Shown here: in pieces, positions 1 through 64,000 of the stretch
Layout: the number at the start of each line of letters is the position of its first letter
Numbering within the stretch: position 1 is the first letter of the stretch
Sequence record: OZ035785.1
Source: Tequatrovirus BCH953P2
Direction: 5' to 3' (one strand)
Length of the DNA: 64,000 nucleotides
Notes under the pieces: generated by a model
Told to the model about the DNA's origin: nothing
Database searches by the model: none
What the model saw: only the letters and a program-made list of their open reading frames with translations
Position numbers and translations under genes: made by a program

Positions 1-2
1 CC

Positions 3-2343
<2,341 letters not shown>

Positions 2344-2371
2344 TATTAAAGCATATTAAAGAGGATTAAAA

Positions 2372-4351
2372 ATGACTTTATTATCTCCGGGCATTGAGCT
2401 CAAAGAAACTACGGTTCAAAGCACCGTGGTTAATAACTCTACTGGTACAGCAGCTTTGGCCGGTAAATTCCAGTGGGGTCCTGCTTTTCAGATTAAACAG
2501 GTTACAAATGAAGTAGATTTAGTTAATACTTTTGGTCAACCAACCGCTGAAACTGCTGACTATTTTATGTCTGCGATGAATTTCTTGCAGTACGGAAATG
2601 ACTTACGAGTAGTTCGTGCTGTTGATAGAGATACCGCTAAAAACTCATCACCAATCGCTGGTAATATTGAATACACAATTTCTACCCCAGGTAGTAACTA
2701 TGCGGTTGGAGATAAAATCACAGTCAAATATGTTTCAGATGATATTGAAACTGAAGGTAAAATTACTGAAGTAGACGCAGATGGAAAAATTAAGAAAATT
2801 AATATTCCCACTGCAAAAATTATCGCTAAAGCGAAAGAAGTCGGTGAATATCCAACACTAGGTTCTAACTGGACTGCGGAAATTTCTTCATCTTCCTCTG
2901 GTTTAGCTGCAGTAATAACTCTTGGAAAAATTATTACTGATTCTGGTATTTTATTAGCTGAAATTGAAAATGCTGAAGCTGCTATGACAGCGGTTGACTT
3001 TCAAACAAATCTTAAAAAATACGGAATTCCAGGAGTAGTAGCTCTTTATCCAGGCGAATTAGGCGATAAAATTGAAATTGAAATCGTATCTAAAGCTGAC
3101 TATGCAAAAGGAGCTTCTGCATTACTCCCAATTTATCCAGGCGGTGGTACTCGTGCATCTACTGCCAAGGCAGTGTTTGGGTATGGACCGCAAACTGATT
3201 CACAGTACGCTATTATAGTTCGTCGTAATGATGCTATTGTTCAAAGCGTTGTTCTTTCAACTAAACGTGGTGAAAAAGATATTTACGATAGTAACATCTA
3301 TATCGATGACTTTTTCGCAAAAGGCGGCTCAGAATATATTTTTGCAACTGCACAAAACTGGCCAGAAGGCTTCTCTGGAATTTTAACTCTGTCTGGTGGA
3401 TTATCATCAAATGCTGAAGTAACAGCAGGAGATTTGATGGAAGCTTGGGACTTCTTTGCTGACCGTGAATCCGTTGATGTTCAACTGTTTATTGCGGGTT
3501 CTTGTGCCGGTGAATCTTTAGAAACAGCATCTACTGTCCAAAAACACGTCGTTTCAATTGGGGATGCTCGCCAAGATTGCTTAGTATTGTGCTCTCCTCC
3601 ACGTGAAACTGTAGTTGGAATTCCTGTAACTCGTGCTGTTGATAACTTAGTCAATTGGAGAACCGCAACAGGTTCATACACTGATAATAACTTTAATATC
3701 AGTTCAACCTACGCAGCAATTGATGGTAACTATAAGTATCAGTATGACAAATATAATGATGTGAATCGTTGGGTTCCATTAGCAGCTGATATTGCTGGTT
3801 TATGCGCAAGAACTGATAACGTTTCTCATACTTGGATGTCTCCAGCTGGTTATAATCGTGGCCAGATTCTTAACGTTATTAAACTTGCTATTGAAACTCG
3901 CCAAGCTCAGCGCGACCGTTTATACCAAGAAGCTATCAACCCGGTAACTGGTACAGGTGGTGATGGTTACGTATTGTATGGTGATAAAACAGCTACTTCT
4001 GTTCCTTCTCCATTTGATCGTATTAACGTTCGTCGTCTGTTTAATATGTTGAAAACGAATATCGGACGTAGTTCAAAATATCGTTTGTTCGAATTAAACA
4101 ACGCGTTTACTCGTTCATCATTCCGCACAGAAACTGCCCAGTACTTGCAGGGAATTAAAGCTCTCGGTGGAATTTATGAATATCGTGTAGTTTGCGATAC
4201 AACAAATAACACTCCGTCAGTAATTGATAGAAATGAGTTTGTTGCAACATTCTACATCCAACCGGCTCGTAGTATAAATTATATCCAACTTAATTTCGTC
4301 GCAACTGCTACTGGTGCAGATTTTGATGAGTTAACTGGTCTTGCAGGTTAA
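2372..4351 (+). CDS. 18: Contractile tail sheath protein (gp18)
   Basis: 659-aa ORF, same length as T4 gp18; late promoter TATAAATA 28 nt upstream. Confidence 0.95.
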   Translation: MTLLSPGIELKETTVQSTVVNNSTGTAALAGKFQWGPAFQIKQVTNEVDLVNTFGQPTAETADYFMSAMNFLQYGNDLRVVRAVDRDTAKNSSPIAGNIEYTISTPGSNYAVGDKITVKYVSDDIETEGKITEVDADGKIKKINIPTAKIIAKAKEVGEYPTLGSNWTAEISSSSSGLAAVITLGKIITDSGILLAEIENAEAAMTAVDFQTNLKKYGIPGVVALYPGELGDKIEIEIVSKADYAKGASALLPIYPGGGTRASTAKAVFGYGPQTDSQYAIIVRRNDAIVQSVVLSTKRGEKDIYDSNIYIDDFFAKGGSEYIFATAQNWPEGFSGILTLSGGLSSNAEVTAGDLMEAWDFFADRESVDVQLFIAGSCAGESLETASTVQKHVVSIGDARQDCLVLCSPPRETVVGIPVTRAVDNLVNWRTATGSYTDNNFNISSTYAAIDGNYKYQYDKYNDVNRWVPLAADIAGLCARTDNVSHTWMSPAGYNRGQILNVIKLAIETRQAQRDRLYQEAINPVTGTGGDGYVLYGDKTATSVPSPFDRINVRRLFNMLKTNIGRSSKYRLFELNNAFTRSSFRTETAQYLQGIKALGGIYEYRVVCDTTNNTPSVIDRNEFVATFYIQPARSINYIQLNFVATATGADFDELTGLAG

Positions 4352-4359
4352 TTGATTAT

Positions 4360-4373
4360 GGGGCTTCGGCCCC
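4360..4373 (+). terminator. UUCG-tetraloop hairpin after gene 18
   Basis: GGGGC-TTCG-GCCCC immediately after the gene 18 stop; no strong U-run. Confidence 0.5.
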
Positions 4374-4390
4374 TATTCTCGAGGAAACAA

Positions 4391-4996
4391 GTGATTATTT
4401 CTAAGTTTGTTACAATAAAACCAAGAAATCATTCAAAAATGTGGTCGACAATTCTGGGATATAAAGTATCATATCATGATACAGTATCTGTTCCAATAGA
4501 ATTAATGCCAAAGAATAGTAATAAAATAGTTGACGCTAAATGTGATTTGTGTGGTATTAAATTTAGTAGAAGCATTCAGCTTTTAAATAGAACACCCACA
4601 CATGCATGTAGAAAATGTAGCATTAAACAAGTTGCTATTAAAAATTCGGAAGTTCAATCTGGAATAAGCAGACCATGGCAAAGAGGTGATAAACATCCTC
4701 GATGGACTGGCAAAAGAAAAGAGTTTGCATTATATGCTAGTAGAGTTCATTCTATAACTAAGTCAGCTAAAATAAGAAAAATTTGGTCAAAATGGCCAAA
4801 TGCTGATAAAATAGGAGTGTGTGGCGTAGAAGGTGCTTACCAACTCGATCATAAAGTATCTATCAAATATGGATTTGATAATTTAATTCCGCCGGAAATT
4901 ATAGCAAGCGTAAAAAATTTAGAAATAATCACTTGGGAATCTAACCGAGAAAAGTCAAAAAGAAATAGCGTAGATCTTTGGGATTTACTAGAATGA
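4391..4996 (+). CDS. Free-standing HNH-family homing endonuclease (putative)
   Basis: ORF between genes 18 and 19; two CxxC pairs (CDLCG...CRKCS) followed by an HNH-like core (LDHKVSIKYGFDN...NLEIITWESNREKSKRN). The ORF-track start (TTG 4352) runs through the gene-18 terminator hairpin; GTG 4391 preceded by GAGGA is proposed, ATG 4439 is an alternative. Confidence 0.7.
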   Translation: MIISKFVTIKPRNHSKMWSTILGYKVSYHDTVSVPIELMPKNSNKIVDAKCDLCGIKFSRSIQLLNRTPTHACRKCSIKQVAIKNSEVQSGISRPWQRGDKHPRWTGKRKEFALYASRVHSITKSAKIRKIWSKWPNADKIGVCGVEGAYQLDHKVSIKYGFDNLIPPEIIASVKNLEIITWESNREKSKRNSVDLWDLLE

Positions 4997-5022
4997 TTCT
5001 AAAGGCCTGTTTCGGCAGGCCA

Positions 5023-5030
5023 TATAAATA
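5023..5030 (+). promoter_or_regulatory. T4-type late promoter (TATAAATA), distal copy upstream of gene 19
   Basis: Exact TATAAATA. Confidence 0.6.
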
Positions 5031-5081
5031 CACTATATCCTTAATTCTTTAATTCTATATGCCCTAGGTTAAACATAGGGA

Positions 5082-5089
5082 TATAAATA
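5082..5089 (+). promoter_or_regulatory. T4-type late promoter (TATAAATA), proximal copy upstream of gene 19
   Basis: Exact TATAAATA 14 nt upstream of the gene 19 ATG. Confidence 0.7.
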
Positions 5090-5103
5090 CTACAGAGGCT
5101 AAT

Positions 5104-7254
<2,151 letters not shown>

Positions 7255-7255
<1 letters not shown>

Positions 7256-7503
7256 TGGAAGGTTTAATTGAAGCTATTAAATCAAACGACCTCGTAGCCG
7301 CTCGTAAATTATTTGCTGAAGCCATGGCTGCAAGAACGATTGATTTAATTAAAGAAGAAAAAATCGCTATCGCTCGTAATTTCTTAATCGAAGGTGAAGA
7401 ACCTGATGACGAGGATGATGACGAAGACGAAGATAGTGATGATAAAGACGACAAAAAAGACAAAGACTCTGATGAAGATGACGAAGACGAGGATGATGAA
7501 TAA
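7255..7503 (+). CDS. 67: Prohead core protein gp67 (acidic C-terminal tail)
   Basis: 82-aa ORF overlapping the gene 20 stop (TAATG); poly-D/E C-terminus; position between 20 and 68 as in T4. Confidence 0.85.
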
Positions 7504-7928
7504 TGCTTCTGATCCCTGAAACTCATGAATTAGTTCTCGAGAATGTCGAAGCACTTATTCCTGAAGCACAGGGTCGCTTTGACGAATTGTCTTCTGCTTT
7601 AAATAAAGACGATATAAATACAATTGTCGAGAATATGCTTGATGATGAAACTGATTTAGCGGTTGCATTAGCTTCTATTAATGAAAATATGCCGCTAAAT
7701 GAATTTATCGTTAAACATGTTTCCGCCCGTGGTGAAATTACACGTACTAAAGACCGCAAGACGCGTGAACGTAATGCATTTCAAACCACTGGGCTGTCTA
7801 AAGCAAAACGTAGACAAATTGCTCGTAAAGCTACCAAAACGAAGATTGCCAATCCAGCAGGTCAATCTCGTGCTCAGCGTAAGCGTAAAAAAGCTCTTAA
7901 ACGCCGTAAAGCATTAGGATTAAGCTAA
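7503..7928 (+). CDS. 68: Prohead core protein gp68
   Basis: 141-aa ORF, TAATG coupling to gene 67; basic C-terminus; T4 synteny. Confidence 0.85.
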
Positions 7929-8566
7929 TGAATGAACCCCAATTACTAATTGAAACTTGGGGTCAACCTGGCGAAATTATTGATGGCGTGCCAATGCTTG
8001 AATCTCATGATGGAAAAGACCTAGGTTTAAAACCTGGTTTATACATCGAAGGAATATTCATGCAAGCGGAAGTCGTCAATAGAAATAAACGTCTTTATCC
8101 AAAACGCATATTAGAAAAAGCGGTAAAAGACTATATCAATGAGCAAGTTTTAACTAAACAAGCTCTCGGAGAATTAAATCATCCTCCACGCGCTAATGTT
8201 GACCCGATGCAAGCCGCTATCATTATAGAAGATATGTGGTGGAAAGGAAATGACGTATACGGACGAGCTCGTGTTATTGAAGGTGACCATGGTCCTGGAG
8301 ATAAATTAGCAGCTAATATTCGTGCCGGATGGATTCCAGGAGTTTCTTCTCGTGGATTAGGTTCATTGACTGACACAAATAAAGGTTATCGTATCGTAAA
8401 CGAAGGATTCAAATTAACTGTAGGTGTTGATGCAGTATGGGGTCCAAGTGCTCCAGATGCATGGGTAACTCCTAAGGAAATTACCGAATCACAGACGGCG
8501 GAAGCCGATACAAGTGCCGATGACGCCTATATGGCTCTCGCAGAGGCCATGAAAAAAGCGTTATAA
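7928..8566 (+). CDS. 21: Prohead core scaffold protease (gp21)
   Basis: 212-aa ORF, length and position as T4 gp21. Confidence 0.92.
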   Translation: MNEPQLLIETWGQPGEIIDGVPMLESHDGKDLGLKPGLYIEGIFMQAEVVNRNKRLYPKRILEKAVKDYINEQVLTKQALGELNHPPRANVDPMQAAIIIEDMWWKGNDVYGRARVIEGDHGPGDKLAANIRAGWIPGVSSRGLGSLTDTNKGYRIVNEGFKLTVGVDAVWGPSAPDAWVTPKEITESQTAEADTSADDAYMALAEAMKKAL

Positions 8567-8569
8567 ATA
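8562..8569 (+). promoter_or_regulatory. T4-type late promoter for gene 22
   Basis: Exact TATAAATA overlapping the gene 21 stop, 27 nt upstream of the gene 22 ATG. Confidence 0.65.
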
Positions 8570-8596
8570 TTATTATCTAAACAACAGGACTACAAA

Positions 8597-9406
8597 ATGC
8601 TTAAAGAACAACTGATTGCCGAAGCGCAGAAAATTGATGCTTCCGTTGCTCTTGATAGTATTTTCGAATCAGTTAATATTTCTCCGGAAGCAAAAGAAAC
8701 TTTCGGCACTGTATTCGAAGCTACCGTCAAGCAGCACGCCGTTAAATTAGCTGAATCTCATATCGCTAAAATTGCTGAAAAAGCAGAAGAAGAAGTAGAA
8801 AAAAATAAAGAAGAAGCCGAAGAAAAAGCTGAGAAGAAAATCGCTGAGCAAGCTTCTAAATTCATTGACCATCTTGCGAAAGAATGGCTCGCTGAAAATA
8901 AATTAGCAGTTGATAAAGGCATCAAAGCCGAACTGTTTGAATCCATGCTTGGTGGATTAAAAGAGCTCTTTGTTGAACACAACGTTGTTGTTCCAGAAGA
9001 ATCAGTAGATGTTGTAGCTGAAATGGAAGAAGAGCTGCAAGAACATAAAGAAGAATCAGCTCGTCTGTTCGAAGAACTCAATAAGCGTGACGCATATATC
9101 AATTATGTGCAGCGTGAAGTGGCATTGAGCGAAAGTACTAAAGATCTGACTGAGTCTCAAAAAGAAAAAGTCTCTGCTCTGGTCGAAGGTATGGATTATT
9201 CAGATGCATTCTCAAGTAAATTGAGTGCAATCGTAGAAATGGTGAAGAAATCTAATAAAGATGAAAGCACTATTACTGAGAGTATAAATACTCCTGATAC
9301 TGAAGCAGCCGGACTGAATTTCGTCACTGAAGCTGTAGAAGATAAAGCTGCACAGGGTGCAGAAGATATTGTAAGTGTATATGCGAAAGTCGCATCTCGT
9401 TTCTAA
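8597..9406 (+). CDS. 22: Prohead scaffolding core protein (gp22)
   Basis: 269-aa glutamate/lysine-rich coiled-coil ORF; same length and position as T4 gp22. Confidence 0.92.
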   Translation: MLKEQLIAEAQKIDASVALDSIFESVNISPEAKETFGTVFEATVKQHAVKLAESHIAKIAEKAEEEVEKNKEEAEEKAEKKIAEQASKFIDHLAKEWLAENKLAVDKGIKAELFESMLGGLKELFVEHNVVVPEESVDVVAEMEEELQEHKEESARLFEELNKRDAYINYVQREVALSESTKDLTESQKEKVSALVEGMDYSDAFSSKLSAIVEMVKKSNKDESTITESINTPDTEAAGLNFVTEAVEDKAAQGAEDIVSVYAKVASRF

Positions 9407-9424
9407 TTTTAAAGGTTAACACAA

Positions 9425-10990
9425 ATGACTATCAAAACTAAAGCTGAACTTTTGAACAAATGGAAGCCATTACTGGAAGGTGAAGGTTTACCGGAAATTG
9501 CTAATAGCAAACAAGCGATTATCGCTAAAATCTTTGAAAACCAGGAAAAAGATTTCCAGACAGCTCCGGAATATAAAGACGAAAAAATTGCTCAGGCATT
9601 CGGTTCTTTCTTAACAGAAGCTGAAATCGGTGGTGACCACGGTTACAACGCTACTAACATCGCTGCAGGTCAGACTTCTGGCGCGGTAACCCAGATTGGC
9701 CCAGCTGTTATGGGTATGGTACGTCGTGCTATTCCTAACCTGATTGCTTTCGATATTTGTGGTGTTCAGCCGATGAACAGCCCGACTGGCCAGGTATTCG
9801 CACTGCGTGCAGTATACGGTAAAGACCCGGTCGCTTCTGGTGCTAAAGAAGCATTCCACCCAATGTATGGTCCAGATGCAATGTTCTCTGGTCAGGGTGC
9901 TGCTAAGAAATTCGCTGCTTTGAAAGCAAGTGATACTCTTGAAGTCGGAACTATTTACACTCACTTCTTCCAGGAAACTGGTACAGTATATCTGCAAGCT
10001 ACAGAAGTTAAACAAATCGATTCTACTGCTAACGATGCAGCTAAATTAGATGCTGAAATTAAGAAACAAATGGAAGCTGGTGCACTGGTAGAAATCGCTG
10101 AAGGTATGGCTACTTCTATCGCTGAACTCCAGGAAGGTTTCAATGGTTCTACCGATAACCCATGGAATGAAATGGGCTTCCGTATCGATAAACAAGTTAT
10201 CGAAGCTAAATCTCGCCAGCTGAAAGCTGCTTACTCTATCGAATTAGCACAAGACCTCCGCGCTGTTCACGGTATGGATGCTGATGCTGAACTGTCTGGT
10301 ATTCTGGCTACAGAAATTATGCTGGAAATCAACCGTGAAGTTGTTGATTGGATTAACTACTCAGCTCAGGTTGGTAAATCTGGTATGACCCTGACTCCGG
10401 GTTCTAAAGCTGGTGTATTTGACTTCCAGGATCCGATTGATATTCGTGGTGCTCGCTGGGCAGGTGAATCCTTTAAAGCTCTGTTGTTCCAGATTGACAA
10501 AGAAGCAGTTGAAATTGCTCGTCAGACTGGTCGCGGCGAAGGTAACTTCATTATCGCTTCCCGTAACGTAGTTAACGTTCTGGCTTCAGTTGATACTGGC
10601 ATTTCTTATGCTGCACAGGGTCTGGCTACCGGCTTCAACACTGATACTACCAAGTCAGTATTTGCTGGTGTTCTGGGTGGTAAATACCGTGTATATATCG
10701 ACCAGTATGCTAAACAGGATTATTTCACTGTAGGTTATAAAGGTCCGAACGAAATGGATGCTGGTATTTACTATGCTCCATATGTAGCTCTGACTCCGCT
10801 GCGTGGTTCCGATCCGAAGAACTTCCAACCAGTAATGGGATTCAAAACTCGTTACGGTATCGGTATCAACCCATTTGCAGAATCCGCTGCTCAGGCTCCG
10901 GCTTCTCGCATTCAGAGTGGTATGCCTTCTATCCTGAACAGCCTTGGTAAGAACGCTTACTTTAGACGTGTATATGTTAAAGGTATCTAA
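9425..10990 (+). CDS. 23: Major capsid protein (gp23)
   Basis: 521-aa ORF, same length as T4 gp23; followed by a strong hairpin terminator. Confidence 0.97.
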   Translation: MTIKTKAELLNKWKPLLEGEGLPEIANSKQAIIAKIFENQEKDFQTAPEYKDEKIAQAFGSFLTEAEIGGDHGYNATNIAAGQTSGAVTQIGPAVMGMVRRAIPNLIAFDICGVQPMNSPTGQVFALRAVYGKDPVASGAKEAFHPMYGPDAMFSGQGAAKKFAALKASDTLEVGTIYTHFFQETGTVYLQATEVKQIDSTANDAAKLDAEIKKQMEAGALVEIAEGMATSIAELQEGFNGSTDNPWNEMGFRIDKQVIEAKSRQLKAAYSIELAQDLRAVHGMDADAELSGILATEIMLEINREVVDWINYSAQVGKSGMTLTPGSKAGVFDFQDPIDIRGARWAGESFKALLFQIDKEAVEIARQTGRGEGNFIIASRNVVNVLASVDTGISYAAQGLATGFNTDTTKSVFAGVLGGKYRVYIDQYAKQDYFTVGYKGPNEMDAGIYYAPYVALTPLRGSDPKNFQPVMGFKTRYGIGINPFAESAAQAPASRIQSGMPSILNSLGKNAYFRRVYVKGI

Positions 10991-11017
10991 TCTCTAACGA
11001 TAGAAACACAATTTTAG

Positions 11018-11040
11018 GGAACCTTCGGGTTCCCTTTTTC
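11018..11040 (+). terminator. Intrinsic terminator after gene 23
   Basis: GGGAACC-TTCG-GGTTCCC followed by TTTTTC. Confidence 0.8.
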
Positions 11041-11702
11041 TATTTTATACGATAGCAATCAGGCATATCATCCGCATTTATCCAATTGCGAATAGTTTTA
11101 GGACTAACTTTAAAATGCTCCGCTGCGTAATCAGGATTATCAAATTTAACGCCCTTTATACATATTGGAATAAATTTTTTAATACCACCAAGTTTTTCAG
11201 AAATAGCTTTACGATGTGAAATCGATATAGGTTTATTTTTTCGTGGATGAACATGTGTTTTATAATATTCATTGCGCCCTTTAACTCGCTTCGCAATAGT
11301 TTCATCAGATTGCTTAACGCCTGTTTTTGCCTTTGATATTTTTCGTTTAGCTTCCACAGTCATTCCTTCTTTTGTTCGTATTGATAACATATTACGATAT
11401 GAAGGATCTTGCAAATGAACTATAACTGGATTTCCTCTGCCACCAATAGCAGCATTATAGGTATCAGTTCTCATAACGAATTCCTCATTGACTAGTAAAG
11501 CTTCCATTTTATACATCTCCTCAGATGAGGAGAAAGAATAAAGAATTTCTTTTTTAAAGTTATGAATACCATATTTTTTGATGGATTTTTTGATGTTTAC
11601 GCCAGAACCCATATAACCATCGTTTTCGTCAAGAGTAGCATGAGCTCCGATGTAAATTTTTCCATTGATGATATTAGTAATTTGATATATTAAATATTTC
11701 AT
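11040..11702 (-). CDS. segD: GIY-YIG homing endonuclease, SegD-like
   Basis: N-terminal GIY-YIG module (KYLIYQITNIINGKIYIGAHA) and C-terminal HTH-like DNA-binding tail; sits between 23 and 24 on the opposite strand as T4 segD does; the ORF-track start at 11741 is an alternative in-frame ATG. Confidence 0.8.
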   Translation of the reverse strand: MKYLIYQITNIINGKIYIGAHATLDENDGYMGSGVNIKKSIKKYGIHNFKKEILYSFSSSEEMYKMEALLVNEEFVMRTDTYNAAIGGRGNPVIVHLQDPSYRNMLSIRTKEGMTVEAKRKISKAKTGVKQSDETIAKRVKGRNEYYKTHVHPRKNKPISISHRKAISEKLGGIKKFIPICIKGVKFDNPDYAAEHFKVSPKTIRNWINADDMPDCYRIK

Positions 11703-11766
11703 TTTAAACAACGCTCCGTTTGTATATGAATATAATATCATATTACTTTGGTCTTGTAAATAACTT

Positions 11767-11774
11767 TATAAATA
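11767..11774 (+). promoter_or_regulatory. T4-type late promoter for gene 24
   Basis: Exact TATAAATA 27 nt upstream of the gene 24 ATG. Confidence 0.7.
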
Positions 11775-11801
11775 GTATTATATTTCAACAAGGAAAATAC
11801 A

Positions 11802-13085
11802 ATGGCTAAAATCAACGAACTTCTGCGCGAATCAACCACAACGAATAGCAACTCAATCGGTCGCCCAAATCTCGTTGCTTTGACTCGCGCTACCACTAAA
11901 TTAATATATTCTGACATTGTAGCAACGCAAAGAACTAATCAACCTGTTGCTGCTTTTTATGGTATCAAATACCTTAACCCAGACAATGAATTTACATTTA
12001 AAACTGGTGCTACTTACGCTGGTGAAGCCGGATATGTAGACCGAGAACAAATCACAGAATTAACAGAAGAGTCTAAATTAACTCTCAATAAAGGCGATTT
12101 ATTCAAATATAATAATATCGTTTATAAAGTATTAGAAGATACTCCATTTGCTGATATTGAAGAAAGCGATCTAGAATTAGCTCTTCAGATTGCAATTGTT
12201 CTTTTAAAGGTTCGTCTATTTTCTGACGCAGCGTCAACAAGCAAATTTGAAAGCTCTGATAGTGAAATTGCGGATGCTAGATTCCAGATTAATAAATGGC
12301 AAACCGCAGTTAAATCTCGCAAACTTAAAACTGGTATCACAGTTGAATTAGCACAAGATTTAGAAGCAAATGGATTCGATGCTCCTAATTTCTTGGAAGA
12401 TTTGCTTGCAACTGAAATGGCAGATGAAATCAATAAAGATATTCTGCAGTCTTTGATTACAGTGTCAAAACGCTATAAAGTTACAGGAATTACTGATAAT
12501 GGATTCATCGATTTGAGTTATGCATCTGCACCTGAAGCTGGTCGTTCATTATATCGAATGGTATGTGAAATGGTTTCACATATCCAAAAAGAATCAACTT
12601 ATACAGCAACATTTTGTGTAGCTTCAGCTCGTGCTGCTGCGATTCTTGCTGCATCAGGTTGGTTAAAACATAAACCGGAAGATGATAAATATCTTTCACA
12701 AAATGCCTACGGGTTCTTAGCTAATGGTTTACCGCTTTATTGCGATACTAACAGCCCATTAGATTATGTAATCGTTGGTGTAGTAGAAAATATCGGTGAA
12801 AAAGAAATTGTTGGATCAATTTTCTATGCTCCGTATACAGAAGGTCTCGACTTAGATGACCCTGAACATGTAGGTGCATTTAAAGTTGTTGTTGATCCAG
12901 AAAGCTTACAGCCGTCTATCGGTTTATTAGTTAGATATGCTTTATCAGCAAATCCTTATACCGTAGCAAAAGATGAAAAAGAAGCAAGAATAATTGATGG
13001 TGGAGACATGGATAAAATGGCGGGTCGTTCAGATTTGTCTGTTTTATTAGGTGTTAAGCTACCAAAAATTATCATTGATGAATAA
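11802..13085 (+). CDS. 24: Head vertex protein (gp24)
   Basis: 427-aa ORF, gp23 paralog; late promoter upstream; terminator hairpin downstream. Confidence 0.95.
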   Translation: MAKINELLRESTTTNSNSIGRPNLVALTRATTKLIYSDIVATQRTNQPVAAFYGIKYLNPDNEFTFKTGATYAGEAGYVDREQITELTEESKLTLNKGDLFKYNNIVYKVLEDTPFADIEESDLELALQIAIVLLKVRLFSDAASTSKFESSDSEIADARFQINKWQTAVKSRKLKTGITVELAQDLEANGFDAPNFLEDLLATEMADEINKDILQSLITVSKRYKVTGITDNGFIDLSYASAPEAGRSLYRMVCEMVSHIQKESTYTATFCVASARAAAILAASGWLKHKPEDDKYLSQNAYGFLANGLPLYCDTNSPLDYVIVGVVENIGEKEIVGSIFYAPYTEGLDLDDPEHVGAFKVVVDPESLQPSIGLLVRYALSANPYTVAKDEKEARIIDGGDMDKMAGRSDLSVLLGVKLPKIIIDE

Positions 13086-13091
13086 AACAAA

Positions 13092-13112
13092 GGGACCTTT
13101 CGGTCCCTTTTT
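13092..13112 (+). terminator. Intrinsic terminator after gene 24
   Basis: GGGACC-TTTC-GGTCCC followed by TTTTT. Confidence 0.8.
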
Positions 13113-13114
13113 AT

Positions 13115-14119
13115 TTAACTTACCAATTCAATCCAAGCCGGACGAAGTACATCTTGTACCATTTTAACTAATTCCTTTTTAATCAAAGAAGGATTATCCG
13201 CTTGAGTTAGAGTAATACCTTCACGAGAAGTTTCTTCCAAAATATCTTGAACAGTTAGTCCCATCACCTTTCCAAAATCTTTTGGACCAATTTCGCCAAT
13301 TTTAGAAATAACGTTATTTACTCGGTTTAGTGTAACGTAACAAGCTAAAATCCCCACCAATTTGTTATCAGCTTCTGACAGTTCAACTTTAGCTTTAATA
13401 GGCTTATCAGACTTTTTCTTTTCACTAAATTTAGAATTCTTGCATTTGATGGCTACACGATTGCGATTAGGCAGCCAAGAAGGATAACAAGGTTTCAATA
13501 CATATCCTTCAGCGGTAAATACTTCGCCTTTGGCTTCAGCTTTCCAAACACATTTGTTAGCGTCAATTAAACCTGCATTATCTACGGTAAAATTATAAGA
13601 CGGAACAACAGAATCCAAATCATTTGGAAGTTTAATAAGATCTTCAAATTTACCACGACCCAAAAGTGGAGCGATTTTAAACCCAAATGAATTACAAAAC
13701 GATTCCATCATGTAATCATCAACATAAGTTACATCACCACTTTCGGTAGTGACAATAATGTCAAATACATAAAAATCTTTATCGCCATAATCAACATTCT
13801 TCTGAATGCCAGGTCCAGCGAATTCGCCAAAAACTTGATAAGTCACAACAGCTGAAGTTTCCATAATTTCTTGGACAGCTTTAATAGAATCTTCGTAATT
13901 CTTTAAAATAATTTCATAACCGAAGAAATCTTCAGCAGGAAGAATCGGTCCAGTACGTTTAGCGCAAGTTACGTTATCCCGCTCAATAATCAATGAGAAA
14001 TTTGTGCCATGAATCTTTTCACGAGCTACCCATTCGCCGCCAGTCAATCCCAAGCTGTAAAGTTTTTCAATAAATTTAGAGTTGTAATGATTTTCAAGAC
14101 TGCTATACTTTTTAAACAT
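13115..14119 (-). CDS. rnlB: RNA ligase 2 (Rnl2)
   Basis: 334-aa ORF with the nucleotidyltransferase lysine motif EKIHGTN; N-terminus [16 protein letters not shown] as in T4 Rnl2. Confidence 0.93.
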
Positions 14120-14128
14120 AATTAATCC

Positions 14129-14407
14129 TCAAAATGTAATTTCTAACCAATCACCATCACGCTGATCACTATTGACTTTAAAGCTAAATCCTTCTTTTCT
14201 CAGCCAATCACCAATTTCTTCAGTAATCAATTTATCGCGAGCAGTACAATAATAACTAAAATATGTTTTACCTTGTTCAGCTGCTTTATTAGCAAGTTCC
14301 GAAAAATCTTTAATAAAACACTCTAGTTTAAACTGTTTGCTTTTAAGTGCTTTTTCGCGTAATCGATTAGCAAAAGATTCATTTTCATAAAGATCATACT
14401 GTTCCAT
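14129..14407 (-). CDS. Hypothetical protein (T4 24.2 position)
   Basis: 92-aa ORF with ATG start, overlapping the downstream ORF; conserved position. Confidence 0.7.
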   Translation of the reverse strand: MEQYDLYENESFANRLREKALKSKQFKLECFIKDFSELANKAAEQGKTYFSYYCTARDKLITEEIGDWLRKEGFSFKVNSDQRDGDWLEITF

Positions 14408-14609
14408 TTTTCACCTTTTTATTGATATGTCTTTTTCTATAGACAACTTTTTCTCGAGTTTCAAATTTATTCTTAGCAGTCATAGCTCGAGCCCATAATA
14501 CAGCCACTTCTTTTGCCTGTAAGTTCAATTCACGAGCAATTTCAATGAATGACTTTCCAGACTCATGAAGAGTAAACACCACAACCTCAGTTCTCATAAT
14601 CAATCTCAT
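14394..14609 (-). CDS. Small HTH-like protein (T4 24.3 position)
   Basis: 71-aa ORF; the segment SGKSFIEIARELNLQAKEVAVLWARA resembles a helix-turn-helix. Confidence 0.65.
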   Translation of the reverse strand: MRLIMRTEVVVFTLHESGKSFIEIARELNLQAKEVAVLWARAMTAKNKFETREKVVYRKRHINKKVKNGTV

Positions 14610-14677
14610 GTTATCGAGTTGGTGCCATTATATACATCATTTTCTGATTGTGTTTTGTGTGCTTTCAAAATGAAGAA

Positions 14678-14693
14678 AGGGGCCGAAGCCCCT
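14678..14693 (-). terminator. Hairpin after hoc (minus strand)
   Basis: GGGGC-CGAA-GCCCC immediately downstream of the hoc stop. Confidence 0.55.
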
Positions 14694-14697
14694 AAGA

Positions 14698-15828
14698 TTA
14701 TGGATAGGTATAGATGATACCAGTTTCTAAAGCAGTTTTATGAATGATGTATCCATTGCGCGATTCTTGAACATCAACTTCTGGATAGTCTTTCATCATC
14801 TTCTGAAGAGTGTAACGATGCAAGTAGTACTTACTATCTGGGTCGTCAGTTTTCCAATCTTTACCTTCTTCAGTCATTTTTTGGATTTCATCCATAACCC
14901 ACCAACCGCACCAGATATAAGCTGAAGTACGATGTGGAAGAGGATGAACATAAGGTAATTCACCTTCTGGTTCCGGAGCAACTTTATCAGTCACTTGAAC
15001 TTGGCCTTCTGCTGTAATAGTTTTGCTATCATAATCAGCGGCGGTAACAGTTGCAGTAACTTCAATGGTTTGACTTCCAATAGATGATGTATCAACGGTG
15101 TATACATTAGTTGACCCTTCTACAGGAGAAGAATCTTTCTTCCATGAATATTCGATTTGTGCTTCTTCTGGAGCATCCGTAACATTAGCCGTAAATGTAG
15201 CCGAAGCATCTTGCTGGACGTTAATAGAAGGAGGAGTCAATGCAACCTGTGGATTCATTGTTTTCTTATTAACTGTCAATGACACTTCATTAGAAGTAAC
15301 TTCCTTTGCATCATAATCTGTCGCTGTTACTTGGGCTACGCATTTAATTCTTTTTACTCCACTTGTAGTTGGAGTATAGCTAAATGTAGCGGAAGTTGCT
15401 TCACTAACAGGAGAATCATCTACATACCACTGATACGTAGCAGATACACTTGGTGGCTGTGAATCTAAAGCAGCGGTAAATTCAACAGCTGTTCCGATTA
15501 CTCCAGCATCAGGGCTACCAGGAGTTACTGCCAAGGTAGTTGTTTGTGTCTTATTTTGAACTGTGATAGTTGTACTAATTTCAGCTGTTTCGGGACTACT
15601 ATCGGCAACTTGATTGGTTGCAACTACTTTAATAGTTTTTTGACCGGCAGGTCCTTTTAGTACATAACTAAAAGTTGCTGACGTTTCTTCCTGCGGAGCG
15701 TCGTCTACAGTCCAAGCATATGTAATAGGTCCATCTCCAGTTTGACCACTGGGTGTAGCAGTAAACTGCTGAGTCTGATCTATAACTCCAGTAGGTGTTT
15801 TAGGAGTTATATCAACTGTAAAAGCCAT
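14698..15828 (-). CDS. hoc: Highly immunogenic outer capsid protein Hoc (Ig-like domains)
   Basis: 376-aa ORF, T/S/V-rich beta-sandwich repeats and conserved C-terminal capsid-binding region; same length as T4 Hoc. Confidence 0.9.
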   Translation of the reverse strand: MAFTVDITPKTPTGVIDQTQQFTATPSGQTGDGPITYAWTVDDAPQEETSATFSYVLKGPAGQKTIKVVATNQVADSSPETAEISTTITVQNKTQTTTLAVTPGSPDAGVIGTAVEFTAALDSQPPSVSATYQWYVDDSPVSEATSATFSYTPTTSGVKRIKCVAQVTATDYDAKEVTSNEVSLTVNKKTMNPQVALTPPSINVQQDASATFTANVTDAPEEAQIEYSWKKDSSPVEGSTNVYTVDTSSIGSQTIEVTATVTAADYDSKTITAEGQVQVTDKVAPEPEGELPYVHPLPHRTSAYIWCGWWVMDEIQKMTEEGKDWKTDDPDSKYYLHRYTLQKMMKDYPEVDVQESRNGYIIHKTALETGIIYTYP

Positions 15829-15837
15829 AAGTTATCC

Positions 15838-16518
15838 TTATTTTAATGTTACGAAAGAAGAATTGCGTGTTTCACGAATTAAAACTGATCCGTCACGGTT
15901 AATGTAATAAATTAAGCTAAATAGAGTTTGGTGTGCTGACGCGTGTTCAAAACTAGTTGGGTGAGATTTCCAATCAGGAGTTTCAGCAATCCATTGATAA
16001 ATCCACCAAGGAACAGTGCAGAATCCTGGATTTTTTCCAATCAGCTGAAGATTTGGGCTAAAGTTTTCTGGAAGAGTAAATACAGACGGCTTTTCAGATT
16101 CAATAATCTCAGCTACAGCCTGTTCGAATTTTTCTTCAACAAAAGGAGTATCTTCAATCAAAACATCGGTATTTTCAGGAATTTTATCCGTTTCTACTAC
16201 TTCAATTTTAATGTCAGATTTAACCGGAGAATCAATCAGAAGTGCTGCCTCTGGATTGACTTCTTCATCGTCATATTTTAATCCGTCTGCAGCATCAGCA
16301 GCATCAATTAAGTCTTTAATAGATAACCCATCAGTCTCTGGCATAGGTTCACTAGCGAGCTTCTGGAGGGCTTCTTCAATATCATTAACGATATTATCAA
16401 AAGATTTATTCTTTTTGACCTTTATACCAAACTGTTCAGCATATTCAGCTAATTTAGCTTTAGCTTCTTTATTATCATCAAGAGCCTTCAGCTCTGCAAT
16501 ATAATCTTTATCTATCAT
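15838..16518 (-). CDS. inh: Inh, inhibitor of prohead protease
   Basis: 226-aa ORF adjacent to hoc; length and position match T4 inh. Confidence 0.85.
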   Translation of the reverse strand: MIDKDYIAELKALDDNKEAKAKLAEYAEQFGIKVKKNKSFDNIVNDIEEALQKLASEPMPETDGLSIKDLIDAADAADGLKYDDEEVNPEAALLIDSPVKSDIKIEVVETDKIPENTDVLIEDTPFVEEKFEQAVAEIIESEKPSVFTLPENFSPNLQLIGKNPGFCTVPWWIYQWIAETPDWKSHPTSFEHASAHQTLFSLIYYINRDGSVLIRETRNSSFVTLK

Positions 16519-16531
16519 AATATTTCCTCAG

Positions 16532-16539
16532 TATAAATA
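16532..16539 (+). promoter_or_regulatory. T4-type late promoter for uvsW
   Basis: Exact TATAAATA 29 nt upstream of the uvsW ATG. Confidence 0.65.
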
Positions 16540-16568
16540 TAGATATATTTATTACATGGTATTTAGAC

Positions 16569-18080
16569 ATGACTGACATTAAAGTACATTTTTATGATTT
16601 TAGTCACGTGAGAATTGATTGTGAAGAAAGTACATTTCATGAACTCCGTGATTTCTTTAGCTTTGAAGCTGATGGGTATCGTTTTAATCCGAAATACAAA
16701 TATGGCCACTGGGATGGACGAATCCGTCTTTTAGATTATAATCGACTTCTTCCATTTGGATTAGTCGGGCAAATTAAAAAGTTCTGTGATAACTTTGGCT
16801 ATAAAGCCTGGATTGACCCGCAAATTAACGAAAAAGAAGAATTATCAAGAAAAGATTTTGATGAATGGCTTTCTAAATTAGAAATCTATTCAGGAAATAA
16901 AAGAATTGAACCGCACTGGTATCAAAAAGATGCAGTGTTCGAAGGATTAGTTAATCGTCGTAGAATTCTTAATCTTCCAACATCTGCAGGTAAATCTTTA
17001 ATTCAAGCTTTGCTTGCGCGATATTATTTGGAAAATTATGAAGGTAAAATTCTTATCATTGTTCCAACAACTGCTCTAACAACTCAGATGGCTGATGACT
17101 TCGTTGACTATCGTTTATTCAGTCATGCAATGATAAAGAAAATTGGTGGCGGAGCATCAAAAGATGATAAATATAAAAATGATGCACCAGTCGTTGTTGG
17201 TACATGGCAAACTGTAGTAAAACAACCGAAAGAATGGTTCTCACAGTTTGGAATGATGATGAATGATGAATGCCATCTTGCTACAGGAAAAAGTATTTCA
17301 TCTATCATATCAGGTTTAAATAACTGCATGTTCAAATTCGGTTTGTCTGGTTCATTACGTGATGGTAAAGCCAATATCATGCAGTATGTTGGAATGTTTG
17401 GTGAAATATTTAAGCCAGTAACGACTTCTAAGTTAATGGAAGATGGACAAGTAACTGAGCTAAAAATTAATAGTATTTTTCTTCGCTATCCCGATGAGTT
17501 CACTACTAAATTAAAGGGAAAAACTTATCAAGAAGAAATAAAAATTATTACGGGGCTCAGTAAAAGAAATAAATGGATCGCTAAATTAGCTATTAAGCTT
17601 GCGCAAAAAGATGAAAACGCTTTTGTCATGTTTAAACATGTATCGCATGGTAAAGCTATTTTCGATTTAATTAAAAATGAATACGATAAAGTTTATTACG
17701 TATCAGGGGAAGTTGATACCGAAACCCGCAATATAATGAAAACCTTAGCTGAAAATGGTAAAGGAATAATTATAGTAGCGAGTTATGGCGTATTTTCTAC
17801 TGGTATTTCAGTTAAAAATCTGCATCACGTTGTTTTAGCGCACGGTGTTAAATCAAAAATCATTGTATTACAAACAATCGGTCGTGTATTACGTAAGCAT
17901 GGTTCTAAGACAATAGCAACAGTCTGGGACCTCATAGATGATTGTGGTGTTAAGCCAAAATCTGCTAATACGAAAAAGAAATATGTTCATTTGAACTATC
18001 TTTTAAAACACGGCATTGATCGTATTCAGCGCTACGCAGATGAAAAATTTAATTACGTAATGAAAACAGTTAATTTATAA
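16569..18080 (+). CDS. uvsW: UvsW DNA/RNA helicase
   Basis: 503-aa ORF with Walker A (LPTSAGKS) and DECH box (MNDECH); late promoter upstream. Confidence 0.95.
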   Translation: MTDIKVHFYDFSHVRIDCEESTFHELRDFFSFEADGYRFNPKYKYGHWDGRIRLLDYNRLLPFGLVGQIKKFCDNFGYKAWIDPQINEKEELSRKDFDEWLSKLEIYSGNKRIEPHWYQKDAVFEGLVNRRRILNLPTSAGKSLIQALLARYYLENYEGKILIIVPTTALTTQMADDFVDYRLFSHAMIKKIGGGASKDDKYKNDAPVVVGTWQTVVKQPKEWFSQFGMMMNDECHLATGKSISSIISGLNNCMFKFGLSGSLRDGKANIMQYVGMFGEIFKPVTTSKLMEDGQVTELKINSIFLRYPDEFTTKLKGKTYQEEIKIITGLSKRNKWIAKLAIKLAQKDENAFVMFKHVSHGKAIFDLIKNEYDKVYYVSGEVDTETRNIMKTLAENGKGIIIVASYGVFSTGISVKNLHHVVLAHGVKSKIIVLQTIGRVLRKHGSKTIATVWDLIDDCGVKPKSANTKKKYVHLNYLLKHGIDRIQRYADEKFNYVMKTVNL

Positions 18081-18092
18081 GGGCTTCGGCCC
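18081..18092 (+). terminator. UUCG-tetraloop hairpin after uvsW
   Basis: GGGC-TTCG-GCCC directly after the uvsW stop, followed by TTTGG. Confidence 0.5.
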
Positions 18093-18105
18093 TTTGGAGA
18101 AAAAG

Positions 18106-18336
18106 ATGTTACTAGAATTTAAACAATTTCTTTATGAAGCTTCTATTGATGAATTTATGGGTAAAATTGCCTCTTGTCAAACATTAGAAGGTTTAGAAGA
18201 ACTTGAAGCTTATTATAAGAAAAGAGTCAAAGAAACTGAATTAAAAGATACTGATGACATCTCTGTGAGAGATGCTTTGGCAGGAAAAAGAGCTGAATTA
18301 GAAGATTCAGACGATGAAGTAGAAGAAAGCTTTTAA
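18106..18336 (+). CDS. uvsW.1: UvsW.1 small acidic protein
   Basis: 76 aa from ATG 18106 with GGAGA SD; the ORF-track start is a TTG overlapping the uvsW terminator hairpin. Confidence 0.8.
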   Translation: MLLEFKQFLYEASIDEFMGKIASCQTLEGLEELEAYYKKRVKETELKDTDDISVRDALAGKRAELEDSDDEVEESF

Positions 18337-18345
18337 ATTAAAAAA

Positions 18346-18368
18346 GGCCCAACCAAAAAGGAAGGGCC
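18346..18368. terminator. Hairpin between convergent uvsW.1 and uvsY.-2
   Basis: GGCCC, 13-nt loop, GGGCC, flanked by A-runs on the plus strand (U-run on the minus strand). Confidence 0.5.
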
Positions 18369-18391
18369 AAAACTATAGACTAAAGGTCACA

Positions 18392-18559
18392 CTATAGCAA
18401 AAGTTGTGTTTCATTTAATTGTTCTTCCGAACTTTCTGAAACTGGTAGTTCTTTAATGTAATTATAGCAAGGCCCAGGATGTACAGGACCTTTGTCTGTT
18501 TCAACAACCAATGCAGAATCGATTGGAGTTTTACAGACAACACAAATCTTATCTGACAT
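18392..18559 (-). CDS. Small Cys-containing protein (T4 uvsY.-2 position)
   Basis: 54-aa ORF below the ORF-track size cut-off, translated by hand as MSDKICVVCKTPIDSALVVETDKGPVHPGPCYNYIKELPVSESSEEQLNETQLLL; GAGGAG SD upstream. Confidence 0.7.
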   Translation of the reverse strand: MSDKICVVCKTPIDSALVVETDKGPVHPGPCYNYIKELPVSESSEEQLNETQLLL

Positions 18560-18588
18560 GATTGTCTCCTCTGAATTATATATCCTAT

Positions 18589-18813
18589 TTATACAACTCT
18601 CATATGCATATCAATGCCCATATCTTTAGAATAAAAATATTCATCAAGATATCCGGCAAATTTTCCTTTAATATAAAGGACATCTTCACCACACGGGTGG
18701 TCGGCCAGGATACGAATATCCTGACGCTTAAGATTATACTTTTTCATTAAGAATTGAATCTCAGTTTCAAATTCTTCTTCATAATTAAAAGCATCATCAA
18801 TGCTATATCTCAT
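18589..18813 (-). CDS. Hypothetical protein (T4 uvsY.-1 position)
   Basis: 74-aa ORF, ATG start; its start overlaps the uvsY stop by one base (translational coupling). Confidence 0.75.
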   Translation of the reverse strand: MRYSIDDAFNYEEEFETEIQFLMKKYNLKRQDIRILADHPCGEDVLYIKGKFAGYLDEYFYSKDMGIDMHMRVV

Positions 18814-19226
18814 TATTTTCCAGCCTCAAATGCTCGCATGTCTTGAATATGCTTAATAGCAAATCCACGTGATTTAATAGCATCAAGAGCTCCGCTACAG
18901 AAATCTAATAAAATCCCCCAATATTGTAACGAGGTATCAACCTTTAAAACATCCTTATCAGCTGATAGAACTGTTTTCATTTCTGATTTCTCGTAACGAT
19001 CCATACTAAATTCATCACCATCTCCTCGTCCCGAGTAGTAGTCTAATTTAGCTTTAAGAGCAACTTTCTTTTGCGCGTCAATTCTAAGCATTTCCTTTTT
19101 AATACTTGAATGCTTATTAAGCCATTTACTATATAACATCACATTATTAGCTGCTTCATACTGTAATTTAGTCGAATCTATAAACACATCTTTCTTCAAT
19201 TCTTCTTGAAGATCTTCTAATCTCAT
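18813..19226 (-). CDS. uvsY: UvsY recombination mediator
   Basis: 137-aa ORF, same length and position as T4 UvsY. Confidence 0.93.
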   Translation of the reverse strand: MRLEDLQEELKKDVFIDSTKLQYEAANNVMLYSKWLNKHSSIKKEMLRIDAQKKVALKAKLDYYSGRGDGDEFSMDRYEKSEMKTVLSADKDVLKVDTSLQYWGILLDFCSGALDAIKSRGFAIKHIQDMRAFEAGK

Positions 19227-19292
19227 ATTGTTCTCTATTCAATTGTTATTGGATGGACTTAGATTCATTATACCACGTTTTAACTTGAAGCA

Positions 19293-19691
19293 TTATACCC
19301 TATTACTCGAAGCCAGTTGCAGTTTTATCTGCTCAATATCATCAGGGTTATCGATGACCGAAAAGCGTATTTCTACTATCAGAGTATAATCATCATAAAC
19401 TGGTATCACATTAACTGATAATTTATCAATACGTGGCTCATAGTTTCTTACTGCGCTTTCAATATTGCGCTCAACTGTGTCAGCAGTAAGAGGAGTCATA
19501 TTCTCAAAAAGCTGATCAGATAAATCGCATCCAAATTCTGGGTCAAATGGCCTTGACCCTTTCCTGGCTGTAATAATTCCTAAAAGGCTATTTTTAATTG
19601 ACCTTAATCCAAGAGATCTTGAAACATCTTTGTCCCAATCCATTTTCATTTCTGGGTCAATGTCAGAATAAAGCTTATTAATATTTGCCAT
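19293..19691 (-). CDS. 25: Baseplate wedge protein gp25
   Basis: 132-aa ORF; position next to 26 and divergent from 51 as in T4. Confidence 0.92.
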   Translation of the reverse strand: MANINKLYSDIDPEMKMDWDKDVSRSLGLRSIKNSLLGIITARKGSRPFDPEFGCDLSDQLFENMTPLTADTVERNIESAVRNYEPRIDKLSVNVIPVYDDYTLIVEIRFSVIDNPDDIEQIKLQLASSNRV

Positions 19692-20317
19692 TACAATAGC
19701 TCAAAGAATTCTTTGAGTCCTCTTATTACATGAGCGTGAGTTTTTCCACACTCTGGACACTTAATTGGAACAGCCAAATAAACAGTAGGCTTTAAAAGCA
19801 TATCTTTTATAGCTACAATATCTGACTCTGTGATGATAGAATATAAATCTTCCAATTCTTTTTCATTTAAGTCTTCAACTGGAATGCTTTCACCGTTAGC
19901 ATGAATCGTTTCTATACATGATACTATCATGTGGGCTATATTTTTATCATCAAAAATTTTAGGGTAATGGAACTTAATTTTAATGTCACCCAGTGTATAC
20001 CAGAGGTCTTCTGGTGCATCTATTTGTGTATGTAATAGATTTATATGGGTTGGTATTTCAGTTCCACAGGTGCACTTCCAGGAGTTTTCGTGATTAACTT
20101 CTCCAAGAGAATGTGCCCATAAATGAATCAGCAGTAGTTCTGATTCTTGGCGGTTTAAATCTTTTGCATTTGTGCATTCTTTGATTAGCTTTTTAACGAT
20201 CTCTTCTACTGAACCGTTCTTTTTAGCAGTAATAAGTTCTAGATATTCTTTAAGAGTAAATGCGCGACAGTTGATTATTTTAGAACCAACTCTCACATCA
20301 AATTTGTATTCATACAT
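19691..20317 (-). CDS. 26: Baseplate hub protein gp26
   Basis: 208-aa ORF whose stop overlaps the gene 25 start by one base. Confidence 0.9.
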
Positions 20318-20342
20318 ATTTAGCTCCTTTATTTATCATATT

Positions 20343-20350
20343 TATAAATA
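20343..20350 (+). promoter_or_regulatory. T4-type late promoter for gene 51
   Basis: Exact TATAAATA in the divergent 26/51 intergenic region. Confidence 0.7.
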
Positions 20351-20367
20351 GAATAAAAGGAGCATCT

Positions 20368-21117
20368 ATGGCAAACATTATTCGTTGTAAATTACCAGAT
20401 GGTGTTCATCGTTTTAAACCATTTACGGTAGAAGATTATCGAGATTTTTTGTTAGTTCGAAACGATATAGAACATCGGTCACCACAAGAACAAAAAGAAA
20501 TAATTGCTGATTTAATTGCTGATTATTTTGGAGACTATCCGAAGACTTGGCAACCATTTATATTTTTGCAGGTATTTGTAGGGTCAATAGGTAAAACTAA
20601 AGTACCGGTCACATTTGTGTGTCCAAAATGCAAAAAAGAAAAGACAGTTCCATTTGAAATATATCAAAAAGAATTAAAGGAACCTGTTTTTGATGTAGCT
20701 AATGTTAAAATTAAATTAAAGTTTCCTTCTGAGTTTTATGAAAATAAAGCAAAGATGATTACTGAAAATATTCATTCTGTTCAAGTAGATGAAATGTGGT
20801 ATGATTGGAAGGAAATTAGCGAATCGAGTCAAATAGAACTTGTTGATGCCATCGAGATAGAAACATTAGAAAAAATTCTCGATGCAATGAATCCTATTAA
20901 TTTAACATTGCATATGTCATGTTGTAATAAGTATGTAAAAAAATACACTGATATAGTAGATGTGTTTAAGCTATTAGTTAACCCAGATGAAATATTTACT
21001 TTTTATCAAATCAATCACACGCTCGTAAAAAGTAATTATAGCTTAAATTCAATAATGAAAATGATTCCTGCTGAGCGCGGATTCGTATTAAAACTGATTG
21101 AGAAGGATAAACAATAA
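20368..21117 (+). CDS. 51: Baseplate hub assembly catalyst gp51
   Basis: 249-aa ORF; late promoter TATAAATA 18 nt upstream. Confidence 0.9.
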
Positions 21118-22292
21118 TGAGTATGTTGCAACGCCCAGGATATCCAAATCTCAGCGTTAAATTATTTGATAGCTACGACGCTTGGAGTAATAATAGATTT
21201 GTTGAATTAGCTGCTACTATTACCACATTAACTATGCGGGATTCTCTTTATGGCCGAAATGAAGGAATGCTGCAGTTTTATGATTCTAAAAACATCCATA
21301 CAAAAATGGATGGAAATGAAATAATTCAGATTTCTGTAGCTAATGCAAATGATATTAATAATGTTAAAACACGAATTTATGGATGTAAGCATTTTTCCGT
21401 GTCAGTAGATTCAAAAGGTGATAACATCATTGCTATTGAATTGGGAACTATTCATTCTATAGAAAATCTTAAATTTGGTAGACCATTTTTCCCTGATGCA
21501 GGTGAATCTATAAAAGAAATGCTTGGCGTCATTTATCAAGACCGTACATTATTAACTCCAGCGATAAATGCTATAAATGCTTATGTTCCTGATATTCCGT
21601 GGACTAGTACATTTGAAAACTATTTGTCATATGTCAGAGAAGTTGCTCTAGCTGTAGGAAGTGACAAATTTGTATTTGTATGGCAAGACATCATGGGAGT
21701 TAACATGATGGACTATGATATGATGATAAATCAAGAACCATATCCAATGATTGTCGGTGAGCCATCTTTAATAGGTCAATTCATCCAAGAATTAAAATAT
21801 CCATTAGCGTATGATTTCGTTTGGTTGACTAAGTCGAATCCTCACAAACGTGACCCAATGAAAAACGCTACTATCTATGCGCATTCATTTTTAGATTCTT
21901 CATTGCCAATGATTACTACAGGAAAGGGAGAAAACTCTATTGTAGTGTCAAGGTCAGGTGCTTATTCTGAGATGACTTATAGGAATGGATATGAAGAAGC
22001 TATTCGTCTTCAAACTATGGCACAATACGATGGTTATGCTAAATGTTCTACTGTCGGTAATTTTAACTTGACTCCTGGCGTTAAAATTATTTTTAATGAT
22101 AGTAAAAACCAATTTAAAACAGAATTTTACGTTGATGAAGTTATCCATGAATTATCTAATAATAATTCAGTAACTCATCTATATATGTTCACTAATGCAA
22201 CGAAACTGGAAACAATAGACCCAGTTAAGGTTAAAAATGAATTTAAATCTGATACTACCACTGAAGAAAGTAGTTCTTCCAATAAGCAATAA
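21117..22292 (+). CDS. 27: Baseplate hub protein gp27
   Basis: 391-aa ORF, same length as T4 gp27. Confidence 0.93.
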
Positions 22293-22770
22293 AGAAGTTT
22301 CTATTCCTAAAATGGGTCTTAAACACTATAACATTTTAAAAGATGTTAAAGGTCCTGATGAAAATTTAAAACTTCTTATTGATTCTATTTGTCCGAATTT
22401 ATCACCGGCAGAAGTTGATTTCGTTTCTATTCATCTATTGGAATTTAATGGAAAGATTAAATCTCGTAAAGAAATAGATGGTTATACTTATGACATTAAT
22501 GATGTTTATGTATGCCAAAGATTAGAATTTCAATACCAAGGAAATACATTTTATTTTAGACCTCCTGGAAAATTTGAACAATTTTTAACGGTGAGCGATA
22601 TGTTATCCAAATGCTTGCTTAAGGTCAATGATGAAGTTAAAGAAATTAATTTTCTTGAGATGCCAGCATTCGTTTTAAAATGGGCAAATGATATTTTTAC
22701 AACTTTAGCAATTCCTGGCCCTAATGGTCCAATAACCGGAATTGGCAATATTATTGGATTATTTGAATGA
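22237..22770 (+). CDS. 28: Baseplate hub distal subunit gp28
   Basis: 177-aa ORF overlapping the 3' end of gene 27 by 56 nt; an internal ATG at 22312 is an alternative start. Confidence 0.82.
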
Positions 22771-24539
22771 AAAAGCCACAAGAAATGCAAACGATGCGTA
22801 GAAAAGTTATTTCAGATAATAAACCAACACAGGAAGCGGCTAAATCCGCTTCTAACACTTTATCTGGACTTAACGATATATCTACGAAATTGGATGATGC
22901 TCAAGCTGCTTCTGAATTAATTGCTCAAACTGTCGAAGAAAAATCGAATGAAATAATTGGAGCAATTGACAATGTAGAAAGCGCAGTGAGTGATACTACT
23001 GCTGGTTCTGAGTTAATTGCTGAAACTGTCGAAATTGGCAATAATATTAATAAAGAAATCGGTGAATCGCTCGGAAGTAAATTAGATAAATTAACGAGTT
23101 TACTCGAGCAAAAAATCCAGACAGCCGGAATTCAACAAACAGGAACTAGTTTAGCTACGGTTGAAAGCGCTATTCCTGTTAAAGTTGTTGAGGACGATAC
23201 AGCTGAATCTGTGGGTCCTTTATTACCGGCTCCTGAAGCAGTTAATAATGATCCTGATGCTGATTTTTTCCCTACCCCTCAGCCAGTTGAACCTAAACAA
23301 GAATCGCCAGAAGAAAAACAGAAAAAAGACGCATTTAACTTAAAATTATCTCAAGCTTTAGATAAATTAACAAAGACTGTTGATTTTGGATTTAAGAAAT
23401 CCATTTCAATTACTGATAAAATATCAAGCATGCTATTTAAGTATACCGTTAGTGCTGCTATTGAAGCTGCTAAAATGACTGCAATGATATTGGCTGTTGT
23501 TGTTGGAATAGATCTGCTGATGGTTCATTTCAAATATTGGTCAGATAAATTTTCGCAGGCTTGGGATTTGTTTAGTACAGACTTTACTAAATTCTCTAGC
23601 GAAACCGGAACATGGGGTCCTTTATTACAGAGCATCTTTAGTTCTATTGATGAAATTAAAAAATTCTGGGAAGAGGGAGATTGGGGCGGTTTGACGGTAG
23701 CTATTGTAGAAGGGCTTGGAAAGGTTCTTTATAATTTAGGAGAACTTATTCAGCTTGGAATGGCTAAATTATCTGCTGCAATTCTTCGAGTCATTCCTGG
23801 CATGAAGGATACCGCTGATGAAGTAGAAGGAAGAGCATTAGAAAATTTCCAAAATTCTACTGGAGCATCTCTCAATAAAGAAGACCAGGAAAAAGTTGCA
23901 AATTATCAAGATAAACGAATGAATGGAGACCTTGGTCCGATAGCAAAAGGATTAGATAAAATTGCTAATTGGAAAACTCGTGCATCTAATTGGATTCGTG
24001 GGGTTGATAATAAAGAAGCACTAACTACCGACGAAGAACGCGCAGCAGAAGAAGAAAAATTAAAGCAACTTTCACCTGAAGAAAGAAAAAATGCTTTAAT
24101 GAAGGCTAATGAAGCCCGTGCCGCAATGATTCGCTTTGAAAAATATGCTGATTCAGCTGATATGAGTAAAGACTCAACGGTTAAATCAGTTGAAGCTGCC
24201 TATGAAGACCTTAAAAAACGGATGGATGACCCGGATTTAAATAATTCACCGGCAGTTAAAAAAGAACTTGCTGCTAGATTTTCTAAAATTGATGCTACTT
24301 ATCAAGAGCTCAAGAAAAATCAGCCTAATGCCAAACCTGAAACTTCTGCTAAATCACCAGAAGCAAAACAAGTCCAGGTAATAGAAAAGAACAAAGCACA
24401 ACAAGCTCCTGTTCAGCAAGCATCTCCTTCAATCAATAATACTAATAATGTTATTAAGAAAAATACTGTCGTTCATAATATGACACCTGTCACAAGCACA
24501 ACTGCTCCTGGTGTATTTGATGCGACTGGGGTTAATTAA
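22767..24539 (+). CDS. 29: Baseplate hub / tail length tape-measure protein gp29
   Basis: 590-aa ORF, same length as T4 gp29. Confidence 0.93.
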   Translation: MKKPQEMQTMRRKVISDNKPTQEAAKSASNTLSGLNDISTKLDDAQAASELIAQTVEEKSNEIIGAIDNVESAVSDTTAGSELIAETVEIGNNINKEIGESLGSKLDKLTSLLEQKIQTAGIQQTGTSLATVESAIPVKVVEDDTAESVGPLLPAPEAVNNDPDADFFPTPQPVEPKQESPEEKQKKDAFNLKLSQALDKLTKTVDFGFKKSISITDKISSMLFKYTVSAAIEAAKMTAMILAVVVGIDLLMVHFKYWSDKFSQAWDLFSTDFTKFSSETGTWGPLLQSIFSSIDEIKKFWEEGDWGGLTVAIVEGLGKVLYNLGELIQLGMAKLSAAILRVIPGMKDTADEVEGRALENFQNSTGASLNKEDQEKVANYQDKRMNGDLGPIAKGLDKIANWKTRASNWIRGVDNKEALTTDEERAAEEEKLKQLSPEERKNALMKANEARAAMIRFEKYADSADMSKDSTVKSVEAAYEDLKKRMDDPDLNNSPAVKKELAARFSKIDATYQELKKNQPNAKPETSAKSPEAKQVQVIEKNKAQQAPVQQASPSINNTNNVIKKNTVVHNMTPVTSTTAPGVFDATGVN

Positions 24540-24547
24540 GGAATAAT

Positions 24548-25642
24548 ATGGCAATTGTTAAAGAAATAACTGCTGATTTAATTAAAAAGTCCGGTGAGAA
24601 AATTTCAGCCGGGCAGAGTACTAAATCAGAAGTAGGAACTAAAACATACACAGCCCAGTTTCCAACTGGGCGTGCTAGTGGTAATGACACTACAGGGGAC
24701 TTCCAGGTAACAGATCTATATAAGAATGGATTATTATTTACTGCATACAATATGTCATCTAGGGATTCTGGAAGTCTTAGATCGATGAGATCTAACTACT
24801 CTTCTTCATCTTCGAGTATTTTAAGTACAGCTAGAAACACTATTAGTAGTACAGTATCAAAACTATCAAATGGATTAATATCAAATAATAATTCAGGAAC
24901 AATAAGTAAAGCTCCTATCGCAAACATTCTTTTACCGAGATCTAAATCTGATGTTGATACATCATCACACAGATTTAATGATGTTCAAGAAAGCCTTATC
25001 AGTAGAGGCGGAGGTACTGCTACTGGTGTGCTAAGTAATATTGCTTCAACCGCAGTATTTGGGGCGCTGGAAAGTATAACACAAGGTATAATGGCTGATA
25101 ATAATGAACAGATTTATACGACAGCCAGAAGTATGTATGGCGGTGCTGAAAATAGAACTAAAGTATTTACATGGGATTTGACTCCACGTTCAACAGAAGA
25201 TTTAATGGCTATTATTAATATCTATCAATATTTTAACTATTTTTCTTATGGTGAAACGGGTAAATCTCAATATGCTGCTGAAATAAAGGGGTATTTAGAT
25301 GATTGGTATCGTTCTACGTTAATTGAACCTTTATCTCCGGAAGACGCAGCTAAAAATAAAACACTATTTGAGAAAATGACATCGAGTTTAACTAACGTTC
25401 TAGTAGTTTCAAACCCGACAATTTGGATGGTGAAAAACTTTGGTGCAACATCTAAGTTTGATGGAAAAACGGAAATATTTGGTCCATGCCAAATACAGAG
25501 CATTAGATTTGATAAAACACCTAATGGTAACTTTAACGGATTAGCTATTGCTCCAAACCTCCCTAGTACATTTACTCTCGAGATTACTATGAGAGAAATT
25601 ATCACGTTAAACCGTGCTTCTTTATATGCGGGGACTTTTTAA
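24548..25642 (+). CDS. 48: Baseplate-tail tube junction protein gp48
   Basis: 364-aa ORF, same length as T4 gp48. Confidence 0.92.
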   Translation: MAIVKEITADLIKKSGEKISAGQSTKSEVGTKTYTAQFPTGRASGNDTTGDFQVTDLYKNGLLFTAYNMSSRDSGSLRSMRSNYSSSSSSILSTARNTISSTVSKLSNGLISNNNSGTISKAPIANILLPRSKSDVDTSSHRFNDVQESLISRGGGTATGVLSNIASTAVFGALESITQGIMADNNEQIYTTARSMYGGAENRTKVFTWDLTPRSTEDLMAIINIYQYFNYFSYGETGKSQYAAEIKGYLDDWYRSTLIEPLSPEDAAKNKTLFEKMTSSLTNVLVVSNPTIWMVKNFGATSKFDGKTEIFGPCQIQSIRFDKTPNGNFNGLAIAPNLPSTFTLEITMREIITLNRASLYAGTF

Positions 25643-26607
25643 TGTATTCTTTAGAGGAATTTAATAATCAAGCAATAAACGCAGATTTCCAACGTAATAA
25701 TATGTTTAGCTGCGTTTTTGCAACAACTCCATCAACTAAAAGCTCTTCGTTGATAAGTTCAATTAGCAACTTTTCTTATAATAACTTGGGCCTAAATTCA
25801 GATTGGTTAGGATTGACTCAAGGTGATATTAATCAGGGAATTACCACGCTAATTACTGCTGGCACACAAAAACTGATAAGAAAATCAGGGGTTAGTAAAT
25901 ATCTTATTGGTGCCATGAGTCAACGTACAGTTCAAAGTTTATTAGGCTCATTTACAGTTGGTACATATTTAATTGACTTCTTTAACATGGCATATAACTC
26001 ATCTGGATTGATGATATACTCTGTAAAAATGCCAGAGAATAGATTATCCTATGAAACTGACTGGAACTATAATTCTCCTAATATTCGTATAACTGGGAGA
26101 GAATTAGACCCTTTGGTTATTTCATTTAGAATGGATTCAGAAGCTTGTAACTATCGTGCAATGCAAGACTGGGTTAACTCCGTTCAAGACCCAGTAACTG
26201 GACTGCGTGCTTTGCCACAGGATGTCGAGGCAGATATTCAGGTTAATCTTCATTCTCGTAATGGATTGCCTCATACTGCGGTGATGTTCACTGGATGCAT
26301 TCCAATATCAGTGAGCGCTCCTGAGTTATCATATGATGGAGATAACCAAATAACTACATTTGACGTTACTTTTGCGTATAGAGTGATGCAGGCTGGAGCA
26401 GTTGATAGGCAAGCTGCGCTTGAATGGCTTGAATCTGCTGCTATAAATGGTATTCAAAGCGTTCTCGGAAATAGTGGAGGTGTTACTGGACTATCTAATT
26501 CGCTTTCACGACTCAGTAGATTAGGGGGAACTGCAGGAAGCATTTCAAACATTAATACTATGACAGGAATTGTCAATTCGCAAAGTAAAATATTAGGAGC
26601 AATATAA
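25642..26607 (+). CDS. 54: Baseplate-tail tube initiator gp54
   Basis: 321-aa ORF directly after gene 48 with a one-base stop/start overlap; tail-tube-like fold family. Confidence 0.92.
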   Translation: MYSLEEFNNQAINADFQRNNMFSCVFATTPSTKSSSLISSISNFSYNNLGLNSDWLGLTQGDINQGITTLITAGTQKLIRKSGVSKYLIGAMSQRTVQSLLGSFTVGTYLIDFFNMAYNSSGLMIYSVKMPENRLSYETDWNYNSPNIRITGRELDPLVISFRMDSEACNYRAMQDWVNSVQDPVTGLRALPQDVEADIQVNLHSRNGLPHTAVMFTGCIPISVSAPELSYDGDNQITTFDVTFAYRVMQAGAVDRQAALEWLESAAINGIQSVLGNSGGVTGLSNSLSRLSRLGGTAGSISNINTMTGIVNSQSKILGAI

Positions 26608-26610
26608 CAA

Positions 26611-26640
26611 TGGGGACCTTTCGGTCCCCATATTTTTATT
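26611..26640. terminator. Bidirectional terminator between convergent gene 54 and the alt.-3 position ORF
   Basis: TGGGGACC-TTTC-GGTCCCCA followed by TATTTTTATT. Confidence 0.75.
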
Positions 26641-26926
26641 TACGGAATGAAATAAAAGCAGCAACTGAAGCAACTAAACTGTCTTCAATATAAACCTCAA
26701 TTTTTACCGGAGCTTCTGACTCAAATTTACCTGTTACTACACCTTGGAAAATACTTTCAGTCTGTTCTGGCTTTGAAAAATTTTCAGAAGGAAAAATTCC
26801 GAACTTTTTATCTGTTCCAAAAATTTTGATAAATTCATCGTAAACCGCTTCATTAAAAGCATTATCAGCAGGAATAACGCCTTCAACTGCAAGTTCTTGA
26901 CCCAAAAAGCGCAAAGAAGATTTCAT
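26636..26926 (-). CDS. Hypothetical early protein (T4 alt.-3 position)
   Basis: 96-aa ORF; preceded on the minus strand by a GTTTAC...TATAGT promoter-like module and a GAGGA SD. Confidence 0.7.
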   Translation of the reverse strand: MKSSLRFLGQELAVEGVIPADNAFNEAVYDEFIKIFGTDKKFGIFPSENFSKPEQTESIFQGVVTGKFESEAPVKIEVYIEDSLVASVAAFISFRK

Positions 26927-26933
26927 TTTGTGT

Positions 26934-26987
26934 TCCTCATGTTATGTCAGTAAGACTACTATAACACAACACGAGGGACTTGTAAAC
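26934..26987 (-). promoter_or_regulatory. Early-promoter-like module plus leader (copy A), upstream of the alt.-3 position ORF
   Basis: Minus-strand GTTTAC, 18-nt spacer, TATAGT, then GAGGA SD; 54 bp identical to 42361..42414. Confidence 0.6.
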
Positions 26988-29044
26988 TACATTTTGAACT
27001 TTTTAGACATTCCGTTGATGTTAACCAAAGAAGTCAAGATTTGAGAAACTTCGTTTTCCTCTTCTTTTGATTCTTCTACAAGGAATTGATTAAATCCAGC
27101 CATTGGACGAACTTCGCCAGTTTCCATTAAATGGTCGCCGTCATATACCGATTCCTCTAATTGTTCAGAAGGAGGAACGATTGTACCTTCGATTAGATAC
27201 TTGTTATAAGCAGTTTCTTTCATAAAGTAAGTACTTACTTTATTAATCTTCAGTAAAATTCCACGTGGTAGAATAACTTCAGCTTCTGATGGAAATCCTG
27301 ATAAATGACCTGGAACGATAACTTTGATTCGCTCAGCTCCTTTAATTACCATACCCACGCTAGTTTCAGCATCTTCATTAGCATACGTAGAATGACTACC
27401 CATATGCATCAAATCTTCTGCATCAACGGAACCTTCTCCTTCACCAGAAAATACTGCGCCGGAATCATCTAGAGCCATATAGTTTTTACCATGCTCACCG
27501 AAGATATTTGGTTTAAGCGATGTAGATACGAAGTTCTTGAAATAGAACATTTTGTTTTCAATGTTATGACGCAAAGTTTTAAAGGTAACTTCTTGCCCAC
27601 GATAAAGAGTAGTTCCTGGAGGAAGAACTGAACCTTTAGCAAATGCAGAATCCAACGTCTCGATGTGTTTAATAGCTCGTTCCATATATTCTTCACGGGT
27701 AGAATCAGGTTTACCTAAAAGGAACGAGTTCATTTCAACATATGAATCTGCACAATAATCTTCAATTACATCAGACTCAGCCTGAGTTAATCCTTTTGGA
27801 GTTACTTCAGTGCTTGCGTATTCATATGCCTGAGCGGCAGATTCATTAATCAATTTATAAATGCCATTCATGACAAATTGAATAATAGCTGTCTTTTCAT
27901 CTGGTGTAGCTTTAGAACCTTTAACTAAATCATTGATAATTTTCTTAATAACATCAAAGCTATTAGAAATATTAATGTCAGCAAGATCGCTTAAAATTTT
28001 ATCAGTTTTATAATCAAAGAATTCTTTATTCTTTAAATATTCTTGAGAACCTTGATATGTTATATCGCTCTGCAACTTGATAGATGGATCACGTAAACGT
28101 GCATGGGCTAATGCAATATGATTTCGGAAACTTTCTAGTTCATAATCGTTAGATTTAAAACGAGAAGCACTTCTCATACCACCGATAGCTCCTTTGCTAA
28201 AGTTTGAACCAATCTGAATAACGCCAGAGTTCATCGGACCTTCTGCTTTATATACCGGAACTTTAGATTCAAACTCTTGATATTTCTTGGCAGCGAAGCT
28301 ATCACCCTGAAGTGAAGCATCAACAGTAGAATATTGAGCTTGTGCTGCTAATCGACGACTAATTTTAGTTTTCTGAATAACAGCTTGATCCGTGCGCTTA
28401 TCATTTTCTAAAGCAATAGAAGCAGCAACAGCGACAGCTTTAGGAACAGCATTACCTGTTTTAACGTCTACATAAACATCACCAACCTTTGATTCAACTT
28501 TTGTGAATAACTCAGTTGAAATAGGAGGTACACCTGGAATGTCTTCTAAATTGGCATTTTTACGGTAAACCATAATATATGCGTACTTTTTATCGTAATC
28601 CCAGATTTCCTTTAAAAGAACATATCGACCTGCTCCTTTAGTACGTACTAAACGGTCAGCAATAACTTGCATTTGACGAGCAGCGCCATTTGTTTTACTC
28701 TTTAGTACACGGAATAAGCACGCGTCAATTTTATACTGCTTCATTGTTTGAAGAGCAGTATCAAAAACAGCATTAATGACGCCAATTGGATTTCCACCCA
28801 AGTTTTTAAGCTTAACCAGTGATAATTTCTCGTTGACACCTATCATTACAATATGCATCATTTTATCGCCTGGCTTAACGTTTTTATTTGTATCACCGCC
28901 AGAGGTATATGTACAAAATCTAAATCCAGGAAGCACGCTTTCTTCGCCGGCTTGAATAGCAAAAATTTGAGGTATTTTATGCTTAGGATTTAAGTTAACA
29001 ACCGGCGCCGAAGCGCCGTCAAATAATTCTGTAATAAGTTCCAT
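26987..29044 (-). CDS. Alt-like ADP-ribosyltransferase paralog (full length)
   Basis: 685 aa; same N-terminus (MELITELFD) and conserved C-terminus (YDGDHLMETGEV) as the adjacent Alt; ART R-S-E signature LYRGQ / FVSTS / EAEVILPRG. Confidence 0.85.
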   Translation of the reverse strand: MELITELFDGASAPVVNLNPKHKIPQIFAIQAGEESVLPGFRFCTYTSGGDTNKNVKPGDKMMHIVMIGVNEKLSLVKLKNLGGNPIGVINAVFDTALQTMKQYKIDACLFRVLKSKTNGAARQMQVIADRLVRTKGAGRYVLLKEIWDYDKKYAYIMVYRKNANLEDIPGVPPISTELFTKVESKVGDVYVDVKTGNAVPKAVAVAASIALENDKRTDQAVIQKTKISRRLAAQAQYSTVDASLQGDSFAAKKYQEFESKVPVYKAEGPMNSGVIQIGSNFSKGAIGGMRSASRFKSNDYELESFRNHIALAHARLRDPSIKLQSDITYQGSQEYLKNKEFFDYKTDKILSDLADINISNSFDVIKKIINDLVKGSKATPDEKTAIIQFVMNGIYKLINESAAQAYEYASTEVTPKGLTQAESDVIEDYCADSYVEMNSFLLGKPDSTREEYMERAIKHIETLDSAFAKGSVLPPGTTLYRGQEVTFKTLRHNIENKMFYFKNFVSTSLKPNIFGEHGKNYMALDDSGAVFSGEGEGSVDAEDLMHMGSHSTYANEDAETSVGMVIKGAERIKVIVPGHLSGFPSEAEVILPRGILLKINKVSTYFMKETAYNKYLIEGTIVPPSEQLEESVYDGDHLMETGEVRPMAGFNQFLVEESKEEENEVSQILTSLVNINGMSKKFKM

Positions 29045-29047
29045 GAT

Positions 29048-31099
29048 TTATCCTTGAACGAACTTGTAAGGCATGTTTGCAATATCTATGCAAGACGCAA
29101 TAATTCCAAGAGATGATTCTACTTTCTGTTTAACATTTGATGAAACAAATGATGCAAAGTCAACTCTATCTTCTATATCACCTGTCATTGCAACTACTTC
29201 GCCGGTTTCCATTAAACGGTCTCCGTCATAAATTACCGATTCGGTGAGTTCTTCTGTGGTCATAACTTCAGCTTGAATAAGCTTGTTGTTAGTTTTAACT
29301 GTTCCATCATTGTAAGATGCATCGGTTATTTTATTAACTTTGACCATTAATCCACGTGGCAAAATGACTTCCATTTCATTTGAAGGCGCTAAACTTCCAC
29401 CGGGTAAAACAACATTGACCTTATCAGCCCCAGTAATAACCCATCCAATTCCAACTAAATTATCGCTAGAATTTACTAGTCCTTCATCAGTTTTATCAAT
29501 AGAAACACTTAGACGCTTTTCGTCTGGTAAAACACCTATAGATGAATCAGTCATCCAAGTACCAAAAATATTTGGATATAATGATGTTGACACAAAGTTT
29601 CTAAAATAAAAAACTCGATTTTTTACCATTGCTTCGTATATTGAAGGTAACATTCGTTGTGAACGATACAAAGTAATACCTTTTGGTAATCGTTCACCAT
29701 TTTTAAAGGCTGAATCTAAATTATCAATGGCTTGTTCTATTTCAGGTGCTGTTAAAATACTTGTACGCTCATCTGGATTATATAATCCCAAAAGAGCATT
29801 ATTCATGTCTACGTATCCTGAACCTACATATTCACGAATTCCGCGTTTTTGCGCTGGTGTGTATTTAGATGAATCTTTATTTTCGACTATAGGATGTAAT
29901 GACCATCCAGCGGTAAGAGCATATCCACGTAATTCTCTTCGAATAATCTTTGTTTTTATTGCATTCCAAGAATTTTGTACTAACTCATTTGCAGCATCTT
30001 GGTTTAAATGCGAATGTTTGTTAATATTTCTTTCAAACCAAGCACCTTTATATTTTTCTAAAGTATCATCGACGATAGAAGCAATAGTTTCTAAAGTTTT
30101 TATTGAAGTAATAGATTCTTTTCGTAATTTTTCTAAAGCTTTATTTTTTATTTCTGCATTAATAATGGATTCTTTATCTTCAGGAATTATAGAAGCTTCT
30201 CTGAATGCCATCCCAGCTGTAATACTGCTAAGAGCATTCTCTAGTGCAAATCCTGAAGTAGAAATTACCGTTAATTCATTAGAATCAGAAATTAAAGGCG
30301 CGTCCGCTGGTTTATTTAATTCTGCCGCTGAAGCCTCAAATTTTTGAAACATCGGTGTTTCAAATCTAGAAGATTCCAATGACTGACTTTGTGCAATTGC
30401 TCTACGGGAAATTTTAACTTTAACGATTACAGCTTGGTCAGAACGTTTATCGTTTTCTTGTGCAATTGATGCTGCAATTGCCTCATTTTTAGTTACTTGG
30501 GCTCCAGTATCTTTATTGATATAAACATCACCGACTTTCGATTCAACTTTAGTAAAGAGCTCGGTACTAATTTCCGGAACTCCTGGAATGTCTTCTAGTG
30601 ATACATTTTTGCGATGTATAAGAATATATGCATACTTTTTATCGTAATCCCAGAGTTCCTTAAGAAGGACGTATCTGCCACCTGAACGACTACGGATAAG
30701 TCTATCAGCAATAACTTGAATTTGTCGAGCTTGGCCAGCAGTTTTAGACTTAAGAATACGAAGCATACAAGCATCAATTTTATATTGACGCATTGTTTGC
30801 ATTGCAACAGTAAAAACTGAATTGATATAATTAATTGGGCTTGGACCAAGACCTTTCAATTTAGCAATTGAACCTTTAGCAGTTAATGTAAAAGGAACAA
30901 TATGCATCATTTTATCGCCCATTTTTAAATCGCGATTAGTATCACCTCCAGATGTATAGGTACATAAACGAAAGCCTGGCTGTTCAATTGCATCATCAAC
31001 GTGAACTGAAAAAATTTGCGGTATTTTCTTCTTTGGATTTAAGTTTGTAATCGGAAGAGTAGTATCTTCGTCAAATAATTCTGTAATAAGTTCCATCAT
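29048..31099 (-). CDS. alt: Alt ADP-ribosyltransferase (packaged internal head protein)
   Basis: 683 aa; N-terminus and overall sequence match T4 Alt as recalled; ART motifs LYRSQ / FVSTS / EMEVILPRG; late promoter on the minus strand upstream. Confidence 0.9.
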   Translation of the reverse strand: MMELITELFDEDTTLPITNLNPKKKIPQIFSVHVDDAIEQPGFRLCTYTSGGDTNRDLKMGDKMMHIVPFTLTAKGSIAKLKGLGPSPINYINSVFTVAMQTMRQYKIDACMLRILKSKTAGQARQIQVIADRLIRSRSGGRYVLLKELWDYDKKYAYILIHRKNVSLEDIPGVPEISTELFTKVESKVGDVYINKDTGAQVTKNEAIAASIAQENDKRSDQAVIVKVKISRRAIAQSQSLESSRFETPMFQKFEASAAELNKPADAPLISDSNELTVISTSGFALENALSSITAGMAFREASIIPEDKESIINAEIKNKALEKLRKESITSIKTLETIASIVDDTLEKYKGAWFERNINKHSHLNQDAANELVQNSWNAIKTKIIRRELRGYALTAGWSLHPIVENKDSSKYTPAQKRGIREYVGSGYVDMNNALLGLYNPDERTSILTAPEIEQAIDNLDSAFKNGERLPKGITLYRSQRMLPSIYEAMVKNRVFYFRNFVSTSLYPNIFGTWMTDSSIGVLPDEKRLSVSIDKTDEGLVNSSDNLVGIGWVITGADKVNVVLPGGSLAPSNEMEVILPRGLMVKVNKITDASYNDGTVKTNNKLIQAEVMTTEELTESVIYDGDRLMETGEVVAMTGDIEDRVDFASFVSSNVKQKVESSLGIIASCIDIANMPYKFVQG

Positions 31100-31119
31100 A
31101 GCCTCTCTAGTGTTTATTC

Positions 31120-31127
31120 TATTTATA
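31120..31127 (-). promoter_or_regulatory. T4-type late promoter for alt (minus strand)
   Basis: Plus-strand TATTTATA (minus-strand TATAAATA) about 20 nt upstream of the alt ATG. Confidence 0.65.
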
Positions 31128-31133
31128 AAATTA

Positions 31134-31150
31134 AAGGCCCGAAGGCCTTT
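31134..31150 (-). terminator. Hairpin after the 62-aa ORF downstream of ligase
   Basis: AAGGCC-CGAA-GGCCTT overlapping the ORF stop. Confidence 0.5.
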
Positions 31151-31337
31151 AGTAATCTAGTGGTAAGAGAGTACGATATATTTCAAACTTTGGTCCTTTT
31201 TCATAGGCATCAAATGTTTCTGTAAATTTATTATAAGCATATGCATCTACAAATTCGAGAATGACTTGTGATACAGAAGTAGAAACATCTCCACCTTCTT
31301 TTTGAGCAATGACAATTGTTTCTAAGTAAGCTTTCAT
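31149..31337 (-). CDS. Small hypothetical protein translationally coupled to DNA ligase
   Basis: 62-aa ORF whose ATG overlaps the ligase stop (ATGA); followed by a terminator hairpin. Confidence 0.6.
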   Translation of the reverse strand: MKAYLETIVIAQKEGGDVSTSVSQVILEFVDAYAYNKFTETFDAYEKGPKFEIYRTLLPLDY

Positions 31338-32797
31338 AAACCAGTTACCTCATGAAAATCGCCAAATACATCTTCGAACGTATTAGCTTTAGTTTTATCT
31401 TCACGTAAACGAATCGCAATCGGAAGAAATAATTTAACGTAATCAGTGCGGCCATCAGATTTTAACCAACCGTTGCATTCGCACTCTAGAATTTTTCCAA
31501 TATAATAATTTTGGTTTTCCATAATGCGAGTACGGTCAAGTTCATGCGATTTTACACCAGCTTTATCTTTTAAGCCTGAACCAGCATTCACCTTAATTTT
31601 TCCACACTCTGACTCAAGAATAAATCCACCCGCTTTAGTAGGGTCTTTACGGTGAGGATAAATTCCTACAATTTTTAAATCAACATCAATTACTTCTTTA
31701 AATTTATAGAGATTTTTTGAACGGGCATTTTCCCATAACCCATCAACGTTTTTGAGAATAATACCTTCAAGACCTTGGTCAATATACTTTTTATAAATTA
31801 CCTTAGCTTCATCTAGGTTATTTACTACCTGGTTTTCAATTAAAATTACTTTATCATAGCCTGATGTCATTTGTTCTAGTTTAGAAAAACGTACATCATA
31901 TTTCAAACGAAATGCAGGAAGACCGTATATTTCTACCAACGGAACATAATCCCAGACCTGAAACTTCATGCATTGAGCTTCTTTTTCAGAAATGGTTCCC
32001 TTTAAAGATTTATTAGCGATTCCATTAGAAGTAGTACGTGATTCAGCTACTTCGGCGAATTCTTTGGCTTTACTAATTTCAGGATAAGCATCAAAAAGAA
32101 AATCTAGGCCTTCTGGCTCCTTTTTAACTTGCTCATGGTATACCAATTCGCCATCAATTAACACACCTTCTGGATGAATCTGGCGGGCTTCAGCGGTCAT
32201 TTTGATTAACTCTTCCTTAAGAAGATCTAATCCTAGATATTCATTACCAGCTCGTGATAAAAGACGGACATCATCTAATTCATCACCTCTAACTTCAGCA
32301 AAACACCGAGCTCCATCTGCTTTTAATTGTGCAAAGGCTGGAAATTTGATATTCTTACTAATGCCTTTTTCATCATAAGAACTTGCGAGCATTTGAGGTT
32401 GTTCAGGAATTAAACCTGGCCAAACTTTGTTTGCAATAGATACTGAAGCACCACATTCAAGGTCTCGCATCATCACTCGACGCAAAACTTCAACATCATC
32501 TTTTTTACCGTCAGTAATATATCCAGTTAATTCCTCAATTGCCGCATTTCCAGTCAATTTCCGAGTAGCTAACGTGAATTCAATGAAGTCGAGCATATCT
32601 GTAAGAGTCAACATTCCAAAACTCTGGGTAGCAATACCAGGTTTAGGCCATTTCTTGATATAATACTGTAACCCACGAGAATAAGTCAGACGATATACTC
32701 GTTTAAGCAATTCATTATCTTTATTCTTTTCAAGAATTGCTTGCTTCTGCTTAGTTGAACCAATAGATGCTATTTCGTTCAGAATTTTAAGAATCAT
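31334..32797 (-). CDS. 30: ATP-dependent DNA ligase (gp30)
   Basis: 487 aa; adenylation motif QLKADGARC; N-terminus MILKILNEIASIGSTKQKQAILEKNKDNELLKRVY as in T4 DNA ligase. Confidence 0.96.
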   Translation of the reverse strand: MILKILNEIASIGSTKQKQAILEKNKDNELLKRVYRLTYSRGLQYYIKKWPKPGIATQSFGMLTLTDMLDFIEFTLATRKLTGNAAIEELTGYITDGKKDDVEVLRRVMMRDLECGASVSIANKVWPGLIPEQPQMLASSYDEKGISKNIKFPAFAQLKADGARCFAEVRGDELDDVRLLSRAGNEYLGLDLLKEELIKMTAEARQIHPEGVLIDGELVYHEQVKKEPEGLDFLFDAYPEISKAKEFAEVAESRTTSNGIANKSLKGTISEKEAQCMKFQVWDYVPLVEIYGLPAFRLKYDVRFSKLEQMTSGYDKVILIENQVVNNLDEAKVIYKKYIDQGLEGIILKNVDGLWENARSKNLYKFKEVIDVDLKIVGIYPHRKDPTKAGGFILESECGKIKVNAGSGLKDKAGVKSHELDRTRIMENQNYYIGKILECECNGWLKSDGRTDYVKLFLPIAIRLREDKTKANTFEDVFGDFHEVTGL

Positions 32798-33063
32798 TGT
32801 TCATCCTTTAGAGTTTGGTTTACAGCTCTATTATAAATCAATTCATCATTAAGCTCAGTCAAAGACCTGTGGTACGTGGTTCTAACTTTATTTCCTTGCA
32901 TCCAGTGCTTGATATAAATAAAACCTTGCTCTACACATTTTTTAAAAATTCGTTCGTCTTTTTGAGCTCGGAATTCTGGATTGCATCTAAAAAATTGATT
33001 TACGTGACCATAATCACGTGTAGTATTACCTTCATTTTCATAAATAGTGTGAACAACAAACAT
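32794..33063 (-). CDS. Hypothetical protein (T4 30.1 position)
   Basis: 89-aa ORF; its stop overlaps the ligase start (ATGA). Confidence 0.7.
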   Translation of the reverse strand: MFVVHTIYENEGNTTRDYGHVNQFFRCNPEFRAQKDERIFKKCVEQGFIYIKHWMQGNKVRTTYHRSLTELNDELIYNRAVNQTLKDEQ

Positions 33064-33902
33064 TAGAATGCTCCTTGGAAAATATTATCACCACAAGTAG
33101 GTCTATTATACAAATACTCTATGCCACCAGGTTTAATATAGTTCCATGTCTGAAACGGATGTGTCTGATATGGATGATATAGATGATTATAAGGATTAAA
33201 TTCAGGAGTTCTCCAGGTAGTGTTCCAAGGAAAAGAATCGTTTTTGATCATCTTCTCGATTGCATCTTTTATAGCTTTTTCACGATCAAAACTTTCTTTA
33301 TTTTCCTTCGGTGGAAAAAGCTTATTCTCTACATCATTCCATGTATAAACTCGCTGTGCAGTTTTTGGAATACTGTCACGCTCCCCTCGAGCCATCCAAT
33401 AAACAGGAACATTTAATATTTCACTCGCGTGATCGCAGTGGTGAGCGAGATCGTCAATATAACAAATTACGTTATATTTCTCTTTTGCCTTTTTGAACAA
33501 CTCTTCTTTTGAAGAATCATGACCACACATCAGTACTTCTGAGAAGGCACCAGGAAAAAGAGCATTCAAATTAAATTGACGATTCAGCAGAGCGTCAATA
33601 GAATCACCCAGTGCTGTAACAGCAACAAAATTATAATCTTCTTTTAATTTGTTAATTACACACAGAGCATCTTTATATGGAGACAAGTAACGAATAAAAT
33701 CCGAACGATTGTATTTTTCAATTAGCTTAACGCCAAGTTCTTCATCACAGTTAAAGAGTTTACCTGGAGAAATAAATTTCTCATCCTGGATCATTTTTAA
33801 AATATGTTCTAACGGAAGATTATATTTCTGAGCAAAATAAGGAAGGCCTGATTGCCAGCTTAAACATACTCCATCAATATCAGTTAAAATAGTAGGCTTC
33901 AT
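33063..33902 (-). CDS. HAD-superfamily phosphatase-like protein (T4 30.2 position)
   Basis: 279 aa; N-terminal HAD motif I (ILTDIDGV). Confidence 0.75.
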   Translation of the reverse strand: MKPTILTDIDGVCLSWQSGLPYFAQKYNLPLEHILKMIQDEKFISPGKLFNCDEELGVKLIEKYNRSDFIRYLSPYKDALCVINKLKEDYNFVAVTALGDSIDALLNRQFNLNALFPGAFSEVLMCGHDSSKEELFKKAKEKYNVICYIDDLAHHCDHASEILNVPVYWMARGERDSIPKTAQRVYTWNDVENKLFPPKENKESFDREKAIKDAIEKMIKNDSFPWNTTWRTPEFNPYNHLYHPYQTHPFQTWNYIKPGGIEYLYNRPTCGDNIFQGAF

Positions 33903-34357
33903 AGAGAGTCTCTTAATAGGTTTAACACATCAATAAATTCAGCTTCGGTTAGTATTGTATCATCTTTTGTTAGACCACTAGCCATGCTGTGCTTCAAAAC
34001 TTTTCCTTTCGAGGCTTGTAATGCATCACGAAAGCCCTTGTTTTGGATCGCTGCTTCAAAATATGCATTTGTGTATAATTCTTTCCACGCCGGGGAGTAT
34101 CTTGAAAACGGAACTCCAAGCCAAAAGAGGGTCCCACGGTCCTGAGCTCTAGCATAAGACCTTCCAGCTTGTTGGGCGGCAAGCCCGGATAACCCAAATA
34201 TACGACGTTGTTGTTCAACATTTTTCACCTTACACCCTTGGAGGAATCCTTCAAGACCTCCAAATTGAATACCATCCATAACGAAAGGCCATTGGGCGAA
34301 ATTACTTAATGCGCATGATGGCCATCTAAAATTGCTTCTAATCTCTAACTCAGACAT
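33899..34357 (-). CDS. NADAR / YbiA-like (DUF1768) domain protein (T4 30.3 position)
   Basis: 152 aa from ATG 34357; the segment LSNFAQWPFVMDGIQFGGLEGFLQGCKV aligns with the YbiA/NADAR core FSNFAAWPIKVDGKTWPTSEHYFQAQKF recalled from E. coli YbiA. Confidence 0.65.
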   Translation of the reverse strand: MSELEIRSNFRWPSCALSNFAQWPFVMDGIQFGGLEGFLQGCKVKNVEQQRRIFGLSGLAAQQAGRSYARAQDRGTLFWLGVPFSRYSPAWKELYTNAYFEAAIQNKGFRDALQASKGKVLKHSMASGLTKDDTILTEAEFIDVLNLLRDSL

Positions 34358-34556
34358 TTTCAATACTTATAATTTCAACATCAGCCCAATGACCATAGCA
34401 AGGAAGACGAAATTCAACTGGCCAGTTAGGGTCCTTTTCTAATATAATAGACTTAACTTGTGGTTCTTCATGTTCATCAGTATATGGATTTTTATCTGTT
34501 ACTTTATATGTGACCTTAATGTACTGAATTCCAAAAATCTTATTAATTATATTCAT
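34350..34556 (-). CDS. Hypothetical small protein
   Basis: 68-aa ORF, ATG start, overlaps neighbours by a few nt in an early-gene array. Confidence 0.6.
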   Translation of the reverse strand: MNIINKIFGIQYIKVTYKVTDKNPYTDEHEEPQVKSIILEKDPNWPVEFRLPCYGHWADVEIISIENV

Positions 34557-34750
34557 ACTAGTTCCTTTAATCCGTAAATAGGAGATAATTCATCACCCAT
34601 ACGAAGGTCTTCATTCCCATCTACCCAAGAAACAATATAAGCCTCTTTTATTTGAATACCACTCCATTTAAATGGAGGTAGAACCTTAGAAATTAATCCA
34701 GGTATACCAACTCCCTTTAATTCAACTGTTTGACCTAAAAAGAATTTCAT
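34553..34750 (-). CDS. Hypothetical small protein
   Basis: 65-aa ORF, ATG start, tightly packed with neighbours. Confidence 0.6.
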   Translation of the reverse strand: MKFFLGQTVELKGVGIPGLISKVLPPFKWSGIQIKEAYIVSWVDGNEDLRMGDELSPIYGLKELV

Positions 34751-35037
34751 TAGAACCTCATCTGAAACCCGTGCGATTTAACATTACCGCCGCCAATATC
34801 AGAAATGTTAATTTCACGCGCAATTGAAGGGTCAATGTCAATTTCACGATTGAGTTTAGTGATAGCTAAAGTATCACGCCCATTTACAGTACGGAACTCT
34901 AAAGGACAAACCACATCAACGTAGTTTTTAATCGATTCGCTAGTAGGCTGCAAATGAGCAGGAAGGTCTTTAGGCGCCTTTGAGAAAACCACTTCACAGA
35001 AATTTTTGCGGGTATCAAAATAAGTAGTCATAAACAT
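34750..35037 (-). CDS. Hypothetical protein
   Basis: 95 aa from ATG 35037 (GAGGA SD); the ORF-track start at 35094 would read through a GGGGC-UUCG-GCCCC hairpin. Confidence 0.6.
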   Translation of the reverse strand: MFMTTYFDTRKNFCEVVFSKAPKDLPAHLQPTSESIKNYVDVVCPLEFRTVNGRDTLAITKLNREIDIDPSIAREINISDIGGGNVKSHGFQMRF

Positions 35038-35054
35038 AATATTTTCCTCAGTAA

Positions 35055-35068
35055 GGGGCCGAAGCCCC
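35055..35068 (-). terminator. Inter-cistronic UUCG hairpin
   Basis: GGGGC-(UUCG)-GCCCC between the stop at 35078 and the proposed ATG at 35037. Confidence 0.5.
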
Positions 35069-35077
35069 CATTTTATT

Positions 35078-35443
35078 TTAAATATCAAATTCATTAAGAA
35101 CTACATCAAAGATTGCTTCAAGATGCTCAGGTTTAGCTCTGTTACTCAGAATATGACGAATCCAAGTTTTAACCAAAAGCTTGCGATTAACGCCATTCCA
35201 GCAAGGATGAGTCCCTAAATCGCGTTCACGGAAATCATCATCCAGAGCGATTTTGAAGTTGGAACCTTCCATTGTGATTGAAACCGTGATACCGTTTTCA
35301 AATCGCATATAAACGTAGTTAGGAGTCATATACTGTTCAATTTCGCATACTGATCCATTTTGATGTTTCCAAAGGCAAATAGTATCAATAGAACCTGCAA
35401 TACCATTAGAAACATATTTACGTTCAAAGTTGATGTAGTTCAT
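35078..35443 (-). CDS. Hypothetical protein
   Basis: 121 aa from ATG 35443 (GGAG SD); the ORF-track start is a TTG. Confidence 0.65.
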   Translation of the reverse strand: MNYINFERKYVSNGIAGSIDTICLWKHQNGSVCEIEQYMTPNYVYMRFENGITVSITMEGSNFKIALDDDFRERDLGTHPCWNGVNRKLLVKTWIRHILSNRAKPEHLEAIFDVVLNEFDI

Positions 35444-35510
35444 TTTATTCTCCAAGATGTTTAATTGCGGTACAGGTATATAATATCATATCCTGTACCA
35501 AAGTAAACAA

Positions 35511-35843
35511 TTATTTTACTACTTTCCAATGCTGCATGTCAAGTTTACCAACTTTTTTCATCTTCTCAATTAAGCGTTCTGCACGTTGACGAGCTGTAAC
35601 ATAATGCCATTCGCCTAATTCATTTTGTTCAATTTTTCCAACGATTACTGTATTCAATTCATAAATCCAACCAGTAAAGAAATTATGAACTTGAATTGTA
35701 AAGGTGAAATCTGTTCCCATACCTTCTGTTGTTTCTACTTCAATAATATCACCTTCAACTGCCATTAAGAACCACATAGTTTCATCATATTTACCATTGA
35801 AGCATTTAGTTTTAACTGCAGCGTTCAGATTAATCGTTTTCAT
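35511..35843 (-). CDS. Hypothetical protein
   Basis: 110-aa ORF with ATG start. Confidence 0.65.
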   Translation of the reverse strand: MKTINLNAAVKTKCFNGKYDETMWFLMAVEGDIIEVETTEGMGTDFTFTIQVHNFFTGWIYELNTVIVGKIEQNELGEWHYVTARQRAERLIEKMKKVGKLDMQHWKVVK

Positions 35844-35930
35844 TTTATTCTCCTTTGTTTGTGTAAGATAATACTATCACAAAGGAGCTATACTGTAAAC
35901 AACTTTGTGCAATCTTTGGAAAAATAAAAA

Positions 35931-35948
35931 GGACTCCCGAAGGAGTCC
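35931..35948 (-). terminator. Intrinsic terminator (minus strand) after the basic small ORF
   Basis: GGACTCC-(UUCG)-GGAGTCC followed on the minus strand by UUUUUAUUUUU. Confidence 0.7.
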
Positions 35949-35953
35949 TCAAC

Positions 35954-36172
35954 TTATGCTTTCTGCTTACCAAAACGAGAAGCATCATCTCGAAGAACCG
36001 CACGTGCTCGGCGCATGATCTTCTCAACAGTTTGATTGATACGAGAGTTCGACCCACGCTTGTAACCAGCGCGTTTAGAATCACCAACTTTCTTTTCAAC
36101 TGCTTTCTTTGCTTTAGCTTGTTTTGCCATTATAAATTCTCTTTTAAATGAAAATGCAGGACTTATTGGCAT
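35954..36172 (-). CDS. Small highly basic protein (possible nucleic-acid binding)
   Basis: 72 aa (58 if started at the internal ATG 36130), Lys/Arg-rich; followed by a hairpin plus U-run terminator on the minus strand. Confidence 0.55.
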   Translation of the reverse strand: MPISPAFSFKREFIMAKQAKAKKAVEKKVGDSKRAGYKRGSNSRINQTVEKIMRRARAVLRDDASRFGKQKA

Positions 36173-36376
36173 TGCCTGCGAAAGCCCTCAAAGGGGTACT
36201 TAGGTTTTTGGATATTTAACGACCAGGATAACCATAAACCCGTCATCATTCACATTCAAGAGGTACACCATAAAACTGCCGGGGTCTTAAAACTATAATG
36301 ATTCGCAAATCATTAATCAGACAGTTCGATGGCTCCTCGATTTTAGCTCACACTAAGGCAGTGAATCTCCAATAAA

Positions 36377-36625
36377 TTACTTCAGTGTTACCACAAAGTG
36401 ACGAACTGCTTTTCGTGCAGCAGAAGCCAAAGGCTTAGCATATTTAAGTTCATCTTTTTCCTGAAGCTCAGCAGCTAATGCAGTTTGAGCAGGATTCAGA
36501 TGTTTGAAATAACGCAGGATTTCAAGAGCTTCGGCTTCAACATCAATAGATGCGCCATAGTTTTCGTGACCATTATTCCATGCGTTTCGTTGCAGTTCAA
36601 GAGCGTGTTGTAATTGTTTAATCAT
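36377..36625 (-). CDS. rIII: rIII lysis-inhibition accessory protein
   Basis: 82-aa ORF, same length and position (between the 30.x ORFs and gene 31) as T4 rIII. Confidence 0.85.
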   Translation of the reverse strand: MIKQLQHALELQRNAWNNGHENYGASIDVEAEALEILRYFKHLNPAQTALAAELQEKDELKYAKPLASAARKAVRHFVVTLK

Positions 36626-36764
36626 TTAAAAATTCTCGTTAGAGATTAAAACTCGGTAGTCACGTTCTTCTGAATTTCATCTTCTTTCGACAGATCTCTC
36701 AGTTGTAGACTACCACGTAGAATTGTTCGGTTAACTTATTATTCCGACACCCAATTCATATTAT

Positions 36765-36772
36765 TATTTATA
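36765..36772 (-). promoter_or_regulatory. T4-type late promoter upstream of rIII (minus strand)
   Basis: Minus-strand TATAAATA immediately downstream of the gene 31 stop. Confidence 0.55.
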
Positions 36773-37108
36773 TCACTTATAAAGACATGGAATAGCTTTA
36801 TAGTGACAAGTAACGAATTTTTGTTTAATTTCTTTTGGCTGCTTAAGACCCAGAGCTACAAAAGGATGCGGAACATTTCGAATTTGACCAACTGGAAGAG
36901 AAGTCAAATCACCAACTTCGCAGAAACCTTTAGGAACATCAGGACCAACAGAGTGAACTACACACAATTCAGGAACTTCACCTTGAACACGTTTACCGAT
37001 AATAAGTCCTGATTCTGTAACTTCTTCATCACCGGCTTGTGCAGGTTCAGAAACTAAAATAACATATTCACCGACAGCACGAATTGGTAGCTGTTGTACT
37101 TCAGACAT
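36773..37108 (-). CDS. 31: gp31 co-chaperonin (GroES analogue)
   Basis: 111-aa ORF, same length as T4 gp31. Confidence 0.9.
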
Positions 37109-37164
37109 CGTTTTTCCTTTTTGCTAACAGATGAATTAATAATAACAAATAATTCTTAAAGCAT

Positions 37165-37473
37165 TTATTTACCAATAAATTGAAGCAAATGCTCAACTTT
37201 CATACCATTAACAGAAATCAATTTGTCAATAGAAAAACCTCGCCAAGCGCCAAGTTCAACATCAAATACTGGAATCATGTCAGTAGATTCTTTCCGAGTA
37301 GATTCAGTCAATTTACCAGTTTGCATGGTTGGCATAAAGTCTGCATCACGCGTACCTTTCATAGTACGAATAGTACCATCAGACTTTTCAAAAACTACGT
37401 TTGAAACACCCATGGACAGTTTAGTTTTCAAAATTTCACGAATTGCTACTTTCTGCTCAGTTGTCAGTTTCAT
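37165..37473 (-). CDS. Hypothetical protein (T4 31.1 position)
   Basis: 102-aa ORF with ATG start. Confidence 0.7.
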   Translation of the reverse strand: MKLTTEQKVAIREILKTKLSMGVSNVVFEKSDGTIRTMKGTRDADFMPTMQTGKLTESTRKESTDMIPVFDVELGAWRGFSIDKLISVNGMKVEHLLQFIGK

Positions 37474-37710
37474 TTATTTACCTATTACAGTTTTAATATG
37501 AGTTGTTCCACGTTCTTTAAGGGTGGAAAGTAATTTTTGGCATTTTTCTAAATCAGATTTCCAACTATATGGTTTATCAATACAAACCCAATTTGTCTTA
37601 TAATACTGTTTCCATTTAGAGAAAAAATATTTCTTATACTCTACAGCAAACGAGATGTTCTCATTAGAATAAGAACTAATTGCTGTGAGCTTTACCAAAC
37701 GAAATTTCAT
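37474..37710 (-). CDS. Hypothetical protein (T4 31.2 position)
   Basis: 78-aa ORF, start overlaps the cd stop. Confidence 0.65.
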   Translation of the reverse strand: MKFRLVKLTAISSYSNENISFAVEYKKYFFSKWKQYYKTNWVCIDKPYSWKSDLEKCQKLLSTLKERGTTHIKTVIGK

Positions 37711-38291
37711 TATTCACCGCAGAATTCGTTGATATTTTCCCAGTTTAACTTATTCAAGTTTTTCTTAGGAACATTAAACACTTCAATACCTGCATTTCGC
37801 AGAATATCATCCCAGCCAGGTTTATTTTTATCATATGTTTCGCAATAAACCAGCTTTTTAATACCAGATTGAGCTATCGCTTTTGCACAATCTGGACAAG
37901 GAGAAAGTGTTACATACATAGTAGCACCTTCAATAGAAGAACCATTTCGTGCAGCAAACAAAATTGCATTTAGCTCAGCATGAATTTCATTTTTAGACGA
38001 CCATTCAGAGTGAGCACTACGATGTTCTTTCGCCAAGACAAAACGATCAGTTGAACCAAATGATACGCATTCAGGCTTATGGCCTTGAATGATAGTATGT
38101 TTAGGCTTATTCAGCAACCAACCTTGCTCAGCAGCATAATCACAACAGTTCACACCCCCTGCGGGTGAACCATTATACCCAGTAGAAATAATACGTCCAT
38201 TCTTTTCAATTACTGCTCCTACCTTCCAGGAGCAACATTTTGATTCCTGCGATACTAAATATGCAATTTGAAGTACTGTACTCGCTTTCAT
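37710..38291 (-). CDS. cd: dCMP deaminase
   Basis: 193 aa; zinc-binding HAELNAI and SPCPDCAKAI motifs of cytidine/dCMP deaminases. Confidence 0.95.
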   Translation of the reverse strand: MKASTVLQIAYLVSQESKCCSWKVGAVIEKNGRIISTGYNGSPAGGVNCCDYAAEQGWLLNKPKHTIIQGHKPECVSFGSTDRFVLAKEHRSAHSEWSSKNEIHAELNAILFAARNGSSIEGATMYVTLSPCPDCAKAIAQSGIKKLVYCETYDKNKPGWDDILRNAGIEVFNVPKKNLNKLNWENINEFCGE

Positions 38292-38626
38292 TTCATAATC
38301 ACCAGATAAGCAGATTTAGCAGTTTCAACACGATAAATTTCGTGACGAAGTTTAGTTATACTTTTAATAACAGAACTAATTATATTCTGCCCATCTTTAA
38401 AGCGGTTTTTCTTATCAATAAAAACTGCACCAGTCATCTTTTTGTGAAGCTCAACTGGATACTTCGTCACAATAATAGCATCATACACAGAAGGATGAAT
38501 ACTATTCACCAGAGTATCATTCATTAAAGTTATTCTAATGAACTTTGCTGTTTCAGAGTCAAGCGCTCTATGATCACCAGTATCATTTTCAAGACAATTA
38601 TCAATTATATCAGTTAAATTCATCAT
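38288..38626 (-). CDS. Hypothetical protein (cd.1 position)
   Basis: 112-aa ORF, ATG start, 4-nt overlap with cd. Confidence 0.7.
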   Translation of the reverse strand: MMNLTDIIDNCLENDTGDHRALDSETAKFIRITLMNDTLVNSIHPSVYDAIIVTKYPVELHKKMTGAVFIDKKNRFKDGQNIISSVIKSITKLRHEIYRVETAKSAYLVIMK

Positions 38627-38859
38627 AGTACGCCATACACCCTTTGTGCTTCAACTAATCCATCAAAATCCAGTTTAAGATGCGATATTTGATCGCCATC
38701 ACCTGGATTCACAATTACTAATACTGAACGAGGAGTTTCGGTAATAACACGAACCGATGTTTCAGGAAATCGTTCAGAAACCTTATTTACCAATTCCTGC
38801 GCAAATAGTTTAACTTTTTCTTGGAATTCTTTAGCAGTAATTGGTTTTTCACTTAGCAT
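38623..38859 (-). CDS. Hypothetical protein (cd.2 position)
   Basis: 78-aa ORF, ATG start. Confidence 0.65.
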   Translation of the reverse strand: MLSEKPITAKEFQEKVKLFAQELVNKVSERFPETSVRVITETPRSVLVIVNPGDGDQISHLKLDFDGLVEAQRVYGVL

Positions 38860-39380
38860 GTTGATCCCAGCTCCTTACTTTCAACGTTTTTAACTAATTT
38901 GACAGAAACTAATTCAGCATCTTGAGTAATCATTACCGGGCCTTCTTCATACTCTTCAAGATATTCTAGAGCTTTCTTTTTAGCTTCTTCCTTCGTATCA
39001 GTTTGAGCATAGATATAAAACATACAACCAGTAATACCTACTACTTTCCACTTAATTTCTTTATCAGTTTTAATTTCAAATTTACTGACAGAATCATCTT
39101 TTTGAACTTCTTCGAAAAAAGAATATTCTAACATATAAGCAATTGAAAATAACGGGCTAACTTTATAAGATTCGCCCATTACATCAACAGCTTTATACCA
39201 GCAGTCATCAATTTCGCGTTTAATGCTAATAACATTTTTCGCAGGATCTATTTTTACTTTAAATGAATTTTCCCCAATAAACTGGGCAATTCGTTTATTA
39301 GCCCCGCAAGTTTCATTAAAAATATCTTTATACCCAGTTTTAAAGCGATAAACCTTATCTTCTTCAAACCATTCGCTCAT
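38853..39380 (-). CDS. Hypothetical protein (cd.3 position)
   Basis: 175-aa ORF, ATG start. Confidence 0.7.
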   Translation of the reverse strand: MSEWFEEDKVYRFKTGYKDIFNETCGANKRIAQFIGENSFKVKIDPAKNVISIKREIDDCWYKAVDVMGESYKVSPLFSIAYMLEYSFFEEVQKDDSVSKFEIKTDKEIKWKVVGITGCMFYIYAQTDTKEEAKKKALEYLEEYEEGPVMITQDAELVSVKLVKNVESKELGSTC

Positions 39381-39441
39381 TTCAATTTCCTCATTTGTTT
39401 GGTAGAGCTATAATATCACAACTCTACCGTAAAGTAAACTA

Positions 39442-39717
39442 TTAAATTGCTTTGAATTCTGCTGTCTGCGATTCAAAACGAATATCGCCTTTGATGACTA
39501 GCTCAGCATCAAGACCGAATACAACAATGATATGCGCGGAACCTGGATACAGCGTAATGGCGATAGAATCCACCTGGTCTGGAAGCAAAGTGTTCAATAC
39601 ATGAGTCACTTGAGCATGGATTCGAAGCTCAGCTGCATTATCAAGTTTTTCAAACATATTATTAGCGATAATTTGGCTAAACACTACTTCTACGATTTTA
39701 GAGTAAGTCGGAAACAT
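39442..39717 (-). CDS. Hypothetical protein (cd.4 position)
   Basis: 91 aa from ATG 39717 (GAGG SD); the ORF-track start is a TTG. Confidence 0.6.
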   Translation of the reverse strand: MFPTYSKIVEVVFSQIIANNMFEKLDNAAELRIHAQVTHVLNTLLPDQVDSIAITLYPGSAHIIVVFGLDAELVIKGDIRFESQTAEFKAI

Positions 39718-39781
39718 ATTTACCTCACATAATTTTCTTCGAGCCAATTAATAATAGTCCAAGTTTCATGGTGCCAAGCCA

Positions 39782-40982
<1,201 letters not shown>

Positions 40983-40986
<4 letters not shown>

Positions 40987-41213
40987 TTATTTTTCTCAAC
41001 TAATGATTGAATATAATCATGTAGGTCTTTAGATGCTTTGCCCCACTTATTTTGATATTCATTTTTGAGATTAGCACGTGATTGAGCTAATAAAACATCA
41101 TTAGTTGGAGGTAAAGATTCTAACCGCTGAATCTGGCGTCCATAAATCATTGCAGCCATCTCGGATTCATAAATCAATCCTTTGAGATGTTCAAATTGAT
41201 GCCATGAAATCAT
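40983..41213 (-). CDS. Hypothetical protein
   Basis: 76-aa ORF, overlapping neighbours. Confidence 0.65.
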
Positions 41214-41509
41214 TTACATTTATCCTCTTTTAGCTCTTGACGATAATAACATATCATAGTTTTCTGGTCATGTACATATCGTTTTACATCATTAAGCCAA
41301 ATACGAAATTCCTGGGAATCTTCAAATGGCATACCGACCCAAGCTTTACCATCGATAACTTTAACTTGCCAAGATAGTTTAGCTTCATCATATGACTTTA
41401 TTTGTACAGGCCAATTAGGATGAACTGTTTCTTTCTTTACTTCTAGAGGCTTTGTCGAACAACCAACTAGAAGACCAATAGATAATATTACTGCTGATAG
41501 TTTAATCAT
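41210..41509 (-). CDS. Outer-membrane spanin (o-spanin) lipoprotein, putative
   Basis: 99 aa; signal peptide ending in lipobox LLVGCS; directly downstream of a TM plus coiled-coil ORF. Confidence 0.7.
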   Translation of the reverse strand: MIKLSAVILSIGLLVGCSTKPLEVKKETVHPNWPVQIKSYDEAKLSWQVKVIDGKAWVGMPFEDSQEFRIWLNDVKRYVHDQKTMICYYRQELKEDKCK

Positions 41510-41859
41510 TTAGAAAGGTCCTGGATGTCTTCTGCGAACTTGTTGAAGGAGTTGTTGATTTGTTTTTCAACCAATCCTGGCTTATGAGCCACCACATCCG
41601 CCTTCTTTGCGTCTTTGCGCAGTTTTTCATTTTCACGCTCAATAGCAGCAATTGCCTCACGATTTTTATTATTCATCGCATCAATATAATTATACTGAAT
41701 TCGCAAATTATTTAATGCTAAGGCGTTTTCATTGGCCGTTTTTGTAATTTCTACAACAGACGTTTCTAATCTTTCAATTTTATTTTTTAAAATTAAAGAA
41801 GTTCCGCCTAATGCAATTACAATTAATAGCAAACCTGTTGTCGTATTACTTAATTGCAT
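41506..41859 (-). CDS. Inner-membrane spanin (i-spanin), putative
   Basis: 117 aa; N-terminal TM helix (GLLLIVIALGGTSLIL) followed by a coiled-coil-like periplasmic domain. Confidence 0.7.
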   Translation of the reverse strand: MQLSNTTTGLLLIVIALGGTSLILKNKIERLETSVVEITKTANENALALNNLRIQYNYIDAMNNKNREAIAAIERENEKLRKDAKKADVVAHKPGLVEKQINNSFNKFAEDIQDLSK

Positions 41860-42356
41860 AAAGTTTTAATAACCTCTATAATATCGTCTTGAGAAAGACC
41901 GTTAATTAAAATATGATGTTCAGCTGGAGATTTAGAAATTTTAAAGCATGCCGCAACATCTTCTGCCATATCCGATGCGCTACGATTTGGATTACTAATT
42001 CCAAGACGATGTTTTCCCGTTAAAGGATTAACGATAATATAGCATTTACAGCTATTGATATGAACATTAGGTTGAGTCTGATTAATGAACACTTCACAAT
42101 CATACTTAGCGAGTTGATTTTCTAAAAAGACTTTCATCTCTTCAACCGCATCAGGAAGCATATCACGGGCTTGCTCAAGACGACGATTTCGATATTCTTT
42201 AATGGTCGTTTTCCGCTTGACTTGCTTAGCTAAATCTTTCTTAAGATCAGTGATATATCCAACTCGACGATTTCCTTTGAATACAGAAATCCCATCTGTA
42301 GTATCACCGTATGCTTCAACGACCATTTCAGTAGTAATAAGTTGTAAATCCATCAT
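41850..42356 (-). CDS. alc: Alc, inhibitor of host transcription
   Basis: 168-aa ORF between the spanins and rnlA as in T4; preceded by a promoter-like 54-bp module. Confidence 0.85.
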   Translation of the reverse strand: MMDLQLITTEMVVEAYGDTTDGISVFKGNRRVGYITDLKKDLAKQVKRKTTIKEYRNRRLEQARDMLPDAVEEMKVFLENQLAKYDCEVFINQTQPNVHINSCKCYIIVNPLTGKHRLGISNPNRSASDMAEDVAACFKISKSPAEHHILINGLSQDDIIEVIKTLCN

Positions 42357-42360
42357 AAAG

Positions 42361-42414
42361 TCCTCATGTTATGTCAGTAAGACTACTATAACACAACACG
42401 AGGGACTTGTAAAC
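42361..42414 (-). promoter_or_regulatory. Early-promoter-like module plus leader (copy B), upstream of alc
   Basis: 54 bp identical to 26934..26987; GAGGA SD then the alc ATG. Confidence 0.6.
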
Positions 42415-42417
42415 AGC

Positions 42418-44005
<1,588 letters not shown>

Positions 44006-44013
44006 AATAAAAT

Positions 44014-44027
44014 GGGCCTTGCGGCCC
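44014..44027 (-). terminator. Hairpin between nrdB and denA
   Basis: GGGCC-TTGC-GGCCC in the 27-nt intergenic spacer. Confidence 0.45.
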
Positions 44028-44032
44028 ACTCC

Positions 44033-45211
44033 TTAAAAGTATTTTTTAAAACTCATCATAACTTTATCATCAACATCATTATCAATCTGTGCAACAAGGT
44101 AAGATGACAGTTCTACTTCTTGTGGCGCGGATTGAACATTATCAGAATTAAGATATTCACGAATCCAAGGATATGGGTGTTTAACCGGAGCATCGGTAAT
44201 TGGGCATGGAAGACCACACTGTTTCATACGAGATACAGTTAAGTAATCAATAAAGCTCCACATGCTATTTGTATTTAATCCAGGAACATCGCCATCTTTA
44301 AATAAATGAACTGCCCAATCTTTTTCTTGGCGGTTAACTTCCATGAAAATATCAACTGCTTCTTGTTCACACTCTTGAGCAATTTTAACCCATTCATCAC
44401 CATCAGTACCGGATTGAAGCTGACGAATAATATATTGAGTGCCTTTAAGGTGAAGCTGCTCATCACGTGCAATGAACTTCATAATCTTGGCATTACCTTC
44501 CATGATTTCCATGTTCTTATGGAAGTTAAAGGTACATGCGAAAGATACATAAAAACGAATAGCTTCTAAGGCATTAATAACGTGCAAACAGAGGTAAAGA
44601 GATTTCATTAGCTCACGCTTCCAATATGTCTCATGCTCAATAGCATCTTCAATAACGTCTTCGTCTGCATTAATTTCTTTTTGGTATTCGATATCAGCTT
44701 TAGCGTTTTCCCAATAACGAGTTTTAATCAGAACATCATCATAATAACGTCCAATGGATTCAGCACGTTTCATAATAGCTTCATCTAATACAATTTCATC
44801 AAATACCTTCGATGGATCAGTATAAAGATTTCGCATGATATGTGTATATGAACGGCTGTGAATAGTTTCACTAAAAGTCCACGTAGCAACCCATGTATCA
44901 AGGCTTGGGTCTGAAATTAATGACATAAGTACAGCAGACGGCGCACGGCCCTGAATGCTATCCAAAAGTGATTGATACTTCAGGTTATTAGTAAAAATAT
45001 TTTGCTGATACTGAGGAAGCTTATTAAATTGCGCAGCATCCATCATTAAGTTTACTTCTTCAGGACGCCAGAAAAATGATAAGGACTTCTCTGTAAGTTC
45101 TTCAAATACTCGATGCCGTTGAATATCATAACGCGCAATACCAAGACCTGAACCAAAAAACATAGGTTCTTTTAAAACATCAACTGGATTTGTATTAAAA
45201 ACTGTGCTCAT
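44033..45211 (-). CDS. nrdB: Ribonucleotide reductase beta subunit (NrdB), uninterrupted
   Basis: 392-aa continuous ORF with the di-iron/tyrosyl-radical protein architecture; no intron-sized interruption. Confidence 0.95.
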   Translation of the reverse strand: MSTVFNTNPVDVLKEPMFFGSGLGIARYDIQRHRVFEELTEKSLSFFWRPEEVNLMMDAAQFNKLPQYQQNIFTNNLKYQSLLDSIQGRAPSAVLMSLISDPSLDTWVATWTFSETIHSRSYTHIMRNLYTDPSKVFDEIVLDEAIMKRAESIGRYYDDVLIKTRYWENAKADIEYQKEINADEDVIEDAIEHETYWKRELMKSLYLCLHVINALEAIRFYVSFACTFNFHKNMEIMEGNAKIMKFIARDEQLHLKGTQYIIRQLQSGTDGDEWVKIAQECEQEAVDIFMEVNRQEKDWAVHLFKDGDVPGLNTNSMWSFIDYLTVSRMKQCGLPCPITDAPVKHPYPWIREYLNSDNVQSAPQEVELSSYLVAQIDNDVDDKVMMSFKKYF

Positions 45212-45262
45212 AAATTTTCCGCTTAGTTAATAGTTGGTGACTCGTCCATGAGTCAAATTATA

Positions 45263-47527
45263 TCATAATTTACAGGATGAACAATCTTCAGCTTTTGGAG
45301 TTTCTATTTCATAATCATCAGTACCAGAACCATCGCGGGTATTATGATAATAGAAGTTTTTAATGCCATAATACCATCCGTATAGCATGTCATCAATCAT
45401 TATTGACATTGGAACCTTTCCTTTTGGAAAAATCTGCGGGTCATAGTATGTATTCGCTGAAGCTGATTGACACACCCATTTCAGCATAATAGCTACCTGC
45501 GTAAGATAAGGTTTATTACCTTTCTTAGCTAATTTCCATGTATAATCATAAAGGTCTATGTTATGCTCAATATTGGGCACGACCTGATTAAAGGAGCCCT
45601 CTTTTGATTCTTTAACAGAGACTGGTCCACGTGGAGGCTCGATACCGTTTGTACTGTTAGAAACTTGGGAAGATGACTCACATGGCATAAGTGCTGATAA
45701 TGTGCTATTACGGATGCCAAAGAGCTTAAGGTCTTCCCGCAGCGACGACCAGTCACAAACGTATTTTGGAGCTGCGATTTGGTCAATCTTTTTATTGTAC
45801 CAGTCGATAGGTAATTCGCCTCGAGACCAACGAGTGTCTGAATAATATTCGCAAGGTCCTTTTTCTTTGGCGAGCTTAATGGATGCTTTAATGAGTCCAT
45901 ACTGTAATCTCTCAAATAGTTCATGTGTTAAATCGTTAGCATCTTCATAAGAAGCAAAGTTACTTGCCAGCCAAGCTGCATAGTTGGTAACACCTACACC
46001 GAGGTTACGACGCTTTTTAGCTTTTTCTGCTTCAGGAACTGGATATCCTTGGTAATCCAACAGATTATCAAGAGCACGAACTTGAACTTCTGCCAATTCA
46101 TTAATTTTATCTTGGTCTTGCCAGTCAAAATTATCTAATACGAATGCAGAAAGAGTACACAATCCAATTTCAGCATCAGGGCTATTCACATCATTTGTTG
46201 GAATAGCAATTTCACAACACAAGTTACTCTGACGAATAGGTGCCTTTTCACGAATAAACGGAGTATAGTTATTCGTATTATCAATGAACTGCACATAAAT
46301 CCTTGCTGTTCCTGAACGTTCAGTCATGAGCAATTCAAATAGTTCACGGGCTTTAATACGCTTTTTACGAATATTAGGGTCTTTTTCTGCGGCTTCATAC
46401 AATTCACGGAAACGGTCTTGGTCTTTAAAATAAGAATAATAAAGCTCGCCACCCATTTCATGCGGACTGAACAAAGTAATGTAATCGTTCTTTCCGAATC
46501 GTTCCATCATCAAATCATTCAGTTGAACACCATAATCCATATGACGAATGCGGTTTTCTTCTACGCCTTTGTTATTTTTCAAAACGAGAAGATTTTCAAC
46601 TTCCAAATGCCAAATAGGATAATAAGCAGTAGCAGCGCCGCCACGAATTCCACCCTGTGAGCATGATTTAACAGCAGTCTGAAAATGTTTCCAAAAAGGA
46701 ATAACACCAGTATGGCGTACTTCACCCATGCCAATCTTAGAACCTTCAGCACGAATCATACCTACGTTAATTCCAATTCCAGCGCGTTTAGAGATATATT
46801 CAACAATTGAAGCGGAAGCCTTATTGATAGACTTCAATGAATCTCCTGCCTCAATAACAACACATGAACTAAACTGTCGAGTCGGAGTACGGCAACCAGC
46901 CATAATAGGAGTTGGCAATGAAATCTGTCGAGTAGATACTGCTTCATAAAAACGAATAACATGTTTTAATCTATCAACAGGTTCATCTTGATGCAATGCC
47001 ATTCCAATAGTCATAAATGCAAACTGTGGAGTTTCATAAATTTGACCAGTGGTTTTATCTTTAACTAGATATTTTTCTTTTAATTGCATCGCCCCGGAAT
47101 AAGTAAATTCCATATCCCGCTCGTGCTTAATTTTTGATTCTAAAAATGTAATTTCTTCTGCTGAATATTTTGACAATAATTCAGGGTCGTATTTACCTTC
47201 ATTTACACAGTAAGAAATATGGTCAATAAATGAACGTGGTTCATACTGCCCATAAACATGCTTACGAAGAGCAAACATTAAACAACGTGCAGCTACATAT
47301 TGATAATCAGGCTCTTCAACCGAAATAGAATTCGCAGCAGCCTTAATGACAATAGTCTGAATATCATTAGTTGTCATTCCATCACGGAGATAAGATTTAA
47401 TATTTTCATATAATTCATAAGGATCTACTGATGTTCCTTCAGCTGCCCAAGATAAAACTTTAATAATTTTTTGTGGGTCAAAGCTCTGAGAAACACCACT
47501 ACTTTTGATAACATTAATTAATTGCAT
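45263..47527 (-). CDS. nrdA: Ribonucleotide reductase alpha subunit (NrdA)
   Basis: 754-aa ORF, class Ia RNR large subunit; same length as T4 NrdA. Confidence 0.96.
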   Translation of the reverse strand: MQLINVIKSSGVSQSFDPQKIIKVLSWAAEGTSVDPYELYENIKSYLRDGMTTNDIQTIVIKAAANSISVEEPDYQYVAARCLMFALRKHVYGQYEPRSFIDHISYCVNEGKYDPELLSKYSAEEITFLESKIKHERDMEFTYSGAMQLKEKYLVKDKTTGQIYETPQFAFMTIGMALHQDEPVDRLKHVIRFYEAVSTRQISLPTPIMAGCRTPTRQFSSCVVIEAGDSLKSINKASASIVEYISKRAGIGINVGMIRAEGSKIGMGEVRHTGVIPFWKHFQTAVKSCSQGGIRGGAATAYYPIWHLEVENLLVLKNNKGVEENRIRHMDYGVQLNDLMMERFGKNDYITLFSPHEMGGELYYSYFKDQDRFRELYEAAEKDPNIRKKRIKARELFELLMTERSGTARIYVQFIDNTNNYTPFIREKAPIRQSNLCCEIAIPTNDVNSPDAEIGLCTLSAFVLDNFDWQDQDKINELAEVQVRALDNLLDYQGYPVPEAEKAKKRRNLGVGVTNYAAWLASNFASYEDANDLTHELFERLQYGLIKASIKLAKEKGPCEYYSDTRWSRGELPIDWYNKKIDQIAAPKYVCDWSSLREDLKLFGIRNSTLSALMPCESSSQVSNSTNGIEPPRGPVSVKESKEGSFNQVVPNIEHNIDLYDYTWKLAKKGNKPYLTQVAIMLKWVCQSASANTYYDPQIFPKGKVPMSIMIDDMLYGWYYGIKNFYYHNTRDGSGTDDYEIETPKAEDCSSCKL

Positions 47528-47844
47528 AAGTCCTCAACTTGAAAATCGTCTTTAAACAATCGGTTAACTATATGAGCTATTATATCACCATGACACGGCT
47601 TTGGTTTACATGTGCATCCTAGCCTCATTCCACGTAAAGGTTCTAAATGTGCTTTAGTTATTTCTCCGGATTTAATTCGACGTATAAAATCTTTTTTGAA
47701 TAATTCAATGGCAGCCTCCCGGCTGCCAGCATCTTTACCGACGTAATTTCCCCAAAATGTACCGCGGTGAATATTAACATCAAAGTCGGATTTGTATTTA
47801 TTCACTACCCGGCATAGACGGCCCACGCTGGAATAATTCGTCAT
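47518..47844 (-). CDS. Hypothetical protein (nrdA.1 position)
   Basis: 108-aa ORF overlapping the nrdA start. Confidence 0.7.
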
Positions 47845-48061
47845 ATTGTTTTTCCGTTAATACAGTAATATCGTAGTAACAGTCAGAAGAAGTTTTAACT
47901 GTGGAAATTTTATTGTCAAAATATTCACGAGTCATTTTATGAGTATAGTATTTTTTACCATAAATGATAATAGGCTGTTCTGGTCCTGGAACTTCTAACT
48001 CGCTTGGGTTAGGAAGTGTAAAAAGAACTACACCAGAAGTATCTTTAAATCGTAAAATCAT
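47798..48061 (-). CDS. Hypothetical protein (nrdA.2 position)
   Basis: 87 aa from ATG 48061 (GAGGA SD); the ORF-track start is a TTG. Confidence 0.65.
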
Positions 48062-48081
48062 ATATCCTCGCAATAATAAAA

Positions 48082-48942
48082 TTACACCGCCATCTTTCCT
48101 TTAATAGGAGGATGTGATACATAGTTGTTAAGAACGAAATCTTTAGGCCTAAGTTTAAGAACATATTTTAATTGTTCTTTAGTAGAAAGATATCGGAATT
48201 TATAAGGTAGACCACTTATTACCAGCTCACAAAGCTCTTTAGGTTCACGACGCAAAATTTCTTTACATTGTTCTACGTGATTCATATAGATATGAGTATT
48301 ACCGCCAGAAAATATCAAATCTCCCGGAATAAGATTACACATCTTAGCTACAATATGAACTAACGCAGCGTATGATGCAATATTGAATGGCAAGCCCAAG
48401 AACACGTCAACACTTCTTTGATACCACTGTAAATCCAAATGGCCATTACGAACATTAAATTGATAAAACATATGACAAGGCGGTAATGCCATCTGCTTGA
48501 GTTCAGCTGGATTCCATGCTGAAACAATTTGACGCCTATCATTTGGCAGTTTTTTAATACGATCAATAACTTCTATAATTTGGTCTACACCGCCAAAATC
48601 ACGCCATTGTTTTCCATAAATTGGACCAAGTTCACCACTATGGTATCCTAAATCTTTTGCTTGATTTTCGTAATTTTCATCCCAGACTGTTTTGCCTTGG
48701 ATTAACGAATCATGCTGAATTAATCGTAAATCATTGACATTTGTGCTTCCTGATAAAAACCATATTAACTCAGAAATGCAAGCTTTCCAGGCGAGCTTTT
48801 TAGTTGTTACTGCAGGAAAACCTTTGGTTAAATCCCAACGCAATTTAGTACCGAACAAAGCAATTGTTCCTGTGCCTGTTCGGTCATCAGTTTCATAGCC
48901 ATTTTCAAAAATGTCTTTAATTAAATCTTGGTATTGTTTCAT
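48082..48942 (-). CDS. td: Thymidylate synthase, uninterrupted
   Basis: 286-aa continuous ORF with the active-site region [10 protein letters not shown]; no group I intron. Confidence 0.96.
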
Positions 48943-48983
48943 TTAGTACCTTATATAAATTATAATACATTTTATGAAGCTAA

Positions 48984-49331
48984 TTAATATGGTTTAGCAT
49001 CAAATTTTCTCTCAATTTCAGGCGTGAAATATAATTCTTTACCGCGTTTGGAAAAACGACCAATAATATGATAATTATTCTCATCAAACGTGATATTACC
49101 AATATCCATAGCTTTCAACCAAATATCGATATTTCTATCCAGCTTTATGTCAAAATTCCAATACGGAGAACTATTACCGAAAATACTGCAAGCGGATTCA
49201 GTGAAACAACTGCTATAAATCTTGTCTTTAGGAACTACTAATTGATAGACGCCTTTAATAAACTGAGGACCCTGCCATTTTGGTTGTTTCGCGTCTTTTT
49301 CTAATAGAATAGGGTAATAATTAAAATTCAT
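48984..49331 (-). CDS. Hypothetical protein between frd and td
   Basis: 115-aa ORF with ATG start, between the frd stop (49351) and td start (48942); no recognisable motif. Confidence 0.6.
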   Translation of the reverse strand: MNFNYYPILLEKDAKQPKWQGPQFIKGVYQLVVPKDKIYSSCFTESACSIFGNSSPYWNFDIKLDRNIDIWLKAMDIGNITFDENNYHIIGRFSKRGKELYFTPEIERKFDAKPY

Positions 49332-49350
49332 ATTTCCGCCACGCGTTATT

Positions 49351-50177
<827 letters not shown>

Positions 50178-50185
50178 ATTATCTC

Positions 50186-50521
50186 CTAATATAAAGGATC
50201 GGGAACATATCCGCTGGCTTTAATCATTTTGATTAACGTTAACATTCCTTTATTAACTGCTCGTGAGATTTCATCAAAAACTTCATCACTAAAAAGTTCT
50301 AACACACCCTTCTGAACTTTTAATTTACACCCAACAATTTCGTCATCACCTATAGTAAATTCGTTTCCGCCAATTCCACCGAAAAACTTAATTACGCCAG
50401 TTAATTGTTTTCCACGAGAATATGGGTCATGTGATAAAGTAATATGAGTCACCCCAGGTACAGTTTTAAATTGGCAGCGGATGTTTACTTGGGCAATTCC
50501 AGTTACGTAAATGTCAGACAT
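50186..50521 (-). CDS. Hypothetical protein (frd.2 position)
   Basis: 111-aa ORF, ATG start. Confidence 0.7.
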   Translation of the reverse strand: MSDIYVTGIAQVNIRCQFKTVPGVTHITLSHDPYSRGKQLTGVIKFFGGIGGNEFTIGDDEIVGCKLKVQKGVLELFSDEVFDEISRAVNKGMLTLIKMIKASGYVPDPLY

Positions 50522-50531
50522 AATATTTTCC

Positions 50532-50774
50532 TCAAACAGACTTTTTCACAATTTTCCAATCAGCTTTAAACTGTTCAACGTCAGAATGGTAAATCCAGAA
50601 TCCTGCGCTTTCTCCATCCTCATAAAGAGGACATCCATCACATTCATCTTCCCATCCCATATCACGTAAAAGATGTTCAGCTTTTTCAACAAGTTCAGAA
50701 TCTTTACCGATGATATTAAAATACCATTTACCTCTAACTTCTGAATCTTTGATGCTCTGGCGTTGTAATCTCAT
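50532..50774 (-). CDS. Hypothetical protein (frd.3 position)
   Basis: 80-aa ORF, ATG start. Confidence 0.7.
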   Translation of the reverse strand: MRLQRQSIKDSEVRGKWYFNIIGKDSELVEKAEHLLRDMGWEDECDGCPLYEDGESAGFWIYHSDVEQFKADWKIVKKSV

Positions 50775-50828
50775 TTTATTCTCCTTAGTTGATAGGGTAA
50801 TAGTATCACACTACTACCCTGATGTAAA

Positions 50829-51194
50829 CTACTTTTTGAAAGTTTTTCGCAAAAGTTCAATGATTTCATCTACATTGTTTTCGTCTACAATGCAGTGAAT
50901 TTTTGTTACGCCAGAAACCAGGTCTTTGACTTCATCTTCTTCAGAAGTCGGTTCTTTATACTCACGAAAACAATGAAATTCATCTTCACAAATGTTAAAG
51001 TAAAAATGCTTTCCATTTGCGCATTCAATGTGTTTTATTGCTCTAAATCCATCAACAAAGAAAGCTTCTTTAACTTCAAACCACCCGCCATTTTCTTCAA
51101 TAATTTTAACTATTGATGAATTAGAACGTGGGCGATAATTAATAAATGTATCAATAAGTCTTGGAACAAGTTCATACTTTTTGCCAATATACAT
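50829..51194 (-). CDS. Hypothetical protein
   Basis: 121-aa ORF, ATG start. Confidence 0.65.
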   Translation of the reverse strand: MYIGKKYELVPRLIDTFINYRPRSNSSIVKIIEENGGWFEVKEAFFVDGFRAIKHIECANGKHFYFNICEDEFHCFREYKEPTSEEDEVKDLVSGVTKIHCIVDENNVDEIIELLRKTFKK

Positions 51195-51237
51195 TACGTT
51201 TTCCTCATTTTAACGGGCTATAATAGCCTCTTGATAA

Positions 51238-51465
51238 TTATTGTTCAATCAGTCCCATGTAAAATTCTGCGTCTTCAGAATCCATGCCATCACAATATTC
51301 ATTAGCCATAAAGCGGGTGAGGTCTTCAAGAGGACCTTCAATAACGATTTGAATACTCCAATACTTAGAATCTTGCACGCTTGTGATACTAAGTTCAGGA
51401 TAACGATTACGAATAATCTCTTCAATATATTCAAAATCAACGATGTCAATATCAACTTTAGCCAT
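51238..51465 (-). CDS. Hypothetical small acidic protein
   Basis: 75-aa ORF; GAGGA SD and a GTTTAC...TACTAT promoter-like sequence upstream on the minus strand. Confidence 0.65.
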
Positions 51466-51568
51466 ATTATTTCCTCTTTAATTATTAGCAGTATTGCCGA
51501 TAGTTGTATAGTACCATGGAAGAACAAGGATGTAAACAGTTTTGTGAAAAAATTTTTAAAATAAAAAA

Positions 51569-51587
51569 GGGGACCTCTAGGGTCCCC
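51569..51587 (-). terminator. Intrinsic terminator after gene 32 (minus strand)
   Basis: GGGGACC-TCTAG-GGTCCCC followed by a U-run on the minus strand. Confidence 0.8.
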
Positions 51588-51609
51588 GATTAATTAGTAA
51601 TATAATCTA

Positions 51610-52515
51610 TTAAAGGTCATTCAAAAGGTCATCCAGGTCCGTGTCATCAGCACTAGATGAACTACCAGAGCTTGAGCTCATAAAATCATCTTCAGTTTTT
51701 GTATTGAAGTCATCAACATTGAATGCATCCAAATCATCAGCAACTTTATCAGCTTTCTTAGCAGCAGTTGCAGCGGCACCGCCCATCACAGCAGTTCCCA
51801 TAACTTGACTAAACTTAGTGCTCAGTTCTTCAAACGATTTGAATTTATCTTTAGAAGTCATTTCAGAAAGGTCAACCATTTGTTCGAACAGTTCTTTCTG
51901 GAAAGATTCATCATCAATGTTTGGAATCGCAGATTGATTCAGGAATTTAGATTCATCGTAGTTACTAAATCCAGAAACTTGTTTAACTTTCAGTACAAAG
52001 TTAGCACCTTCCCACGGACAAGTTACATCAACCGGAGTTTCACCCATTTCAACATCAACTGCAATCATTGCATTGATTTTATCCCAGATTTTCTTACCGA
52101 AACGGTATTTAAATACTTTACCTTCATTTTCTGGAGCAGCTGGGTCTTTTACTACAAGAATGTTAGCCCAGTAAGAAGTTTTACGTTTAACAAGACCGTA
52201 CTCTTTATTGTCAGTGTTATACAAATCATTTTTACTAATGTATTGACATACTGGGCAAGAATCGTAATCACCGTGGGTAGATGAACACGTTTCAATATAC
52301 CATTTGCCATTTTTCTTGAAACCATGATTTACAAGAATTGCGAATGGTGCTTGTTCATCATTTTTAGACGGAAGAAAACGAATTACTGCTTGACCGTTAC
52401 CCGCATTGTCGAGTTTCAGTTTCCACTCGCCTTTATCTTCAGAAGAAAAACCTTTATTGCCATTCAGTTTAGCCATTTGTGCAGCGAGTTCAGCAGTAGA
52501 TTTACGTTTAAACAT
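51610..52515 (-). CDS. 32: Single-stranded DNA-binding protein gp32
   Basis: 301 aa; N-terminus [23 protein letters not shown], zinc-binding C/H cluster and acidic C-terminal tail as in T4 gp32. Confidence 0.97.
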
Positions 52516-52598
52516 TTTTATTTCCTTTTTAATTTAATTAACAGTTGGTGCTATGACGATGTATGACCTCATAGCTAGTCAGTGAGATAATTATAATC
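52516..52598 (-). promoter_or_regulatory. Gene 32 mRNA leader / autoregulatory translational operator
   Basis: A/U-rich unstructured tract (UUAAUUAAAUUAAAAAGGAAAUAAAA) directly upstream of the gene 32 AUG, preceded by a structured segment; matches the known gp32 autoregulation site by recall. Confidence 0.6.
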
Positions 52599-52606
52599 TA
52601 TTTATA
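52599..52606 (-). promoter_or_regulatory. T4-type late promoter for gene 32 (minus strand)
   Basis: Minus-strand TATAAATA in the 59-32 intergenic region. Confidence 0.65.
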
Positions 52607-52614
52607 ATAAGCAA

Positions 52615-53268
52615 TCAATACTTGCAAGATTTCACAGTTTCAATGAAAACACTTTTAGCTTTCTGTGAATCAATATTTAAAATTTTTCTATAAGCCTTTA
52701 ACTTTATAGAATAATTATTCCAGACTAAATTATCAGTCTGTTCATCATGTTTATCAATTATATTTAAAAACGAATCAAGCAAGATAAACGTTTCAAACGA
52801 AATTATATTAGACTGAAGCAGTTTAAAAATATAACTTGATTGAACCTTTGGATTATATTCAAAGATTTCTTTAAAAGCAGAAACTTCAACTTTTTTACTA
52901 AAATAATAAATGTTGCGAATATCTTCTTCAAACTTAAATTTAATTTGCTTTAAGCGTCCGATATATTCACGATAAAACACAAGTGCATCAGCGTCAGAGA
53001 TGTCACCAATCCAAGCATCTTGGTTAGCAACCAAATTGCTTATAAAGATTAAAGCAAGTTCCTTTAATTTATATTTTTCTGATAACTTCTGGAAAAAATA
53101 CTTATCCCTTCGCTTTTGATAAGCGGCATCAGACACCCGCATGCACCAATTATACTTAATTACATCATACTTTCCATTCATATGTTGTTTTATCATTAAG
53201 TATAATTTATAAACTGATTTACCATCAATATATCTTTCACCACCAGCAGGCATGCGGAGTTTAATCAT
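52615..53268 (-). CDS. 59: gp59 helicase loader
   Basis: 217-aa ORF, same length and N-terminus (MIKLRMPAGGERYIDGKSVYKLYLMIKQ) as T4 gp59. Confidence 0.95.
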   Translation of the reverse strand: MIKLRMPAGGERYIDGKSVYKLYLMIKQHMNGKYDVIKYNWCMRVSDAAYQKRRDKYFFQKLSEKYKLKELALIFISNLVANQDAWIGDISDADALVFYREYIGRLKQIKFKFEEDIRNIYYFSKKVEVSAFKEIFEYNPKVQSSYIFKLLQSNIISFETFILLDSFLNIIDKHDEQTDNLVWNNYSIKLKAYRKILNIDSQKAKSVFIETVKSCKY

Positions 53269-53603
53269 AGTAGAAAATCTAATGTATTAGTTTTTTCACA
53301 ACGAACAACAGAAGGACGTAAAAGATTTTCGTCGATAGCTTCTGACTGAATTTTTTCAATTATACCCGAAGGAATAAATTTAGCAAATTGAGTTTCAGGA
53401 ATAGAGTTTTCTTCCAAGAATGCTGTCGTAGCTTCAAGATAACTCATTCCAAACTCTTCTACCATTTTTTCAATAATAAATCCATTTTCTTGACGATCAA
53501 GAAGCTTTGCTATTTCATCCTTTTCTTTCTTAATTGAAAGTTCTTTTTCTGAAAGACCGGTCTCATCGACCGGACGAATATCATTTAGAGAAAACTGTGT
53601 CAT
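53265..53603 (-). CDS. 33: gp33 late transcription co-activator
   Basis: 112 aa from ATG 53603; the ORF-track start is a TTG three codons upstream. Confidence 0.9.
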   Translation of the reverse strand: MTQFSLNDIRPVDETGLSEKELSIKKEKDEIAKLLDRQENGFIIEKMVEEFGMSYLEATTAFLEENSIPETQFAKFIPSGIIEKIQSEAIDENLLRPSVVRCEKTNTLDFLL

Positions 53604-53850
53604 AAAGTTCAACTACCTCTTCAGTTTCAGCTTCAAACACATCACGATTATCTTTATGATACAAAGCTAATAGACGATTAAACATCTTACCATCAACACC
53701 AAGTTCATCTTTGGCACGAATTCGAATATCTTTAATCAGTTCATTATAACCGGAAATTTTCAGTTTATGATCAGATGCTTCTTTAATAAATTTAGCCAAG
53801 TCTTCGCCATGGATAGCTTCATCAAATTCAACCATTTCTTTTTTAGCCAT
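53581..53850 (-). CDS. dsbA: DsbA double-stranded DNA-binding protein
   Basis: 89-aa ORF between rnh and 33, same length as T4 DsbA. Confidence 0.85.
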   Translation of the reverse strand: MAKKEMVEFDEAIHGEDLAKFIKEASDHKLKISGYNELIKDIRIRAKDELGVDGKMFNRLLALYHKDNRDVFEAETEEVVELYDTVFSK

Positions 53851-53858
53851 TATTCACC

Positions 53859-54776
53859 TCAAAATTCATTAATGCTATTAGTTAATTTAGAAAGACCCGC
53901 TTTTACAAAATATGAATAAATTTTGCCACGCGGTGGTAATTTATATGAATTATAGTAATTCACAATGTTTGAAGCAATATTATCAGGAATATAATCAAAA
54001 TCAATTAGAACTAAATTTTCTTTATAACGATTATATTCAGATTCTGTGAGAAGCACCTTAGCTTGCTCACGGTCATTAGCAATAGCTTCAACGATTGAAG
54101 TTTTCATTGAAGGAGTTCGTTCACCTTCAACTTTGGTAAACCAAAAGTCAGATCGTACTTTAACTGAAGCAACGTTATCCTTTTTGTCGCCTTTAAGGAT
54201 TTTAGTCATACAGTCAATTTCAGCAGAACCGCTTTTAATTTTAACCCATTTCTTATGCATCGGTGACCATTGCTTAACATTTGGATATTTGTGAAGCTGT
54301 GTAAAGTCACCATCCGATGAAATGATTAAAATCTTATGTCCTTCTAAAGAGAACTTTTTAACAAGAACAGCAATGTGGTCATCTGCTTCATACTTATCAA
54401 TATCCATAACAATGTATGGCATATAAGCTTTCAATTCATCTATAACTTTATGGCTGGATTCAAAATAACCTTCCCAGTCCCAAGTAGATTCTTCTCGTGC
54501 TTTTCCACGGTTTTTCTTATAATAATAGGCGAAATCACGACGCCAATATCCAGATTTCGCGTTATCAATACACAGTACAATTTTAGTGTATCCAAGCGTT
54601 TTTGCTTTTTTGACATTAAACTTAATTGAGTTCAATATCAAATGACGAACCATTGATAAATTAATTTTTTCTTTATCTGGGAAGTTTACCAAAGCAGTTG
54701 AAAGCGCAATTTGACTAAAGTCAATTAAGCAGATTCCTTCTTTGTAATCTTCATCCAGCATCATTTCTAAATCCAT
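53859..54776 (-). CDS. rnh: RNase H (5'-3' exonuclease / flap endonuclease)
   Basis: 305 aa from ATG 54776 (MDLEMMLDEDYKEG...); the ORF-track start is a TTG five codons upstream. Confidence 0.93.
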   Translation of the reverse strand: MDLEMMLDEDYKEGICLIDFSQIALSTALVNFPDKEKINLSMVRHLILNSIKFNVKKAKTLGYTKIVLCIDNAKSGYWRRDFAYYYKKNRGKAREESTWDWEGYFESSHKVIDELKAYMPYIVMDIDKYEADDHIAVLVKKFSLEGHKILIISSDGDFTQLHKYPNVKQWSPMHKKWVKIKSGSAEIDCMTKILKGDKKDNVASVKVRSDFWFTKVEGERTPSMKTSIVEAIANDREQAKVLLTESEYNRYKENLVLIDFDYIPDNIASNIVNYYNSYKLPPRGKIYSYFVKAGLSKLTNSINEF

Positions 54777-54838
54777 ATGAACCTCGTTCAATTAGTGAGA
54801 TTTCTATTATATACCATCCAAATCTTAAAGTAAACAAG

Positions 54839-54846
54839 TATAAATA
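54839..54846 (+). promoter_or_regulatory. T4-type late promoter for gene 34
   Basis: Exact TATAAATA 34 nt upstream of the gene 34 ATG. Confidence 0.7.
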
Positions 54847-54880
54847 CTTATTATTGAAAACACAATAGGAGCCCGGGAGA

Positions 54881-57800
54881 ATGGCCGAGATTAAAAGAAA
54901 GTTCAGAGCAGAAGATGGTCTGGACGCAGGTGGTGATAAAATAATCAACGTAGCTTTAGCTGATCGTACCGTAGGAACTGACGGTGTTAACGTTGATTAC
55001 TTAATTCAAGAAAACACAGTTCAACAATATGATCCAACTCGTGGATATTTAAAAGATTTCGTAATCATTTATGATAACCGTTTTTGGGCTGCTATAAATG
55101 ATATTCCAAAACCAGCAGGAGCTTTTAATAGCGGACGCTGGAGAGCATTACGTACCGATGCTAACTGGATTACGGTTTCATCTGGTTCATATCAATTAAA
55201 ATCCGGTGAAGCTATTTCGGTTAATACTGCAGCTGGAAATGACATCACGTTTACTTTACCATCTTCTCCAATTGATGGTGATACTATCGTTCTCCAAGAT
55301 ATTGGAGGAAAACCCGGAGTTAACCAAGTTTTAATTGTAGCTCCAGTACAAAGTATTGTAAACTTTAGAGGTGAACAAGTACGTTCAGTACTAATGACTC
55401 ATCCAAAGTCACAGCTAGTTTTAATTTTTAGTAATCGTCTGTGGCAAATGTATGTTGCTGATTATAGTAGAGAAGCTGTAATTGTAACACCAGCGAATAC
55501 TTATCAAGCACAATCAAACGATTTTATCGTACGTAGATTTACTTCTGCTGCACCGATTAATATTAAACTTCCAAGATTTGCTAATCATGGCGATATTATT
55601 AATTTCGTCGATTTAGATAAACTAAATCCGCTTTATCATACAATTGTTACTACATACGATGAAACGACTTCAATACAAGAAGTTGGAACTCATTCCATTG
55701 AAGGCCGTACAACAATTGACGGTTTCTTGATGTTTGATGATAATGAGAAATTGTGGAGATTGTTTGACGGGGATAGTAAAGCGCGTTTACGCATTATAAC
55801 GACTAATTCTAATATTCGTCCAAATGAAGAAGTTATGGTATTTGGTGCGAATAACGGAACAACTCAAACAATTGAGCTTAAGCTTCCAACTAATATTTCT
55901 GTTGGTGATACTGTTAAAATTTCCATGAATTACATGAGAAAAGGACAAACAGTTAAAATCAAAGCTGCTGATGAAGATAAAATTGCTTCTTCAGTTCAAT
56001 TGCTGCAATTCCCAAAACGCTCAGAATATCCGCCTGAAGCTGAGTGGGTTACAGTCCAAGAATTAGTTTTTAATGGTGAAACTAATTATGTTCCAGTTTT
56101 AGAGCTTGCTTATATAGAAGATTCTGATGGAAAATACTGGGTTGTACAGCAAAACGTTCCAACCGTAGAAAGAGTAGATTCTTTAAATGATTCTACTAGA
56201 GCAAGATTAGGCGTAATTGCTTTAGCTACACAAGCTCAAGCTAATGTCGATTTAGAAAATTCTCCACAAAAAGAATTAGCAATTACTCCAGAAACGTTAG
56301 CTAATCGTACTGCTACTGAAACTCGCAGAGGTATTGCAAGAATAGCAACTACTGCTCAAGTGAATCAGAACACCACATTCTCTTTTGCTGATGATATTAT
56401 CATCACTCCTAAAAAGCTGAATGAAAGAACTGCTACTGAAACTCGCAGAGGTGTCGCTGAAATTGCTACGCAGCAGGAAACTAATACAGGTACTGATGAT
56501 ACTACAATCATCACTCCTAAAAAGCTTCAAGCTCGTCAAGGTTCTGAATCATTATCTGGTATTGTAACTTTTGTATCTACTGCAGGTGCTACTCCAGCTT
56601 CTAGCCGTGAATTAAATGGTACGAATGTTTATAATAAAAACACTAATAATTTAGTTGTTTCACCTAAAGCTTTGGATCAGTATAAAGCTACGCCTACTCA
56701 ACAGGGTGCAGTAATTTTAGCAGTTGAAAGTGAAGTAATTGCTGGACAAAGTCAGCAAGGATGGGCAAATGCTGTTGTAACGCCAGAAACGTTACATAAA
56801 AAGACATCAACTGATGGAAGAATTGGTTTAATTGAAATTGCTACGCAAAGTGAAGTTAATACAGGAACTGATTATACTCGTGCAGTCACTCCTAAAACTT
56901 TAAATGACCGTAAAGCAACTGAAAGTTTAAGTGGTATAGCTGAAATTGCTACACAAGTTGAATTCGACGCAGGCGTCGACGATACTCGTATCTCTACACC
57001 ATTAAAAATTAAAACTAGATTTAATAGTACTGATCGTACTTCTGTTGTTGCTCTATCTGGATTAGTTGAATCAGGAACTCTCTGGGACCATTATACCCTT
57101 AATATTCTTGAAGCAAATGAGACACAGCGTGGTACACTTCGTGTAGCTACACAAGTTGAAGCTGCTGCAGGAACATTAGATAATGTTTTAATAACTCCTA
57201 AAAAGCTTTTAGGTACTAAATCTACCGAATCGCAAGAAGGTGTTATTAAAGTTGCAACTCAGTCTGAAACTGTGACTGGAACGTCAGCAAATACTGCTGT
57301 ATCTCCAAAAAATTTAAAATGGATTGTGCAGAGTGAACCTACTTGGGCAGCTACTACTGCAATAAGAGGTTTTGTTAAAACTTCATCTGGTTCAATTACA
57401 TTCGTTGGTAATGATACAGTTGGTTCTACCCAAGATTTAGAACTGTATGAGAAAAATAGCTATGCGGTATCACCATATGAATTAAACCGTGTATTAGCAA
57501 ATTATTTGCCATTAAAAGCAAAAGCTGCTGATACAAATTTATTGGATGGTCTAGATTCATCTCAATTCATTCGTAGGGATATTGCACAGACGGTTAATGG
57601 TTCACTAACCTTAACTCAACAAACGAATCTGAGTGCCCCTCTTGTATCATCTAGTACTGCTACGTTTGGCGGATCAGTTTCGGCAAACAGCACATTAACT
57701 ATTTCTAATACTGGAACGGCAACTCGTCTGATTTTTGAGAAAGGACCTCAAACTGGAACTAACCCAGTACAGACGATGACTATCAGAGTTTGGGGAAATC

Positions 57801-58750
57801 AGTTTGGTGGCGGTTCAGATACAACACGTTCTACTGTATTTGAAGTTGGTGATGAAACGTCTAATCACTTTTATTCTCAACGCAATAAAGCTGGGAATAT
57901 AACGTTTAGTATCAATGGTACTGTAATGCCAATAAATGTTAATGCTTCGGGTTCTTTGAATGCGAACGGCGTTGCAACATTTGGTAGTTCAGTTACAGCC
58001 AATGGCGAATTCATCAGCAAGTCTGCAAATGCTTTCAGAGCAATAAATGGCGACTATGGATTCTTTATTCGCAATGATGCTGCTAACACCTATTTTATGC
58101 TTACTGCATCGGGTGATCAGACTGGCGGATTTAATGGATTACGTCCTTTAGCTATTAATAATGCATCTGGTCAAGTAACGATTGGTGAAAGCTTAATCAT
58201 TGCCAAAGGTGCTACTATAAATTCAGGTGGTTTAACTGTTAACTCGAGAATTCGTTCTCAGGGCACTAAAACATCTGACTTATATACCCGTGCGCCAACA
58301 TCTGATACTGTAGGATTCTGGTCAATCGATATTAACGATTCAGCCACTTATAACCAGTTCCCGGGTTATTTTAAAATGGTTGAAAAAACTAATGAAGTGA
58401 CTGGGCTTCCATACTTAGAACGTGGAGAAGAAGTTAAATCTCCTGGTACACTGACTCAGTTTGGTAACACACTTGATTCGCTTTACCAAGATTGGATTAC
58501 TTATCCAACGACACCAGAAGCGCGTACCACTCGCTGGACACGTACATGGCAGAAAACCAAAAACTCTTGGTCAAGTTTTGTTCAGGTATTTGACGGAGGT
58601 AACCCTCCTCAACCATCTGATATCGGTGCTTTACCATCTGATAATGCTACAATGGGCAATCTTACTATTCGTGATTTCTTACGAATTGGTAATGTTCGCA
58701 TTGTTCCTGACCCAGTGAATAAATCTGTTAAATTTGAATGGGTTGAATAA
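54881..58750 (+). CDS. 34: Long tail fibre proximal subunit gp34
   Basis: 1289-aa ORF, same length as T4 gp34; internal repeated motifs (ETRRGIARIATTAQ, ETRRGVAEIATQQE, GLIEIATQSE and similar); late promoter upstream. Confidence 0.96.
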   Translation: MAEIKRKFRAEDGLDAGGDKIINVALADRTVGTDGVNVDYLIQENTVQQYDPTRGYLKDFVIIYDNRFWAAINDIPKPAGAFNSGRWRALRTDANWITVSSGSYQLKSGEAISVNTAAGNDITFTLPSSPIDGDTIVLQDIGGKPGVNQVLIVAPVQSIVNFRGEQVRSVLMTHPKSQLVLIFSNRLWQMYVADYSREAVIVTPANTYQAQSNDFIVRRFTSAAPINIKLPRFANHGDIINFVDLDKLNPLYHTIVTTYDETTSIQEVGTHSIEGRTTIDGFLMFDDNEKLWRLFDGDSKARLRIITTNSNIRPNEEVMVFGANNGTTQTIELKLPTNISVGDTVKISMNYMRKGQTVKIKAADEDKIASSVQLLQFPKRSEYPPEAEWVTVQELVFNGETNYVPVLELAYIEDSDGKYWVVQQNVPTVERVDSLNDSTRARLGVIALATQAQANVDLENSPQKELAITPETLANRTATETRRGIARIATTAQVNQNTTFSFADDIIITPKKLNERTATETRRGVAEIATQQETNTGTDDTTIITPKKLQARQGSESLSGIVTFVSTAGATPASSRELNGTNVYNKNTNNLVVSPKALDQYKATPTQQGAVILAVESEVIAGQSQQGWANAVVTPETLHKKTSTDGRIGLIEIATQSEVNTGTDYTRAVTPKTLNDRKATESLSGIAEIATQVEFDAGVDDTRISTPLKIKTRFNSTDRTSVVALSGLVESGTLWDHYTLNILEANETQRGTLRVATQVEAAAGTLDNVLITPKKLLGTKSTESQEGVIKVATQSETVTGTSANTAVSPKNLKWIVQSEPTWAATTAIRGFVKTSSGSITFVGNDTVGSTQDLELYEKNSYAVSPYELNRVLANYLPLKAKAADTNLLDGLDSSQFIRRDIAQTVNGSLTLTQQTNLSAPLVSSSTATFGGSVSANSTLTISNTGTATRLIFEKGPQTGTNPVQTMTIRVWGNQFGGGSDTTRSTVFEVGDETSNHFYSQRNKAGNITFSINGTVMPINVNASGSLNANGVATFGSSVTANGEFISKSANAFRAINGDYGFFIRNDAANTYFMLTASGDQTGGFNGLRPLAINNASGQVTIGESLIIAKGATINSGGLTVNSRIRSQGTKTSDLYTRAPTSDTVGFWSIDINDSATYNQFPGYFKMVEKTNEVTGLPYLERGEEVKSPGTLTQFGNTLDSLYQDWITYPTTPEARTTRWTRTWQKTKNSWSSFVQVFDGGNPPQPSDIGALPSDNATMGNLTIRDFLRIGNVRIVPDPVNKSVKFEWVE

Positions 58751-58758
58751 GAGGTATT

Positions 58759-59874
58759 ATGGAAAAATTTATGGCAGAGTTTGGACAAGGATATGTCCAA
58801 ACGCCATTTTTATCGGAAAGTAATTCAGTAAGATACAAAATAAGTATAGCGGGTTCTTGCCCGCTTTCTACTGCAGGACCATATGTTAAATTTCAAGATA
58901 ATCCTGTCGGAAGTCAAACATTTAGCACAGGTCTTCATTTAAGAGTTTTTGACCCTTCCACAGGAGCATTAGTTGATAGTAAGTCATATGCTTTTTCGAC
59001 TTCAAATGATACTACATCAGCTGCTTTTGTTAGTTTCATGAATTCTTTGACGAATAATCGAATTGTTGCTATATTAACTAGCGGAAAGGTTAATTTTCCT
59101 CCTGAAGTAGTATCTTGGTTAAGAACAGCAGGAACGTCTGCCTTTCCATCTGACTCTATATTGTCAAGATTTGACGTATCATATGCTGCTTTTTATACTT
59201 CTTCTAAAAGAGCTATTGCATTAGAGCATGTTAAACTGAGTAATAGAAAAAGCACAGATGATTATCAAACTATTTTAGATGTTGTATTTGACAGTTTAGA
59301 AGACGTCGGAGCTACCGGGTTTCCAAGAAGAACGTACGAAAGCGTTGAGCAATTTATGTCAGCGGTTGGTGGAACTAATAACGAAATTGCGCGATTGCCA
59401 ACTTCAGCTGCTATAAGTAAATTATCCGATTATAATTTAATTCCTGGTGATGTTCTTTATCTTAAAACACAGCTATACGCCGATGCTGATTTACTTGCTC
59501 TTGGAACTACAAATATATCTATCCGTTTTTATAATGCATCAAATGGATATATTTCCTCGACACAAGCTGAGTTTACTGGGCAAGCTGGATCTTGGGAATT
59601 AAAGGAAGATTATGTAGTTGTTCCAGAAAACGCTGTAGGATTTACGATATATGCACAAAGAACTGCACAAGCTGGCCAAGGTGGCATGAGAAATTTAAGC
59701 TTTTCTGAAGTGTCAAGAAATGGTAGTATTTCGAAACCCGCTGAATTTGGCGTCAATGGTATTCGTGTTAATTATATCTGTGAATCCGCTTCACCTCCGG
59801 ATATAATGGTACTTCCTACACAAGCATCGTCTAAAACTGGTAAAGTGTTTGGACAAGAATTTAGAGAAGTATAA
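58759..59874 (+). CDS. 35: Long tail fibre hinge (knee) protein gp35
   Basis: 371-aa ORF with ATG and GAGG SD; position between 34 and 36. Confidence 0.92.
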   Translation: MEKFMAEFGQGYVQTPFLSESNSVRYKISIAGSCPLSTAGPYVKFQDNPVGSQTFSTGLHLRVFDPSTGALVDSKSYAFSTSNDTTSAAFVSFMNSLTNNRIVAILTSGKVNFPPEVVSWLRTAGTSAFPSDSILSRFDVSYAAFYTSSKRAIALEHVKLSNRKSTDDYQTILDVVFDSLEDVGATGFPRRTYESVEQFMSAVGGTNNEIARLPTSAAISKLSDYNLIPGDVLYLKTQLYADADLLALGTTNISIRFYNASNGYISSTQAEFTGQAGSWELKEDYVVVPENAVGFTIYAQRTAQAGQGGMRNLSFSEVSRNGSISKPAEFGVNGIRVNYICESASPPDIMVLPTQASSKTGKVFGQEFREV

Positions 59875-59880
59875 ATTGAG

Positions 59881-59903
59881 GGAGCCTTCGGGTTCCCTTT
59901 TTC
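59881..59903 (+). terminator. Intrinsic terminator after gene 35
   Basis: GGAGCC-TTCG-GGTTCC followed by CTTTTTC. Confidence 0.7.
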
Positions 59904-59905
59904 TT

Positions 59906-59913
59906 TATAAATA
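59906..59913 (+). promoter_or_regulatory. T4-type late promoter for gene 36
   Basis: Exact TATAAATA 23 nt upstream of the gene 36 ATG. Confidence 0.7.
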
Positions 59914-59936
59914 CTATTAAAATAAAGGGGCATACA

Positions 59937-60626
59937 ATGGCTGATTTAAAAGTAGGTTCAACAACTGGAGGCTCTGTCATTTGGCATCAAGGAAATTTTC
60001 CATTGAATCCAGCCGGTGACGATGTACTCTATAAATCATTTAAAATATATTCAGAATATAACAAACCACAGGCAGCTGATAACGATTTCGTTTCTAAAGC
60101 TAATGGTGGCACAGATTCTCAAGGTTTCCAAAAAGAAGTAGAATTTAAAAAAGGTGTTAAGATTTCTACAACGTTTTCTGGCGGTTCAAACCTGAATGGG
60201 TTATATTCTGGCAATGGAGATGGAGCTTCCAGAGAAAAAGCTAACATGGATTTACATTCATGGTACGGCATTGGTATTTGGAACTCATGCACAGGTGATG
60301 GGATCCAGGGACGCACAATCTGGTTTAATGCCAGGCGTGGTACAGTTGAAACAGTTGGCGATATTGTTTCAAGCCGACAAGTTATTTCTAATGCTTCAGG
60401 ACCGACCGGCCCAGCACACTTAACTCGTAAAGATTATGTTGATGGAGCAATAAATACTGTTATGGCAAATGCAAACTCTAGAGTGTTGCGTTCTGGCGAC
60501 ACTATGACAGGTAATTTAACGGCGCCAAACTTTTTCTCACAGAATCCTGCATCTCAACCTTCACATGTTCCACGATTTGACCAAATCGTAATTAAGGATT
60601 CTGTTCAAGATTTCGGCTATTATTAA
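59937..60626 (+). CDS. 36: Long tail fibre distal connector gp36
   Basis: 229-aa ORF; late promoter TATAAATA upstream; position between 35 and 37. Confidence 0.9.
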
Positions 60627-60634
60627 GAGGACTT

Positions 60635-63600
60635 ATGGCTACTTTAAAACAAATACAATTTAAAAGAAGCAAAACCGCAGGTGCACGTCCTGCTGCTTCA
60701 GTATTAGCCGAAGGTGAATTGGCTATAAACTTAAAAGATAGAACAATTTTTACTAAAGATGATTCAGGAAATATCATTGATCTAGGTATTGCTAAAGGCG
60801 GCCAGGTTGATGGTGATGTAACTATCAACGGTAAATTAACATTAAATGGCGCGTATGTTCAGACGCTGGCTGGTATTAATACTACGGGTGGTATTAATTC
60901 TGGAGCCGCTATAAGTGCAACAACTTATTATGCTCGGTCTGGTTCTTTTTATGCTCGTGCTCCAGATGCCAATGCGAATACACATGTTTGGTTTGAAAAT
61001 AACAATGGTATAGAACGTGGTGTGATTTGGGCTGTTCCGAACACTTCAGACCTAGGCTCGGTACGTATTCGAGCAAAAACTGCAGGTGGTGTTTTTGCTG
61101 GCGAGTACAGTTTCCGCTCTGACGGCCAATTTGATGTTCCTGTAGCAGTTAAAATCGGCGGAGCAGCGATGCTAACCAAAGATGGCAACATTACCTCTGG
61201 TTCTATGTTTGGCGGTAACCTTAACAACTATTTGACTTCTATTAAAAATGACATTGTTGCCGGTGATAATAAGAAAGTAAGTAAAACCGGTGACACGATG
61301 TCCGGTAACTTGACTATTAACGCTAACTTAAAAGTCGAAAACTCTAATGGAACGTTTGTTGATTTAGGTTCAGAGAACTCTGATAAGTATAGCAGATTAA
61401 CTCTTGCTCGTAAAATTGGCGATGGCGCTGGTGTAGCAATGCTTAAAGTTACTCCTGAAGGAAACGTGCAATTTGGTTATCAATCTACAGTTGCTACTCC
61501 ATCTCCTACCAAGTATATTCTAATTAAACCTAAGGGTCTTGAAGTAGAAGGTGATTTAGTTTTTAAGCAAACTTATCGTGGTGTTGAAGAAGCATTTGAT
61601 ATTACTGATCAGACTATTGACCTTAATAGCCTTATTATTAGAGCATCAGATTTAGGTACTCGTAAGCTGTATAAATGCAGATCATCTGGAGGTGGTTCTA
61701 ATATATTGAACAAACCTACATCTGACGGCAACTTTACTCTTGAAGTTCTGTCTTTACGCAAGGTTTCTGATACCGATTGGTCATGTAAGCAGACCTTTAC
61801 TACAAAGAACAATAATGTTGTAGGCGTATATGTTCGCTACGGGCAAGGCGGCTCATGGTCTGCATGGCAAGAAGTTGTATCTGGCGTTCAGCCAATTAAT
61901 TTAGGTGGTACTGGAGCAACTTCTGCAGCTGCTGCCCGTAATAACCTTGGTGTTGGTGCAGGCCAAACTGTAACATTCGGTAATTTAGTTACCACCGATT
62001 TAACCGTAAATGGAAATGCTAGATTAGTCGGAAGACTGAACTTTGGTTCTAATTCTCAGTCGGCTGGTGTATTACGAGCCAACGAAGGTGGGGCTGTTGT
62101 TTTAGGTTCTGCAATTGGTGCAAACATCCACATCAGAGCAGGAAGCGGCGATACTTCTACAGGTGAAACTCGCTTTGAGCCAAATGGTAACGTTGTAGTT
62201 AGTGGTGCTATTACAGCATCTCGGTCTATTACAGTTAATACTGCCGCTGATGCTATTATTATTAATGCTCCAACGCAAGAGTCTTCTAACTTCATCCAAG
62301 GACGTAAAGCCAATGTTAATAAATGGTATGTGGGTATTGTCTCCGAAGGGGATATGGTACGTCTACATAACCAAGTATATTCTCACGGTATTGCATTAAA
62401 CTCTGATACTGTCGATATTACTAAGCCTCTTAAAGTTGGAAATGTCAAACTAGGAACTGATGGTAATATCACCGGTGGTTCTGGCAATTTTTCTAACTTG
62501 AACACAACATTAAACCGTAAAGTTAATGTTGGCGTATGGTCAGGTACCACTAAAACAGTAGGCTGGTACTGGTACAAATTTGCTACTGTAACAATGCCAC
62601 AATCTACATCTACCGCGCGTTTCAAAATTATCGGCGGGAATGGTTATAATGCTAATTCTCCTGAACAAGCATCTGTAAGTGAAATTGTTCTTAGAACTGG
62701 TAATAATAATCCTAAATCTATTAATGCGGTGCTGTGGTCTAGCACTAGTACCAGCCCGTCAAACATTGCTACAGTGAATACATCTGGCGATGATTATGAT
62801 GTATATGTATACATGGGCTCTTTTGCCCAATCTTTATTAGTTGAATATGATGCTACAGTGAATATTAGCAATATTTCGGTAATCGGTCTTAATGGTGCAT
62901 CTCAATCACCGGTAGAAGAATTACCTGCAGACCATGTACTTGGACACGTGTATAAGATGTATTCCGATGCTCAGATACCTTATCCGGTCGGTGCTCCAAT
63001 TCCATGGCCACGTGATTCAATTCCTGATGGATTTGCTTTAATGGAAGGCCAGACCTTTGATAAGTCTGCATATCCAAAGCTAGCTATAGCGTATCCTGGT
63101 GGTGTTATTCCTGATATGCGAGGCCAGACTATTAAGGGTAAACCGAGCGGTCGTGCTGTGTTGAGTGCTGAAGCTGATGGTATTAAGTCCCATACCCATA
63201 TTGCCTCAGCATCCACTACTGCTTTGTCTGGTACTACAAGCGCTACTGATTTAGGGACTAAAACTGTTAGTACAACAGATCTAGGCCGTAAACATACTAA
63301 CACCGCTGGTGCACATACTCATACAGTATCCGGTACAACGAGTACTGACGGTAGGCACGCACACACTGCTTCACTTGGTAACAACGCTAACGTTCAGTCC
63401 GGTAGATTTGCAGCATCCAATTCCGGTCAGACAGCAACGACATGGACAAACGAGGATGGTCTACACTCACACACGTGGTCAGGTACTACGTCAGTAGGTC
63501 CAGAGCACAGTCACTATACTGATATCGGTACACATAACCATACGGTGGCTATAGGTTCACATACTCACACGTTTTCTATTGCTGCTCATGACCATACGAT

Positions 63601-63676
63601 TACTGTAAATAGTACAGGTAATACAGAAAACACGGTTAAAAACATTGCTTTTAACTACATCGTTCGTTTAGCATAA
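60635..63676 (+). CDS. 37: Long tail fibre distal subunit gp37 (receptor-binding, His-box tip)
   Basis: 1013-aa ORF; C-terminal HxH repeats ([51 protein letters not shown]) typical of the T4-type gp37 needle domain. Confidence 0.95.
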
Positions 63677-63681
63677 GGAGA

Positions 63682-63695
63682 GGGGCTTCGGCCCC
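63682..63695 (+). terminator. UUCG-tetraloop hairpin after gene 37
   Basis: GGGGC-TTCG-GCCCC in the 37/38 intergenic spacer. Confidence 0.55.
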
Positions 63696-63703
63696 TTCTA
63701 AAT

Positions 63704-64000
63704 ATGAAAATCTATCATTATTATTTTGACACGAAAGAATTTTACAAAGAAGAAAATTACAAACCGATTAAAGGCATTGGTCTTCCTGCTCATTCAACAA
63801 ATAAAAAACCTTTAGATCCTAAAGAAGGATACGCAGTTGTATTTGATGAACGTACTCAGGATTGGATTTATGAAGAAGACCATCGTGGTAAACGAGCATG
63901 GACTTTTAATAAAGAAGAAATTTTTATAAGTGACATTGGAAGCCCGGTTGGTATAACCTTTGATGAGCCCGGCGAATTTGATATATGGACTGATGATGGC
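63704..64000 (+). CDS. 38: gp38 tail fibre assembly chaperone, T4 type (5' partial, runs off window)
   Basis: Hand translation from ATG 63704 gives MKIYHYYFDTKEFYKEENYKPIKGIGLPAHSTNKKPLDPKEGYAVVFDERTQDWIYEEDHRGKRAWTFNKEEIF..., matching the T4 gp38 N-terminus as recalled; truncated by the window end. Confidence 0.85.
   Translation, partial: MKIYHYYFDTKEFYKEENYKPIKGIGLPAHSTNKKPLDPKEGYAVVFDERTQDWIYEEDHRGKRAWTFNKEEIFISDIGSPVGITFDEPGEFDIWTDDG

Follow-up and report, generated by a model that had tools for sequence, protein, structure and literature searches.

The window considered here is the whole stretch of DNA that was analysed, 64,000 nucleotides of Tequatrovirus BCH953P2 (OZ035785.1), and its first 9 kb correspond to the T-even late region. 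In the ORF list of the window, gene 16 (30-524) and gene 17 (508-2340) are followed by gene 18, which encodes the tail sheath (2372-4351, also supported by the T4 annotation), by gene 19, which encodes the tail tube (5104-5595), and then by gene 20. Gene 18 and all features described downstream of it lie on the plus strand. The region is closely related to that of T4, with 97.7% DNA identity over genes 17-18 and amino-acid identities of 98.5% with T4 gp18 and 100% with T4 gp19, and it is 98-99% identical to that of T6-like coliphages. The spacer separating genes 18 and 19 extends over 752 bp in the window versus 116 bp in T4.

Alignment of the window with T4 and T6 delimited an insert of 644 bp (4352-4995) that replaces 8 bp of the T4 sequence (TACGGTGC). 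The gene 18 stop codon (TAA, 4349-4351) directly abuts the insert, and identity with T4 returns at ATTCTAAAGGCCTG (4996), from where it continues through the native spacer hairpin (5004-5021), identical in T4 and now located downstream of the insert, through both late-promoter motifs of gene 19 (TATAAATA, 5023-5030 and 5082-5089), which the alignment and a motif scan identified as common to T4, and through gene 19 itself. The word insert is used here relative to T4, and the sequences do not tell an insertion from a deletion. Neither target-site duplication nor terminal repeats were found at the insert ends in the three-way alignment and the junction sequences, and a transposon-like origin was dropped on this basis.

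The coding sequence associated with this insert (4391-4996) runs from a likely GTG start to a TGA stop, the last base of which is the first base again common to T4. Its 201-aa product is 99.5% identical to that of T6 ORF160/ORF19.1, and the gene is referred to below as ORF19.1. The preliminary description of the locus had reported a 201-aa product from an ORF of about 650 bp between genes 18 and 19, two late-promoter motifs ahead of gene 19, and a short 18-19 interval in T4, all of which agree with these data; the alignment that it had proposed as a check yielded the boundaries given above.

Although the mechanically delimited ORF begins at TTG 4352, the GTG at 4391 lies six nucleotides after GAGG, a Shine-Dalgarno sequence (4381-4384) in a leader conserved in the RB5 allele, and both this start and the "VIISK" N-terminus are common to T6, RB5, UP19, RZ, and KMB20. 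The ATG at 4358, chosen by some gene callers (212 aa), was rejected as a start: it falls within a hairpin stem and the extension it adds is not conserved. This hairpin (GGGGC-UUCG-GCCCC, 4360-4373), recognized in the sequence and by RNA folding, is carried by the insert just upstream of the ribosome-binding site, and its extended stem, in which 4352-4355 pair with 4379-4382, touches the first Shine-Dalgarno bases. UP19 and RZ have different hairpins at the same position before the Shine-Dalgarno sequence and the GTG. The hairpin had been proposed as the gene 18 terminator; its presence was confirmed but this role was discarded, as the structure belongs to the insert, is not followed by a T-run, and was not called as a terminator-like site in a consensus scan.

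A motif scan identified no TATAAATA within or just upstream of ORF19.1, the nearest being the gene 18 promoter (2336-2343), and the ORF is thus promoter-less, as the preliminary description had stated. Since it lacks a promoter of its own, we infer that late transcription of gene 18 reads through into it; together with the hairpin before the ribosome-binding site and the GTG start, this would make its expression low and late. Full-length matches accounted for 232 of the 242 phage records retrieved by tblastn, and dN/dS values ranged from 0.03 to 0.06 within the allele and from 0.20 to 0.46 against other alleles and genera. ORF19.1 is a real gene under purifying selection.

Occupancy, alleles, and relatives of ORF19.1

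Among T4-like phages, ORF19.1 is present or absent in otherwise near-identical genomes, with precise ends. An uninterrupted T4-like 18-19 junction was found in at least 532 records, while 69 phage records carry the T6-type allele (at least 80% covered, with 97.7-99.5% identity among the matches listed) and 48 carry a second, RB3-type allele (RB3, RB5, RB10, HP3, pSs-1, and others). Across genera, empty spacers measure 43-204 bp and occupied spacers 698-1433 bp. Thus, as the preliminary description had supposed, the ORF is an optional element with exact ends that separates two conserved essential genes, and not a constant feature of this locus in T4-like phages.

The T6-type and RB3-type alleles have in common their leader, their first six codons, and their last 75 codons (87% amino-acid and ca. 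90% DNA identity), whereas identity over residues 1-124 drops to 36%. Therefore, the putative catalytic end appears to have been kept while the other module was exchanged.

Full-length relatives were found between the sheath and tube genes in 11 of the 11 T4-like genomes that were checked individually. These comprise UP19, Bp7, and vB_EcoM_005 (Dhakavirus), KMB20 (Karamvirus), RZ (Gaprivervirus), RB5 (Tequatrovirus), Merci (Jiaodavirus), and CHI14 (Winklervirus), as well as phiM7 (Emdodecavirus) from a Sinorhizobium host, AS-zj (Ceceduovirus) from an Aeromonas host, and Thanatos-2 from a Shewanella host. Rather than a one-off insertion, as the preliminary description implied, ORF19.1 thus represents an old lineage at the sheath-tube junction across the T4 superfamily. 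Two insertion points occur within the 18-19 spacer. The first, occupied in T6, RB3, UP19, and RZ, is located right after the gene 18 stop codon, and the ORF comes with its own hairpin, Shine-Dalgarno sequence, and GTG. The second, occupied in CHI14, Bp7, and vB_EcoM_005, lies downstream of the native promoter element; there, the ORF encodes a protein of 227 aa (32-36% identity), and its end is separated by 4 nt from the ATG of gene 19. Both points are occupied, in tandem, in KMB20. ORF similarity does not track phage relatedness: gp18 of RB5 is 99% identical while its ORF is only 50% identical, and at a gp18 identity of about 72% the ORF identity spans 33% to 66%.

A pattern scan of IMG/VR provided 80 loci, which were classified by gene order. 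Sheath, ORF, and tube genes succeed one another on one strand in 29 of these loci; in two others the ORF is followed by the tube gene up to a contig end, in two it lies between the tube and sheath genes on the opposite strand, and in five a sheath gene is nearby. The remaining 42 loci are situated elsewhere, and mainly the C-terminal domain is common to their ORFs. At the loci examined in this last group, neighbours confirmed by Pfam place the ORF between the genes for Mre11-like gp47 and Rad50-like gp46, just 3' of the major capsid gene 23, next to genes for the gp41 helicase, the gp44 clamp loader, a class II ribonucleotide reductase, or the gp20 portal, or beside endonuclease-like ORFs with NUMOD3 or HNH_3. 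Seg and mob genes are known to be scattered beside core genes in this way.

Gene 18 also differs from T4 in its last codons, and this difference is the one lead to a candidate target site, which the preliminary description had suggested to lie in gene 18 or 19. A patch of almost exclusively synonymous differences (4266-4301) lies 50-85 bp upstream of the insert, with 14 mismatches to T4 in 4208-4307, compared with roughly 2 per 100 bp elsewhere, and creates TATAAATT at 4273-4280; the bases between the patch and the insert are nearly identical to T4. This patch was present in every T6-type allele inspected. A T6-like patch also occurs in the empty-site phages RB14, vB_EcoM_112, and G28, and the RB3-type allele is combined with a T4-type patch in sb1, sb3, and Ec_YwIITB1; on these two grounds, the patch was rejected as a marker of cleavage or immunity. 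The patch may take part in recognition or immunity, or may be no more than a mosaic left by recombination; neither is claimed here.

Predicted domain organization and the proposed HNH assignment

The predicted structure of the ORF19.1 product can be divided into two modules. The N-terminal module (residues ca. 1-90, 4391-4660) is built from strands and helices that surround a treble-clef-like zinc finger with four cysteines and was modelled by AlphaFold with pLDDT values of 93-96. Its two CxxC pairs, already noticed in the preliminary description, are formed by C51/C54 (4541-4552) and C73/C76 (4607-4618). Pfam searches returned a weak match to the treble-clef zinc-finger family DUF4379 over both pairs, and this family was also detected in 14 of 37 close and 9 of 88 distant relatives. 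Consistently, a sequence-profile search of the PDB gave zinc-finger matches only, such as the zinc-finger repeats of mS66. This module is presumed to be the DNA-recognition part of the protein. Among PHROGs, the product belongs to family 5104, annotated as of unknown function (E = 6e-83); weak N-terminal matches were obtained with families labelled as homing or HNH endonucleases, including PHROG 12131 ("homing endonuclease", E = 4e-4).

The C-terminal module (residues 96-201, 4676-4993) is a putative HNH-like nuclease domain with a predicted beta-beta-alpha core made of a strand at residues 150-154 (YQLDH), a second strand at 177-181, and a helix at 182-187. The HNH-like core recognized in the preliminary description is indeed found here, with putative catalytic residues grouped within 4847-4945. 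D153-H154 (4847-4852) lie within the first strand and are invariant in the 37 close and the 88 distant relatives; N176 (4916-4918), which starts the second strand, and N185 (4943-4945), in the helix, are invariant in the 88. In the alignment of these 88 representatives, taken from the best 150 of 6468 clusters, D153, H154, N176, and N185 are the sole invariant columns, and the zinc finger contributes none. Judged from the sequence, these four residues would correspond to the metal ligand, the general base, the structural asparagine, and the second metal ligand expected of an HNH site. The clusters themselves, defined at 50% identity, came from a profile search of 1.84 billion representatives, which retrieved 6468 at E <= 0.001, of which 1651 reach E <= 1e-10; in many of the 6468, the C-terminal 100 residues alone are shared.

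No HNH family in Pfam matched the ORF product at E <= 1, so that the profile match by which the preliminary description had proposed to check its assignment was absent, and NCBIfam and PADLOC scans of the product gave no informative match. HNH_4 was detected in one of the 37 close relatives (E = 0.078) and was the most frequent Pfam family among the 88 distant ones (11 members, best E = 9.5e-4), and HNH matched 5 members of the same set (best E = 2.4e-3), all of these matches being below the gathering score. NUMOD3 was found in three of the 88 (best E = 2.7e-8) and several HTH families in a few members each; in these relatives, the C-terminal domain is joined to NUMOD3, multiple HTH, DUF7487, or DUF4379 modules. 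When compared by hhalign with the HNH_4 segment of SpCas9 (a segment confirmed as HNH_4, E = 1.4e-17), the family paired YQLDH/YDVDH and NREKS/NRGKS (P = 0.0028), with N185 falling on the NRGKS asparagine. The best fold matches of the predicted model were HNH nucleases, including the Cas9 HNH domain, McrA, BrxU, and SspE-CTD; a Foldseek search of the full model against the PDB returned nothing at E <= 0.001.

The HNH reading thus draws on the invariant residues, on HNH_4 and HNH matches below threshold, and on the NUMOD3 and HTH modules of relatives. These lines are concordant, none being strong by itself, and together they support well the placement of ORF19.1 among HNH nucleases; this membership is one we infer rather than take from a profile, because the HNH_4 and HNH matches were all sub-threshold and confined to relatives.

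Proposed homing and alternative explanations

We consider it probable that ORF19.1 is a free-standing, HNH-type homing endonuclease gene, the nuclease of which is divergent and sits beyond standard domain libraries. Intron-less homing is classically studied in T-even phages. The preliminary description had favoured a homing endonuclease as well, and that proposal is partly supported, by the optional insert, by the D-H...N...N core, and by relatives that resemble homing endonuclease genes, but not by a curated HNH profile match. Signs of mobility are provided by the two insertion points in the 18-19 spacer and by relatives located beside other conserved genes. The two-domain model, the N-terminal swap between alleles, and the varied modules of relatives further point to an exchangeable module, which would bind DNA.

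In this scheme, the N-terminal zinc finger (residues ca. 1-90) would recognize DNA, and the C-terminal domain (ca. 96-201) would act as a divergent beta-beta-alpha-metal HNH nuclease of the cysteine-free D-H...N...N type, with H154 as the general base and D153 and N185 holding the metal. During mixed infection, the enzyme would nick or cut the sheath-tube region of a co-infecting relative that lacks the ORF, and recombinational repair off the ORF-carrying genome would copy the ORF, along with some flanking sequence, into the break.

The main alternative, which is less probable, is that ORF19.1 encodes an accessory nuclease resident at the sheath-tube junction, either domesticated or selfish at no time, which is kept there because it benefits the phage and was lost by lineages such as T4; the benefit might be the exclusion of competitors, the degradation of foreign or host DNA, or the countering of host defence. 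Such a role agrees with the intactness of most ORF copies, the invariance of the catalytic residues, and the purifying selection on the ORF, and the persistence of one junction through very deep divergence, from Tequatrovirus to phages of Sinorhizobium, Aeromonas, and Shewanella, also fits a useful gene that was repeatedly lost. However, most Tequatrovirus records are devoid of the ORF and T4 is fully viable, and a resident gene accounts poorly for two insertion points with tandem double occupancy of the same spacer, for the incongruence of ORF similarity with phage relatedness, and for relatives scattered beside other core genes in the manner of seg and mob genes; the PADLOC search, moreover, was negative. 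Residence and homing are not exclusive. The T6 homing endonuclease SegB is reported to help the phage to evade a host defence (2026; PMC13096335).

That the product would be a zinc-finger protein binding DNA or RNA without nuclease activity, for instance a late-gene regulator in which the D-H...N...N residues are structural, appears improbable. The clear zinc-finger module and the lack of a significant curated HNH match would suit such a protein, but invariance across the 88 relatives is restricted to four residues, those expected in an HNH active site, with none in the zinc finger; furthermore, it is the C-terminal domain that is common to different architectures, and the top fold matches are nucleases. 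Finally, a packaging HNH protein assisting the terminase, as in HK97-like phages, is very hard to reconcile with the data despite the HNH-like domain and the proximity of genes 16 and 17 (the terminase is only two genes upstream), as gene 18 separates the ORF from gene 17, T4 and most relatives package DNA without the ORF (at least 532 ORF-less records have the same terminase genes), T4 packaging is headful and requires no cos cleavage, and the ORF is tied to the sheath-tube junction rather than to the terminase, with relatives also next to gp46/47, gp23, and others.

If ORF19.1 is an active homing endonuclease, a distinct HNH lineage would join the seg/mob/hef set, and crosses of T6-like with T4-like phages would be predicted to show localized marker exclusion around the sheath and tube genes. 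Its two natural alleles, which combine one catalytic domain with differing recognition modules at a single site, would then amount to a ready-made specificity-change experiment. A broader and rather speculative proposal, to which we give only modest credence, is that ORF19.1 belongs to a large nuclease clade unseen by domain libraries, with its 6468 clusters lacking any Pfam or NCBIfam model, one branch of which would have specialized on the sheath-tube junction and persisted there throughout the radiation of T4-like phages by swapping recognition modules and retaining the catalytic one. On this view, ORF19.1 could also serve as a competition weapon excluding the tail genes of co-infecting phages. 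Should this be the case, the clade would offer a natural system in which to follow the retargeting of homing endonucleases and the escape from the course of invasion, decay, and loss.

ORF19.1 and known phage endonucleases

ORF19.1 has been on record under this name since the deposit of a phage T6 sequence in 1994. Database entries label it mostly as "hypothetical protein" and in some cases as "head morphogenesis protein" or "type II restriction endonuclease". Genes 18/19 are absent from the reviews of T4-related mobile elements published in 2010, although one review table has a single "other HNH" in T6, with no location given, and a literature search found no experimental paper on ORF19.1 or on a homing endonuclease of genes 18/19. 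ORF19.1 would be a known kind of element, encoded by an ORF already on record and functionally uncharacterized. What makes it worth following is that the family has no curated model, has held a single junction throughout the T4 superfamily, and swaps its modules naturally; the family merits a profile model, with which genome annotation would stop overlooking its members.

Its closest parallels in terms of gene arrangement are the Mob endonucleases (MobA-MobE), which are likewise intergenic and optional among T-even phages and rely on HNH-type catalytic chemistry, as proposed here for ORF19.1. The mobE gene, between nrdA and nrdB, lacks an obvious dedicated promoter and carries a hairpin close to its ribosome-binding site (PMC2988022), two features that ORF19.1 reproduces. 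The proteins nevertheless differ in layout, with a PF01844-type HNH motif in N-terminal position in Mob (MobE residues 21-44) and an HNH_4-like nuclease domain in C-terminal position in ORF19.1. Comparison of the ORF19.1 family profile with T4 MobE by hhalign indicated no relation (P = 0.28), and tblastn, with only 242 phage records matched, did not retrieve the Mob genes carried by T4-type genomes.

With regard to catalytic type, the cysteine-free D-H...N...N core brings ORF19.1 close to the HNH_4 or Cas9-McrA-GmrSD type (PF13395 and relatives). It departs from this type by a match below every curated cut-off and by the longer insert between its two strands, which includes two short helices; in addition, ORF19.1 is a small phage ORF rather than part of a defence or CRISPR protein. 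I-TevIII of RB3, as Robbins et al. reportedly described it in 2007, is a small T-even HNH enzyme with an N-terminal zinc finger and a C-terminal HNH domain. In contrast to the free-standing ORF19.1, I-TevIII is intron-encoded in nrdB, and RB3-type genomes gave a single tblastn match per record, at the 18-19 junction; therefore, ORF19.1 has no similarity to I-TevIII at E <= 1e-3. SegD of T4, located between genes 23 and 24, provides another example of a free-standing gene wedged between essential late structural genes. SegD is a GIY-YIG enzyme and thus belongs to another catalytic family than ORF19.1, but its position recalls that of the distant ORF19.1 relatives that environmental T4-like phages carry just 3' of gene 23.

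Endonuclease-like ORFs between genes 18 and 20

Relatives of ORF19.1, the putative HNH-type homing endonuclease gene located between the tail sheath gene 18 and the tail tube gene 19, are variously arranged in other phages. In the Enterobacter phage KMB20 (Karamvirus), the 18/19 interval holds a tandem pair of family members (L005, 2501-3902), and two environmental T4-like IMG/VR contigs (L056 and L081) harbor a family member between the tube and sheath genes on the opposite strand, a placement not readily accounted for if a co-transcribed gene had simply been inherited vertically. A 193-aa ORF is common to the 19/20 intervals of KMB20 (L005, 4398-4979) and of the Dhakaviruses Bp7 (L026, 3269-3850) and vB_EcoM_005 (L028, 3247-3828). 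The Bp7 product is labelled "HNH endonuclease" in its record, yet its only Pfam match is a weak one to SegE_GIY-YIG, and a Pfam scan of the KMB20 product returned zero matches. Overall, the entire 18-20 interval looks like a hotspot of endonuclease-like ORFs. Next to it, the portal gene 20 is split into two consecutive annotated CDSs in Ptacy1496 (L003, 2884-3903) and Bp7 (L026, 3908-4630), possibly because the reading frame is shifted, the gene is interrupted, or the sequence contains an error.

T-even sequence is also present in phage-collection records (H8, H35, H47, H51, and H61) under the names Pseudomonas phage PsgM02F, Pseudomonas phage vB_PSGBLB0006, and Staphylococcus phage SAJK-IND (32 kb). 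Over the 18-19 locus, the two Pseudomonas-labelled phages share 98-99% identity with coliphages. The host labels or the assemblies of these three phages look doubtful.

A candidate late promoter within gene 18

The patch of synonymous differences from T4 in the last codons of gene 18 (4266-4301) gives rise to TATAAATT at 4273-4280, where the T4 equivalent reads GCATTAAC. This octamer departs by one base from the T4 late-promoter motif. The start of ORF19.1 follows 110 bp downstream, and the octamer may serve this putative endonuclease gene as a weak late promoter.

Gene content compared with T4

A full-length alt-like ORF of 685 aa is encoded on the minus strand at 26987-29044, with ca. 69% DNA identity to part of T4 alt; of an old duplication of alt, T4 retains just the remnants alt.-1 and alt.-2 at this position. 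Small ORFs of 175, 100, 115, 81, and 111 aa, all on the minus strand (38853-39380, 40684-40986, 48984-49331, and 49932-50521), lie in sequence that is inserted, compared with T4, into the cd.2/cd.3, pseT/pseT.1, td/frd, and frd/frd.1 spacers, and the T4 cd.4/cd.5 segment is missing.

As for mobile elements, segD appears to be present in the 23/24 interval. Four others known from T4 are missing: segE (16555-16575), the nrdB intron together with its I-TevIII remnant (44535-44538), nrdB.1 with mobE, replaced by 56 bp (45211-45267), and the td intron with I-TevI (48390-48395). Since these T4 elements are missing here and ORF19.1 is missing in T4, the homing endonuclease sets of the two phages differ in both directions.

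Follow-up and report, generated by a model that had tools for sequence, protein, structure and literature searches.

Organization of the tandem alt locus

The ORF listing for a 64,000-nucleotide stretch of Tequatrovirus BCH953P2 DNA (OZ035785.1; hereafter the window) contains two intact ORFs arranged in tandem on the minus strand, at 26987..29044 and 29048..31099. They are separated by a gap of three nucleotides (29045..29047), exactly as in the original prediction, which described adjacent minus-strand ORFs of 685 and 683 amino acids. We term the ORF at 29048..31096 Alt1 and the ORF at 26987..29044 Alt2. Although the 685-amino acid paralog had been described as lying upstream, it is transcriptionally downstream of alt. 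The pair lies on the leftward strand, flanked by alt.1 and DNA ligase (gene 30) on one side and by alt.-3 and gp54 on the other. The elements of the locus are as follows.

31132..31151, minus strand: intrinsic terminator-like hairpin after alt.1, just before the late promoter; conserved in T4
31120..31127, minus strand: T4-type late promoter box TATAAATA upstream of Alt1; same architecture in T4
31102..31107, minus strand: Shine-Dalgarno sequence GAGAGG of Alt1; identical in T4, with a spacing that favours the ATG at 31096
29048..31096, minus strand: Alt1, ortholog of T4 alt, 682 amino acids from the probable start; the longest ORF, to 31099, has an extra Met
29045..29055, minus strand: Alt1-Alt2 junction, with AAGGA (29051..29055) in the last Alt1 codons, TAA (29048..29050), the spacer (29045..29047) and then the Alt2 ATG (29042..29044)
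26987..29044, minus strand: Alt2, intact paralog, 685 amino acids plus stop, in the position of T4 alt.-1/alt.-2
26958..26986, minus strand: early-type promoter-like site TTTACA-17-TATAGT, immediately past the Alt2 stop codon, which would serve alt.-3
26636..26926, minus strand: alt.-3, 96 amino acids, DUF5498 (Pfam PF17602, E = 7.6e-64), downstream neighbour of Alt2 in synteny with T4
26610..26631, no strand assigned: bidirectional terminator hairpin in the gap between alt.-3 and gene 54, closing the leftward unit

Alt1 probably starts at the ATG at 31096 and not at the first ATG at 31099, because both the Shine-Dalgarno spacing and the T4 annotation favour the former. The predicted length of 683 amino acids is thus that of the longest ORF, and the probable start gives 682. 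An antisense ORF of 206 amino acids within Alt1 (29727..30347, plus strand), which has no PHROG match, was considered spurious.

The two genes might share a single late promoter. The putative late promoter at 31120..31127 would drive leftward transcription of both, and no further copy of TATAAATA is present between 26987 and 31119, leaving this box as the only one for the pair. The window holds 19 matches to this box, compared with 8.7 expected by chance, and a single match is no proof of a promoter. A conserved terminator upstream of alt has been noted previously (PMC1524935). Expression of Alt2, which has no late promoter box of its own, would rely on read-through, and translation would presumably proceed from its own AAGGA, three nucleotides past the Alt1 stop. 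T4 has an identical junction ahead of alt.-1, and the layout of this junction is compatible with translational coupling of Alt1 and Alt2.

Alt1 and Alt2 share their terminal domains and differ in the centre

Alt1 is 98.5-99% identical to T4 Alt (gpAlt, NP_049811), the NAD+--arginine ADP-ribosyltransferase packaged in the phage head, and has the same neighbours, late promoter box and terminator-like hairpin. A BLASTP comparison of the pair yields 41% identity (E = 4e-162), distributed very unevenly. Both ORFs open with (M)MELITELFD, the common N-terminus that had been predicted. Identity per 30-column block is 53-80% over amino acids 1-238, falls to 10-23% with many gaps over approximately 240-420, and is intermediate in the ADP-ribosyltransferase (ART) domain. 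Sequence and structure models indicate that each protein is composed of four parts: an N-terminal alpha/beta domain behind a six-residue propeptide, a helical centre of ∼180 amino acids, a C3/VIP2-like R-S-ExE ART domain, and a C-terminal propeptide.

28331..29044, minus strand: Alt2 N-terminal alpha/beta domain, amino acids 1-238, common to Alt1, including the six-residue propeptide MELITE
27785..28330, minus strand: Alt2-specific central helical region, amino acids 239-420, all-helical in the AF2 model
27152..27784, minus strand: Alt2 ART catalytic domain, amino acids 421-631, ending at the predicted C-terminal gp21 site
27599..27601, 27518..27526 and 27278..27286, minus strand: Alt2 catalytic residues R482, S507-T-S509 and E587-x-E589
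27152..27154, minus strand: P1 Glu codon of LEE-631, predicted gp21 site of Alt2
26990..27151, minus strand: predicted C-terminal propeptide of Alt2, amino acids 632-685, holding the YDGDHLMETGEV block at 27110..27145
29663..29665, 29582..29590 and 29369..29377, minus strand: Alt1 catalytic residues R478, S503/S505 and E574/E576
31079..31081 and 29240..29242, minus strand: P1 Glu codons of the Alt1 gp21 motifs ITE-6 and LTE-619, matching the cleavage sites of T4 Alt given in PMC5694885

The N-terminal domains of the two proteins are clearly homologous (hhalign probability 100%, E = 2e-108). That of Alt2 is modelled by AF2 with a pLDDT of 85, and precomputed Pfam assignments place this domain of Alt2 homologues in PF26846, 'Tevenvirinae_ADPRT'. 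The strong central divergence that had been predicted is borne out: homology between the two centres is not detectable (hhalign probability 0.2%), reflecting either extreme divergence or replacement. A search of the Alt2 centre against 1.8 billion representatives returned a single match, itself a member of the Alt family, and recognisable fold relatives of this region were not found. The C-terminal block described as the same in both proteins is not quite so, with 11 of 12 positions identical, and reads YDGDHLMETGEV in the 685-amino acid ORF and YDGDRLMETGEV in the other. The Alt2 propeptide in which it lies is probably disordered, as suggested by low pLDDT, and aligns with the 63-residue C-terminal propeptide of T4 Alt (PMC5694885).

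Measured against T4 Alt itself, Alt2 is 41% identical overall and shares the N-terminal and ART domains, the catalytic residues and the two gp21 motifs. In contrast, the central ∼180 amino acids are without detectable homology, and there are differences in the loop that follows S-T-S and in the residues that precede E-x-E. The loop between S-T-S and E-x-E, which has low AF2 confidence, likewise distinguishes Alt2 from Alt1; four residues before E-x-E, Alt2 carries Phe (GFPSEAE) where Alt1 carries Ala (LAPSNEME).

Both proteins retain the catalytic signature of R-S-E ADP-ribosyltransferases

Both proteins exceed the gathering score of 23.4 for PF03496 (ADPrib_exo_Tox), with 118.8 bits for Alt1 and 71.9 bits for Alt2, and both match phrog_802 over their full length (for Alt2, E = 6e-256, covering residues 1-685). 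The motifs occur in the right order, R482/S507-T-S509/E587-A-E589 in Alt2 and R478/S503-T-S505/E574-M-E576 in Alt1. An alignment of 27 family sequences shows no variation at R482, S507, S509, E587 and E589 (Alt2 numbering), so the complete R-S-E signatures that had been claimed are kept in both proteins, including both catalytic Glu residues. A sequence search of the PDB gave only a weak match to CdtA for Alt1 and none for Alt2, and no NCBIfam model matched either protein. The R and ExE motifs align with CdtA, and the ART fold of the R-S-E clade was found.

The same catalytic fold and R / S-T-S / E-x-E triad are present in C3/VIP2/iota-type toxins (Vis 4xzj, C3bot2 1r45, CPILE-a 5gtt, Certhrax 4fxq, VIP2 1qs1 and CdtA). 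These toxins are 15-26% identical to the Alt proteins, lack the phage N-terminal and central domains as well as the gp21-processed propeptides, and have a shorter insertion between S-T-S and E-x-E. The E-x-E motif is of the type typical of arginine-specific ARTs. By these sequence measures, Alt1 and Alt2 are full-length Alt-family R-S-E ADP-ribosyltransferase genes, with the activity of Alt2 being predicted.

Both proteins also keep the motifs at which T4 Alt is cleaved by gp21. Cleavage of T4 Alt at ITE-6 and LTE-619 yields a 68.2-kDa form (PMC5694885), and the mass computed for Alt1 after cleavage equals this published value. Alt1 retains ITE-6/LTE-619 and Alt2 retains ITE-6/LEE-631 as sequence motifs from which cleavage is predicted. 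The first residues of Alt2, MELITE, are identical to those of Alt1 (Alt2 ITE-6 P1 Glu codon, 29027..29029), and in the aligned L-E-E631 motif E631 is invariant.

Most Tequatrovirus records carry the intact pair

The original prediction stated that in T4 this paralog is broken into alt.-1 and alt.-2, whereas here it appeared intact. The Alt2 gene in the window indeed has 685 codons, with neither a stop nor a frameshift. The statement concerning T4 is right in substance, but the T4 gene is more than broken, as 1,699 bp are gone. Two positions in the window mark these changes.

28881..28885, minus strand: A5 run that is A4 in T4, the frameshift that makes alt.-1/alt.-2
27007..28705, minus strand: 1,699-bp segment missing in T4, with 9-nt direct repeats CTAAAGAGT (28697..28705) and CTAAAAAGT (26998..27006)

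T4 alt.-1 and alt.-2 (NP_049810 and NP_049809) match Alt2 residues 1-∼55 and 62-117 almost perfectly, and phrog_23015 and phrog_15247 also match Alt2. The T4 record describes alt.-1/alt.-2 as the start of alt, duplicated long ago. Compared with Alt2, these T4 genes occupy the same locus and have the same 5' sequence, without one nucleotide of the A5 run and without the 1,699 bp. The deletion breakpoints show a 9-nt blastn overlap and are supported by the alignment and by the repeat coordinates. The window gene is not of the remnant form, as it has A5 and the full 2,058 nt. Two events removed Alt2 from the T4 lineage: a -1 frameshift within the A5 run, and deletion of the 1,699 bp bounded by the 9-nt repeats.

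In 445 phage records, T2, T6 and Dhakavirus among them, the centre specific to Alt2 is intact; it is at least 95% identical in 401 of these, and the other 44 carry diverged orthologs. For comparison, the T4-type deletion is found in 91 of ∼500 related phage records, T4 among them. Having both genes intact is therefore the usual condition in Tequatrovirus, and T4 is a deletion variant at this locus. The second Alt-like genes of T2 (XUQ83099), T6 (AXN58232) and ∼400 other Tequatrovirus records are Alt2 orthologs of 685 amino acids, 98-99% identical and in the same synteny. The Alt1 allele of T2, T6 and FL34 is not that of the window (697 amino acids, 72% identical), and the segment swapped between the T4-type and T2-type alleles comprises the central and ART-core part.

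The tandem pair is already known at the sequence level and is not new. Published work has mentioned the duplication ever since the T4 genome was annotated, and many phage records carry two "Alt-like" annotations. The pair has been annotated or commented on in the T6 record, in PMC1524935 and in PMC13600099; the T6 entry (AXN58232) reads 'apparent insertion in alt.-2; also similar to alt', and a 2026 paper offers the same functional speculation as that presented below. No paper characterising the function of Alt2 was found in the searched literature.

Alt2 is ancient and under purifying selection

Relative to its orthologs in T2, T6, FL34 and Jbel, Alt2 has dN/dS values of 0.028-0.064 at dS of 0.08-0.18, across all three domains, and is under strong purifying selection. 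Between the paralogs, synonymous sites are saturated throughout, and dN in the N-terminal domain is 0.28. Recent gene conversion as the source of the N-domain similarity was rejected on account of this saturation; because paralog dS is saturated everywhere, the similarity reflects constraint.

Dhakavirus (phage dhabil, QHR72603/QHR72602; also JS10 Alt) likewise has a tandem Alt pair between alt.1 and alt.-3, with an Alt2 ortholog as the downstream gene. This protein is 51% identical to Alt2 (45-46% in the centre), and reciprocal best identities for the dhabil pair are 51% versus 38% and 48% versus 35%. The Dhakavirus Alt2 ortholog is strongly diverged, with 707 amino acids and the propeptide motif LNE instead of ITE. 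Judged from these comparisons, the duplication is ancient and predates the Tequatrovirus/Dhakavirus split.

Possible roles of the two proteins

ADP-ribosylation as a means of host take-over by phages has its reference system in T4. The reading that we prefer, with a probability of roughly 0.6, is that the locus encodes an ancient tandem pair of ARTs, both packaged and injected and with divergent host targets, of which T4 retains the first alone. If they behave like T4 Alt, the two proteins would be built into the prohead core, where the gp21 protease would trim them at ITE-6 and at L-x-E (619 in Alt1, 631 in Alt2) to forms of ∼68-69 kDa. Entering the host together with the DNA, Alt1 and Alt2 would then use NAD+ to mono-ADP-ribosylate arginine residues of its proteins. 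Different host proteins might be targeted via the centre, the long loop that separates S-T-S from E-x-E, and the residues immediately preceding E-x-E; we infer a part for the central region in target choice. The sequence evidence favours an Alt2 that would be active, packaged and aimed at different targets.

Most T4 relatives, T2 and T6 included, have a second gene for an Alt-family enzyme, strongly conserved and with a complete set of catalytic residues. A more tentative proposal, for which we see somewhat less than an even chance, is that Alt2 acts as a further injected effector whose target set is not that of Alt. Of the two it is the more strongly conserved, as ∼400 genomes carry it at 95% identity or above, whereas Alt1 exchanges cassettes. 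If this proposal holds, decades of T4-based work on 'alteration' missed half of the injected ADP-ribosyltransferase repertoire of the T-even phages. The Alt2 target might then be some conserved function of the host, or a defence system, that is absent from laboratory E. coli, and this would account for the tolerance of T4 to the loss of Alt2. The locus is a useful experimental pointer and no discovery, the pair being annotated in hundreds of genomes. With a T4-type Alt (98.5% identical) and an intact Alt2, the window phage is a natural near-isogenic counterpart of T4 for the contribution of Alt2.

Alt2 could instead be a redundant back-up, active and packaged yet directed at the same host targets as Alt1 (e.g. 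RNA polymerase alpha Arg265), contributing only dosage or robustness. Because 91 of the ∼500 related records, including T4, are without Alt2, the protein is dispensable on laboratory hosts, which is also compatible with redundancy, as are the homologous ART domains and shared E-x-E motif type of the two proteins. However, the two copies have persisted from before the Tequatrovirus/Dhakavirus split, dS is saturated, the centres lack detectable homology, and the loops adjoining the active site differ. Pure redundancy is seldom kept under dN/dS values of 0.03-0.06, and we regard this explanation as unlikely.

We give little credence to the idea that Alt2 is expressed late and stays in the producing cell, or is mainly a non-catalytic component of the head core. 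No virion proteomic report of Alt2 was found in the searched literature, and a frameshifted allele present in 36 database sequences, which would lose the N-terminal 61 residues including the propeptide and keeps a 624-codon ORF, hints that the rest of the protein could work unpackaged. Nonetheless, Alt2 has conserved with Alt1 its N domain, the propeptide in front of it, the C-terminal L-x-E site and the block in the C-terminal propeptide, and the invariant R/STS/ExE residues speak against a purely structural role. Finally, although T4 proves that this locus can decay and truncated Alt2 calls of 415-624 amino acids exist in databases, a decaying duplicate (a pseudogene in the making) or a misassembled alt repeat is effectively refuted by the intact 685-codon ORF, by dN/dS of 0.03-0.06 and by the same gene in 401 independent records with diverged orthologs in 44 more, while assembly collapse or duplication is impossible because the paralogs are only 41% identical.

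Organization of the Alt locus

The window is a portion of a T4-like (Tequatrovirus) genome in which gene order around the Alt pair matches that of T4. According to ORF translations, gp29, gp48 and gp54 lie on the plus strand, and alt.-3, two long ORFs, alt.1, DNA ligase gp30, 30.1 and 30.2 lie on the minus strand. As originally predicted, the long ORFs (26987..29044, 685 aa; 29048..31099, 683 aa) are 3 nt apart, and both carry complete catalytic motifs of Alt-type ADP-ribosyltransferases (ARTs). Of the two, 26987..29044 is designated Alt2 and the ligase-proximal gene Alt1, which is 98.5–99% identical to T4 Alt. Its longest ORF begins MMELIT, and the same ATGATG occurs at the start of T4 alt. 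Because a GAGAGG Shine-Dalgarno sequence lies 5 nt from the second ATG and 2 nt from the first, and because the T4 annotation uses the second, we take 31096 as the probable start, yielding 682 aa. Features of the locus are as follows.

26610..26631, both directions: bidirectional hairpin, end of the unit
26636..26926, minus strand: alt.-3 (DUF5498, 96 aa), directly downstream of Alt2
26958..26986, minus strand: early-type promoter-like site serving alt.-3, immediately past the Alt2 stop codon
26998..27006: CTAAAAAGT, 9-nt direct repeat bounding a deletion in T4
28697..28705: CTAAAGAGT, its partner repeat
28881..28885: A5 run that has lost 1 nt in T4
29727..30347, plus strand: 206-aa ORF antisense to the Alt1 central region
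31127..31120, minus strand: T4 late-promoter box TATAAATA
31151..31132, minus strand: terminator-like hairpin 3' of alt.1
31149..31337, minus strand: alt.1 (62 aa), matching Pfam PF24647 "Phage_blade" (E = 1.9e-29)

The hairpin after alt.1 is followed by the late-promoter box, the Shine-Dalgarno sequence and Alt1, a layout identical to that of T4. No second TATAAATA occurs on the minus strand between this box and the end of Alt2. The final Alt1 codons contain an AAGGA ahead of the Alt2 ATG, which lies 3 nt past the Alt1 stop. This arrangement suggests that the two genes are co-transcribed and translationally coupled. Downstream, alt.-3 is of separate note, as C-terminal extension mutants of T4 Alt.-3 escape the CmdTAC ADP-ribosyltransferase defence (PMC11618068). 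The antisense ORF is long for a genome of 36% GC; it has no PHROG match, is absent from the T4 annotation and is probably spurious.

Shared ends and a divergent center

Alt1 and Alt2 are 41% identical (BLASTP, E = 4e-162), and the similarity is very uneven along their length. Identity is 53–80% per 30-column block over residues 1–238, falls to 10–23% with numerous gaps over residues ∼240–420, and is intermediate in the ART domain. Profile–profile comparison, which used small family alignments, finds the N domains (100% probability, E = 2e-108) and the ART domains (100%, E = 3e-51) to be homologous, and detects no homology between the central regions (probability 0.2%). Both proteins exceed the Pfam ADPrib_exo_Tox gathering score, and phrog_802 ("Alt-like RNA polymerase ADP-ribosyltransferase") matches each over its full length. 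Alignment of 27 sequences from the two families shows the catalytic Arg (R482 of Alt2) to be invariant, as are S507-T-S509 and E587-x-E589. The AlphaFold2 model of Alt2, whose mean pLDDT is 76, divides into an alpha/beta N domain, a wholly helical middle, the ART domain and a C-terminal tail of low confidence.

T4 Alt is cut by the prohead protease gp21 at ITE-6 and LTE-619 to give a 68.2-kDa protein, as determined by mass spectrometry (PMC5694885, PMC9026906), a value reproduced by the mass that we compute for residues 7–619. Alt2 likewise begins with MELITE, and its L-E-E631, in which E631 is invariant, aligns with LTE-619; together these predict a mature form of 69.1 kDa. A C-terminal block had been described as the same in both proteins; it is indeed shared, and 11 of its 12 residues are identical (YDGDHLMETGEV in Alt2, YDGDRLMETGEV in Alt1). 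Judged by the gp21 site positions, this block and the common N-terminus would thus be the beginning of the C-terminal propeptide and the N-terminal propeptide, respectively. At the level of sequence, these putative propeptides are the strongest reason to think that Alt2 shares the packaging and processing route of Alt; set beside them, a role for Alt2 that does not involve injection seems distinctly improbable.

A variable module and its possible role in target specificity

The paralogs differ in the central helical region, in the long loop that joins S-T-S to E-x-E (of low confidence in the Alt2 model) and in the residues preceding E-x-E (GFPSEAE in Alt2, LAPSNEME in Alt1). In C3- and iota-type toxins, the ARTT loop, a turn before the catalytic Glu, contributes to substrate recognition. 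Alt1 is itself mosaic among Tequatroviruses, and its variable segment is the one that differs between the paralogs. The T4-type allele (window and T4) and the T2/T6/FL34-type allele (697 aa; 699..2792 in the three comparison loci L003, L004 and L005) are 100% identical over aa 1–240 and at least 93% identical in the C-terminal ∼70 residues, with 10–40% identity over aa ∼270–420 (in the window, especially 29867..30364) and 23–73% in the ART core. This is a cassette-like exchange between conserved flanks, and the variable module of the family comprises the center and the ART core. The T4-type center has at least 90% identity in 173 records and less than 60% in 414; Alt2, for its part, hardly varies within the genus. 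We hypothesize from this variation in Alt1 and constancy in Alt2 that the center and ART loops form a target-facing module, and that Alt2 might be aimed at something conserved.

That Alt2 is active, packaged and directed at different targets, as the original prediction suggested it could be, is in our estimation its most likely account (probability roughly 0.6). Redundancy with Alt1, with which Alt2 shares the invariant catalytic residues and from which it differs in the regions just described, is unlikely, though less so than the non-injected role.

Selection and age of the duplication

Relative to its orthologs in T2, T6, FL34 and Jbel, Alt2 has a dN/dS of 0.028–0.064 (dS 0.08–0.18), low in all three domains, a mark of strong purifying selection. 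Between Alt1 and Alt2, synonymous substitutions have reached saturation in each of the segments compared, and N-domain dN is 0.28. This saturation rules out recent gene conversion as the source of the N-domain similarity, which instead reflects constraint. Both genes are also present in Dhakavirus dhabil, with the synteny seen in the window, and reciprocal identities (51% versus 38%, and 48% versus 35%) mark them as Alt2 and Alt1 orthologs. Their presence places the duplication before the Tequatrovirus/Dhakavirus split.

Loss of Alt2 in T4

The original prediction described the T4 copy as an upstream paralog broken into alt.-1 and alt.-2. This is essentially right: alt.-1 (61 aa) and alt.-2 (67 aa) align near-perfectly with Alt2 residues 1–∼55 and 62–117, and the T4 record likewise attributes them to an old duplication of the alt start. 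The broken copy is, however, the transcriptionally downstream gene. Comparison with T4 DNA across the Alt2 interval reveals two events, the 1-nt loss in the A5 run and a deletion of 1,699 bp between the 9-nt direct repeats; the T4 copy is therefore mostly deleted, beyond mere interruption.

A metagenome contig (ENA ERZ28665598, 1319..3375) shares with T4 both the A5-to-A4 frameshift and the SNPs linked to it, but keeps a downstream 624-codon ORF starting at Alt2 M62. This frameshifted form with the 624-codon ORF occurs in 36 database sequences. The contig shows that the frameshift allele exists without the T4 deletion. Either the frameshift may have come first, with the deletion following, or the allele may give rise to an Alt2 that is truncated at its N-terminus and lacks the propeptide.

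Distribution and prior record

A census with the Alt2-specific central region (aa 236–420) finds it uninterrupted in 445 phage records, with at least 95% identity in 401, including T2 and T6, and ∼45% in 44. All four of the diverged records among the matches listed are from Escherichia phages, and the one examined is a Dhakavirus. Contiguous sequence across the T4-type deletion junction is present in 91 records, among them T4 strains, RB55, RB59, vB_EcoM_112 and the slur phages. Most records thus retain the intact pair, and T4 belongs to the minority.

The pair is thus ordinary, widespread and already annotated, with the truncated state of T4 as the exception. Many records carry "Alt-like RNA polymerase ADP-ribosyltransferase (x2)", and that of T6 labels the Alt2 gene "apparent insertion in alt.-2; also similar to alt". 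Nolan et al. (2006) listed alt.-1/alt.-2 and ORFs of RB49 and 44RR as paralogous alt duplications, and 44RR has one that is full length (PMC1524935). A 2026 paper describes a Tequatrovirus with two paralogous Alt-like proteins that are 43% identical, and proposes functional divergence and a wider target range (PMC13600099), which is the hypothesis of the original prediction. The pair is already known at the sequence level; what emerges is Alt2 as a strongly conserved injected-effector candidate overlooked by T4-centered work.

Across Straboviridae, the Alt N domain occurs at 1,816 places in 1,201 phage records, with one to three per record among the matches listed. Single places are found in the Klebsiella phages among those matches and in many other phages, two in the Tequatrovirus records listed, Citrobacter phage Merlin, Aeromonas phage avDM5 and Acinetobacter phage Ac42, and three in Escherichia phage MX01. 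These differences in copy number point to repeated gain and loss among T4-like phages.

Follow-up and report, generated by a model that had tools for sequence, protein, structure and literature searches.

The 64,000-nucleotide stretch of DNA analysed here (the window; Tequatrovirus BCH953P2, sequence record OZ035785.1) carries an open reading frame (ORF) that, judged by its sequence, is T4 gene 30.3 (adfN), which codes for an already characterised anti-DarT enzyme. We put at about 93% the probability that this is the adfN gene of a T4-like phage and that its product is a minimal stand-alone NADAR enzyme reversing the guanine ADP-ribosylation made by DarT1, thereby enabling growth on DarTG1 hosts. 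As the family, the enzymology and the biological role of gp30.3 have already been published, the gene is not novel.

By nucleotide comparison, the window is T4-like phage DNA with ∼ 97% identity: the 2.5-kb stretch around adfN shows 97.2–97.6% identity with T4 and with many T4-like Tequatrovirus genomes and is matched by 733 phage records. The encoded protein has the same length as T4 gp30.3 and is identical to it in 151 of 152 positions, the sole change being the conservative substitution I125M. Met is common at position 125 (two residues after H123) in the 57-member family alignment described below, so this change is unlikely to have an effect and the allele would be expected to behave as T4 AdfN. 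The protein also matches all 138 positions (1–138) of the Pfam model PF08010 'Bacteriophage protein GP30.3' (Phage_30_3), with E = 2.2e-70 and a score of 235 bits (cutoff 36). Given this full-model match and the identity with T4 gp30.3, it is not the product of a chance ORF. A further match is to PHROG 652, a group of unknown function (E = 1.7e-51), and public records label gp30.3 a hypothetical protein.

The limits of adfN were taken from the ORF listing and from direct reading of the sequence (Table 1). They confirm the 152-aa ORF given in an earlier note on this DNA, which had not specified the strand; it is the minus strand. The gene starts with ATG at 34357 and ends with TGA at 33901..33899. 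The ORF lister puts the start at a TTG codon (34363), which adds two residues, whereas the T4 annotation (T4T record) uses ATG as the 30.3 start codon. Start and stop codons overlap with those of the neighbouring genes on both sides of adfN, which points to a tightly packed gene string in which adfN is probably coupled translationally to 30.4 and 30.2. The gene order 30–30.1–30.2–30.3–30.4 is the same as in the T4T annotation, which has as counterparts 30 (DNA ligase), 30.1, 30.2, 30.3, 30.3', 30.4 and further ones. The internal out-of-frame ORF 30.3' (75 aa, 33994..34221, minus strand), annotated within T4 gene 30.3, is open here too. In two database variants (P0015 and P0016) the frame switches between that of 30.3 and that of 30.3'; shifts of frame within this part of the gene are thus tolerated in nature.

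Table 1. Features of the adfN region in the window, in order of position.
Feature	Position	Strand	Basis
Alt-type ADP-ribosyltransferase, full-length, 685 aa	26987..29044	-	PF03496
Alt-type ADP-ribosyltransferase, full-length, 683 aa	29048..31099	-	PF03496
DNA ligase gene 30	31334..32797		ORF listing, Pfam
Gene 30.1, DUF3045	32794..33063		ORF listing, Pfam
Gene 30.2, 279 aa	33063..33902	-	ORF listing
adfN (T4 gene 30.3) coding sequence, phage-type NADAR DNA ADP-ribosylglycohydrolase; 152 aa + stop	33899..34357	-	ORF listing, identity with T4 gp30.3
ATGA overlap of adfN stop codon and 30.2 start codon	33899..33902	-	Sequence read directly, ORF coordinates, T4 annotation
C-terminal alpha-helix, residues 138–152 (helix 138–151 in the model), intact	33902..33946	-	AlphaFold2 model; identical to T4 here
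H123, last-strand residue, codon CAC	33989..33991	-	Invariant in A1; directly after model strand 120–122
K43, phosphate-coordinating lysine, codon AAG	34229..34231	-	At least 90% conserved in A1; alignment to YbiA; T4 K43A impaired
E36, catalytic glutamate, codon GAA	34250..34252	-	Invariant in A1; alignment to YbiA; T4 E36A impaired
Conserved N-terminal NADAR core motif, residues 17–44, LSNFAQWPFVMDGIQFGGLEGFLQGCKV	34226..34309	-	Aligns with YbiA 29–56 (hmmsearch, hhalign)
ATGTCTGA overlap of 30.4 stop codon and adfN start codon	34350..34357	-	Sequence read directly, ORF coordinates, T4 annotation
Gene 30.4	34350..34556		ORF listing, Pfam

Two strong terminator-like hairpins with coding-strand T-tracts bracket the 30.8-to-alt.1 gene string that includes adfN: the first, at 35929..35950 (minus), separates 30.9 from 30.8, and the second, at 31132..31151 (minus), separates alt.1 from alt. 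A near-consensus sigma-70-like site (TTGACA-18-TAAAAT, 35542..35513) lies upstream of 30.7, although such sites are not commoner here than in shuffled sequence. The promoter scan of positions 31000–37500 returned 22 sites where chance alone would give 21.2 and is therefore uninformative.

Assignment to the NADAR family follows from comparisons made at the level of the family. The check proposed in the earlier note, a HMMER search against PF08719 (NADAR), failed, as a direct Pfam scan of the window protein gave no match to this model even at E ≤ 1. The choice of test was unfortunate, as Pfam gives the phage subfamily a model of its own, PF08010; since PF08010 covers the subfamily and the profile and fold tests described below were positive, we set this absence aside as a refutation. 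Searches with the window protein alone gave no match in NCBIfam or PADLOC, and phmmer with this single sequence returned only noise from the PDB sequences (best, 3rjz at E = 0.6). A large protein collection contained 104 homologs, several of which bear the JGI COG name 'YbiA (DUF1768 family)' and one of which is recorded with PF08010 as well as PF08719. In an alignment of 57 diverse full-length family members (A1), 8 of the 57 individually match PF08719, with a best E-value of 1.5e-7. When the A1 profile was compared with all PDB sequences using hmmsearch, E. coli YbiA (2b3w) was the sole match (E = 0.0056), and hhalign of A1 against full-length YbiA gave a probability of 94% (E = 1.5e-7) over 91 columns. 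The structure prediction suggested in the earlier note yielded a confident AlphaFold2 model with a NADAR fold (built on A1; mean pLDDT 94.3, pTM 0.89). Thus, by its fold, its profile homology to YbiA and its catalytic residues, the window protein is a NADAR-fold enzyme, and the YbiA/NADAR membership claimed for it stands. The gp30.3 protein had previously been listed as a "phage NADAR" in bioinformatic classifications.

The alignment of A1 with YbiA produced by hmmsearch spans the motif quoted in the earlier note. Both hmmsearch and hhalign pair YbiA residues 29–56 (FSNFAAWPIKVDGKTWPTSEHYFQAQKF) with residues 17–44 of the window protein (LSNFAQWPFVMDGIQFGGLEGFLQGCKV), which bears out the residue-by-residue correspondence with the YbiA core described there. 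All 57 A1 members share L17, S18, N19, F20, F25, E36, G37, F38 and Q40. Within the N-terminal motif, the NADAR-defining Glu is followed seven residues later by the Lys, giving E43/K50 in P. nicotianae NADAR (PnNADAR) and E88/K95 in E. coli C7 NADAR; the role of K50/K95 has been described (PMC11543638). Their equivalents are E36 and K43 in the window protein and E48 and K55 in YbiA. When the hhalign alignment is extended by a single residue beyond its end, H123 comes to stand against YbiA E125. A His in the last strand defines the phage (gp30.3) NADAR subfamily, with Glu in the YbiA family and Asp in the DarT1-associated family (PMC11125620, PMC11543638). The conserved catalytic residues, whose absence was to count against the assignment, are thus present after proper alignment: E36 and K43, and H123 in addition to them.

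The C-terminal helix is intact; the RB69 allele, which lacks the last 15 residues, is inactive (PMC11825919). Disrupted natural adfN alleles are also seen among the database relatives P0013, P0014, P0051, P0094 and P0007, some of which could be gene-calling artefacts. In P0013 the frame shifts after about residue 83 of gp30.3. In P0014, P0051 and P0094, the N-termini of gp30.7, gp30.8 or gp30.4 are fused to the C-terminal part of gp30.3, which implies deletions across 30.3–30.8 with loss of E36 and K43. Judging from RB69, phages with disrupted adfN alleles are predicted to be DarTG1-sensitive.

The function of the T4 protein has been established experimentally. Resistance of T2 and T4 to DarTG1 was mapped to gene 30.3, which was renamed adfN (Johannesman et al., Nat Commun 2025, PMC11825919). 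In the same study, deletion of adfN in T4 or T2 abolished plaquing on DarTG1 hosts, ectopic expression of adfN rescued RB69 against DarTG1, and purified T4 AdfN stripped ADP-ribose from DarT1-modified DNA; against DarTG2, AdfN was without effect. The E36A and K43A variants of T4 AdfN and an RB69-like truncation were impaired, although with E36A and K43A the loss in vivo was only partial (PMC11825919). An independent transposon-sequencing study (HIDEN-SEQ preprint, 2025) found 30.3/adfN to be dispensable on K-12, and this is lost on DarTG1 hosts. In T-even infection, T4 AdfN is both necessary and sufficient against DarTG1, and its gene is conditionally essential. The phage NADAR was shown in vitro to hydrolyse guanosine-ADP-ribose, and not thymidine-ADP-ribose, on DNA, and to be incapable of rescuing uninfected cells from DarT1 (Cihlova et al., 2024, PMC11125620). 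In the methods of that paper, the construct named 'E. coli T4 phage NADAR (gp30.3)' spans residues 1–208, as against the 152 aa of T4 gp30.3; this may reflect an included tag or another phage source and is a caveat for relying on that T4 assay. AdfN(T4) is fully active only in T-even infection, independently of DNA hypermodification, and rescues non-T-even phages only weakly, from which a T-even cofactor was inferred (PMC11825919). The failure to rescue uninfected cells and the weak rescue of non-T-even phages likewise suggest that AdfN(T4) needs a T-even factor.

Because the DarTG1 role has been demonstrated for a protein 99% identical to that of the window (PMC11825919, PMC11125620 and the HIDEN-SEQ preprint), the idea put forward in the earlier note, that the enzyme could counter host toxins of the DarTG type, was correct. 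The adfN case is therefore a calibration point: a reading made from nothing but the raw sequence inferred both the family and the biological role correctly.

Transferred to the window phage, the mechanism would run as follows. The adfN gene would be co-transcribed with the other 30.x genes of the minus strand, and its translation would be coupled to that of 30.4 and 30.2. On infection of a DarTG1 host, DarT1 would ADP-ribosylate guanines in the phage DNA and block replication. AdfN would bind the ADP-ribose moiety, with K43 at the phosphates and E36 and H123 at the distal ribose, and would hydrolyse the N-glycosidic bond between ribose and guanine, leaving unmodified DNA so that the phage could replicate. 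These per-residue roles are suggested by analogy with the crystal structure of P. nicotianae NADAR with ADP-ribose. Since it carries an intact adfN allele, the window phage, unlike RB69, is predicted to be resistant to DarTG1.

The Alt ADP-ribosyltransferases that the earlier note had placed about 3 kb away are indeed there, as two full-length tandem paralogs, 41% identical to each other, that lie 2.8–6.9 kb from adfN on the same strand, the nearer one ending 2.8 kb away. T4 itself has a single alt gene and fragments, alt.-1 and alt.-2, of a decayed second copy (T4T record), so that the window phage keeps the ancestral two-gene state. The nearby Alt paralogs are one point in favour of another reading, close to the second suggestion of the earlier note (modulation of the phage's own Alt-type modifications), in which AdfN mainly edits the phage's own marks, removing the ADP-ribose or RNA chains that Alt, ModA and ModB set on host proteins and so tuning or timing them. 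Also in its favour are a contextual remark made in 2022 that T4-like phage NADARs are expressed early together with ADP-ribosyltransferases (ARTs) (PMC9503650) and a discussion (Toxins 2024) in which protein and RNAylation substrates of NADARs in general remain conceivable. We nevertheless found no support for a modulation of Alt-type protein marks and consider it very unlikely that such editing is the main role. Known NADAR chemistry is hydrolysis of the guanine-N2-ribose bond, whereas Alt-type enzymes modify arginine, as is also noted in the T4 record. No assay of a NADAR on arginine- or protein-linked ADP-ribose was found in the cited NADAR literature. The phenotype of the adfN deletion is DarTG1-specific, with the gene dispensable on plain K-12 (PMC11825919, HIDEN-SEQ preprint), and reversal of DarT1 modification explains the published phenotype fully. 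In addition, no ART gene was found within 8 kb of two distant AdfN homologs on large phage-like contigs, so proximity to Alt does not characterise the AdfN family as a whole.

These two homologs (L003 and L006, ∼ 38% identity, each at 8001..8468) are encoded on phage-like contigs of 82–308 kb. The L003 gene lies near NUDIX and Thg1-like genes and the L006 gene near a PRPP-synthetase-like gene and a GGDEF protein; these surroundings differ from those in T4 and may indicate a connection with the metabolism of nucleotides or ADP-ribose. The neighbours of adfN in the window (30.2 and 30.4–30.6) contain no DarT or other toxin domain detectable with Pfam. We also considered gp30.2 as a conserved functional partner or cofactor of AdfN and found no support for this, as its position next to the AdfN gene is not conserved among distant homologs: the downstream genes of two of these, P0041 and P0083, show no relationship to gp30.2 (BLASTP E > 2). 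The gp30.2 protein itself has no match in Pfam, PADLOC or the PDB sequences and matches only PHROG 420 (unknown function). Its N-terminal ...ILTDIDGV... stretch resembles the DxDG motif of HAD-type phosphatases.

A main role on small molecules, either as a YbiA-like N-glycosidase clearing reactive intermediates of the riboflavin pathway or, as proposed in 2022 for phage NADARs, as a scavenger of soluble ADP-ribose-derived immune signals, likewise seems to us very unlikely. The fold and motif are common to E. coli YbiA, which is annotated as an N-glycosidase, and some distant homologs lie near NUDIX or PRPP-synthetase genes. Against such a role, the subfamily has the last-strand His and not the Glu that defines YbiA, activity on ADP-ribosylated DNA and a phenotype in DNA-level defence have been published (PMC11125620, PMC11825919), and a 2025 phylogeny puts the T4 NADAR cluster nearest to the DarT1-associated antitoxins and not to YbiA (PMC11825919). 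Finally, the missing PF08719 match at E ≤ 1, the phmmer noise against the PDB and the hypothetical annotations might suggest that the motif is a chance resemblance in some unrelated phage protein without known function. This reading is refuted by the profile match to YbiA, the PF08719 matches of 8 of the 57 family members, the fold and the hhalign result.

Reversal of DarT1 modification thus remains the preferred function of AdfN. The dependence on a T-even factor and the constant early co-expression with phage ADP-ribosyltransferases leave room for a wider role of the His-type phage NADAR. It may, as a rather unlikely extension, form a complex with another phage protein or act on a second class of substrates during infection, for instance RNA or DNA whose guanines other host toxins have ADP-ribosylated, or by-products of Alt and Mod activity.

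Among the known NADARs, the DarT1-associated antitoxins described by Schuller et al. (Mol Cell 2023, PMC11543638; DarG1, BC4488 family; Geobacter lovleyi NADAR, 8bat, and E. coli C7 NADAR) are encoded adjacent to darT1; their YbiA core follows a basic N-terminal extension (8bat has 219 aa), and their last strand carries a catalytic Asp. By contrast, adfN has no adjacent darT1, its 152-aa product has only 16 residues before the motif and His123 in place of the Asp, and it cannot serve as an antitoxin in uninfected cells. These features would place it outside the DarG1 group. E. coli YbiA (PDB 2b3w), an N-glycosidase of riboflavin intermediates with a housekeeping role, is encoded on the chromosome beside dinG, reportedly in a LexA-controlled operon (PMC11125620). 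Its sequence similarity to AdfN is detectable only by profiles, and it has Glu125 where AdfN has His123, so that AdfN would also fall outside the YbiA family. AdfN(Bas32), AdfN(Bas60) and other phage NADARs from outside the T4 superfamily are likewise stand-alone enzymes that counter DarTG1 and are specific for guanine-ADP-ribose. They differ in belonging to other NADAR clades, acquired independently, and in being active without a T-even factor, also in uninfected cells (PMC11825919). The closest counterpart is T4 gp30.3 itself, AdfN(T4), which occupies the same slot between 30.2 and 30.4 downstream of the ligase gene 30 and has E36, K43, H123 and the C-terminal helix in common with the window allele, whereas the window phage, unlike T4, keeps a second full-length alt gene nearby.

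Follow-up and report, generated by a model that had tools for sequence, protein, structure and literature searches.

td.1, an already catalogued small gene between frd and td of Tequatrovirus BCH953P2, and its probable loss from T4 by deletion

Organization of the frd–td region

The window analyzed here is a 64,000-nt stretch of Tequatrovirus BCH953P2 (sequence record OZ035785.1), in which the genes from gene 32 through frd and td to nrdA are all encoded on the minus strand (Table 1). Its sequence is identical to none of the records with which it was compared, the best of them matching at about 96%. Between frd and td lies a gap of 408 bp (48943..49350), and most of this gap is taken up by an ORF of 115 amino acids that begins with ATG, as a sequence-only reading of the same DNA had reported. 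That reading had also stated that in T4 the stop codon of frd overlaps the start codon of td at ATGA, and the coordinates of the T4 genome show the statement to be correct (NC_000866; frd at 145109-145690 and td starting at 145112, a 4-nt overlap with no gene between them). The flanking genes are themselves familiar: Frd of the window shares 98% amino-acid identity with Frd of T4, and td has the same length as the intronless td of T2H.

Table 1. Genes and sequence features in and around the frd–td interval of the window.
Feature	Coordinates	Strand	Remarks
gene 32	51610..52515	minus	
frd.3	51238..51465	minus	
frd.2	50829..51194	minus	
frd.1 / DUF5417	50532..50774	minus	
DUF7247 ORF	50186..50521	minus	111 aa
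81-aa ORF	49932..50177	minus	phrog_3183
frd	49351..49932	minus	dihydrofolate reductase, 193 aa; stop at 49351; upstream neighbour of td.1
Direct repeat TAAATGAAA, upstream copy	49349..49357	minus	includes the frd stop codon TGA
412-bp segment absent from T4-type genomes	48946..49357	minus	boundaries ambiguous by the 9-bp repeat
frd–td.1 spacer	49332..49350	minus	19 nt, AATAACGCGTGGCGGAAAT; read from sequence
td.1 CDS	48984..49331	minus	115 aa; ATG start, TAA stop; ORF list, identity to T2/T6/RB14, PHROG 1928
Candidate MotA-dependent middle promoter for td	48957..48983	minus	TTAGCTTCA, then TATAAT (48964..48959) or TAATTT (48962..48957)
Probable 3'-end remnant of lost paralogue B	48939..48959	minus	TTTATATAAGGTACTAAATGA, read as F I stop G T K stop; local alignment to PEi26
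Direct repeat TAAATGAAA, downstream copy	48937..48945	minus	includes the td start codon ATG
td	48082..48942	minus	thymidylate synthase, 286 aa; start at 48942; intronless, without the I-TevI intron
nrdA.2 / DUF5496, nrdA.1 / DUF4326, then nrdA		minus	downstream of td

The ORF is td.1, a conserved small gene

The predicted product of the ORF is 100% identical over 115 aa to td.1 of T2H (AY262132.2) and T6 (AY262134.2), where the gene carries the label “td.1, hypothetical protein”, and it is also 100% identical to RB32ORF229c of RB14, whose RefSeq entry is annotated “flanked by 9 bp repeat”. Protein, position between frd and td, and flanking 9-bp repeat are thus common to the ORF of the window, the td.1 genes of T2H and T6, and RB32ORF229c (RB14, RB32, and RB51); relative to the T2H and T6 copies, the window copy differs solely by synonymous substitutions and by a spacer before the ATG that is one nucleotide shorter. 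A tblastn search of 50,697 phage records found the protein in 580, including T2, T6, T2H, RB14, RB27, and AR1; identity was at least 90% in 362 of them, and at least 99% in 265 of these 362. td.1 is therefore already known, being both annotated and widespread, and the function class of its family, PHROG 1928, is “unknown function”. A literature search found no mention of td.1 or RB32ORF229c, and the accessions are cited solely as sequence sources.

The ORF had been described from the sequence alone as having no recognisable motif, which holds for Pfam, where no match was obtained, and fails for PHROGs, where residues 4-111 align with profile positions 2-125 of 126 of phrog_1928 (E = 8.4e-36). 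Together with the identity to the T2 and T6 protein and the same-strand position between frd and td, this match along nearly the full length of the profile places the ORF within the td.1 family. Homologues from other genera likewise align over their full length, with a motif pattern of QKKW...HGIY...GN...GRFxKxGxxxxF, and six residues (W19, G27, G91, F93, K95, and G97) are invariant across genera. When 1.84 billion representative proteins were searched exhaustively with an HMM, 52 family clusters were recovered, nearly all of 95-148 aa and without annotation. Among the matches were four long proteins; the two that were checked (P0075 and P0078) are repetitive, and their matches were judged spurious. 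The family is a small one, so far found in phages and phage-like contigs only.

An ORF of this size in AT-rich intergenic DNA might also be an open frame arising by chance, and it is true that td.1 is without a known domain and that T4 lacks the region with no obvious harm. Such a frame would not be expected to behave as td.1 does. The nucleotide differences that separate the window copy from T2 (13), T6 (7), and RB14 (6) are all synonymous, and for this reason we consider the gene to be under purifying selection. Members as distant as 27% identity retain the invariant residues of the family, the clusters of the HMM search are of nearly uniform size, and the AlphaFold2 model described below is reasonably confident. 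The chance-frame reading is effectively refuted.

Synteny and paralogy across the Tevenvirinae

Other genera have, at the corresponding position, td.1 homologues of 27-63% identity. In nine further loci, representing at least eight genera of the Tevenvirinae, a homologue lies directly downstream of frd: Entb_45 and PEi26 (Kanagawavirus), Mineola (Jiaodavirus), STML-198 (Gelderlandvirus), Moon (Moonvirus), CHI14 (Winklervirus), EcS1 (Kagamiyamavirus), Cronus (Roskildevirus), and the Klebsiella phage Biddle_MM4. In most of these loci the td.1 homologue (hereafter A) is adjoined by a second ORF of 113-144 aa (hereafter B), usually situated between A and td. B is a paralogue of A, as judged by blastp E values down to 1e-13 within the small set compared and by membership in the same PHROG. 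PHROG 1928 accordingly pools two paralogous subfamilies, of which B carries an insertion of about 20 residues, PTIEQYKRNP, and the td.1-like A does not. Some genera possess in addition a 68-aa ORF (C; phrog_9550) just before td. In the Erwinia phage Cronus the order is the reverse of that in the other genera, with a 144-aa B-like copy (L007:2059-2493) preceding the A-like copy (2486-2797).

The closest relative of td.1 outside Tequatrovirus, at 63% identity, is encoded on a metagenomic contig (L015) in the order frd-A-B-C-td, with ATGA overlaps at frd/A, B/C, and C/td and a 17-nt overlap at A/B. The tandem A-B(-C) cassettes of this contig and of Kanagawavirus, Moonvirus, Gelderlandvirus, Winklervirus, and Kagamiyamavirus share with the window the gene family, the place, and the orientation, and are packed by tight stop/start overlaps. 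In contrast, the window keeps A alone, with B present as a probable remnant and C absent. Across genera, td.1 identity does not track that of either neighbor, which ranges from 44 to 54% for frd and from 73 to 81% for td.

The probable remnant of B was recognized directly upstream of td, where the window reads F I stop G T K stop and the end of B in PEi26 reads F I L G A E stop. Over the 21 nt preceding the td ATG, the window matches PEi26 at 13/21 positions, Moon at 10/21, and STML-198 at 9/21, all of them phages in which B abuts td, as compared with 4-8/21 for junctions without B next to td. The segment is short and overlaps the Shine-Dalgarno sequence of td (AAGG, 6 nt before the td ATG), and conservation of this ribosome-binding site could contribute to the similarity, so that the assignment is suggestive. 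Because a B-like remnant adjoins td, it appears that the td.1 arrangement descended from A-B-td with subsequent decay of B. Two other candidate remnants were discarded. A 5' “remnant” of B (ATGCTAAACC...) overlaps the C-terminal codons of td.1, and its conservation is explained by td.1 itself; local alignment upstream of the td.1 ATG gave no support for the 19-nt frd–td.1 spacer as the leftover of the frd 3' end of a donor phage.

Three alleles within Tequatrovirus

Compared across T4-like phages, as had been suggested from the sequence alone, the frd–td junction is without td.1 in T4 and contains a member of the td.1 family in T2, T6, RB14, and at least eight other genera. Within Tequatrovirus the interval exists in three states, holding td.1, the 68-aa ORF, or nothing. 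Counting duplicate RefSeq and GenBank records, and with the T4-type junction detected by a 36-mer search that variants may escape, td.1 alone is found in about 362 records, the 68-aa ORF alone in about 135 at 90% identity or more (EcNP1, fPS-2, and IME537 among them), and the direct ATGA overlap in 32. About half of these 32 are T4 and its laboratory derivatives, and the others are RB55, RB59, e11/2, HY03, SG1, G28, F1, FN, JEP6, FL12, FL18, and G2133. td.1 is the majority state in the genus and the T4 type is a minority.

The 68-aa ORF (L013:2529-2735 in the Escherichia phage EcNP1; L009:3148-3354, L004:3173-3379, and L015:4670-4879 elsewhere) looks horizontally mobile. The EcNP1 protein is 81% identical to the product of the ORF that directly precedes td in a Klebsiella phage, whereas the frd products of the same pair share only 47% identity, and td.1 identity to the homologue on contig L015 (63%) is likewise high relative to that of frd (49%). 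Horizontal exchange of small ORFs or cassettes thus does take place at the frd–td site. Homologues of the 68-aa ORF at 43% identity occur in Phapecoctavirus phages.

Candidate expression signals and possible function of td.1

td.1 has the same orientation as frd, td, and nrdA, and no terminator-like site was found between frd, td.1, and td, which together suggest that td.1 would be co-transcribed with the genes of nucleotide metabolism. A Shine-Dalgarno-like GGCGG is located 4 nt before its ATG. A two-codon mini-ORF, ATG AAA TAA (49353..49345, minus strand), overlaps the TGA that ends frd, and in contig L015, the closest outgroup, it is the ATG of td.1 itself that overlaps the frd TGA. The ATG of the mini-ORF is the same one that starts td in T4 and the 68-aa ORF in EcNP1. 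In RB14 (NC_012638, L019:897-1511), frd is annotated as 33 nt longer and overlaps td.1, and two additional A residues (TATAAAAATGAAAT) are present at its stop; these represent either a real frameshift or a sequencing error.

The spacer between td.1 and td is 41 nt long and contains TTAGCTTCA, which resembles the consensus of the MotA box. This spacer may hold a middle promoter for td, one that T4, which has no such spacer, could not possess; the candidate was not among the sites listed by a sigma-70 promoter scan.

The AlphaFold2 model of td.1, computed from a 31-sequence alignment (pLDDT 78.5, pTM 0.74), is beta-rich with one helix at residues 68-77, and it bears a weak but consistent resemblance to OB-fold nucleic-acid-binding domains such as those of SSB, RPA, PriB, and HIN; no structural match reached significance. 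A profile search against PDB sequences gave no significant match (best E>=0.24), BFVD matched td.1 to uncharacterised T4-like phage proteins alone, and Rfam yielded sub-threshold noise alone, on the opposite strand. PADLOC returned no match for td.1 and two isolated weak matches among 21 relatives (E>=0.011). td.1 could tentatively be regarded as a non-enzymatic, beta-rich, perhaps OB-like binding protein. As such it would act by binding a protein or nucleic acid partner in early or middle infection, and it might be made alongside the genes of dTMP and dNTP synthesis.

The absence of td.1 from T4 and RB69 implies that the gene is dispensable, and to this extent, as well as in the variability of the frd–td interval within Tequatrovirus, the sequence-only reading was right to call it accessory. 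Dispensability for growth combined with purifying selection would be typical of host-specific fitness or counter-defence genes, a comparison that we offer with low confidence. A more specific proposal, possible but doubtful, is that td.1 is a small OB-fold nucleic-acid-binding protein working with the replication or dNTP-synthesis machinery, for instance on ssDNA or RNA near gp32, Frd, and Td. It is decidedly unlikely, though conceivable, that td.1 and B are both phage-specific OB-like binders that tune the dNTP-synthesis/replication complex, or else neutralize a host defence directed at the nucleotide pool or the phage DNA. If this were true, the differential loss of A and B (T4 keeps neither, T2 and T6 keep A alone, and other genera keep both) would contribute to differences of host range and fitness among T-even phages. 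Being conserved across the Tevenvirinae under purifying selection, the PHROG 1928 family could reasonably be included in functional screens of phage accessory genes, though it does not stand out as a candidate.

Probable loss of td.1 from T4 and the alternative of insertion

How the two arrangements of the frd–td interval are related can be read from their borders. The segment of 412 bp that is absent from T4-type genomes was defined by comparing the window with the junctions of T4, HY03, and e11/2, and it is bounded by the two copies of TAAATGAAA; a repeat search extends this 9-bp repeat to 11/12 nt at a spacing of 412. When one TAAATGAAA copy is removed together with the intervening sequence, the product (...GTATATAAATGAAACAATACC... 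/ ...CAGTATATAAATGAAACAATACC...) is exactly the junction of T4, HY03, and e11/2. Up to the very edge of the indel the flanks hardly differ, indicating a simple insertion or deletion in otherwise shared sequence. The window contains 8 occurrences of the 9-mer for an expectation of 3.7, and 7 of them fall on the minus strand, which encodes the genes of the region. To find this sequence, typical of stop/start junctions, at both ends of the segment is unsurprising.

We propose that an old cassette of small ORFs stood between frd and td, and that td.1 would be its surviving first member, A. In the window B would have been reduced to the short remnant described above. In T4 and a minority of its relatives, the 412 bp would have been deleted between the two TAAATGAAA copies, which would have joined the stop of frd and the start of td into ATGA. 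We assign a probability of about 0.8 to this reading as a whole, in which the ORF is td.1, a genuine small accessory gene already catalogued in T-even phages, and in which T4 lost the segment by deletion. Between frd.1 and frd, where the window encodes the DUF7247 and 81-aa ORFs, T4 has neither and only about 70 bp in their place. Both ORFs are carried by other genera and by many Tequatrovirus phages, and their absence fits a T4 genome that is reduced throughout the frd.1–td stretch. The T4 reference would thus be a reduced outlier at this locus, and it would be a mistake to take a gene for an insertion because it is “extra” relative to T4. More generally, the stop/start motifs of the frd–td interval (ATGA and TAAATGAAA) would allow small genes to be lost whole, cleanly, and in register from T4-like phages.

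A caveat to this polarity is that the phages with a T4-type junction are not monophyletic in their flanks, from which it follows that the deletion either recurred at the repeats or was spread by recombination. In all six T4-type-junction phages that were examined, td is interrupted by the intron, and I-TevI is full or truncated. Spread of the deletion purely by hitch-hiking with the I-TevI intron was considered and rejected: td exon 1 of e11/2 is RB14-like, with 76/540 differences from T4, and T6 possesses both td.1 and the intron.

In the opposite polarity, frd and td would ancestrally have overlapped at ATGA, and mobile-element traffic would have brought td.1 in as an accessory cassette, with the 9-bp repeat as an insertion duplication. 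This seems to us unlikely, and yet several observations speak for it. A direct repeat does flank the segment, and the ATGAAA following the frd stop resembles a vestigial td start. The direct junction of T4 also occurs, as TATAAATGAAACAATAC, in RB69, whose genus, Mosigvirus, is related to Tequatrovirus. The overlap could therefore be ancestral to the Tequatrovirus/Mosigvirus clade and td.1 re-imported, which counts against a deletion in T4. Moreover, similarity between genera is higher for td.1 and the 68-aa ORF than for frd, which implies horizontal exchange at the site, and homing endonucleases are plentiful near this region in T-even phages (PMC2988022). Like td.1, the invasive elements of this neighborhood vary in presence between close T-even relatives (PMC2988022); unlike them, td.1 is without a nuclease domain and is deeply syntenic. 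Its presence varies within Tequatrovirus, but its place is the same in at least eight genera. Neither an endonuclease nor a transposase or recombinase domain is found in td.1, and a Pfam search gave no transposase match for it. The geometry of the direct and inverted repeats is also unlike a target-site duplication with terminal inverted repeats. A transposon-like element was sought in the sole terminal-like inverted pair, TATATAAAT / ATTTATATA, and dismissed, as the pair is external to one direct repeat, or overlaps it, and is set 7 nt inward from the other. Insertion is further opposed by the probable B remnant, which abuts td as B does in PEi26 and would derive the td.1 arrangement from A-B-td, and by the status of td.1 as the majority state in the genus.

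Of the mobile-element traffic invoked from the sequence alone, what survives is the horizontal exchange of small ORFs at the frd–td site, and what falls away is any homing-endonuclease or transposase feature in td.1 itself. The notion of accessory traffic is kept partly alive by the uncertainty of polarity. This uncertainty lends no support to the further suggestion of an insertion specific to this lineage, against which stand the ratio of td.1 to T4-type records (about 362 to 32), the homologues in the same place in at least eight genera, and the annotation of td.1, years ago, in the GenBank records of T2H and T6. Deletion from an older cassette remains our preferred account of the T4 junction.

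A few GenBank records give the ORF a different identity. It is labelled “putative homing endonuclease” in MZ501052 (AugustSocin), MZ501089 (KarlGJung), and OR271596 (ValerieMcCarty04), and “putative dihydrofolate reductase” or “reductase” in MW749001 (Kelasse), OK272484 (JLBYU22), and PP526941 (ECO78). It is very improbable that either label is correct, given that td.1 and about 21 members of its family have no Pfam match at E<=1, with no GIY-YIG, HNH, LAGLIDADG, or DHFR domain among them, and that 115 aa is too small in comparison with the known free-standing endonucleases of T4. The labels probably derive from the adjacent genes.
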